NCBI GenBank assembly: GCA_016840465.1
Contig: JAEOSH010000010.1
Location: 1 to 32,000 of the forward strand
Source: Candidatus Baldrarchaeum yapensis
Lineage (GTDB): Archaea > Asgardarchaeota > Baldrarchaeia > Baldrarchaeales > Baldrarchaeaceae
Direction: 5' to 3'
Length of the DNA stretch: 32,000 bases
The notes under the pieces were generated by a model that worked only from the letters and a program-made list of their open reading frames with translations, had not been told where the DNA came from and made no database searches. A program made the position numbers and the translations under genes. Below, in pieces: positions 1 to 32,000 of the stretch. How positions within the stretch are numbered: position 1 is the first letter of the stretch; every line of letters begins with the position of its first letter.

Positions 1-2
1 AA

Positions 3-147
3 GTGGCTGTCGCTTGCGCTGAACGTGGAGCGGATCGCCACCGGAAAGACGTGCGTGTGATGCGGAAAGGATGAGGCCCGAGGGGGCAGAGACGGACAGC
101 GCCGTTCGGACCAGCGACCGACGCCCCCGGGCCGATGCCTAGCCGTA
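3..147 (+). ncRNA. candidate structured RNA (GC-rich stems; tandem G.A core), possibly truncated by the window edge
   Basis: About 71% GC at 61-147 (hand count), with an abrupt switch to AT-rich sequence at ~148. GGCCCGAGGGGGC (75-87) pairs with GCCCCCGGGCC (123-133), AGG/CCT (68-70/138-140) and TGCGG/CCGTA (61-65/143-147). GTGGC (3-7) pairs with GCCAC (37-41). It does not match a family I recognise. Confidence 0.3.
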
Positions 148-431
148 AGTGTTTATGTTGAATTTATTTATGAAACAGCCTCATACTACGGCAAAAGCAA
201 TTTAAGAAGAGATCATACCCTCTTTTCTCATGTTACACTCGAACGTTGAGGAGTTTCAGCAAGTGGGTGCCGATCTCGTAGAACTCATTTGAAACTATCT
301 ATCGAACGATTCTCATCCCCTCAAAAGGCTAAAATTCGATTTGGTTTATGCGATGAAACCATTTTCAAAAAATATTTAACATGCGACCTAGGAATGAAAG
401 TGCGAGGGGTCACTAAAGGGATGGCAGGAAT

Positions 432-1238
432 ATGCTTAGCGAGGCTGTAATACTGGCGGCCGGAATGGGAACTAGGCTCAGTATCATCAGCAACCAAAGG
501 CCAAAGTTTCTAGTTAAGGTTTTAGGGTGGCCTCTGATTTTCTTCCCGATACTCATGCTTATATCAATCGGAATCTTCAATATAAACATCGTTGTTCCAA
601 AGGGATGGAAGTCCGAGGCAGAGCAAACTCTCAGAAAAATAAAGGCGAACTTCCAAATAATCGAAAATGATGAGCCGCAGAGAGATAACGGGTATAGCTT
701 TCTCCTAAGTAAACAGATTGTTTCAAGTGATAAGTTCCTCCTAACAATGTGTGACCACATTCTGCCACCATCACTAGTCTCCACGTTCATAAACAACTCC
801 CCTCTGGATTCAAACGTGCATGTGCTTGTCGCGGGGGATAAAAGTCCAAGATATATTGATGTTTGCGAGGCTACCCGAATACTGACGGCAAAGGACGACA
901 ACGTGATCAAAATAGGGAAAAATCTTCCCACATTTGACTATATAGACATCGGCCTGTTCATCATCGACAGAAAAACATTCAAGGTAGCAGAGGACCTTGC
1001 ATCGAAAAAATACGTCATTCGACTCTCCGACGTGATAAATGAGCTACTAGATCGGAATTTCATTGTCAAAGTGATCGACATAACAGGTAACCCGTGGACC
1101 GAAATCGATACCGTCAACGACTACTTCAGCGCACACACGGGCAAACGCAGGGAGGTCATAGACATATTTCTAAAGGAGGTCGAGAAGTGTGGCATCGATG
1201 ACAAAGTCAACGGATGGCCCGGTATCGCGGTACATTAA
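432..1238 (+). CDS. ipct: NTP transferase, CTP:inositol-1-phosphate cytidylyltransferase (IPCT)-like
   Basis: AVILAAGMGTRL and PK nucleotidyltransferase signature, LLTMCDH, YIDIGLF and WTEIDT motifs; lies directly upstream of a DIPPS-like gene. Confidence 0.8.
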   Translation: MLSEAVILAAGMGTRLSIISNQRPKFLVKVLGWPLIFFPILMLISIGIFNINIVVPKGWKSEAEQTLRKIKANFQIIENDEPQRDNGYSFLLSKQIVSSDKFLLTMCDHILPPSLVSTFINNSPLDSNVHVLVAGDKSPRYIDVCEATRILTAKDDNVIKIGKNLPTFDYIDIGLFIIDRKTFKVAEDLASKKYVIRLSDVINELLDRNFIVKVIDITGNPWTEIDTVNDYFSAHTGKRREVIDIFLKEVEKCGIDDKVNGWPGIAVH

Positions 1239-1863
1239 CAGGAAGATTTCCACAAAAATGACAAACTTCATTGTCAGGCATAGAATTCCTCTTACGCCGA
1301 ACCAGGTGTCCGTTATAAGCTTCCTGATAGGCGTCGCGGGATCTATCCTATTCATACCGGGCCACCTGATACTGGCCGGAATACTGATCCAAATATCGTC
1401 GATAGTCGACGGAGTCGACGGAGAACTCGCTAGGGCATTAAAAATGCAGAGCAGGTTTGGAGCGTTTTTTGATGCAATGCTCGATAGGTATGTGGACATT
1501 CTCACCGTCACGTGCATGTCAATATATTTCCTAAAGAGCATCCCCAGCCCCGGAATGCTCGAAATACTGATATCAATAGCAGCAATCACTGGAACCCTCA
1601 TGGTGAGCTATACACATGCACGTGGTGAAGCATCCCTCCGAAAACACCCTCTCTTTATAGGAAAGGTTCCGAGTTTTGCCTCCAGGGATGTCCGCCTCTT
1701 CTTAATATTCGTAGGAGCGGTTTTGGGGGCGTTCTGGGGCATCTTCATATGGGGAACACTGGTATTGCTGGCCGTAGTGACGAATCTCTACGTTATGGCA
1801 AAGTTCATAGATGTGGCGGTTCACCGCTACATGATTGAGGAAGAACCCAGAAAACTCCCATGA
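1189..1863 (+). CDS. dipps: CDP-alcohol phosphatidyltransferase, di-myo-inositol-phosphate phosphate synthase (DIPPS)-like
   Basis: DGPVSRYINRKIS N-terminus, TPNQVS, DGVDGELAR...FGAFFDAMLDRYVD CDP-alcohol motif and SRDVRLF. GGAGGT SD at 1175-1180 precedes the GTG at 1189. Confidence 0.8.
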   Translation: MASMTKSTDGPVSRYINRKISTKMTNFIVRHRIPLTPNQVSVISFLIGVAGSILFIPGHLILAGILIQISSIVDGVDGELARALKMQSRFGAFFDAMLDRYVDILTVTCMSIYFLKSIPSPGMLEILISIAAITGTLMVSYTHARGEASLRKHPLFIGKVPSFASRDVRLFLIFVGAVLGAFWGIFIWGTLVLLAVVTNLYVMAKFIDVAVHRYMIEEEPRKLP

Positions 1864-1872
1864 GCGATCTTC

Positions 1873-2301
1873 TCACAGGCCTCTTAAATCCATAAGGTAA
1901 AGTCCCGTCTCTTCATCAAAACTTCTCCTTATCTCACCATCCACCGTCAGTATGAATATTTCGGCGGTGACCGAAACCACCGCCTCGAAAAGATGTCCCG
2001 CATATGTGCGTTCGGAATCTGCAAGTGTGATATGTGCATGTATGAACGGCTCATTATCCTTTAAGGAAATGTTCCCCACTAGTGAAACAACTTCCAAGTC
2101 CCCTCTAACCTCTCTTGTCTTGTACTCGCCCGCGCTGAAAACTCCTATCTTCGCAAATTCCACAGCTCCTATACCCATAAAAAGGGCCCCTTTAATCCCA
2201 AGCTTCCGCGCGGTCTCCTTCAAACAACTGATTATCTCCTCTCCCTTCCTGAGTCGTACAACGAAAACTTCCCCCACGCCATATTTGCCTATGGATACCA
2301 T
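1873..2301 (-). CDS. PPC/DUF296 domain protein
   Basis: RLRKGEEII, GIGAV, EVVSLVGNIS and HAHITLAD...AGHL motifs. The ATG at 2301 overlaps the upstream stop (TGATG); the ORF track starts at GTG 2316. Confidence 0.85.
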   Translation of the reverse strand: MVSIGKYGVGEVFVVRLRKGEEIISCLKETARKLGIKGALFMGIGAVEFAKIGVFSAGEYKTREVRGDLEVVSLVGNISLKDNEPFIHAHITLADSERTYAGHLFEAVVSVTAEIFILTVDGEIRRSFDEETGLYLMDLRGL

Positions 2302-2978
2302 CACCACTCGCCCCAATACGACAGTAAATCCTCTATCCAGCCCTTCGGATCCCTCGTCACAATGCTATGCCCCTCACATAGGATGTCGATCTCCAATTGC
2401 AATATCCTATTAATAGACTTCCTCCACTCGGAAATATTGCTTCCCCACGCGGAACTGAACGGACCATGCAGATCTCCCCCAAAGAGCATCCTTTTGCCGT
2501 CGACTGACTTGTAGTAAATTGCTATGCTTCCGGGAGTATGTCCCGGAATGTGTAATATCTCCAAACCCACAGATCCGAGTTTTATAACTTCGGATCCCCG
2601 AGTTTTTAGCTTAACATCAACAGGACAGGGTTCGAGAACATCCCCATAATAGTTAGCGGCGCTTCTCATGACATCGCCCCTCTCCACAACATCGGCATCC
2701 AACTCGTGTATAAGAACTTTACATCCGCATTTCTCTCTCGTGACTTTATTTCCACCCACGTGGTCGTAATGCGCGTGCGTGTTTACGAGGTAACCGACAC
2801 TTCTCGGGTCGACTCCAGCTTTTTTCATGTTACTGAAGACCTTACGCGCACCCTTGCCGGTTCCAGCGTCTATCAGTATCGCAGGACTCGCAACTATCAG
2901 GTAAATATATGCATCCGAAAAATGGGAAAGTTCCGGGCCGCCGATCGCATACACGTCCCTTGCGATTCTAACGACCAT
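2301..2978 (-). CDS. metallo-beta-lactamase fold hydrolase (glyoxalase II-like)
   Basis: LIDAG, THAHYDHVGG (HxHxDH), PGHTPGS, FGGD and CEGH motifs. Confidence 0.9.
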   Translation of the reverse strand: MVVRIARDVYAIGGPELSHFSDAYIYLIVASPAILIDAGTGKGARKVFSNMKKAGVDPRSVGYLVNTHAHYDHVGGNKVTREKCGCKVLIHELDADVVERGDVMRSAANYYGDVLEPCPVDVKLKTRGSEVIKLGSVGLEILHIPGHTPGSIAIYYKSVDGKRMLFGGDLHGPFSSAWGSNISEWRKSINRILQLEIDILCEGHSIVTRDPKGWIEDLLSYWGEW

Positions 2979-3098
2979 TGCCGAACCTCCGCTTCTTCAT
3001 AACATCTTTTATTAAAGCTTAATGCTATTAAATTTGGTCAACGCTCGTGGTCGACAACTTTTGTTGATTATTCACAAAAATGAGCCGCGGTGCATAAC

Positions 3099-4574
3099 AT
3101 GGAAATAGATCTGGATCCCGTATTTTACCCGAAAAGTATTGCCGTAATTGGTGCATCTGCGAATCCGATGAAATGGGGCTGGATCATACCCGCAAATATA
3201 ATATCTGGGGGATACACTGGCCGCCTGTATTTAGTGAACCCCAAATACGATAAAATAACAAAACTGAAGTGCTATCCCAATGTCAGGAGCCTCCCGGAAA
3301 CCGTTGATCTCGCGGTATTCACCGTGCCATCAAGGTCAGTACCAGAGTTGCTCGAAGAATGCGGAGAAGTAGGCGTGAAGGCAGCAATAGTGATTGCTGG
3401 AGGATTCAGTGAAGTCGGGAACGAGGGAAAAAGGCTCGAGCAAAAGGTCGTGAATATAGCGAGAAGATATAATATAACACTCATTGGGCCGAACACCATG
3501 GGAATATACAGCGCGCCCGTGAGTTTATGTGCCCTGATGCCCCCAGTTCGCCCAATTAAAGGAGAAGTGTCGATGATATCTCAAAGCGGAAATATCGGAA
3601 CAAACATGCTCGCATTTGGGAGAGTTAACAACGTGGGCTTCAACTTGTTCGCCTGCAGCGGGAACGAGGCTATGGTTCGATGCGAAGATTACATAGAATA
3701 CTTTGGTCAAGATCCAAATACAAAGGTGATACTGGCGTATATTGAGGGCATTAGAAACGGCAGGAAGTTCATGAGAGTGGTGGATGAGGTAATTGAGAAA
3801 AAGCCAATAATTGTATTAAAGGGTGGCAGAACGAGGTCCGGAGCGAAGGCTGCAAGGTCACATACCGGGGTTCTCGCGGGGGAGATGAAAATTTACGAGG
3901 CGGTGTTTAAGCAATTAGGAGTTGTCATTGCAAGATCAACAGATGAAATGCTAGATCTTGCAAAGGCATTTACTAGAGTTCCGTTGCCGAAAGGAAACAA
4001 AGTCGGCATAATAACATGGGGAGGAGGCTACGGAGTGCTGATCTCTGATGCATGCGAAGAGGCGGGGCTCGAACTCGCGGAACTCTCTGAGGAAACATTG
4101 GAGGAATTAAACAGGTTACTTCCCCCCTACTGGAGTCATGGAAACCCTATAGACATGGTGGGTGACATGAACAGGGAGGCACACTTCAAATGCCTGGAGA
4201 TCCTAGTTAGGGACAAAAACGTTGACGCAGTAATAGCGCTGGGGCTGATCACCGGAATGGATTTCTTCGAAGCGTTCCGGAACTTTGATTTTGTTCCAGG
4301 AGAATTCATAGAGGTGTTCTCATCGATGTGGAAAAACTACGATAGGATTGCATTAAGCAAAATAAAAGAGTTGATACAGAAATACGGTAAGCCGATAATT
4401 GCGGTCACCCTCACCGCCGAGGCGAGCAAAGTGCAAAGTGTAATGGATGAGGAAAAGGTACTGGGATACACCTCATTGGAGAGAGCAGCGACGGTATTGG
4501 CAAAAATGTACAAATATTACGAACACCTGAGAAGGAAAAAGTCGGTAAGGGGTGACAGACTGGGGTCTCCCTGA
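3099..4574 (+). CDS. acdA: NDP-forming acyl-CoA synthetase alpha subunit (AcdA-like, CoA-binding plus ligase domains)
   Basis: PKSIAVIGAS, IGPNTMG, SQSG, SGNEA, phospho-His motif SHTG and NPIDMVGD; no ATP-grasp beta domain. Alternative start is GTG 3090. Confidence 0.85.
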   Translation: MEIDLDPVFYPKSIAVIGASANPMKWGWIIPANIISGGYTGRLYLVNPKYDKITKLKCYPNVRSLPETVDLAVFTVPSRSVPELLEECGEVGVKAAIVIAGGFSEVGNEGKRLEQKVVNIARRYNITLIGPNTMGIYSAPVSLCALMPPVRPIKGEVSMISQSGNIGTNMLAFGRVNNVGFNLFACSGNEAMVRCEDYIEYFGQDPNTKVILAYIEGIRNGRKFMRVVDEVIEKKPIIVLKGGRTRSGAKAARSHTGVLAGEMKIYEAVFKQLGVVIARSTDEMLDLAKAFTRVPLPKGNKVGIITWGGGYGVLISDACEEAGLELAELSEETLEELNRLLPPYWSHGNPIDMVGDMNREAHFKCLEILVRDKNVDAVIALGLITGMDFFEAFRNFDFVPGEFIEVFSSMWKNYDRIALSKIKELIQKYGKPIIAVTLTAEASKVQSVMDEEKVLGYTSLERAATVLAKMYKYYEHLRRKKSVRGDRLGSP

Positions 4575-4687
4575 GGAAATATCAGAATCCACGAAATTCC
4601 TCCCTCCACGCGCAATCGCGGAAATTCGTCGGAAATTGTTACTTTTTCGACATTTTCCTTTTTGAACCCCGATCACAAATGGATAAG

Positions 4688-4705
4688 TTTATATTACGGT
4701 ACCGT
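4688..4705 (+). promoter_or_regulatory. TATA box of ssb paralog 1 followed by a 10-bp palindrome
   Basis: TTTATATT at 4688-4695, immediately followed by the perfect palindrome ACGGTACCGT (4696-4705). Confidence 0.5.
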
Positions 4706-4720
4706 GCCTATCCTCACAGC

Positions 4721-4774
4721 CTCTCCCAAAACTTCGCTACATCCTCAACGATGTAGTGGAGTTTTGGGGGAGAG
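4721..4774 (+). promoter_or_regulatory. long 5'-leader hairpin of ssb paralog 1
   Basis: CTCTCCCAAAACTTCGCTACATC (4721-4743), loop CTCAAC, then GATGTAGTGGAGTTTTGGGGGAGAG (4750-4774). The stem is ~23 bp with G.U wobbles on the + strand. Confidence 0.6.
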
Positions 4775-4797
4775 AAATCGACGAGAGATGATATAGT

Positions 4798-5268
4798 TTG
4801 GAAAAAAGTTTCGTAAAAGTTTCTGATCTATCACCGACCAGTAAGGGAGTTAACCTTAAGGTGAAAGTTGTAGGAAAAACCGAACCGCGAGAGGTAGTTT
4901 CTAGAAAGGATGGCTCGATACACAGGGTTGCGGAGGCTATAGTTGGGGACGAAACAGGAATCATCCTCATGACTCTTTGGGACACACGGATAGATGAAGT
5001 CGAAATAGGTGATGTTTTGGAGATTGTCAACGCATTTGTGACCCTTTACCGTGGGTCCATGCGCCTCAACGTCGGAAGATATGGGACAATAATAAAACTC
5101 GAAGGAGAAGATATCGAGGAGGTTAATGAAGAAAATAACCTGAGCGCAATGAGATTCCCCGAGCACAGAGGCTTTCCGACCAAGATTGGGAGAGGCGGTG
5201 GAAAGACTCCCGGAAGGGGAGTTAAAAAACCCCGGAGAAGCGTACCCGGAAGAAGAAGGAGACCTTGA
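4798..5268 (+). CDS. ssb: single-stranded DNA-binding protein, single OB fold (crenarchaeal SSB type), paralog 1
   Basis: VNLKVKVV, VGDETG...LW, GDVLEIVNAFV and LNVGRYG motifs; Gly/Pro/Arg-rich C-terminal tail; TTG start. Confidence 0.85.
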   Translation: MEKSFVKVSDLSPTSKGVNLKVKVVGKTEPREVVSRKDGSIHRVAEAIVGDETGIILMTLWDTRIDEVEIGDVLEIVNAFVTLYRGSMRLNVGRYGTIIKLEGEDIEEVNEENNLSAMRFPEHRGFPTKIGRGGGKTPGRGVKKPRRSVPGRRRRP

Positions 5269-5288
5269 TTGCTCCAAAAAGTTTCGTT

Positions 5289-6233
5289 TTAAATGAATAA
5301 CTCTACTAACTCTTTTCTTTTCTCTAATGCCTTCACCAATTTCCAAACCGCCTTATTCACGGGAGCGTCAATTCCGTATCTCTCAGCCTTTCGTACAATC
5401 GCGCCATTTATGTAGTCTATCTCCGTCCTACGTCCCCTCATCATGTCCTGCAACATAGACGACATATTCTTAGCGGTTCTCTCCGCCACCCTGAAAACAT
5501 CGCTTCTGACATCCCCCAGATCTACACCATCTGCACGCGCAACTTCAACGGCCTCGTCAATTATGCGCTCAGCGAGGAACCTCACATCCTCTATGACTAC
5601 AACACCGCCGTTTCTTATCTTTAAAATCGCAGTCAGTGGATTTATCGCCGCGTTTATTACAGTTTTCCACCACACGAGTTTCTGAATGTTATGGTCAACC
5701 TGAACGTCTATTGATGCCTTTTTCAAAATTTCGGCAAATTCTAAGGTCTTTTTCTTTGCATGTTTTCCCGCCACTGGGCCCAACACGGTTTCGCCGACAC
5801 CTGCGTGTACCACCTTGCCGGGCTCCGGAATATATGCTCCATGATTCGTAATCCCGCGCACCAAATTTACGTCCCCAAGAACTCTAAGTGCATCTTCCTC
5901 ATTTCCCATACCGTTTTGCATTAGAACATAGCAATCTCCCCTCACGTCCCCCTCCTCAAGCTCCCTTAGAATGCTTGAAGTATCATAAGCCTTCACGGTC
6001 ACCATCACGAAGTCGTACCTTTCGCCTGAAATCTCAGATGCCGACGTCGCGAGATCTACATCCTTCACCTCCCTGATAACCTTGCCGTCGGGGGAGAGCA
6101 CAATCAAAGAGCCCCGCCTTCTTATTTCACCTATATGCCACTCTCTCCCCAGCATGCACACCCTTACCACATTAGACAAATAAGCCGCGAAAAGAGAGCC
6201 TATTGCACCGGCTCCTGCGATGAGAACCCTCAT
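5289..6233 (-). CDS. panE: 2-dehydropantoate 2-reductase (ketopantoate reductase)
   Basis: IAGAGAIG Rossmann motif, VTVKAYD, MQNGMG, WWKTVINAAINPLTA, SSMLQD and TEIDYINGAIV. The ATG at 6233 overlaps the upstream stop (ATGA). Confidence 0.9.
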   Translation of the reverse strand: MRVLIAGAGAIGSLFAAYLSNVVRVCMLGREWHIGEIRRRGSLIVLSPDGKVIREVKDVDLATSASEISGERYDFVMVTVKAYDTSSILRELEEGDVRGDCYVLMQNGMGNEEDALRVLGDVNLVRGITNHGAYIPEPGKVVHAGVGETVLGPVAGKHAKKKTLEFAEILKKASIDVQVDHNIQKLVWWKTVINAAINPLTAILKIRNGGVVVIEDVRFLAERIIDEAVEVARADGVDLGDVRSDVFRVAERTAKNMSSMLQDMMRGRRTEIDYINGAIVRKAERYGIDAPVNKAVWKLVKALEKRKELVELFI

Positions 6234-7543
6234 CCTGTCACTCTCTCCCACTTGTAAAGGTCAAGCACCTTGCTCAGAGTTGACCCTCTCCTTATTTCCT
6301 CCATTATTCTGTCCTCTTTCTCCTTCACATCCAACGCCCTGTTTGCAACCTCTATCAGATCCTCCTTTGGTATCACTATCATACCCTCCTCGCTGACAAC
6401 AACGTAATCTCCTGGCCTTATTCTCACGCCCTCTATCTCTATCGGGACATTTATTTCACCGAACCCCTTAGGCTCGCCCGCACGCGCGCAGAAGTACTTT
6501 GCGTATGCAGGGAACCCTATTTCTCTTATTCCATCGAGATCCCTTATCCCGCCGTATATCACAACGCCCTCTATCTTCCTATTCTTAGCACTCTGAGACG
6601 CTAACTCTCCCCACACCGCTGTCTCCTCTCCACCCGCATCTATAATTATGACATCGCCCTCACCCGCGTAGTCTATCGCCTCGACGGGCTTTGACCAGTC
6701 ACCAGGATATGTTCTAACGGTTACTGCCCTGCCCACTATCTTCTTTCCCGGGATGACCGGTTTTAATCCCATTATAACTCTAGCTCTGTGTAACGCATCG
6801 CTTATATTCGGAACAGAAACTCTCCTCAGTATTTCGAGAGCTTCTTCCTCCGTTATCGCCTTCTTTCCTTTCCTAGCCTTTACAGAGATCCTCTTCCGTA
6901 TAACCTCCTTTATGAGCCTTGTCGCCTCCGTCGCATTTTCAGACTTTATTATAGCACCACCCACTATCACGATATCAGCACCCTTCTCCACCGCTATGCC
7001 TGCGGTCTCACTCGTTATACCGCCAGCAATGGCCAATGGCACATCAACTCTTTCTCTGACCTTCTCTAATATGTCAAGAGGTTTCATTCCCCTCATCTGC
7101 TGGTCTATTCCCACATGAACACAAATAATATCGACACCGAGTTTCTCCAACTCCTCTGCCCTTTTCACGGGATCCTCGACATTTATCAAATCGACCATAA
7201 CCATGCCACCATAGTTCCTTGCCGCTGACACGGCTTCCCTCACTGTGCTATCGTCGCTCACTCCCAGTATTATTACAACGGAAGCTCCAGCCTTCAGTGC
7301 CATTTCGACCTCCACACGCCCAGTGTCTATAGTTTTCAGGTCCGCAACTATCACCTTATCTGGGAACGTCTTCTTCATTGTCCTTACCGCGTTCATTCCC
7401 TCGCTCTTTATGAGCGGTGTGCCGACCTCGAGCCAATCTGCGCCCCCTTCTACGCACTCTCTTGCAATCTTAAGTGCACGATCTAACTCAACAAAGTCGA
7501 GAGCCACCTGGAGGATAGGTTCCTTTGCCCCAAGTAAAGCCAC
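6230..7543 (-). CDS. 3-hexulose-6-phosphate synthase fused to an RraA/MenG-like domain
   Basis: LQVALD, EVGTPLIK, VADLKTID and HVGIDQQ (HPS barrel); C-terminal VPNISDAL, GRAVTV, AVWGEL, GGIRD and IRPGDYVV (RraA family). Confidence 0.85.
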   Translation of the reverse strand: MALLGAKEPILQVALDFVELDRALKIARECVEGGADWLEVGTPLIKSEGMNAVRTMKKTFPDKVIVADLKTIDTGRVEVEMALKAGASVVIILGVSDDSTVREAVSAARNYGGMVMVDLINVEDPVKRAEELEKLGVDIICVHVGIDQQMRGMKPLDILEKVRERVDVPLAIAGGITSETAGIAVEKGADIVIVGGAIIKSENATEATRLIKEVIRKRISVKARKGKKAITEEEALEILRRVSVPNISDALHRARVIMGLKPVIPGKKIVGRAVTVRTYPGDWSKPVEAIDYAGEGDVIIIDAGGEETAVWGELASQSAKNRKIEGVVIYGGIRDLDGIREIGFPAYAKYFCARAGEPKGFGEINVPIEIEGVRIRPGDYVVVSEEGMIVIPKEDLIEVANRALDVKEKEDRIMEEIRRGSTLSKVLDLYKWERVTG

Positions 7544-7706
7544 TACGCATCAACTCCGTCTATTGTCGGCAAGTAATGTTAAGGCGTGCTCGAAATATCT
7601 CTGTCGTTTAAAGAGTATTGACGTTTTATAATGTACAGAAATCGGTAGTATTGCGGATTTGGTGACATTTATCTTTGGCCGGATGAGATGATACCCCGGT
7701 GATCTC

Positions 7707-8276
7707 ATGAGCGGAAAGATAAAAGTCGTTAAGATGGATGGGCGTGTTGAGGACTTCAACAAGGAGAAAATAATCGCGGCATGCCAAAATGCCGGCGCAC
7801 CGCCGGAAGTTGCAAAGGAAATTGCAGAAGAGGTAAGTAAAAAGGTAAAAGACGGAATTTCAACGCGGGAAATCAGGACAATGGTCTTGGATATGCTGGA
7901 AAAGAGAAATCCGGAATGGAGAGACAACTGGGAGTTCTACGACAGGATCGTGAAAAAGAGAATAACCTACGAACGCGGCAAATTCGTTGAAGTCAAGAAG
8001 GGCAACCTGTATCTCGGAAGAGAGGTTAGGGATATCGGAGAGAAGGGATTATCCGATCTCGAGGAAGTTCTGGGAATATTGAGGGAGCTGGAGGAAGACT
8101 TGGAACACGGAATTCCCAGAAGAACAATACACAACAGAACTTATGTGCTGTTCATGGCGGTTCTCAGGTCCAAAAAGATGAAGAAGGAGGATAAGATAAA
8201 GGCAATAGAGGCGATCAACGAGTTCAGAAAGAAGCAGGGCTGGAAGCCCTTCGAACTCAAGAGACCAATAGAATGA
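7707..8276 (+). CDS. ATP-cone domain protein with an unrecognised C-terminal domain
   Basis: IKVVKMDGRVEDFNKEKI...ISTREIRTMV ATP-cone signature in aa 1-70; the remaining ~105 aa could not be assigned. Confidence 0.75.
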   Translation: MSGKIKVVKMDGRVEDFNKEKIIAACQNAGAPPEVAKEIAEEVSKKVKDGISTREIRTMVLDMLEKRNPEWRDNWEFYDRIVKKRITYERGKFVEVKKGNLYLGREVRDIGEKGLSDLEEVLGILRELEEDLEHGIPRRTIHNRTYVLFMAVLRSKKMKKEDKIKAIEAINEFRKKQGWKPFELKRPIE

Positions 8277-9458
8277 TCACCCCATCGCCTCATGTAAAAG
8301 CTCAGGGAGATCCGTTACCCTTATACCAACGTCTTTCAGCTCCTCACTCTTTGCAAGCACACTGTTGAGATGATAATTGCACAGCGGACACGCAGTGATT
8401 ATCCTACTCACGCCGAGTCTTGCGGCATCCTCGATTATTTTCTTTGCAACCATGTCCGCTAGCTGCCTGTATGCCGCCTTTACACCGCTAGGCGCGCCAC
8501 AACAATAAGCCTTTTCTCGAGTCCTCTCCATCTCGACGAGTTCAATCCCGCTTATATGTTCAATAACCCTTCTCGGAACGTCGTATTTCTTCGTAAATTT
8601 TGTAAAGTGACATGGGTCGAGTATTGTCACTTTCTCCTCTATCTTCCTAGTTAGGCGGATTTTCCCCGCCTCTAACAACTCCAAGAGTACCTCGGAAATG
8701 TGTAACACCTCGAAGTTCGGCCTTCTGGAAACTATTGGGTATACATGAGTATAGGTGAAGTAGCACGCCGCGCACGCAAACACAACCCTACTGACCCCTA
8801 ATTCCTCGATAGTTGACAGATTTTTCTCCGCGATCCTCTTAACCTCGCTTATTAAACCGTTATCGTACAAAAAGAGACCGCAACATCTCTCATTCTCGCC
8901 CAATATCGAAAAACTCTCCCCCGCCCGCCTTAATATGTCCACCGTCGCATGCCCTATTCTCTGCAACCTGAATGGTATCATACAGCCGACCAAGTAAAGC
9001 ATATCCGCTCTCACTGGAATCTGAAAATCACCTGGAACCCAACTCTTCCAAAACTCCGGCCCCTTCCCAACCATAGACCCACTTTCCACAATGTTATTGC
9101 AAATTCTCGCAATGGGCTCCGGTATTAAGCCTCGCTCTATCGAGAGCCTCCGCAACACCCTCGTTATGTCCGGTATGGGTATGTCATTGGGACAAACGGG
9201 TACACAAGTTCCACAACAGGTACATGTATAGATGGTGTCGACGATCTTGGAAGGCTTAGTTGTCCCCTTAAGGATAGACTTCGCCCCGAGAACTCTACTC
9301 ATGGGCGAGTACTCCTTTCTATTACTTACGATGTAGAGGGAGCACGCCGTCCCACAAGCCTCGCACTCGGTACATTTCTCCAAAAGCTCTTTATACTCGC
9401 CAAGTATCCTGATGGCACTTGCGCCGGAACCCTCCACGCGCTTAACTCCGCCTCCCAT
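8277..9458 (-). CDS. Fe-S oxidoreductase, HdrD/GlpC-like (2x[4Fe-4S] plus two CCG domains)
   Basis: CTECEACGTAC and CTCCGTCVPVCP ferredoxin motifs, VGC, ERCCG, ACAAC, DPCH, YCCG and TACPLC. The start is uncertain (9473, 9458 or 9437). Confidence 0.85.
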   Translation of the reverse strand: MGGGVKRVEGSGASAIRILGEYKELLEKCTECEACGTACSLYIVSNRKEYSPMSRVLGAKSILKGTTKPSKIVDTIYTCTCCGTCVPVCPNDIPIPDITRVLRRLSIERGLIPEPIARICNNIVESGSMVGKGPEFWKSWVPGDFQIPVRADMLYLVGCMIPFRLQRIGHATVDILRRAGESFSILGENERCCGLFLYDNGLISEVKRIAEKNLSTIEELGVSRVVFACAACYFTYTHVYPIVSRRPNFEVLHISEVLLELLEAGKIRLTRKIEEKVTILDPCHFTKFTKKYDVPRRVIEHISGIELVEMERTREKAYCCGAPSGVKAAYRQLADMVAKKIIEDAARLGVSRIITACPLCNYHLNSVLAKSEELKDVGIRVTDLPELLHEAMG

Positions 9459-9714
9459 GCAACCACGTCCCAACCACTATCAAAGGTATCAAGAGGCATC
9501 CTTCTCATAAATACCTCTGCTCAGTAACCATTAGGATACTATGTCATACCGGAGCGTCAAGAAGCCCAAAGGATCTTTCACATTTTGGATCATGATTCAC
9601 ACATCGATAACTGTGGGGTCGTGCTCCTGCAAAAGATCGTCTTAAAGATTGGCATTACCATTTTATATCCGAAACATTGTTTCATTGATACGTCGAGGTG
9701 ATGGTGGTAATCAG

Positions 9715-10485
9715 ATGTTTAGAAGGATGTTTCTCGAGGTTGTATTGAGCGTCGATGAGAATAATAAAGTCGCAAAACTTTTAAATATGCTGAAAAACAG
9801 CGGGATCGATGTTTGGGACTACCAAAAGATAACACCACCCGGCATTACTATCAAAATTGCAACCCCACCTGATCGCAAACTCGTTGATCAAGTGATAAAC
9901 ACAATTGCGGAACTGGCGTCTGCAGTGGACATTACAAGTACATCAATGAGCATATGTCGTATAACTTTGTGTACACTCGTAAAACTAGGTGGCGCCTTCG
10001 TCGAAATGGTAAAGGCAAATATAGAAGAGGGAATAAAGGCATATCTCAAAGACATGGTTTCGGACAGCGGAATTGGTCTTTCGGTGGCATCAATGGGCAT
10101 AAGACTCGGCAGGATATCATACAAACTCATGGGAGCGTCCGTTCGTCTGGTACCCGTGGATATGAGAAAAATAATCCATGGCGTAATCCAAGAACTGGTC
10201 ACCGACGCCGCCAAAACACAACTTTTGAGCATCATCTCGCAAGAACTCTCTAATGAAAACATCTATGTAATAAAAGTGTCTGCAGATGACGCAAACACTG
10301 TGGAACGCACATTCGAGATTATGCACAGAATGAATATGATAAAGGAAGTGAACAGAGAGGATATTCACAATATGGTCTCCAAAATACTTGAAAGTTTGAA
10401 GGCCACCGTTCCACGTCGAAATACCGAAAGGATAATCGACGAGATAGCATCCCGGATAGAAATCTACGTCGCACCCGATACCTGA
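9715..10485 (+). CDS. hypothetical protein, possible N-terminal ACT-like domain
   Basis: 257-codon ORF with a GGTGATGGTGG SD-like sequence before ATG 9715 (the track's TTG 9649 start looks too early); alternating beta/alpha pattern in the first ~70 aa. Confidence 0.65.
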   Translation: MFRRMFLEVVLSVDENNKVAKLLNMLKNSGIDVWDYQKITPPGITIKIATPPDRKLVDQVINTIAELASAVDITSTSMSICRITLCTLVKLGGAFVEMVKANIEEGIKAYLKDMVSDSGIGLSVASMGIRLGRISYKLMGASVRLVPVDMRKIIHGVIQELVTDAAKTQLLSIISQELSNENIYVIKVSADDANTVERTFEIMHRMNMIKEVNREDIHNMVSKILESLKATVPRRNTERIIDEIASRIEIYVAPDT

Positions 10486-10517
10486 GCATTAACGAAAGAA
10501 AAAATGAAGCGGGAGGC

Positions 10518-10949
10518 TTATCGTGGCCTCCTTCTTTTCCTAGCTTCCCGTCTAGCAACATCCGCTCTTCTTCCGCGCGCCCTCGGCGGAAGCCTCTCGC
10601 TCATGTCATTGTCCTCGAAAACCTCGATATCCTCTCCGCCCACAACCTCTATGGAACCGTATCTCCCAACTGCCAGTTGCATTCTTCCTCTGAAAATTGC
10701 CACATATGCGTTTGTCAACTTTATGATATCTCCCACAGAAACCAAATCTATCGCGTCGTCCCACAGCGCCATCTTAATGATTCCCGTCTCATCTCCCACA
10801 ACGGCATCCGCAACCCTGTGCCTGCTCCCATCCCTTCTGCTAACGACAGTACGCGGCTCGTCTATGCTCAGAACCTTCACACGAAGGTTCACATGCCTGT
10901 GCTTGGGCGTCAGATCGGAAATTTTAACATCTATAGGCTCGCGGCTCAC
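10518..10949 (-). CDS. ssb: single-stranded DNA-binding protein, single OB fold, paralog 2
   Basis: Aligns by eye with 4798..5268 (VNLRVKVL, VVSRRDGSRHRVADAVVGDETG, LW, GRYG); Arg-rich tail; GTG start with GAGGTTGA SD. Confidence 0.85.
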   Translation of the reverse strand: MSREPIDVKISDLTPKHRHVNLRVKVLSIDEPRTVVSRRDGSRHRVADAVVGDETGIIKMALWDDAIDLVSVGDIIKLTNAYVAIFRGRMQLAVGRYGSIEVVGGEDIEVFEDNDMSERLPPRARGRRADVARREARKRRRPR

Positions 10950-10971
10950 GTCTTCAACCTCTTCTTGTGAA

Positions 10972-11026
10972 CTCCATCCCGAAAAATCGGGAGGAGACTT
11001 GTGATATCGGCGGATTTACTATATAA
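10972..11026 (-). promoter_or_regulatory. TATA box and 5'-leader hairpin of ssb paralog 2
   Basis: Minus-strand TTTATATA (11026-11019), then hairpin CTCCTCCCGA-TTTT-TCGGGA(T)GGAG (10996-10972). Confidence 0.5.
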
Positions 11027-11290
11027 ATGTTGATATTGAAGAAGACCACAATCACAGACACAAAGTACCTGGGGCATTGGTCTAGAATGCCCTCACCGAC
11101 ATCATATCGTTAAAGGTTGTTATTTTCCCGAATATTTTCTAATTCGTAGAATCCACGCTCGAAATATTTTTTGATAAATATTTTCGATATTTTATGTGAG
11201 CAGCGCTTCAGGGGTGCTGATAAAAAAGCGTTTAATAAAACAAGCAGTGACAATGTATTATCATGAAAGACGTCCGAGGAGAAAAACTCG

Positions 11291-11806
11291 GTGACTACTT
11301 TGAATAACATCGAAATCGTTAACGGATGGCTAAAACTAGCCATAGAGGACTGGAATGCGGCAAAGAGAATGAGTATAGAGGAAAATCGAGGAGCAATCGT
11401 ATTCCACTTACAGCAATTCGTCGAAAAGGTAACTAAAGCCATTATAGCCGCTCTGGGATATGAGCCGCCTAAAACGCATAATCCCTCGAGGGACCTAGAA
11501 AACATTCTGCTTGACATCTCAGCTGGTGAAATCAAACTTGACATAAGAAGAGAAATTATGAACGACCTGAAAGTATTAATCTCCATTGCAAAAACATTTG
11601 AGGACGAGAAAACCCGCCCAAGGTACGGAGTAAGACATGCCCAAAGGATAATCACGCCGAACGAGTACTACTCCCCGATGCATGTGAAACTTTTCCTCGA
11701 GGACGCGAAATTCATAGCTAAACTCAGTTATAAAATCCTAAATTTTCTTAAGATGTGCCGAGGTGAGGAGTGTGAGAAACTTAGAACGATCGGGGAAGAT
11801 CCTTAA
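11291..11806 (+). CDS. HEPN domain protein (putative toxin)
   Basis: WLKLAIEDWNAA, FHLQQFVEKVTKA, KTHNP and RY motifs typical of archaeal HEPN; paired with MNT. Confidence 0.85.
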   Translation: MTTLNNIEIVNGWLKLAIEDWNAAKRMSIEENRGAIVFHLQQFVEKVTKAIIAALGYEPPKTHNPSRDLENILLDISAGEIKLDIRREIMNDLKVLISIAKTFEDEKTRPRYGVRHAQRIITPNEYYSPMHVKLFLEDAKFIAKLSYKILNFLKMCRGEECEKLRTIGEDP

Positions 11807-12287
11807 GGAAATTGTGAAAAAGTTGTCAGAAACAAAACTTCCCAAGAAGTACGTAAAATACGTGATTGACTACTTGGTCGGACTATCAAAGCACGTAGAT
11901 GTGCAGGGCGTGCTCCTCTACGGATCCTTCGTTTGGGGGAGACCGAGACTCGACAGCGATATCGACCTTATAATAGTCTCTAAGGACTTCGCGGTGAATA
12001 GAGATGAATTGCTCCTACTAAAAAGGAGAATACGAGGAAGCCTGCCCGCAATTATCGACTCCCTCTGGGTCTCCGAAAATGAACTGGAGGAAATGTTTAG
12101 GGGCTTCACCGGATTCGTCCTAGACGCAATCTATAAGGGAAAAGTGCTGTACGACGAAACCGGAATTTTCGAAAAATTGAGGAATAGACTCTTAGAAGCC
12201 CTGAAAAAGAAGAAAATACAGCGCCATAGAGGGATGTGGAGAATACCAATTTCATATCCGGGCGAAATTGTAGAAATTGAACTTTAA
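11772..12287 (+). CDS. minimal nucleotidyltransferase (MNT; putative antitoxin)
   Basis: LLYGSFVWG...DSDIDLIIVS (GS-x10-DxD) and GKVLYD; GAGGTGAGGAG SD before GTG 11772; overlaps the HEPN 3' end. Confidence 0.85.
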   Translation: MRNLERSGKILKEIVKKLSETKLPKKYVKYVIDYLVGLSKHVDVQGVLLYGSFVWGRPRLDSDIDLIIVSKDFAVNRDELLLLKRRIRGSLPAIIDSLWVSENELEEMFRGFTGFVLDAIYKGKVLYDETGIFEKLRNRLLEALKKKKIQRHRGMWRIPISYPGEIVEIEL

Positions 12288-12744
12288 TTGATATCTAATT
12301 AGTATCTTCGTTAATTCCTCAGGAACTTTATTAATTTCGCTTTTAAATAGCTGGTAGGCCTTTAATTGTCCTAATCGACCTTATTATGAGCGACCATCGC
12401 TCCTATACCGTATGAAAAACTCTTCATAGATAATTTGAATATCGGATAATTTTATACGAAATTTGATAATAAATCCTCGAAAAACTTGAAGATGAGGTCT
12501 CAATATGGATATGGACTAATACTGTGGCATTAAGGGAGTTCTGCACAATTATGGTACGAATCGGAACATGGGCGTTTTTGCCGATCTGATCCCATAGTAT
12601 TGATATTTTATCCCGTTAAATATTATTTGTAGTGCGACCGTAGTCAGAAGATATTAGTACCGGGCAGGGTAATATATCGAGGAGAGACTCCCTCTCGAGG
12701 AACTCGTGGATCGTGAAGGCGAAACCGCCCCCGCTTACTTGGAG

Positions 12745-13191
12745 ATGGACAGTATGGGATCCGAATATGGGATCGACGACATAGATAGGAAAATAATCGA
12801 CATTCTCATGAAGGACGCAAGAACCCCCTACCTTGAAATCGCCAGAATCCTAAAAATAAGCGAGGCGACCGTCAGAAAGCGCGTGAGGAGCCTCGAAAGC
12901 CGGGGCATCATAAAGGGCTATACGATAAAGGTTGACGAAAAGAAGCTTGGATATAAGGTGGTGGCGCTAGTAGGAGTGGATGCCGACCCGGCAACCTTCA
13001 TAAACGTCGCAAGGGAGATTGCAGAAATGGAAGAGGCAAGAATGGTCGCCGTCAGCAGTGGGGACCACATGATAATGGCCGAAATATGGGCAAAGGATCC
13101 AGACCACTTTTCGTCGATAATAGAGCGGATTTCTAGAATGAATGGCGTCAAGAGGATATGCCCCGCTGTCATCTTAGAAAGAATAAAGTGA
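12745..13191 (+). CDS. Lrp/AsnC family transcriptional regulator
   Basis: IDDIDRKII..L..DAR.PY.EIA HTH, VRKRVRSLE..GIIKGY, and C-terminal RAM domain SSGDHMI. Start is ATG 12745 or 12754. Confidence 0.9.
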   Translation: MDSMGSEYGIDDIDRKIIDILMKDARTPYLEIARILKISEATVRKRVRSLESRGIIKGYTIKVDEKKLGYKVVALVGVDADPATFINVAREIAEMEEARMVAVSSGDHMIMAEIWAKDPDHFSSIIERISRMNGVKRICPAVILERIK

Positions 13192-13282
13192 CGCAAACCT
13201 CTTTTTTGTCAAAGATGATACGAATTTCCATATAGTAATTTTATAATGCGTGAAATTTTATTTGAAATTCGGGGTGAAATGT

Positions 13283-13786
13283 ATGAAAACCATGACAGAG
13301 AGGGCTCTTAAAGAAGCCTTTGCTGGTGAAAGTCAGGCGCATGTACGCTACCTAATATTCGCCGAAGAGGCGGAAAAGAGGAGATTCGAGAACATAGCGA
13401 GACTATTCCGGGCAATCGCATTCTCCGAATACATACACGCCAAAAACCATTTAAAGGCTCTCGGCGGGATAAAAGAAACTGTTGATAATTTGCAGGCCGC
13501 AATAAACGGGGAGACTTTCGAAGTTGAGGAAATGTACCCGGCATATAGTGCAGTTGCGGAAACTCAAGGGGAAAGGGAGGCCCAAAGGGTGATAAAATGG
13601 GCTCTCGAGGCAGAAAAGATACATGCATCCCTTTATGAGAAGGCAAAAAGCGTAGCATCCGAGAAGAGGGATATCAGCATAGGGAAGATATACGTGTGCG
13701 AGAGATGTGGATACACGGTAGAGGGTGGAGCTCCCGAAAGATGCCCCGTATGCGGCGCCCCCAAGGAAAGGTTTAAGGAATTCTGA
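13283..13786 (+). CDS. rbr: rubrerythrin
   Basis: AFAGESQA, EYIHA, GETFE..EMY and EKIH diiron ligands; C-terminal CERC/CPVC rubredoxin-like domain; GGGGTGA SD before ATG 13283. Confidence 0.92.
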   Translation: MKTMTERALKEAFAGESQAHVRYLIFAEEAEKRRFENIARLFRAIAFSEYIHAKNHLKALGGIKETVDNLQAAINGETFEVEEMYPAYSAVAETQGEREAQRVIKWALEAEKIHASLYEKAKSVASEKRDISIGKIYVCERCGYTVEGGAPERCPVCGAPKERFKEF

Positions 13787-13934
13787 CTACGTCAATTCTT
13801 CCTCTATTTTTGTAAAAAGCGTCTGATCGATACTGCCGTCTTGGCCTTTTAAGAATATGAGACACCAACGTGACCGCAAAGAGGCGAAGATGTACTGACA
13901 AACAACTGTAATACGGCGCAGCGGAATTCCATTT

Positions 13935-14412
13935 AGGCATATTGGCGGTTATGAATGCGTTCCATACGCGGCCTACAGACTCATTCAAAATTCAAATAAG
14001 TCTCCTAAGATCTTGATAAGGGTCACAACCTATGGTAACTTTGTGATGTCCGCCGCGTGGCTTCTCCGTGTACATCACGACTCTGCAATCTTTCAGCTGA
14101 GAAAAATAGGAATGCACAACACAGAGAAACTCAACGATCTGCTTGATGATCGTTACTAAAGTGTTCTTCCGTATGCGCGGCAGGAAGATCCATTACTAGG
14201 AAGATGCGGAGATCATGGGCGTACTTACATAACATTGCGTTAAATGTTTTTTGTTGCTGGTCATTGATTTATCTTTCGTATGTTTACCTGATTTCGCGTT
14301 GTGTTTTCTCTCTATACTGTGTTTTCTCTTCTTCGAGTGAGTTATCGATGTGGGGCAGTTCGTGCTGGTGTTTTTGGAGTTTACATGATATTGCATAGGA
14401 TCACACTCGCCG
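13935..14412 (-). pseudogene. possible heavily decayed tnpB (IS200/IS605-type) remnant
   Basis: One minus-strand frame with several stops reads KLQK...REIR*TYER*IND..K..NA...YAHDLRIFLVMDL, then RTSQ 47 codons later and FE*VC...MER 20 codons after that. This spacing resembles TnpB, but the intervening residues are poor. Confidence 0.3.
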
Positions 14413-14546
14413 TACCGTATTTCAGTTGCTCTGCTGATTCACAGTTCATTGCATGATAGAAATGTCTATTCCTCGGAAAGTTTCAAAAGTACAATTGAAG
14501 AACATAAAAACAAGTGAAATCAGAAAAACTAGATATGGTGAGTCGA

Positions 14547-15347
14547 ATGGGAGAGTCTAAAATTTCATGGAGAGAAAAATCAATAGACTTGGAGACTCTT
14601 CTTAGACTGCGAACTCCCCCGGTTGCAGTAAAACTGTTAGAAGATGAAAATTTTCCTCCAGGAACGATCCGTCCCTCTCAAATGGGAATAGAGATAACAA
14701 TATGCCAGGCGATCACCGCAGCACGCCACATGTTTCAGACTATCGGAATGAGCGCCGATGACAATGCATGTCCTCCATCAATGTTCCCATTTGGTTGGGC
14801 TGAAATTGAGGACTCGAATGCTCTTATAGAATTCTTCAAAAAGGCGGGACACGGAGCAAGCGATGACGCAATAGTTGAAATAATCTCTAAACTTCCAACA
14901 CTGGAGCCGGGAAAGTACCCTGCTCTCTTAATCGCACCTCTGCGTAGGTGCACGTTCCAGCCTGACGTCATAATGATTTTCGGAAATGCAGCACAAGTCG
15001 GACGCTTGATCTTTGCAAGAACGTACCTCGGAGGGGGAGCGTTAAAAGCGGAAATGATATCAAGAGCAGCGAGTTGCGCTGAGGGAATAATAAGGCCATT
15101 TAAGAGCAGAGATTGCGCGGTCACAATTCCGGGCGGCGGCGATAGAGTCTTTGCATCAATAGACGACGATGAACTCATATTCTCGTTCCACGTGGAGTGG
15201 CTGGACAGAATTATAGAGGGACTGAAAAACGCGGGTAGAGGCATCGGCTTAAGGTATCCTATGCCCCGATTCATGATGTATAAACCTGTCTTCCCACAAG
15301 AGTTTCAGAAATTAAGGTCAAAGATGAAAATTATCAAGCGAAAATAG
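14547..15347 (+). CDS. DUF169 family protein
   Basis: PVAVK, ICQAI, ACPP, PDVIMIFGNAAQ, SCAE and PGGGDR motifs; GGTGA SD before ATG 14547. Confidence 0.8.
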   Translation: MGESKISWREKSIDLETLLRLRTPPVAVKLLEDENFPPGTIRPSQMGIEITICQAITAARHMFQTIGMSADDNACPPSMFPFGWAEIEDSNALIEFFKKAGHGASDDAIVEIISKLPTLEPGKYPALLIAPLRRCTFQPDVIMIFGNAAQVGRLIFARTYLGGGALKAEMISRAASCAEGIIRPFKSRDCAVTIPGGGDRVFASIDDDELIFSFHVEWLDRIIEGLKNAGRGIGLRYPMPRFMMYKPVFPQEFQKLRSKMKIIKRK

Positions 15348-15365
15348 CACATTTTTTGAAAGCAA

Positions 15366-16382
15366 TCATCTTTTAATATATTCACTTAATGTCAACGTTT
15401 CCGCTTTATGACATGCAACGAGATGTCCGTCCTCGATCTCGACCAATGAGGGTTCCTCCTTCATGCATATTTTCTCTGCAAAAGGACATCTCGGGTGAAA
15501 TCTACATCCAGGTGGTGGATTTATAGGACTTGGAACCTCTCCTTTCACTATCACTTTCACTCCACGTTTCCGCGGATCGGGTATAGGGACTGCGGCAAGA
15601 AGAGCCGCCGTGTACGGATGCCTAGGGTTCTCAAATATTTGCTCTAGGGTTCCGAGTTCCACTATCTTTCCGAGGTACATTATCGCGATTCTGTTACAAA
15701 TGTACTTGGCTGTTGCCAGATCGTGCGTTATGTAAAGGTATGTCAGGTTAAACTCCCTCTTAAGGTCCATCATCAGATGTAAAATGTCCGCCCGCATCGA
15801 AACGTCTATCATCGATGTAGGTTCATCCGCAACAACAAACTCGGGCCTAAGAATAAGTGCTCTTGCAATCGCAACTCGTTGTCTTTGCCCTCCGCTTAAC
15901 TGATGCGGATACTTATCGTAAAATGTCTCGGGCGGGGACAACCCCACGCGGCTCAACATTTCTAGAACCATTTCTTTAGCCTCTTTCTTCGTTGCGACAT
16001 GATGTATGAGTAGAGGGTGTGCTATTGCGTCTCCCACCTTCATCCTGGGATTGAGGGATGCATAGGGATCCTGATATATTATCTGCATGCGTCGCCTGAA
16101 CTTTCGAAGCTCTTTCCCCTTGAGCGAGAGAAGATCCAAGTTGTCGAAGAAGATCTTTCCACTTGTAGGCTCTATTAGCCTCAAAAGAAGCTTTCCCGTC
16201 GTCGTCTTTCCGCATCCACTCTCTCCTACAAGCCCAAAAACCTCTCCGCGAAATATCTCGAAACTTATACCATCCACCGCATGTACATAATCGATTCTCC
16301 GCGCGAATAACCTCTCCAAGAATGACCTCTGAACCGGGAAGTACTTTTTAAGATCCTTAACCCTCACTAGCACATCAGGCAT
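15366..16382 (-). CDS. dppF: oligopeptide/dipeptide ABC transporter ATP-binding protein (OppF/DppF)
   Basis: GESGCGKTT, LSGGQRQR, VADEPT, HDL, HPYT and CRFHPRC motifs; ATG 16382 overlaps the upstream ORF end. Confidence 0.92.
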   Translation of the reverse strand: MPDVLVRVKDLKKYFPVQRSFLERLFARRIDYVHAVDGISFEIFRGEVFGLVGESGCGKTTTGKLLLRLIEPTSGKIFFDNLDLLSLKGKELRKFRRRMQIIYQDPYASLNPRMKVGDAIAHPLLIHHVATKKEAKEMVLEMLSRVGLSPPETFYDKYPHQLSGGQRQRVAIARALILRPEFVVADEPTSMIDVSMRADILHLMMDLKREFNLTYLYITHDLATAKYICNRIAIMYLGKIVELGTLEQIFENPRHPYTAALLAAVPIPDPRKRGVKVIVKGEVPSPINPPPGCRFHPRCPFAEKICMKEEPSLVEIEDGHLVACHKAETLTLSEYIKR

Positions 16383-17352
16383 TGCGACCACCATATCTGA
16401 AGCACTTAACAAATCTCCCTTTCTCAATCTCCACCATCGGTGGGTCCTGCTCTTTACAAATGTCCATGGCGTACGGGCAACGCGGGTGGAATCTGCAGCC
16501 GGGCGGCGGATTTATCAGGTCAGGAGGCATACCGGGAATGGATTGCAGTTTCTGCTGCTTCACATCTATCCTCGGAATCGACGCTAATAATCCCTCAGTG
16601 TAGGGATGAAACGGCTCTTCGAAGATCTTAATAGTATCGGCGAACTCCACAAGTTTCCCCGCGTACATCACAGCAACCCTGTCCGTCAACTCCGAAACAA
16701 TGCTCAGGTCATGTGTTATCAGTATCATGGACATATTAAACTTCTTCTTGAGATCCTTAAGTAATTCTAATATCTGTGCCTGCACTATGACGTCAAGTGC
16801 GGTAGTCGGCTCATCAGCAATTACCAAATCTGGATTTAGAATCAATGCGAGTGCAATCATTATCCGTTGACGCATACCGCCACTGAACTGGTGCGGATAA
16901 TCGTGTATCCTCTCCTTTTCTATTCCTAACATCTCAACTATTTGCTCAGCCCTTTTTAGGGCCTCATCCCTGCTTACGTTCTCATGGGTCATTACCGTTT
17001 CAATGAGGTGATCCCGAATCCTCATGAGCGGGTTAAGAGATGTCATTGGATCCTGAAATATCATGGAAATTCTGCGCCCTCTTATCCTTCGCATCTCCTC
17101 CTCGCTCTTCTCTAACAGGTTTTCGCCATCGAAGATTATCTTACCCCGAACTATTCTCCCGTTCGGAGGTAATAACCTCATTATTGAAAGCCCGACCGTA
17201 GTTTTACCACAACCCGATTCTCCAACAAGTCCTACAGTCTCTCCCCTTCTAATGAGAAGGTTAACATCGTCCACTGCCTTGACAACACCTGCTCGTGTGT
17301 AATATTCTACCTTCAGGCCTTCAATCTTCAGGAGCACATTGTCGTGACTCAA
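16375..17352 (-). CDS. dppD: oligopeptide/dipeptide ABC transporter ATP-binding protein (OppD/DppD)
   Basis: GESGCGKTT, IFQDPMTSLNP, FSGGMRQR, IADEPTTALD and CRFHPRC motifs. Confidence 0.92.
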   Translation of the reverse strand: MSHDNVLLKIEGLKVEYYTRAGVVKAVDDVNLLIRRGETVGLVGESGCGKTTVGLSIMRLLPPNGRIVRGKIIFDGENLLEKSEEEMRRIRGRRISMIFQDPMTSLNPLMRIRDHLIETVMTHENVSRDEALKRAEQIVEMLGIEKERIHDYPHQFSGGMRQRIMIALALILNPDLVIADEPTTALDVIVQAQILELLKDLKKKFNMSMILITHDLSIVSELTDRVAVMYAGKLVEFADTIKIFEEPFHPYTEGLLASIPRIDVKQQKLQSIPGMPPDLINPPPGCRFHPRCPYAMDICKEQDPPMVEIEKGRFVKCFRYGGRNA

Positions 17353-17353
17353 C

Positions 17354-18214
17354 TCATCTCTCCCTCAGCGTCGGGTTTAACAATTCATTAAGCCCCTCAC
17401 CAAACAAACTAAACGCAAGAACCGCTAGGAAGATCATAAATCCGGGGAATGTTATGATCCACCAGTACCCCACTCCAAGAACGTATCTCCCGACAGTTAA
17501 ATCATATCCCCAATCAGGAGTCGGCGGCACCACGGGTCCCAGTCCTATGAACGTAAGCCCAGCCTCCGTAAGGATAGCGTCTGCTATGCATAGCGACATT
17601 ATAACCGCTATGTTCGGAATAACATTCGGAAATATGTACCTTAATAGCACAGTGCTCGAGCCCGCACCAAGCGCTCTCGCGGCCTCCACATACACCTCCT
17701 CTCTTATAGATAAAACTTGTCCTCGTGTCACTCGGAAAAACGTCGGAACATAAATTATCGCTATCGCTATTATCACGTTTATCACGTTTGGCCCGAGCAT
17801 GGCCGCGATTATTATCGCAAGTACGAGCCCCGGAAACGCGTAGATGCTGTCCATAATCAGTGATAGAATTCTATCGAGTGTTCCACCAGCATAACCTGAT
17901 ATAAGTCCTAGTGGTACACCAATCGCCATGGATACAAACGCTGCTACAATGCCAATATAAAGTGCAATTCTTCCTCCATGAATTATCCGACTAAGCATGT
18001 CTCTTCCCATCTTGTCAGTTCCTAACGGAAACTTCTCACAAGGTGGACAATAACTTGGACCAACGCTCTTAGTTGGATCATATGGTGATATATAAGGCGC
18101 GAGGACACTCATCAGCACAAGCGCTATTATCATAATTCCACCTATTACCGTAAACCAGAACTCTAACTCTCTTCTCCTGAAAATTCTCGAGAAGATCGCG
18201 CGTCTGATGGACAT
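17354..18214 (-). CDS. dppC: oligopeptide/dipeptide ABC transporter permease (OppC/DppC)
   Basis: PLGTDKMGRD, YVEAARALGA (EAA motif), EAGLTFIGLG and TM helices; GGTGAG SD before ATG 18214. Confidence 0.92.
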   Translation of the reverse strand: MSIRRAIFSRIFRRRELEFWFTVIGGIMIIALVLMSVLAPYISPYDPTKSVGPSYCPPCEKFPLGTDKMGRDMLSRIIHGGRIALYIGIVAAFVSMAIGVPLGLISGYAGGTLDRILSLIMDSIYAFPGLVLAIIIAAMLGPNVINVIIAIAIIYVPTFFRVTRGQVLSIREEVYVEAARALGAGSSTVLLRYIFPNVIPNIAVIMSLCIADAILTEAGLTFIGLGPVVPPTPDWGYDLTVGRYVLGVGYWWIITFPGFMIFLAVLAFSLFGEGLNELLNPTLRER

Positions 18215-18224
18215 GGCCCTCACC

Positions 18225-19235
18225 TTAGTATCTTATTCTCGGATCAATATATGCGTAAATCACGTCGACGATCAGATTAACAAGTACCACAAGTAATGCG
18301 TAGAACACAACCACTCCCTGTACCGCGGTGTAATCACGGTACGCGATTCTCTCAACAAGAAACGTCCCAATGCCCGGCCACGCAAATGAGGTCTCAGTAA
18401 GCACTGCCCCCGCCAACAGAAGTGCAAACTCCATGCCGAACATCGTGATTATCGGTATCAGCGCGTTCTTGAGCGCATGCCCGTATATAACCCTGTTTTC
18501 CGGAATTCCTCGGGCTCTTGCCGCCGTTATGAAATCCCTCCTTAAGATTTCTATTAGATTGCCGCGTGTCATCCTTGTAAATATCCCACTTAAGACAAGT
18601 CCTAACGTCATCGACGGAAGTATTAGGTGTCTGATTGCGCTCACAAAAGCAACGATGTTTCCGGTAAGTAAACTATCTATGAGATAGAGCCCCGTTATCC
18701 TTTTAGGAGTTGCCCAAGGCTCTATCCTACTACCAGACGGCAACCACTTGAGGTATACTGAAAATACAAGTTTAAGGAGCATTGCAAACCACGGTATGAA
18801 GAATGCGTATATCATGATCCCATATACACGTACGGCAACGTCCCCGGGAGTGTTTCTTCGTCTCGCGCCAAATGCTCCAGTGAATATTCCTACCACAATC
18901 GCCACAATCATCGAACATATTGTTAGCTCCAATGTCGCTGGAAAATGATCCATTATCTCCTCAAATACGGGCCTGTGGGTGTAAAGAGAAGTACCCATGT
19001 CTCCTTTAAGCAATCCACTTAGATAGTCGACATATTGTTCCCATAGTGGTTTGTCGAGTCCTAATTCGTGTCTCAATTTTTCTTTCACGCTCTCGGGAGC
19101 CTTAGGCCCGACTATCGCATCAACAGGGTCACCAGGCATGACACGCAATACCACGAAGACCACAGAGAGAAGTATTAGTATCATCGGGATTGCCAGTAAC
19201 AACCTTGAGATGATGTACACGCGCAAGGACACCAT
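18225..19235 (-). CDS. dppB: oligopeptide/dipeptide ABC transporter permease (OppB/DppB)
   Basis: PGDP, GLDKPL..QY, FPATLEL, FITAARARG, ETSFAWPGIG and DPRIRY motifs. Confidence 0.92.
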   Translation of the reverse strand: MVSLRVYIISRLLLAIPMILILLSVVFVVLRVMPGDPVDAIVGPKAPESVKEKLRHELGLDKPLWEQYVDYLSGLLKGDMGTSLYTHRPVFEEIMDHFPATLELTICSMIVAIVVGIFTGAFGARRRNTPGDVAVRVYGIMIYAFFIPWFAMLLKLVFSVYLKWLPSGSRIEPWATPKRITGLYLIDSLLTGNIVAFVSAIRHLILPSMTLGLVLSGIFTRMTRGNLIEILRRDFITAARARGIPENRVIYGHALKNALIPIITMFGMEFALLLAGAVLTETSFAWPGIGTFLVERIAYRDYTAVQGVVVFYALLVVLVNLIVDVIYAYIDPRIRY

Positions 19236-19425
19236 TTTTTGAGACCTCTGGCAGATTTCCTTTACTGGATCTTACAACCTATCTCAAAATATGGCTTTTT
19301 AAAGGTTATTCGAGAAAGAGCGACACCCGATCTGAGCAAAGGTAGAACTCCATAATTGATTCAAAAAATATGAATTAGAAGGATGCTCTATCGATGCGTA
19401 CACATGAGACCCGCGAACCATGAAA

Positions 19426-21051
19426 TTATGTCTTGAATATCATCCAGTACCTGAATATCTGTGTCGCATCTAGTACAACTCCATACACATTAAGCTTCGT
19501 GACGCAAATTTGCACTCCTTGGAACAGCGGAATCGTTGGGCAATCATAAGCGTAGATCTTTTGCGCCTTTATGTAGTAGTCAGTCCGTTTAGACATGTCA
19601 GTCGTAAGCCTCGCCATTAGTAGGTAGTCGTAGAGGGTCTTTCCATCGATCTTCATCGTGGACTCGTTGCTCTTGTAGAATGTTCCTAAGCTACATGCTG
19701 CCTCCCAAGTTCCAACAAATGGCCATAGGTAGTCGTCAGGATCGAGGTAATCGGGATACCATCCCAAGAGGAATATCTCCATCACTCCTTTTTCCATGTT
19801 ATCAACATATGTCGACCATTCAGCAAATTCCAACTTCACATTAATCATACCTGTTCTTTCGAGCTGCTCCTTTATTAGCGCTGCTAACTCCGCCTCCGTA
19901 GGACCATAGTGCTCGGGAGTGTACCATAACGTTATATTTAATTTGTTCGTTTCGCTATAACCCGCCTTTCTTAAGAGTTCTTGTGCATACGTTATGTTTC
20001 CTTCCTCTCCATAAAGTTCCTTGAATGCATCTATATGGCTCCACATACCCTTCGGGACCATGCTGAACAGAGGCTCCGCTTGACCCAAGAAGATCTTCTC
20101 GCATATCTCCGTTCTGTTAATTGCTGCTGCAATTGCCTGCCTTACATAGACATTGTCAAATGGGGACATGTTGCATCTAAGCACGAGGTATCTGATGAAT
20201 GGGCTCGGAGATGTCAGGACCCTGAAGTTGGGATCTTTCATGAATGCTTCAACATCCTCGGGATGGAGGGTTCTGTAAGCAATATCGATCTCACCAGCTC
20301 TCAACGCAGCAGCTAGGTCCTCAGAGGTCTTATAGAACTTGATGATTACTCTCTTCATCTTCGGGAAGTGTGACTGATCCCAGTAGTCGTCAAATCTCTC
20401 CAGTATTATATGTACGTCTTTCACCCATTCCACTACCTTGAAGGGCCCGCAACCAATCGCAACATCACTGAATTTATCGGCAGGGAAGGACTCCATTGAA
20501 ACAGGATACGAAACTGTAAACGCGAGGATCGAGAGGAGGATCGATGTGTTGACCTTGAGTCTTATCATGAGCGTCGTTTCGTTTATTGCTCTCGTGTAGT
20601 TAATTATATCGGTCAATAGGAATGCAGGATCTCCCCCAAGTTCCATGCTTCTGTTAAGGGACCAAGACACCACTGTGGCGTTAAGTTCAGATCCATCGTG
20701 GAACTTTACGCCCTCCCTTATTTTGATGTACCATGTATACCCGTTATCGGTAATAATGGGGAAATCTTCAGCAAGCGCGGGCTCTAGCTCTGTCGTTCCG
20801 GGTTTATACCTATATAGTCCCTCGAAGACGTTTTCTATGACGTTGCACGATAGATAATCATAGGCGTTCGCAGGGTCGAGCGTCACAAGCCTATCGGTAG
20901 TTCCAATGACTATTGTCTCCTTGGCAACTGCGGTCACCATCTGTTGCTGCATGTACCAGTACCATATTCCGATGTTAACGCCTATTACGACAATTATGAA
21001 TACCAATATTCCGATGAGGGTCCTTCTCTCCACTCTCCACACCTTAGGCAA
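19426..21051 (-). CDS. dppA: ABC transporter substrate-binding protein, family 5 (DppA/OppA-like), N-terminal membrane anchor
   Basis: TM helix aa 13-33, TLDPA, FEGLY, LEPALA, KFHDG, GCGPFK and GWYPDYLDPD motifs; TTG start. Confidence 0.9.
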   Translation of the reverse strand: MPKVWRVERRTLIGILVFIIVVIGVNIGIWYWYMQQQMVTAVAKETIVIGTTDRLVTLDPANAYDYLSCNVIENVFEGLYRYKPGTTELEPALAEDFPIITDNGYTWYIKIREGVKFHDGSELNATVVSWSLNRSMELGGDPAFLLTDIINYTRAINETTLMIRLKVNTSILLSILAFTVSYPVSMESFPADKFSDVAIGCGPFKVVEWVKDVHIILERFDDYWDQSHFPKMKRVIIKFYKTSEDLAAALRAGEIDIAYRTLHPEDVEAFMKDPNFRVLTSPSPFIRYLVLRCNMSPFDNVYVRQAIAAAINRTEICEKIFLGQAEPLFSMVPKGMWSHIDAFKELYGEEGNITYAQELLRKAGYSETNKLNITLWYTPEHYGPTEAELAALIKEQLERTGMINVKLEFAEWSTYVDNMEKGVMEIFLLGWYPDYLDPDDYLWPFVGTWEAACSLGTFYKSNESTMKIDGKTLYDYLLMARLTTDMSKRTDYYIKAQKIYAYDCPTIPLFQGVQICVTKLNVYGVVLDATQIFRYWMIFKT

Positions 21052-21320
21052 TTTTTAGTAGCCATATCATTTTTGGAATTCCAGTACCTCTTTTAAAGTT
21101 ATTGGGCAAAAACTAGGTTGTCTTTCAGCAAATTTTTGAAATCATTTTGACAATTACTTAATAGATGTACTAACATTTCACTTTTCGGAGCAAAAGAAGC
21201 TGAAGTAACATTCTTTATCGAAAGATGTCAAAAAATTTGAGAAATATCGTGCAAAAATTGCAAGTGATCTCAAAAATCTTCCAAGCAAGTTAGTCAAGTA
21301 TAATCACTATTCGAAAACTG

Positions 21321-21352
21321 TTATTATTGACGAGTGATTGTGTCAATAGTAA
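21321..21352. repeat. inverted repeat in the divergent dppA / 21730 intergenic region
   Basis: TTATTATTGAC-N10-GTCAATAGTAA, 10 of 11 positions complementary. Confidence 0.5.
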
Positions 21353-21729
21353 TTATGTGTCATGCTGAGTATCGAACACTGTTGCATGGGGGGACTCCTC
21401 ATACTCAAAACACTTTACAGCATTTGTCGTGATATTCCCTTAAGGGAGGGAGTTAAGAGAATTGGCAAAGTTTACACTTGGTATTTCATATTCCTTTGAG
21501 GACGTTCTTTGACGAGATTGTATATGAGGAGGAAAAGAGTCAAGGACATACACATAGGGTGAGCGCTCTTACTGGCATATTGGCATAGAGGGTCATAATA
21601 TCCGAGAAATATCATGTAATTGCCACAGTTATCTCTTCATTATCCGACGATTTTGTCGAGAACGTCCCTTTTGGAAAAGTAAATATAATACATTAGCGAA
21701 CATTTTGCAACAAGTCTTAATTTGGTGAG

Positions 21730-23667
21730 ATGGGATTGCCTCTTTTTAGAAGGAAGAAAGAAAAGGAAATTGCCGAGCCTCCAACGATAGAAGAACTGCT
21801 TGAGGAAAAGAGAGAAACCTTTGCCAAAAGGCCGCGGGAAGCCGAGGGGGCGCTTGCGGTCAGGGTCATAGAAAGAGAGGAAATCGAAATTCGCGATGGA
21901 ACCCCGAATATCATAAGCGAGGAGAGAAGGATAGTCATCGAGAACCTCTCGAAATCCCCCATACTATCCGTGGAGGTCGCATTGAAGGGAGTTGACGCGG
22001 TGAAGCTTGAAAAGGATCGGATAATGATCCCAAGGCTAACCCCCCTCGGCGAGGAGCACAGTTCACACGAAGTCAGGTACAATATTAACATATCGAAGTA
22101 CAGGATCCCAGTAGAGATAAAGTGTGAGACATCTCTCGGGGAGGGGGTGAAAACTCCGGTCCTCCTGTATAATAACGATAACGCTTTGAAATTTAAGTTA
22201 TACATCAAAAACACGACCGACCAGATGCTCGAGGACGTAGTGGTGTTTAAGGAGCTACCATCGGCCGATTGTGAGATCGTAGGCATGAACAAAGAGATCG
22301 GGGATCTAAGGCATGAAGATGACAAGATAGCATGGCAGATTCCGTTAATTGAGGGCAACTCGGAAAGTTCCTGCGAGATAGATCTAAACGTTAGGCCCAG
22401 AACTACGGATCCCGTGGACCTCGGAAACATGATCGTAAATCTGATGTTGGAACGCGCACTCAGCGGTCTGTCGATAGATAGGGTTACCGGAACGGCAAGA
22501 ATATCCCATAGGGTAATTAAAAAGGAGAGAAGGGATGAAGCAGGGATATGGGACATAGAACTTCACGTGATGAACCCGAACGACTTTCCAGTGACGATAG
22601 AGGGAGAAATACTTCCGATGGGAGGAGAAATTTTCATCTCTGAGCACATGGGCGCGCACTACATAAAGGTCGAGGACAACAAGGTGAGGATTTCGGATAT
22701 AACCGTGGATCCCGGTGCCGACGAAACAATCGGTCCTATATCAATAAAATCCATAGCGTTTCCCCCCATGCAGACGAAACTCAGGGCCATAGTTCCAAAA
22801 ACCGTAACGTTCAGGTCAGAGGCAAAGTATATGATTCCCGGTGGGAGAATACCGGTACTGTGGGGAGAAGTTGTAAAGGATATAAGCGTCACGCCTGAGG
22901 AAGCCTACAAGGACTACGTGAGGCAGAACGAAATACCACCACTGGGCAAGTCGACTGTGAGCGTGACGACTAGGTTCACGAATAAAGGAAGTGCACCCGT
23001 CGGCTACCTGAAGATAATCGAGGACCTGCCCCCAGGATTCGATAATGTCAAGGGAGTTAAAGTTAAGGTGAGAGGAAAAGAGGTAAGTGAAGGGATAGAG
23101 TATAAAGTGGCCCCTGAGGGCGTGGGCGTTCAGGAGCGGAGACAACTCATCGTGGAGATAAAGGATTTCGACGGTTATGGAGGCCCCCTGAAGAATGGGG
23201 ACAGCCTCCTCTTGGAATATGATCTGGAGGCAGAAAATCCATTCCCCGGAACTTATGAATTCGGATGCTTCATGCTTGCATCCACAGATCCCGACAATGT
23301 GAAACTCGAAGTATCGTTGCCCAGCGAAAAGATCCCCAGAGTGGAGGTAATAATGCTCGCGCGGGAGATAGAAATCCAACAGGATGTTGTCCCGCTTGAG
23401 GCAATGGACGAGTACGAGGTTGTATTAACCGTGATAAATTCAAGCGAATTCCCAGTACGAAACTATAAGGTCAGAGACCTAGTACCGTCGAGCTTCGATG
23501 TCATAGAGGCCATGCCGAAGGCGGAGGTTAAACGCATCAAGGAAGGCACTATCTTACAATGGGTCATACCCGATATTCCACCCAAGGAGCAAGTTATACT
23601 AAAGTATAGGGTCAAAGGCAAGGGAGGGTACAAAATAGAGGATCTTATCGGAGTAAACGAAGTATAA
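21730..23667 (+). CDS. 645-aa cytoplasmic multi-beta-sandwich protein; N-terminal mu-homology (delta-COP/adaptin-mu)-like domain plus DUF11/Ig-like repeats
   Basis: No signal peptide or TM segment. Recurrent [IVF]xN-x4-[PL]-[IVL]...(E/D)xxP modules at aa ~69, 159, 280, 416 and 568. Aa ~43-254 show a mu-homology-like motif order. The ORF is certain; the fold call is by eye. Confidence 0.6.
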   Translation: MGLPLFRRKKEKEIAEPPTIEELLEEKRETFAKRPREAEGALAVRVIEREEIEIRDGTPNIISEERRIVIENLSKSPILSVEVALKGVDAVKLEKDRIMIPRLTPLGEEHSSHEVRYNINISKYRIPVEIKCETSLGEGVKTPVLLYNNDNALKFKLYIKNTTDQMLEDVVVFKELPSADCEIVGMNKEIGDLRHEDDKIAWQIPLIEGNSESSCEIDLNVRPRTTDPVDLGNMIVNLMLERALSGLSIDRVTGTARISHRVIKKERRDEAGIWDIELHVMNPNDFPVTIEGEILPMGGEIFISEHMGAHYIKVEDNKVRISDITVDPGADETIGPISIKSIAFPPMQTKLRAIVPKTVTFRSEAKYMIPGGRIPVLWGEVVKDISVTPEEAYKDYVRQNEIPPLGKSTVSVTTRFTNKGSAPVGYLKIIEDLPPGFDNVKGVKVKVRGKEVSEGIEYKVAPEGVGVQERRQLIVEIKDFDGYGGPLKNGDSLLLEYDLEAENPFPGTYEFGCFMLASTDPDNVKLEVSLPSEKIPRVEVIMLAREIEIQQDVVPLEAMDEYEVVLTVINSSEFPVRNYKVRDLVPSSFDVIEAMPKAEVKRIKEGTILQWVIPDIPPKEQVILKYRVKGKGGYKIEDLIGVNEV

Positions 23668-23680
23668 TTTAACTCCTAAA

Positions 23681-23691
23681 CTCTCTTTTTT
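23681..23691 (+). terminator. oligo-T archaeal terminator candidate
   Basis: CTCTCTTTTTT about 14 nt after the stop of 21730..23667. Confidence 0.4.
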
Positions 23692-23956
23692 ATCGGACTT
23701 CTTAAGGTATATCGATAACCGATGCCACTTTCTCTTTTTGCCATTTTGCGAATATCAGCACGACAAGGGGAATAATGTCTACGTCTTTATTCTTCTGTAA
23801 TTGCCGAAGTATGAACATATTTTTCTTATTTTTGCGTAAAATTATGTTTTTTACAGGAGAGTGGTATCCCCTACAAACAGAATGTTTGGATACAAATATT
23901 ATAGAAAAATAGAAATACTGGGTACACATTTCTTAAGGATCACAAGGGTGAGATGT

Positions 23957-25459
23957 ATGGGACTTAAACCCCAAGAAATTTTGGAGAAGATCAGGAGCTG
24001 GTGGAGGCCCGATGTTATATCGCCGGAGAAGGTAAAGCAGTTCATAGAGATGATTCCCTTATTTAAAAAGGACAAGGATGATCCTGCATTCAAGTCGCAA
24101 AAGGAGATAAGGGAAATTCAGAACAAGAATCTCAGGAGACAGATAGAACTCTGCGCAAAGTATAGTCCCTATTACAAAGAACTCTTCAAGAAGCATAACA
24201 TAGACCCCTCCGATATTAAGACGATTGACGATCTCGAGAAAATACCCCTTACGTTCAAAAGCGATTATATGAAGGATCCTGAGGCTTTTAGGCTTCGCCT
24301 CGGGCTTGACAGACCTTTTTGGGAATTGATACTCTGGGACGTCACCTTCACCACAGGAACCGTCACCGGAAGACCCTCGATATTCTATAACACAACTCAT
24401 GACATATACGCAACTGCCCAATTCCTCATGCGATCCGGAAAGATCTGCTGGGCCACACCCTACGATGTTGTGTTTAACGCCTTCCCCTTTGGACCGATAC
24501 CCCACATCGGATATAACAGATGCGTAACGGCAGGGTTGGCCGAAGGTTGCGCGGTGGTTGCAGGACATACGGGTATCCGGCATCCGGAGTTCCCCATTGT
24601 TCACAGAAGTCTGGATGAGACAATAGAACTATGCGCCATCCACAGGTGCACGATAATCATGGGCATCGCAAGCTACCTCAGGAGGTTCGTAATGAGGGCT
24701 GAGGAACTTGGAGTGGATCTGTCATCGGTGAGAATAATACATGCTCTGGGAGAACCGTGCCCTAAAGGGATGCGTGAAGACCTGAGAAAGAGGCTTGAAA
24801 GCTTAGGCGCGGAAGACGTGTTCATACACAATGGATACGGATTCACCGAATGTCAGGGGAGTTTCTCCGAATGCACGGAACTCGGTGGCAATCACAACCC
24901 CGATCCGACTCTTTACTTCATTGAGATAGTCGATCCTGAGACTGGAGAGAGAAAGGAGGAGGGAGAAGAGGGAGCGATCGCGATAACGCACCTGAACAGA
25001 CGCGGAACTGTATTGCTTAGATACGTGCTCGGAGATATTGGCAAGATAACATACGAAACATGCCCATATTGTGGTAGAAATACAGAAAGACTCATGCCAA
25101 TTCATGGAAGCGTATATGCGACCAGAACGAAGGATCTAATAAAGGTGAAGGGGACTCTCATCAATCCGGGACTTTTAAATGACACGATCGAGAACATAAA
25201 GGGAATTGCGGAGTATCAGGTCGTGATAACGAAGGAGGATCCGAAAGATCCATATTCCATGGATAAGGTAATAATAAGAGTCGCACCGACGGGAGAAAGG
25301 GATGTAGAGGATTTAAAGGCGGAGATACTTGACAAAGTATTCAAGGCAATAGAAATGCGGCCTGAGATCGTGATAGAACCCTCGCCCTACGCGATATACG
25401 ACCCACGGGTATCGCTGAAAGCGACGAGAATAGTGGACAAGAGACCAAAGGTCGAGTGA
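23957..25459 (+). CDS. phenylacetate-CoA ligase (PaaK)-like AMP-forming acyl-CoA ligase
   Basis: SPYYKELF, DLEKIPLTFK, TTGTVTGRP P-loop, GEP, YGFTE, LLRYVLGD, IKVKGTLINP and KATRIVDKR; GGTGA SD before ATG 23957. Confidence 0.85.
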   Translation: MGLKPQEILEKIRSWWRPDVISPEKVKQFIEMIPLFKKDKDDPAFKSQKEIREIQNKNLRRQIELCAKYSPYYKELFKKHNIDPSDIKTIDDLEKIPLTFKSDYMKDPEAFRLRLGLDRPFWELILWDVTFTTGTVTGRPSIFYNTTHDIYATAQFLMRSGKICWATPYDVVFNAFPFGPIPHIGYNRCVTAGLAEGCAVVAGHTGIRHPEFPIVHRSLDETIELCAIHRCTIIMGIASYLRRFVMRAEELGVDLSSVRIIHALGEPCPKGMREDLRKRLESLGAEDVFIHNGYGFTECQGSFSECTELGGNHNPDPTLYFIEIVDPETGERKEEGEEGAIAITHLNRRGTVLLRYVLGDIGKITYETCPYCGRNTERLMPIHGSVYATRTKDLIKVKGTLINPGLLNDTIENIKGIAEYQVVITKEDPKDPYSMDKVIIRVAPTGERDVEDLKAEILDKVFKAIEMRPEIVIEPSPYAIYDPRVSLKATRIVDKRPKVE

Positions 25460-25658
25460 CGGGAGCCTTAGAGTACCGTTTTATTCCACAAATTTACGAT
25501 TTTTACGAATTTATCCGTCCACATCTATGATTTTTCTCGAAACAATCACTACATCGGAAAAGAGATTATGCGTCGAAGTTGGGACTAGATATTTTTATTA
25601 TGGCGACACACCCGGTAATTATGATTATGAGAACCCGGGCACACAGAGGTGGGTGGAA

Positions 25659-26429
25659 TTGAGTGAGGCAGAATTGAGAGCACGAATAAGGGAAGCCGCG
25701 GAACTCATAGTCGAGAGTAAGAAAAACGTCGCACTAACTGGAGCCGGAATCTCTGTGGAAAGCGGAATACCCGATTTTAGGGGACCAAATGGTCTTTGGA
25801 AGAGATATGGTGAGCATGTTGGACATATTTCGTTCTTCTTCACAAATCCAGGCGAATTTTGGAAGTTTGCACTGGAAGTAGCGAAGGTTATATTCGCGGC
25901 ACGCCCCAATCCGGCGCATTACGCGCTCGCCGAACTTGAGAAGATGGGGAAGCTTCATTGCATCATAACTCAGAATATTGATGGCTTACATCAAAAGGCA
26001 GGAAGTAAGAACGTAATAGAAATTCATGGAACCGCATGGAGATTGGTATGTCTCCAGTGTGGAACTAAATTCCCCGTAGAGGAAATTGCCAGCAAACTCA
26101 TGAGTAAAGGCTTCACAATTCCTCGATGTCTCAAATGCGAGGGGATTCTAAAACCTGACACGGTCTTCTTCGGTGAGCGCTTACCTGAGGAAGAGTTAAA
26201 GATAGCAATTTCTGAGTCTATGAGTTGCGATCTTTTCATGGTGGTGGGAAGTTCATTAGTCGTATACCCGGCAGCGAGCCTTCCGGGTATTGCGAAAAGT
26301 CATGGTGCAAAGACCATACTTGTTAACTTGGAGAGAACTGCAATGGATGAGATGTTTGACGTCGTGATTTATGGAAAAGCGGGAGAAATACTTCCTAAAA
26401 TAGTCGAAGAAGTAAAAAAGATGATGTGA
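25659..26429 (+). CDS. cobB: NAD-dependent protein deacylase, Sir2 family
   Basis: LTGAGISVESGIPDFRG, ITQNIDGLH, EIHG, CLQC...CLKC Zn site, KPDTVFFGE and GSSLVVYPA; GAGGTG SD before TTG 25659 (or GTG 25653). Confidence 0.92.
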   Translation: MSEAELRARIREAAELIVESKKNVALTGAGISVESGIPDFRGPNGLWKRYGEHVGHISFFFTNPGEFWKFALEVAKVIFAARPNPAHYALAELEKMGKLHCIITQNIDGLHQKAGSKNVIEIHGTAWRLVCLQCGTKFPVEEIASKLMSKGFTIPRCLKCEGILKPDTVFFGERLPEEELKIAISESMSCDLFMVVGSSLVVYPAASLPGIAKSHGAKTILVNLERTAMDEMFDVVIYGKAGEILPKIVEEVKKMM

Positions 26430-26450
26430 ATTAAAATAAAGGGAGATATG

Positions 26451-26954
26451 CTAAGGAGTGAGTTCTAGTACGAACTCGCAGGCATCTCCTCCAGCAGCAC
26501 GACATTTGACCTCATCACACTTTGCCCTCGACATACCCAAGTTTTTGGCTATTTTTTCACAAATTCTTTCCACAGCCCCGGCAAACATCGTGCACATTGG
26601 AATATCCGGAGATGGGGACTCTAGATCTAGGCATAACTTGCATTCTCTTAGTCTGCATCTCACCACAATTCTCTGATCGGATCTTTCAGATGAAATATCA
26701 TCAAATATCTGTCCAACTATGAAATTGAGGAAGTCATTTAGCATTCTCTCGAGATCAGTAACCGTGTGTGGTGCTACCTTTACATGCGACATGAATTCGT
26801 CATATAAAGCATCGGCAATTTTTCTTCCAAATTCCTTAAGTGTGCTCACTACCTCCTCCGCCGCAAGTCCGCTCCCCATGAGATAAGTGACGAACGCCTG
26901 AAGCGCGGCGGTATAACCATACACATTGATTTTATCGACTTTTCTCCAAGACAT
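26451..26954 (-). CDS. V4R-domain protein, Bet3/TRAPP-like
   Basis: ECKLC, PMC and EVKCRAAGGDACEF V4R Cys pattern; LKEFGRKIADALYDEF helix; GAGGTGG SD before ATG 26954. Confidence 0.75.
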   Translation of the reverse strand: MSWRKVDKINVYGYTAALQAFVTYLMGSGLAAEEVVSTLKEFGRKIADALYDEFMSHVKVAPHTVTDLERMLNDFLNFIVGQIFDDISSERSDQRIVVRCRLRECKLCLDLESPSPDIPMCTMFAGAVERICEKIAKNLGMSRAKCDEVKCRAAGGDACEFVLELTP

Positions 26955-26964
26955 GAGCGCCACC

Positions 26965-27489
26965 TCACTTCAATTTGATGTGTGCTCTGTATTCGCAAAC
27001 ATCATCCCCGAGCATTTTGCATTTTACCTCGTCACAGGTAATACTTTCGGCGTTCCAGTCCTCAAGCCTTTGTTCCTCTATCCATTCAAGGACTCCCGCA
27101 AAGAAGAGACAGAATGGAACCTTTATCGGAACCTCCATTCCTCTACAGAAAGGGCAGTCCCGTATCCTGTAAGTTATGTAAACGTCCTTACCCTCCTCCT
27201 TATACTCTATCTTGTCAAAGGGTTTCCCGGTGAAGAACTTGAACCCTAAGTTATAGGTCGGTACAAGGTCCCTGAGGGACTCAGCAGGCCTTTTTGTCGC
27301 TTGTAGATAACGAATATATATAAGTTCACCAGTGTACTTGTATATTTTCTTCAATTCCCTGTAGATGTCATTCGGGTCGGAATATTTCTGCCCTAGGTAT
27401 TCAATGATGCATCGTAAGAAGTGCCTAACGAAGTCCGCGTTTATCTTCTTCGCGACAAATCTCCAGGCAAGCACCCCTTTTATTCCCAA
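26965..27489 (-). CDS. V4R-domain protein, Bet3/TRAPP-like
   Basis: DCPFC, PFC and EVKCKMLGDDVCEY V4R Cys pattern; GAGGTGA SD before TTG 27489. Confidence 0.75.
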   Translation of the reverse strand: MGIKGVLAWRFVAKKINADFVRHFLRCIIEYLGQKYSDPNDIYRELKKIYKYTGELIYIRYLQATKRPAESLRDLVPTYNLGFKFFTGKPFDKIEYKEEGKDVYITYRIRDCPFCRGMEVPIKVPFCLFFAGVLEWIEEQRLEDWNAESITCDEVKCKMLGDDVCEYRAHIKLK

Positions 27490-27704
27490 TCTTCTTCACC
27501 TCTAGCCCTTCATTATCTAATAGTAACGTAAAGGGTTTTTATCTGTATGTTCACGTTTATAACTCTTCCATTTCTTTTTTGCAACTTCGTTAATGGACAA
27601 AATTTATTGTAATAATAGAACTTGAATAGAAATACCGTTAAGAATAAAAATCGCAGAATATAAGGTGATGAAAGTAAAAGCAAATTGATTGATACCGAAA
27701 AAAC

Positions 27705-28505
27705 TCACGCCAAGAAAAATTTTCGGAAAAATAACATAAGTATCAGTAAAAAATCTCCCCATACTACTGATAGTAAAAGTCCCATCTCCATGAGTGGAAT
27801 CATTGGAAGCCCCACCATCACCCAGATCACCCGGTAGCCATGATCAATTAAGGACCGTACCCTTTCTCTTCTCTCATTCTCTTCGGAGAACATGAGATTG
27901 TGAAGCCTCCTACATACCGAAATTTCCCCGTTCTTTATTTCAATCATTGGAATTTCCGCTTTTTCGAGGGCTTTCTTCGCATCCACGGGAGTTCCACCAA
28001 TTAACAGAAGCAAGCGCGCCGTCATACTCAAATTTGCAAGAGACCTCCTTACTTCATCATCACGCAATGTTAAGACGAGATTACGGACGAACAGAAGAAG
28101 TGCGACCAAGGACAGCAGTAGAATTGTGTTTGTGAGGACGGGTATTGCAAGCGTTAGTATTGGGATGATCCTAGGGAACTTCGCCAGCGAGATGGACGGC
28201 ACTCTCGGAAAGTAAAGGGCAATAGCTATAAAGGCCAAGGCATCCGCACTTCCTATTGTTTTCAACAATACCAAAATTACCATCAACAACCCTATCAGCG
28301 CGACTGCGAGCGCCTCCATCATTAGAAACTGGAAGATTGTCATTTCGGACGAGTACCTGAGATATGCAAGAATAACCCCAGGTGGGGTCATAAGGATCCA
28401 TGTCAGGTCGTGGACCTCCCTCTTCTTAATATCCTGAATCGATGCCCAAGTGAGAAATAGAAAGCATAGTCCCAACGAGATTGTCTCGAGAGCTTGTGGG
28501 TCCAT
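27705..28505 (-). CDS. archaeal prepilin/preflagellin peptidase (A24, FlaK/PibD-like)
   Basis: IQDIKKREVHD..W (first Asp), IGSADA (GxxD second Asp), WVMVGLPMIP C-terminal motif and multiple TM helices. Confidence 0.88.
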   Translation of the reverse strand: MDPQALETISLGLCFLFLTWASIQDIKKREVHDLTWILMTPPGVILAYLRYSSEMTIFQFLMMEALAVALIGLLMVILVLLKTIGSADALAFIAIALYFPRVPSISLAKFPRIIPILTLAIPVLTNTILLLSLVALLLFVRNLVLTLRDDEVRRSLANLSMTARLLLLIGGTPVDAKKALEKAEIPMIEIKNGEISVCRRLHNLMFSEENERRERVRSLIDHGYRVIWVMVGLPMIPLMEMGLLLSVVWGDFLLILMLFFRKFFLA

Positions 28506-28506
28506 A

Positions 28507-29211
28507 TCAGGCCCTTCTTGCGGTTGATATTCTTATTCCAACCGACGTTATCTCGTATGGTGCGAGTAGCGGAAGTCCTTCAAGCTGCCCGCGTAGTTTT
28601 GGTATATAAAGAATCGGCCTATCCTCGATCACTTGGAGTTCCAGAACACCGTCAGACATGTGATTTATTATTCCCGCGGTCTCCCGTGGTATTGCGTTTC
28701 TAAGGTATGAGAGAATGCAGAGAGACTCCGACTCGTAAAGTTTCGCCTTCAACGAGAATAACAATTTCATGAGGCCCTTATGCGGGGTTCCAAGTAAGAA
28801 GTAAGTCAGAGAATCTATCATTATACACGAACCCTCCTCGAGATGCGGGTAAACATAGAACCGGAATATATTTCGGAGGTCATATGCGAGCAGATTTCTG
28901 CCAATACCCTGCTTTTTCCCAGAAACTACCTCAAATAAGTCCTCAAATACCCACTTCTTGTCGTTAATGAGAGCATTAATGTCGAATCCTATGTCCTTTA
29001 ACTCTTCTATGATCGCCAATGGCGGAGCGTCCACCGCAAGATACACTATCTTTTTACCTCGTGTCCTGATGAAAGAATGCAATAACCTGTGGAGGAAGAC
29101 CCTATGAAGGGATCCAGGATCGAATGGAACCGATATTAGCGATGGTAGCGATATTCCACGTATTCTCGCGTCAAGCACCGAGTATCCGGTTGGCACAATC
29201 AGCCGAACCAC
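28507..29211 (-). CDS. RecA/KaiC (RAD55)-fold protein with a degenerate Walker A
   Basis: PTGYSVLD..I.G N-terminus, P-loop position reads PFDPGSLHR, MIDSLT (Walker B), SDGVLEL and PKLRG. Confidence 0.75.
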   Translation of the reverse strand: MVRLIVPTGYSVLDARIRGISLPSLISVPFDPGSLHRVFLHRLLHSFIRTRGKKIVYLAVDAPPLAIIEELKDIGFDINALINDKKWVFEDLFEVVSGKKQGIGRNLLAYDLRNIFRFYVYPHLEEGSCIMIDSLTYFLLGTPHKGLMKLLFSLKAKLYESESLCILSYLRNAIPRETAGIINHMSDGVLELQVIEDRPILYIPKLRGQLEGLPLLAPYEITSVGIRISTARRA

Positions 29212-29325
29212 CCCATTTTCCCTAATAGTGTTAACTTTTTTAATAGGTAATGGTGATGTGATCTAAAGGCGTATTGTACACTATGATGATCACCATTTAC
29301 CAAGAATTCCGAGGGTGTTAAGGGT

Positions 29326-30285
29326 TTGATGAGGGCAGTCGACGAGTTATTAAAAGCGAAGGTTCTTCTCCCCGCAATAAAAAGGCCTGCGGACTTCGAC
29401 ATCGTCGAATTCTTCTCCGAGTACGGTAGATATATTGCCCATCTTGCCATAGTGATAAAAAACGACCACGGAGAAGTGTTCTACGAAAGTTCGTGTGCGC
29501 CTTGTTCCATGGAGAACGCAAGAAAGTTGAAGACATGCCTCGATCTGGCATCTGCGCTTGATATAGAGTACACGTTCCTGGTTTATTGCTTCTCCGACAC
29601 CGTGCTCAGCAAGAGATTCGGCGTCGTGAGGGAGGGTGTCGAAACCCCTCCCTTCGACTTTCGAAAGTTCATATGCCCGAACAAGCCGGAGTACAGGCAG
29701 TATTTATCTGAGATAATCAGAGAAATCGAGGAATTGAGACCTTCCTCAATAGTCCTCATGGATGTCCGCTACCCGTGGAGGAACTTCTGCTTCTGTAAGA
29801 GATGTAGATCGGAGTTCGCAGAATACGCGGGCTCCCCCACCATACTCACATCATCCCACTACCTTCTTGAGGTTCTTCAGCAATACGAGCAATACTATGA
29901 GATGTGGCTGGAATGGAGGTCCAAAGTTGTTTCAGAAGCGCTCGCGGAAATATTATCGAAAAAGAAGGAAGGGATACCCGTATATGTTGAGATAATTCTC
30001 GATCCTGTATCGGAAATGTATAAGGGTCTTGTGGAGTTCTTCGCTCAGGACATAGAGAAAATGGCCCAATTTGTGGATGGGTTTATGGTTAACCTGTTCC
30101 CTTACAGTGGTGTGCCAAACGAAAGAGTGACAATCGAAATTCTCGAGCCTCTTTTAGCGACAAACAAGGATGTGCGCATCTTTTACGAGGGGAAAATCGA
30201 TGATAGGGCGATAAAGGTCCTGAGATACATTTCCAGCAAACTGGAGTCCGAAAGGGTATTTATAAATATCGGGGGACAGAAATAA
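29326..30285 (+). CDS. putative glycoside-hydrolase-like TIM-barrel protein
   Basis: FICPNKPEYR, VLMDVRYP, CFCKRCRSEF and WLEWR motifs resemble GH-like (DUF4015/GHL-type) barrels; no signal peptide. Confidence 0.55.
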   Translation: MMRAVDELLKAKVLLPAIKRPADFDIVEFFSEYGRYIAHLAIVIKNDHGEVFYESSCAPCSMENARKLKTCLDLASALDIEYTFLVYCFSDTVLSKRFGVVREGVETPPFDFRKFICPNKPEYRQYLSEIIREIEELRPSSIVLMDVRYPWRNFCFCKRCRSEFAEYAGSPTILTSSHYLLEVLQQYEQYYEMWLEWRSKVVSEALAEILSKKKEGIPVYVEIILDPVSEMYKGLVEFFAQDIEKMAQFVDGFMVNLFPYSGVPNERVTIEILEPLLATNKDVRIFYEGKIDDRAIKVLRYISSKLESERVFINIGGQK

Positions 30286-30305
30286 TTCCAAAGTGGGGGA
30301 ACCCC

Positions 30306-31091
30306 ATGAAAGAAGTATATAAATTCGGGATACCCGCGCTCGACGAGGCCCTTGGCGGTGGCTACGTCGATGGGAGTATAGTTTTGGTGGAGGACGAGAT
30401 GGGAATTCCTAGTGAGGTTCTTCTCGCTCACTTTATCGTTCAGGGGTTGCGGAGCGGTGACGACATTATCGTTCTCCTGAGTGAACACCCCATATCCTAC
30501 TACATCGCACTCATAAATCTCCTCGGATTTAACGCTGAAATGGCAATAAAAATGGGCAGGCTTGTCTTCATAGATGCGATGTTAAACCCCTTTGTCGCAG
30601 GAAAAAGGGTTCCTTACTACAGCAAATACGCGGTCAGGAACGTAGGAAGTATTAGTGAAGTCAGGCAAGCACTGCAGAGCGCAATCCAAGAACTGAAAGA
30701 ACCCCAAAAACTCAGAATAGTAATAGACTCTCTTTCGCAGTTTCTCCCACCGCTTGTACAAAACCCCCAGCAAGTCGTCATCTTTCTACAACAACAAATG
30801 GTAGAGCGTAAAGAGAGGGGCGGCGTATTCATGGCGCTCCTCCATAGAGACTGCCACGAGCCTCAGATCATAAAGTCGGTAGAATACATTGTGGACAGTG
30901 TGATATCGCTAGAGAGGGTTAAGACGGAAGCCGGTAAACCCGCGGAAATAATACTCAGGTTCCTGAAACACGATGACCTCGTGCTCTTCGAAAAACTACA
31001 AAATCAATCGTTCATCTATAAGTTCGAAGGCGGAAAACTGGCGGTTTATGAAATGGGCAAAATTCCGTTGAGAACAGATCTAGGGTGGTAG
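30306..31091 (+). CDS. RecA/KaiC-fold protein with a degenerate Walker A, Elp4/Elp6-like
   Basis: FGIPALDEALGGG...GSIVLVE, P-loop position reads EDEMGIPSE, GRLVFID, RIVIDSLS and VDSVISL. Confidence 0.75.
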   Translation: MKEVYKFGIPALDEALGGGYVDGSIVLVEDEMGIPSEVLLAHFIVQGLRSGDDIIVLLSEHPISYYIALINLLGFNAEMAIKMGRLVFIDAMLNPFVAGKRVPYYSKYAVRNVGSISEVRQALQSAIQELKEPQKLRIVIDSLSQFLPPLVQNPQQVVIFLQQQMVERKERGGVFMALLHRDCHEPQIIKSVEYIVDSVISLERVKTEAGKPAEIILRFLKHDDLVLFEKLQNQSFIYKFEGGKLAVYEMGKIPLRTDLGW

Positions 31092-31092
31092 C

Positions 31093-32000
31093 ATGGAAGC
31101 ACGGAGGGCAATTCTTAGAATGCTAGAAGAGGTAAGGAAAAAGAGGGACGAGATAAGGAATTCCTTTTCGGAAAGGCTCACCGGAATAATAAGGAAGACA
31201 ATATCGCCATCAAAGCCTACCTTTTCGTACCATGAGGTTACATCGCTCGCCGAGGAGATGAAGCAACACTTGATAGCAAACTTCAATGCCGTGTTCGACG
31301 AAATACTCAACAGTATAATGCCCGTGCTAATAGCAGTTGCCGGGGACGAAGTCAAAGTGCCCGAGGATCTGTTGCGACGGCAGAGAATGTACGTCGAGAT
31401 GGAAAGAACACTAAATGAGGTTATCAAACTAATATCTCAGGGGATGAATCGGGAGGTCTCCCTTGATAACCTGACGGATCAGATCAAGGAACTCGTGAAC
31501 AGCGTAAAAGTAATACCTCAGATGAAAGTGACGATTGACGAGCGCAATCAGAAGGTTTCCGAACTCATGGAAGAATTGAGGAAGAGAGACGAAGAATTGA
31601 GGAGGATGGAGCAAAAACTGGAGAAGTTAAAGGGAGACTACAACGCTCTTAACGAAGAAAGAGCCAGAATTTTGAGGATGCTTGAGGACAGGGGGAAGAA
31701 ACTGGAGGAGATGAGCCGAAAGGTAAAAGAACTCGAGGAGCGAAACAAAATGTTAGAGACGGAAAGGGAAGACTTGGGAAAGCGCATCAAGGAGATGGAG
31801 GAAAGGTTCGAGGAGGAGAGAAAGTCCTTAGATGAGCGCATGAGAAAATTACTCGAGGAAAGGATGAAGCTAGTTGAGGAAAACAACAGGTTGAAAAATG
31901 AACTCGTCGAGAAGAGCACGATAATCGACGACCTTAGTAGGAAAATCTCCGACCTCGAGGGAGAGGTAAAGAGATACGAGATGATGAAATTAACACTTGA
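31093..32000 (+). CDS. long coiled-coil protein, 3'-truncated by the window end (absent from the ORF track)
   Basis: Hand translation from ATG 31093 is open for 302 codons to the window edge: MEARRAILRMLEEV..., then E/K/R/L heptads from ~aa 150 (e.g. ELRRMEQKLEKLKGDYNALNEER). It starts 1 nt after the upstream stop. Confidence 0.85.
   Translation, partial: MEARRAILRMLEEVRKKRDEIRNSFSERLTGIIRKTISPSKPTFSYHEVTSLAEEMKQHLIANFNAVFDEILNSIMPVLIAVAGDEVKVPEDLLRRQRMYVEMERTLNEVIKLISQGMNREVSLDNLTDQIKELVNSVKVIPQMKVTIDERNQKVSELMEELRKRDEELRRMEQKLEKLKGDYNALNEERARILRMLEDRGKKLEEMSRKVKELEERNKMLETEREDLGKRIKEMEERFEEERKSLDERMRKLLEERMKLVEENNRLKNELVEKSTIIDDLSRKISDLEGEVKRYEMMKLTL

Follow-up and report, generated by a model that had tools for sequence, protein, structure and literature searches.

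Clathrin adaptors, COPI, TSET and muniscins bind cargo and partners through their mu-homology domains (MHDs). In the muniscins (FCHo/SGIP1/Syp1) the MHD is C-terminal, behind an F-BAR domain and a linker. To our knowledge, every MHD characterised so far mediates protein interactions at membranes. The origin of the domain belongs to the wider problem of how vesicle traffic arose in eukaryotes.

Candidates for archaeal relatives of these modules have been described. Eme et al. 2023 (Nature 618:992, PMC10307638; Suppl. Info 4.3.1, Table S3) listed Asgard proteins that match the Pfam profile PF00928 (Adap_comp_sub). They reported, without structural analysis, a 'sparse distribution' of this domain, which stands alone with no fusion to Clat_adaptor_s. 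Makarova et al. 2024 (bioRxiv 10.1101/2024.02.06.579148) described archaeal adaptin-appendage-like IG/TBP proteins in ESCRT neighbourhoods and proposed that they are interaction hubs.

The open reading frame (ORF) described here lies in a window of 32,000 nucleotides, the whole stretch of DNA that was analysed. It is best read as a divergent paralogue, scoring under the Pfam cut-off, within the archaeal family to which the Asgard 'Adap_comp_sub' candidates belong. The family has been on record since the 2023 listing, and this ORF is a newly added member that is invisible to Pfam. Taken as a whole, the observations are best explained by an MHD-bearing, five-sandwich cytoplasmic protein, possibly a membrane scaffold, a reading that we hold with somewhat better than even confidence.

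The gene and its parts

The amino-acid part of the ORF translation covers 21730-23664 of the forward strand; the features are collected in Table 1. A preliminary description had reported six motifs reminiscent of AP mu subunits and delta-COP at 21856-22491. All six are found in the translation in the order given, and the coordinates are exact: residue 43 begins at nucleotide 21856 and residue 254 ends at nucleotide 22491. Full-length homologues have about 600-750 residues.

The ATG at 21730 is the earliest start codon past the upstream stop, and no start further upstream is possible. GGTGA stands immediately 5' of it (21724-21728), and a TATA-like A/T-rich box, taaatataata, is found at 21680-21690. 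The stretch that holds both is a putative promoter and ribosome-binding region. An Rfam search of the window gave no match.

Table 1. Positions of the gene and its features in the window.
Feature	Position	Strand	Basis
Whole gene P0001, 645 aa + stop	21730..23667	+	ORF list, translation
Putative promoter/ribosome-binding region	21680..21728	+	sequence read directly
N-terminal aromatic-polybasic motif MGLPLFRRKKEKEI	21730..21771	+	recurs in subfamily
MHD subdomain A, N-terminal part (aa 39-140)	21844..22149	+	mu2 structural alignment; no sequence-only signal
MHD subdomain B + 'SGL' strand (aa 141-256)	22150..22497	+	Pfam, profile alignments
Insertion of ~90 aa within MHD (aa 257-345)	22498..22764	+	220 of 333 MHD residues align to mu2; boundaries inferred
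Return strands closing MHD subdomain A (aa 346-371)	22765..22842	+	MHD match ends
Fourth module, large beta-sandwich, pilin (SpaD, BcpA, RrgB)/cohesin type (aa 375-543)	22852..23358	+	
Fifth module, DUF11/CLIPPER Ig-like domain (aa 545-645)	23362..23664	+	

Sequence evidence for a mu-homology domain

PF00928 matches this protein at aa 117-227 (profile positions 101-204, E 3.9e-4) with 20.3 bits, under the gathering score of 31.6 bits. Relatives pass that cut-off: P0034 with 39.6 bits, P0100 with 40.7 bits, P0023 with 40.9 bits over profile positions 12-236 of 259, and the paralogue P0003 of the same genome with 34.2 bits. These homologues are linked to the protein at E 1e-28 to 1e-97. Membership in the MHD superfamily by sequence is therefore transitive, not direct. 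The relatives were found by an exhaustive HMMER search; a word-indexed homology search returned only the protein itself.

Family profiles were also searched against 177,635 PDB sequences. AP mu or delta-COP chains made up 22 of the 28 matches of the first profile, the others being gamma-adaptin ear chains and one ribosomal protein, and 21 of the 22 matches of the second. The best E value of an AP mu chain was 6.4e-4, and the alignments reach mu3A 291-395 and mu2 298-402, with the SGL motif included. PDB matches were weaker with a profile built from the long-N-terminus clade (A4) than with the mixed one, AP-3 mu coming in at E 0.5.

The resemblance of the motifs to those of eukaryotic adaptors is uneven along the protein. 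For the later motifs it goes beyond chance, as the Pfam and profile matches indicate. A profile of aa 38-145 found no mu chain among the PDB sequences at E <= 10, so sequence alone gives the first two motifs (aa 43-77) no statistical backing. They nonetheless lie inside the structural alignment described below, which begins at residue 39.

Predicted structure

An AF2 model of the whole protein has a pLDDT of 89 and a pTM of 0.69. When it was used in an exhaustive scan of 48,161 PDB representatives, nine MHDs came out at the top, and all MHD families of the PDB were recovered end to end by the model, above every other fold. The modelled arrangement is that of two subdomains, with B inserted into A, which is what the preliminary description had expected of such a comparison. 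The MHD-like reading of that description is supported by the sub-cut-off Pfam match, the PDB profile matches and the structural scan.

Residue 39 of the model pairs with mu2 170, and 220 of the 333 model residues from 39 to 371 align to mu2. Every MHD match ends at model residue 370-373, which pairs with the final MHD residue of the chain, for example mu2 435 or delta-COP 511. The stretch first flagged, aa 43-254, is within the MHD; the full domain is larger (aa 39-371).

Within subdomain A, Glu48 is invariant and Asn72 and Tyr117 are nearly so. Subdomain B with the SGL strand is the only part of the MHD that can be recognised from sequence, and the Pfam matches of relatives end near profile position ~236 of 259. 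The insertion holds Trp274, Asn282 and Pro345, the family's only invariant residues of that half. In the model, the insertion, strand 128-136 and the return strands probably build a third sandwich. Single-domain matches to CLIPPER (9ifr) and to the alpha2-macroglobulin RBD (1ayo) span model residues 123..377 with about 120 aligned residues.

The 333 structured residues of aa 39-371 are accordingly read as a genuine MHD, in which subdomain A carries the inserted subdomain B and the insertion of about 90 residues and is closed by the return strands. This assignment of fold and family is very probably right.

The fifth module matches PF01345 (DUF11) at aa 550-630 with 39.2 bits (E 9.6e-10), above the gathering score of 24.6 bits, and contains faint sequence echoes of the adaptin ear (GAE). 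DUF11 is matched in 22 of 26 family members. From sequence and model together, the ORF product is best read as cytoplasmic, soluble and acidic, with five beta-sandwich modules.

The alternative that fares best is that this is a generic archaeal multi-sandwich protein of DUF11/CLIPPER type. The MHD-like arrangement would then be of long standing in archaea and serve something other than trafficking, for example as a cytoplasmic structural, chaperone-like or envelope-assembly factor, and its similarity to eukaryotic adaptors would stem from shared fold ancestry only, or even from convergence. In its favour, the stretch that matches Adap_comp_sub (subdomain B, aa 141-256) also matches DUF11 in many relatives. 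The MHD match is, however, specific and complete, ranking every PDB family of the domain before other folds; the PDB sequence matches are essentially to mu and delta-COP alone, and several relatives exceed Pfam's curated cut-off across most of the profile. Since the characterised MHDs known to us all act in interactions at membranes, a related activity is the simplest expectation. We regard a generic protein of this type as unlikely, though its probability is appreciable.

Family and genome context

The family is present in 227 of the 251 sampled genomes of the phylum and in 59 of 63 genera. Within the family, this ORF groups in a distinct and more divergent clade (SH-aLRT 100) and, at about 20 bits on PF00928, would be missed by a Pfam screen. 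The old clades of the family differ in their N-terminal handles, which can be a polybasic motif, a TM helix, a small N-domain or HEAT repeats. A longin domain was considered for the N-terminal extensions of longer relatives and rejected, as no Pfam match was convincing; the extensions gave marginal matches to Cylicin_N (E 0.078) and IMD (E 0.0035).

Trafficking components were sought in the 96%-complete genome. ESCRT-I VPS28 was found with 60 bits (0 of 14 control genomes matched), along with 12 Arf-family-like GTPase matches. PF01602 (Adaptin_N) reached 18.2 bits at most, giving no real match. PF01217 (Clat_adaptor_s) had no match, in a search that was silent in the control genomes too, and a profilin search, which gave nothing in this genome or in any control, was uninformative. 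When 22 loci were compared (this one and 21 others), no GTPase, ESCRT or adaptin-like neighbour was shared; the recurrent neighbours were an MBL-fold hydrolase and a GHL-like TIM barrel.

The tyrosine pocket with which mu2 reads YxxPhi signals comprises F174, D176, K203, W421 and R423, and D176 grips the tyrosine. If model residue 39 is set to mu2 170 and Glu48 to E179, D176 falls on Arg45 and F174 on Ala43, a mapping derived from the start of the alignment and from assumed mu2 numbering. The column of residue 45 is variable across the family (R, E, K, N, D and others). Apparently, then, the pocket Asp is not conserved.

These results bear on the functional readings. The lack of conserved trafficking neighbours, the failure to find sigma/longin subunits (in a search silent in the controls too) or an adaptin trunk in the genome, and the apparently variable pocket Asp all speak for a generic sandwich protein, as do the whole-protein look-alikes predicted outside the phylum (Thermoplasmatota, MJ1393, AF_2028).

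A coat or adaptor role, for which the preliminary description had singled out this protein, is hypothetical. In its strongest form the protein would select cargo for an archaeal proto-coat, as the counterpart of AP mu or delta-COP, and would work with other adaptin-like subunits and small GTPases in sorting membrane proteins into buds. The complete MHD fold of the model is consistent with such a role, and so are VPS28 and the Arf-like GTPases, the HEAT repeats fused to the MHD in P0037, and the scattered occurrence of all five types of AP domain among Asgard archaea (Eme et al. 2023, PMC10307638). Against it, neither this locus nor the 21 others place the gene beside one for a GTPase, an ESCRT component or an adaptin-like protein, Adaptin_N is not really matched, the YxxPhi pocket residues are apparently not kept, and the protein is without a longin domain; the genome-wide search for that domain gave no match either, but was silent in the controls too. 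The absence of the longin domain had been noted earlier and is confirmed: PF01217 does not match, and only 38 residues precede the MHD. For these two reasons the protein is not an AP mu or delta-COP orthologue. A cargo-selecting subunit of this kind is very unlikely.

N-terminus and location

Behind the aromatic-polybasic motif come an acidic linker and a short helix (aa 20-33), and the N-terminal part of the model has a low pLDDT of 47-70. A start of F/W + (R/K)3-5 recurs in P0005, P0006, P0007, P0010, P0011, P0012, P0015, P0019 and others, and the motif is common to a clade with strong support (SH-aLRT 100). In P0051 a TM helix takes the place of the polybasic start at the N-terminus.

No hydrophobic h-region was found at the N-terminus, which is therefore neither a Sec nor a Tat signal. 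The whole protein has no hydrophobic stretch (max KD19 1.07), a net charge of -24 and four Cys, and a TM-like segment is absent from 147 of 152 family hits. The earlier view that the protein has no signal peptide and is cytoplasmic holds, as far as it can be predicted from the residues. Export by an unrecognised route of a secreted or surface-exposed adhesin-like protein, to which the likeness of the C-terminal modules to Gram-positive pilins, cohesins and the CLIPPER adhesin domain and the mostly extracellular nature of bacterial DUF11 proteins might point, is most improbable given this lack of hydrophobic segments in the protein and nearly all its relatives, the immovable start codon, the conserved charged polybasic/acidic N-terminus, the strong acidity and the few Cys.

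Proposed mechanism

For the favoured MHD-bearing cytoplasmic protein, a mechanism as a peripheral-membrane scaffold is put forward tentatively, as a possibility with less than even chances. The conserved aromatic-polybasic motif (F-RRKK) would hold the protein at the anionic inner face of the membrane, and partner proteins would be bound, through short linear motifs or domains, by the MHD and the two sandwiches at the C-terminus. The protein would act as a stand-alone hub, as the muniscin MHD does, and would be neither the medium subunit of an AP/COPI-like tetramer nor a reader of YxxPhi signals. The net charge of aa 1-38 is +1, owing to the acidic stretch behind the polybasic motif, which weakens the case for a simple electrostatic membrane anchor.

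Significance for the origin of the domain

To the published Pfam listing this analysis adds a high-confidence model with a complete MHD fold for an Asgard protein that Pfam misses, a family that is near-universal in the sampled phylum, and its division into old clades. It also adds very similar architectures predicted in non-Asgard archaea, and thus the MHD fold need not imply eukaryote-like trafficking. They also point to proteins that can be tested in hosts amenable to culture, namely Methanocaldococcus, Archaeoglobus and Asgard strains already in culture.

More speculatively, the MHD may be an ancient archaeal elaboration of DUF11/CLIPPER-type sandwiches, and all eukaryotic MHDs may descend directly from the Asgard family, which would already have served as a membrane-proximal sorting hub that binds motifs. 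We consider this scenario decidedly unlikely. If it is true, the origin of the MHD predates eukaryotes and even Asgard archaea, and the mu subunit was made later by longin fusion.

Comparison with known systems

The candidates of Eme et al. appear to belong to the same family as this ORF, whose relatives, the own-genome paralogue included, pass the same Pfam criterion. Judged by eye, motifs of the paralogue clade recur in their first candidate, a Jordarchaeia protein, and the domain here, like theirs, is not fused to Clat_adaptor_s. The clade of this ORF differs in being separate and under the cut-off, and the genome counts show a widespread family rather than a sparse one.

Compared with AP-2 mu2 and the mu subunits of AP-1/3/4/5, the protein lacks the longin domain and has the insertion of about 90 residues and two extra C-terminal sandwiches. 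The residue aligned with mu2 D176 (numbering as assumed above) is apparently Arg45 and is not conserved, and no partner subunits were found in the genome, with the same reservation about the controls of the PF01217 search. In contrast to muniscins, the MHD here is N-terminal and is followed by Ig-like domains. In the comparison with muniscins and delta-COP, no WxW or DPF-type ligand is known to us or can be predicted for this protein.

Among predicted models, the best whole-protein structural matches are uncharacterised proteins. A search of AFDB Swiss-Prot was led by MJ1393 of M. jannaschii (E 4e-19) and AF_2028 of A. fulgidus (E 4e-16). ESM Atlas clusters, in which Thermoplasmatota is the commonest known phylum (the phylum being known for some members only), matched with a TM of 0.65 over 502 aligned residues and an rmsd of 4.6 Å. 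A literature search returned nothing relevant on MJ1393 or AF_2028, nor on an archaeal mu homology domain under that name. MJ1393, MJ1394, AF_2028 and the Thermoplasmatota 'DUF11 domain-containing' proteins, all from outside the phylum, have the same module order over at least 500 residues, a likeness between predicted models only.

Finally, like the proteins of Makarova et al., this one is archaeal and built of sandwich domains related to pieces of eukaryotic adaptors. Theirs are appendage-type IG/TBP domains encoded in ESCRT loci, whereas the domain here is an MHD encoded outside them.

The gene and its product

Six sequence strings resembling a mu-homology domain (MHD) had been quoted in the preliminary description from 21856-22491. 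These positions correspond to aa 43-254 of a translated 645-aa ORF, here called the MHD gene, in which all six are found in the claimed order. One flank of the gene is occupied by an Opp-type ABC peptide transporter operon in divergent orientation, the other by genes for an AMP-binding ligase and a Sir2 deacetylase that run in the same direction as the MHD gene. In the long intergenic region before the MHD gene, Rfam gives no match and no ORF of at least 50 aa is recorded.

The protein has no export signal and, as had been proposed, can be read from its sequence as cytoplasmic: no hydrophobic segment is found, hydropathy over 19 residues peaking at 1.07. Its net charge is -24 and it has four Cys. 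TM-like stretches are absent in 147 of 152 relatives. Residues 1-38, the low-confidence part of the structural model, open with the conserved aromatic-polybasic motif LFRRKK and continue through an acidic linker into a short helix.

Features of the MHD gene and its surroundings in the window
Feature	Positions	Strand	Remarks
Intergenic region	21052-21729		678 bp, unusually long; from divergent Opp binding-protein gene to MHD gene
Putative A/T-rich TATA-like box	40-50 nt upstream of the MHD gene ATG	+	read from the sequence
Putative ribosome-binding GGTGA	before the MHD gene ATG	+	read from the sequence
MHD gene	21730-23667	+	645-aa ORF; start ATG is the first after the upstream stop
Tandem V4R-domain proteins	26451-26963, 26965-27489	-, -	
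Archaeal type IV prepilin peptidase (A24)	27705-28505		adjoins the two V4R-domain genes
KaiC/RecA-like ATPase and coiled-coil group	28507-29211, 30306-31091, 31093-31998	-, +, +	last runs off the window
GHL-like TIM-barrel homologue	29326-30285	+	6 kb downstream of MHD gene

Predicted structure

The AlphaFold2 model, computed from a 26-sequence alignment, is confident (mean pLDDT 89, pTM 0.69). In a Foldseek search of the PDB, long multi-Ig proteins rank first, and these superpositions are meaningless at an rmsd of about 40 Å. Chains of AP-2 mu2 come next, with E near 1e-8, rmsd near 5.5 Å and a target-based TM of 0.55-0.65. After re-alignment with VIA-align, the top 50 matches are MHDs only. 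The best is mu2 (5wrk_A, 18.4), with 220/245 residues at 3.1 Å and model 39..371 laid on chain 170..435. It is followed by mu4 (17.6), delta-COP (15.7-16.4), mu1 (16.2), mu3 (15.7), SGIP1 (14.0) and yeast delta-COP (13.9).

Every MHD match is aligned end to end over the domain, so the predicted chain returns to subdomain A, giving the interleaved subdomains that had been named as the test of the fold.

Model 39-371 has 333 residues, of which just 220 align to mu2; Adap_comp_sub (Pfam PF00928) matches in relatives end at about position 236 of 259, and CLIPPER 9ifr and the alpha2-macroglobulin receptor-binding domain give single-domain matches at model 123..377 (about 120 residues aligned). We take this to mean that roughly 90 residues, at about aa 257-345, are inserted, and that they would join strand 128-136 and the return strands in a third sandwich. 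Three of the family's six invariant residues (Trp274, Asn282 and Pro345) lie in this insertion.

Sequence relationships

Pfam assigns the 645-aa protein DUF11 at aa 550-630 (39.2 bits). Adap_comp_sub matches aa 117-227 (profile 101-204, E 3.9e-4), but at 20.3 bits this falls below the curated cut-off of 31.6. A word-indexed protein search returns the protein itself alone. Exhaustive HMMER searching of 1.84 billion cluster representatives finds 205 relatives at E <= 1e-3 and 17 at E <= 1e-30, mostly full-length (600-750 aa).

Adap_comp_sub is matched by 7/26 aligned family members. Scores over the cut-off are seen, for instance, in P0034 (39.6 bits), P0100 (40.7), P0003, the second copy in the same genome on contig C42 (34.2), and P0023, where profile positions 12-236 of 259 cover nearly the whole domain (40.9). 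Within the genome this resemblance is limited to the two paralogues.

When all 177,635 distinct PDB sequences are compared with the family profile, the top 21 matches are mu chains of AP-3, AP-1 and AP-2 (best E 6.4e-4), followed by gamma-adaptin ear and delta-COP. A profile of the N-terminal half gives 21 mu or delta-COP chains among 22 matches at E up to 10. The alignments cover subdomain B and the 'SGL' strand. For the later motifs of the proposed succession the resemblance exceeds chance. Its first two motifs have no support from sequence statistics, since a profile restricted to aa 38-145 brings up no mu chain.

The structural and profile matches together support the MHD interpretation of the model, and the assignment of fold and family is very probably correct.

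Distribution and clades

The genome (2.27 Mb, 96% complete) encodes an ESCRT-I VPS28 match at 60 bits, a family matched in 0/14 control genomes, and 12 Arf-family-like GTPase matches. By sequence, these fit its Asgard (Baldrarchaeia) placement.

The MHD family is strongly conserved across the phylum. Among 251 sampled genomes it is present in 227 (59/63 genera; 78/89 high-quality genomes), and by our own table count the best E is below 1e-30 in roughly 210. Each genome has one to six matches, mostly single ORFs spanning the whole profile. Two families with small genomes lacked any match in the genomes searched (0/4 and 0/3).

In a quick maximum-likelihood tree (90 representatives) the MHD ORF falls in a 17-member clade (SH-aLRT 100), ten of whose members share the aromatic-polybasic start. 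This clade is the least visible to Pfam, with sub-threshold matches in the MHD ORF and P0015 only. P0003 belongs to a separate clade of 24, nearly all starting directly at the MHD. Other clades carry N-terminal extensions of 110-140 residues. In a large clade including P0023, P0026, P0028 and P0029 (about 700 aa), a domain of ~80 residues (W.F.FG.veL ... EK.Y) and a linker precede the MHD; by Pfam this domain is not longin. In P0037 (739 aa) HEAT repeats are joined to the N-terminal side of the MHD (HEAT_2, E 1e-16), and P0051 (683 aa) has an N-terminal TM helix.

Neighbouring genes and possible partners

A comparison of 22 loci, drawn from many of the phylum's families, finds no GTPase, ESCRT or adaptin-like neighbour in common. 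Clat_adaptor_s has no match in the genome, a search equally silent in controls, and the best Adaptin_N match reaches 18 bits only.

At 9/22 loci (L026-L034, several families) the gene directly upstream of the MHD-family member, and co-oriented with it, encodes an MBL-fold hydrolase (~235 aa); no such gene stands beside either copy in this genome. A GHL-like TIM-barrel gene is translationally coupled to P0003, overlapping its stop codon by 4 nt (L019:9743-10741, contig C42), and in one further genome such a gene adjoins the MHD-family member (L035:8984-10048). Proteins of this type (~320-350 aa) have faint GHL10/GHL6/GHL13 matches (E 0.003-0.04). Judged by gene order, a weak functional link with the MHD gene is possible.

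In the window, a KaiC/RecA-like ATPase stands on either side of the GHL-like gene; one of the two has matches of the Elongator Elp4/Elp6/Iki1 type. A long coiled-coil protein follows. Just past the window, an ORF of 387 aa contains an Arf-family GTPase domain (76.5 bits; contig C54:34125-34538). On the metagenome contig of P0100, the second gene upstream of the MHD-family member encodes an Arf/Ras-type small GTPase (L040:2562-3599), a single case.

Possible function

To our knowledge, all MHDs characterised so far mediate protein interactions at a membrane. By this analogy the protein may tentatively be seen, as its most likely role, as a peripheral-membrane scaffold. The aromatic-polybasic N-terminus would hold it on anionic lipids, where relatives would rely on a TM helix or some other N-terminal handle. 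Partner proteins would be recognised, through short motifs or domains, by the MHD and the two additional sandwiches.

The main rival, which we consider slightly less likely, holds that this is an old archaeal architecture with a job unrelated to trafficking. It draws on the overlap of the Adap_comp_sub-matching stretch with DUF11, which that stretch also matches in many relatives, and on look-alikes outside the Asgard phylum. The best whole-protein matches there among predicted structures include MJ1393 (E 4e-19) and MJ1394 of M. jannaschii, and AF_2028 of A. fulgidus (E 4e-16). Four 'DUF11 domain-containing' AFDB clusters match the whole protein at E 1e-38 to 1e-45, and ESM Atlas clusters assigned most often, where the phylum is known, to Thermoplasmatota match with TM 0.65 (502 aligned residues, rmsd 4.6 Å).

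Known MHDs bind YxxPhi cargo and PIP2 (mu1-4), WxW motifs (delta-COP) or DPF motifs (muniscins). Reading of YxxPhi is unlikely on the model, because the residue that appears to correspond to the tyrosine-gripping Asp176 of mu2 is Arg45, in a variable column; here model 39 equals mu2 170, and the invariant Glu48 is taken as mu2 E179. The coat or adaptor role suggested in the preliminary description is unproven.

Relation to published work

The searched literature yielded nothing on MJ1393, AF_2028 or the structural analysis of archaeal MHDs. The adaptin-appendage-like IG/TBP domains described in archaeal ESCRT loci (Makarova et al. 2024, 10.1101/2024.02.06.579148) are a different domain from the MHD studied here. 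Adap_comp_sub domains in Asgard archaea have been reported as never fused to Clat_adaptor_s, with 44 candidates listed (Eme et al. 2023, PMC10307638); compared by eye, the first of these falls in the clade of P0003. The MHD ORF is Pfam-invisible and new, and its kind is already listed there.

Follow-up and report, generated by a model that had tools for sequence, protein, structure and literature searches.

The window analysed here is the whole 32,000-nucleotide stretch (positions 1 to 32,000 of contig JAEOSH010000010.1), and toward its right end a leftward and a rightward gene unit diverge. The genes and features considered were as follows.

27705-28505 (- strand): archaeal prepilin/preflagellin peptidase (A24), with PF06847 and PF01478 both over cut-off
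28507-29211 (- strand): second P-loop-less KaiC-fold protein, 234 aa, of a different subfamily (PF06745)
29212-29325 (no strand): divergent intergenic region between the leftward and rightward units, from the sequence
29326-30285 (+ strand): 319-aa ORF with no assigned family (sub-threshold, weak glycoside hydrolase 42 match)
30306-31091 (+ strand): KaiC/RAD55-fold protein of 261 aa with a dead P-loop, from a single-copy family centred on Asgard archaea (ORF, Pfam, model, alignments, and trees)
30384-30416 (+ strand): degenerate Walker A loop of that protein, residues 27-37, acidic, with an invariant Gly33 and no GKT (sequence and conservation)
30843-30896 (+ strand): its His-rich L2 loop and the next helix, H180-x-D-x-H184 ... 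E193-x-x-x-D197 (conservation; predicted subunit interface)
31093-32000, continuing to 33741 in the contig (+ strand): 5' part of a gene for an 882-aa coiled-coil protein, with 1 base between it and the family gene

The gene at 28507-29211 headed the leftward unit, and the prepilin peptidase gene began 1 base later; the peptidase gene lay directly downstream of the 28507-29211 orthologue in all three genomes (this one, G003, and G004). An earlier note on this DNA had described the 28507-29211 product as a second P-loop-dead paralogue, and the product did prove to be P-loop-less, with a KaiC fold (PF06745, 45.8 bits); the note had also placed the gene opposite 30306-31091 across one promoter, which did not hold because the 319-aa ORF stands between the two. 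No sigma-70-type site was found in 29212-29325 by a scan that does not cover archaeal promoters. The 319-aa ORF was found upstream of the family gene within this order only. The position of the coiled-coil gene after the family gene was kept in both related genomes, and the orthologues in G003 and G004 were 437 aa long, indicating that the coil of the 882-aa protein is much longer. Two tandem V4R-domain proteins (26451-26963 and 26965-27489, - strand; Pfam V4R scores at about the cut-off) were encoded downstream of the peptidase gene, adjoined by a Sir2-family deacylase and an AMP-binding ligase (25527-26429 and 23861-25459). In place of the V4R pair, both related genomes had a gene for an Arf-like small GTPase that faced the prepilin peptidase.

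All of the motifs that the earlier note had quoted for the ORF at 30306-31091 were present, and both of the losses that it reported were confirmed: VEDEMGIPSE stood in the place of Walker A, and LKHD occupied the position of the KaiC-like KxRG motif. The active KaiC-like signature (Walker A GxxGxGK[ST] with a KxR finger) was thus absent, and the Walker B strand (RIVIDS) and the strand-2 glutamate (E60) were retained. The AlphaFold model showed a RecA/KaiC fold (pLDDT 87), in agreement with the RecA-like fold proposed earlier, and homologues 55% identical to the protein, from Baldrarchaeia, carry the name RAD55-family ATPases. None of the 53 family members had GK[ST] in the P-loop; within this loop, E29 was conserved in 50 members and G33 in all 53. 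The K-x-R motif was retained in 15/53 members, which indicated that the loss of the finger was partly lineage-specific. In the family alignment, a conserved HxDxH loop was followed by EH..DG, with H180 found in 48, H184 in 51, and E193 in 52 of the 53 sequences; position 194 was His in 44/53 and Tyr in the 30306-31091 protein. A C-terminal aromatic tail serving as an Fe-S targeting signal was considered and rejected: the protein ends in LGW and Elp4 in LDF, LEF, or FEF, and the tail was unconserved in the family.

In a homologue search that gave 60 relatives, the orthologous tier was clearly set off, and when the family profile was compared with 1.8 billion representatives, 14 clusters scored above 220 bits and the next one 171. 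A motif scan of 185,579 GTDB genomes gave 74 matches, comprising 57 labelled as Asgard, 11 labelled as Methanocella, Bathyarchaeia, or other non-Asgard, and 6 without a label. The family profile found exactly one copy each in 79 of 261 Asgard genomes, distributed over the Heimdall, Hod, Wukong, Borr, Sif, Atabey, and Baldr groups. The gene was near-universal in several Asgard families (22/26, 18/18, and 10/10), such families including the ones that identical DNA linked to Heimdallarchaeum, Wukongarchaeum, Borrarchaeum, Sifarchaeum, and Atabeyarchaeia. One Hodarchaeum record also carried it, and the two Asgard families with the most sampled genomes gave no copy (0/63 and 0/58). Two non-Asgard phylum samples, both centred on a carrier of the family, contained it in 1/351 genomes (around Bathyarchaeia) and, as full family members, in 12/301 genomes (around Methanocella). 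Within the family, the Methanocella and Bathyarchaeia members (L065, L094, L113, and L134) grouped as a single supported pair (99/90), a pairing that suggests transfer or wide loss.

The 30306-31091 protein belongs to the KaiC-like superfamily: the Pfam KaiC model (PF06745) matched it with 50 bits, over the cut-off of 26.6. Of the Elongator models, PAXNEB/Elp4 (PF05625) gave 39.6 bits, over its cut-off, Elp5 (PF10483) gave 35 bits against a cut-off of 22.5, and ELP6 (PF09807) gave 17.8 bits, under its cut-off of 31.6. Across 61 Asgard genomes, this gene was the only one over the Elp5 cut-off, and the Elp5 model matched 6/53 family members; at E<0.01, the ELP6 model matched 12/53 members versus at most 4/53 controls. 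The ArlH model NF052589 reached 31.4 bits against a cut-off of 215. In an Atlas language-model search, an ELP6 cluster was the top match (0.91) once KaiC families were skipped. PDB sequence and fold searches with the protein or the family ranked PH0284, SSO2452, and KaiC first; there was no Elongator chain among the PDB sequence matches of the family profile, nor in the Foldseek top 50, which consisted of KaiC chains throughout. A wide structural search placed PH0284 at Z 27.3 and yeast Elp4 at Z 21.3, both with 20% identity; yeast Elp4 was aligned to the model over 229 residues with an rmsd of 3.2, and another Elp456 chain (4ejs_B) at Z 14.6. The PAXNEB match was rejected as proof of Elp4 kinship, as 42 of 53 control KaiC-like proteins matched too, the best E-value among these controls was better than that of the family, and the PAXNEB lists in other phyla were led by proteins outside the family.

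The archaeal single-domain KaiC-like ATPases (PF06745; PH0284, PDB ID: 2dr3, and SSO2452, PDB ID: 2w0m) have the same fold and length as the 30306-31091 protein, and no other structures matched it better (Z 27, rmsd 2.5-2.6). They share with it the N-terminal GIxxLDxxLGGG, the DS of Walker B, and, in the model, the canonical ring interface, whereas the family lacks the Walker A lysine/threonine (0/53) and has a His cluster of its own, and the arginine finger is gone in the 30306-31091 protein. FlaH/ArlH has the KaiC fold like the family but keeps the P-loop, and its group median against Elp4 was 14. No Walker A/P-loop consensus occurs in Elp4/5/6 (PMC5699542). An acidic loop at the Walker A position, a FLAEG-type helix, and an LRIxIxSL-type strand were common to Elp4 (yeast, PDB ID: 4a8j) and the family, and their profiles matched with a probability of 98% over 216 columns. 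However, the family lacks the N-terminal extension, the central insertion, and the C-terminal LDF/LEF tail of Elp4, and in Elp4 the HxDxH loop is without its first His. Moreover, Elp456 is a heterohexamer of three paralogous subunits, whereas the family is a single gene, with one copy in all 79 genomes. Elp456 is also characterised by tRNA binding under the control of ATP.

Because a direct ranking with KaiC first is expected if Elp4 diverged fast, the reciprocal comparison from eukaryotic Elp4 was the useful one. The Elp4 HMM was made from 26 sequences (metatranscriptome contigs and a homologue search; no fungi, no plants), and the comparison set consisted of 395 KaiC-like domains, including the best PAXNEB matches of two other phyla as competitors; the KaiC-like proteins of Thermococcales, Methanococcales, and DPANN lay outside the genome sampling. 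Against the Elp4 HMM, the family reached a median of 32.9 bits, compared with 14.3 for unselected FlaH, 12.1 for the remaining dead KaiC-like proteins, and 11.6 for active ones. With size-matched profiles, the family had a median of 97 against Elp4, the next groups 82 and 81, and the others 51-70, with some overlap. The 30306-31091 protein itself was a divergent member, with 25 bits and rank 105/395. A KaiC-like paralogue in the same genome with an altered P-loop (GDPGAGKF; G000:C12:66745-67512) was about level with it against Elp4 and branched elsewhere than the family in the tree. A FlaH subset with LIEGENDTGKS (Methanomicrobia-type; L211, L213, L223, and L228) matched Elp4 as well as the family did, with up to 47.7 bits, in contrast to FlaH at large.

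Trees were built under LG+C20 models, with Elp5 and Elp6 absent and with Elp4 rows that included neither fungi nor plants. Elp4 was the sister of the family and five near relatives in 4/5 trees. This grouping appeared in 55% of bootstraps with the full alignment, in 67% with the C-terminal half alone, in 84% with the reliable core blocks (branch 85/83), and in 71% with the core from which the P-loop columns were removed and in which FlaH was well sampled. In the two core trees, Elp4 and the family stood apart from active KaiC and FlaH in 97-100% of bootstraps, and Elp4 was nested inside the Asgard members in none of the trees. When the P-loop was removed and only three close FlaH rows were present, Elp4 joined FlaH (85%); this grouping was lost once eleven diverse FlaH rows were added, and FlaH was set aside as the sister of Elp4. 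AU tests kept the alternatives in which the sister of Elp4 was FlaH or the second gene of the locus (p 0.33 each) or active KaiC (p 0.29), and kinship between Elp4 and the family is therefore favoured only. The Elp4/Elp6-like character claimed in the earlier note thus stood insofar as the family was the best match and the commonest tree sister of Elp4 among the sampled archaeal KaiC-like groups, but KaiC models and structures scored higher and ELP6 remained under its cut-off. The same note had set its reading against an outcome in which the protein scores and branches with ordinary inactivated KaiC-like families; the protein did score higher with KaiC (50 versus 39.6, 35, and 17.8 bits), but it branched nearer to Elp4 than active KaiC, FlaH, and the other dead groups did, in trees for which the AU test rejected no alternative.

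In a homo-oligomer model, three copies were arranged head to tail with one copy using both faces, at a score of 0.67 versus 0.35 for the best of 3 controls; at least 83% of contacts agreed between runs, and the pLDDT was at least 84. The mark used for such models was reached by 20/30 solved pairs and by 1/23 single chains, the present job (three copies, own alignment) being unlike the cases used for that calibration, and resemblance to the solved KaiC/PH0284 rings may account for the pass. In the closest modelled contacts, residues 190-194 of a subunit met the dead P-loop, E60, S142, S144, and H180 of the subunit before it, and these residues were the most conserved positions of the family. 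In this arrangement, the predicted interface would hold a His/Glu cluster, perhaps a metal site, in place of the nucleotide.

Archaea have been described as having no part of Elongator, a complex that modifies tRNA in eukaryotes, except Elp3. The co-occurrence with Elp3 that the earlier note had raised did not emerge: Elp3 was present in 60/61 Asgard genomes whether or not they had the family, which occurred in about a third of them, and there was no linkage. In this genome Elp3 lay on another contig, and it was not found among the neighbours of about 60 family loci. The Elp1 propeller (PF04762) was not found in 5 Asgard genomes, in a search where no positive control gave a match. The neighbours of the family loci were lineage-specific and included a Cys-rich protein, a small Cys/His protein, a 4Fe-4S protein, CDP-archaeol synthase, a small GTPase, and coiled-coil proteins; in Wukong-type loci, a tRNA endonuclease lay two genes upstream of the family gene. 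The Cys-rich protein, of 100-137 aa and with no Pfam match, lay directly upstream of the family gene in 16 Heimdall-, Wukong-, and Sif-type loci (for example, L008:870-1238, L010:1082-1402, L012:1055-1465, and L013:1107-1406) and is the best candidate for a partner of the family protein. A 75-aa Cys/His protein, also with no Pfam match, followed the family gene at L111:3080-3304 and in 19 more Hod- and Borr-type loci.

From these results, we lean toward reading the family as a scaffold that forms homo-rings and has no catalytic activity, and as the most likely sister of Elp4, and perhaps of Elp5 and Elp6 with it, among living archaeal families. The protein would be a subunit descended from KaiC-like ancestors; its phosphate-binding loop is gone, a loss that makes a canonical ATPase or autokinase role very unlikely. 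The head-to-tail RecA ring interface appears to be kept, so that the protein most likely forms a homo-oligomer, probably a hexamer by extension of the modelled trimer to six-fold closure, and the conserved His/Glu cluster may fill the former nucleotide site between subunits. Such a ring would most likely act as a scaffold or adaptor for a partner and not as a required cofactor of Elp3. Elp4/5/6 would have arisen by duplication from a single ancestral gene, of which this family would be the closest archaeal relative now living. Kinship with Elp4 as an archaeal sister appears rather probable, with moderate support, Elp5 and Elp6 having been compared by their Pfam models alone. The 30306-31091 protein is not itself a member of Elp456, because it is encoded by a single gene, scores higher with KaiC, and has no link to Elp3. 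Of the archaeal Elongator-ring precursor proposed in the earlier note, what survives, with moderate support, is the likeliest sister family of Elp4; the heteromeric ring and the Elp3 link do not. If the sister relation is true, the archaeal gene behind the Elp456 ring is named and placed in Heimdall-, Hod-, and Wukong-type lineages, and the loss of the P-loop predates eukaryotes. One small single-gene protein would also provide a handle on whether ring formation and tRNA binding preceded the three-subunit ring. A full-text literature search of incomplete coverage found no report of an archaeal relative of Elp4/5/6, and Elongator subunits were not mentioned in a preprint on structure-based ESPs of Asgard archaea.

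A clearly less probable reading, but one with a real chance of being right, is that the family is an ordinary inactivated KaiC-like regulator of archaea, that its likeness to Elp4 reflects superfamily ancestry and parallel decay of the P-loop, and that the origin of Elp4 lies in a different branch or in one outside the sampling. A class of inactivated KaiC-like domains has been described for archaea (PMC5847659), KaiC came first by Pfam, NCBIfam, PDB sequence, and fold, and small GTPases, V4R proteins, and coiled coils occur among the neighbours; in addition, the AU test rejected nothing, and with unmatched profiles another dead group reached 109 against Elp4 versus 111 for the family. Parallel decay fits less well with the Elp4 grouping that persisted both without the P-loop columns, where FlaH was well sampled, and in the C-terminal half alone, or with the lower scores of the other P-loop-dead groups against Elp4. 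Beyond the scaffold that we prefer, the homo-ring might already work as a proto-Elp456 that binds tRNA and helps archaeal Elp3 to load or release tRNA in those Asgard lineages where the gene is retained. This appears improbable, and a direct archaeal sister of Elp4/5/6 whose homohexameric ring already bound tRNA or Elp3 is likewise unlikely. The affinity to Elp4, the strict single copy, the near-universal retention in some families, and the tRNA endonuclease near Wukong-type loci are in keeping with such a function, and the yeast Elp456 ring contacts Elp3 as well as Elp1 (PMC10018365). Nevertheless, most of the Asgard genomes with Elp3 do without the family, Elp3 lies away from its loci, the two largest sampled Asgard families lack the gene, and the family is acidic, with a median net charge of -6. 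If this reading were true, the accessory ring of Elongator would predate eukaryotes and would later have been tripled by duplication.

The heteromeric Elp456-like ring that the earlier note proposed for the two P-loop-dead genes of the locus is very improbable. Walker A is missing in both proteins, and of the other genomes in the order at least G004 kept the divergent arrangement, but orthologues of 28507-29211 were found solely within this order, whereas the family occurs singly across many Asgard groups; because most carriers of the family are without the second gene, a heteromeric ring is not the general state. The two proteins showed no pairwise similarity (BLASTP E 4.9) and fell on different tree branches, 28507-29211 grouping with another P-loop-dead subfamily (83/87), so that the paralogy claimed for them is distant only, through the KaiC fold. 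A profile of 28507-29211, made from only 3 sequences, did not match Elp4 (probability 0.2%). With its place beside the prepilin peptidase in 3/3 genomes, 28507-29211 would rather encode a separate KaiC-like protein linked to that pilus peptidase.

Elsewhere in the window, a 645-aa protein at 21730-23667 (+ strand) contained DUF11 repeats and had a weak, sub-cut-off match to an adaptor-complex mu subunit (E 0.0004). Two similar SSB-like proteins, each with a single OB fold and a basic tail, were encoded at 4798-5268 (+ strand) and 10518-10949 (- strand), their family being judged by eye.
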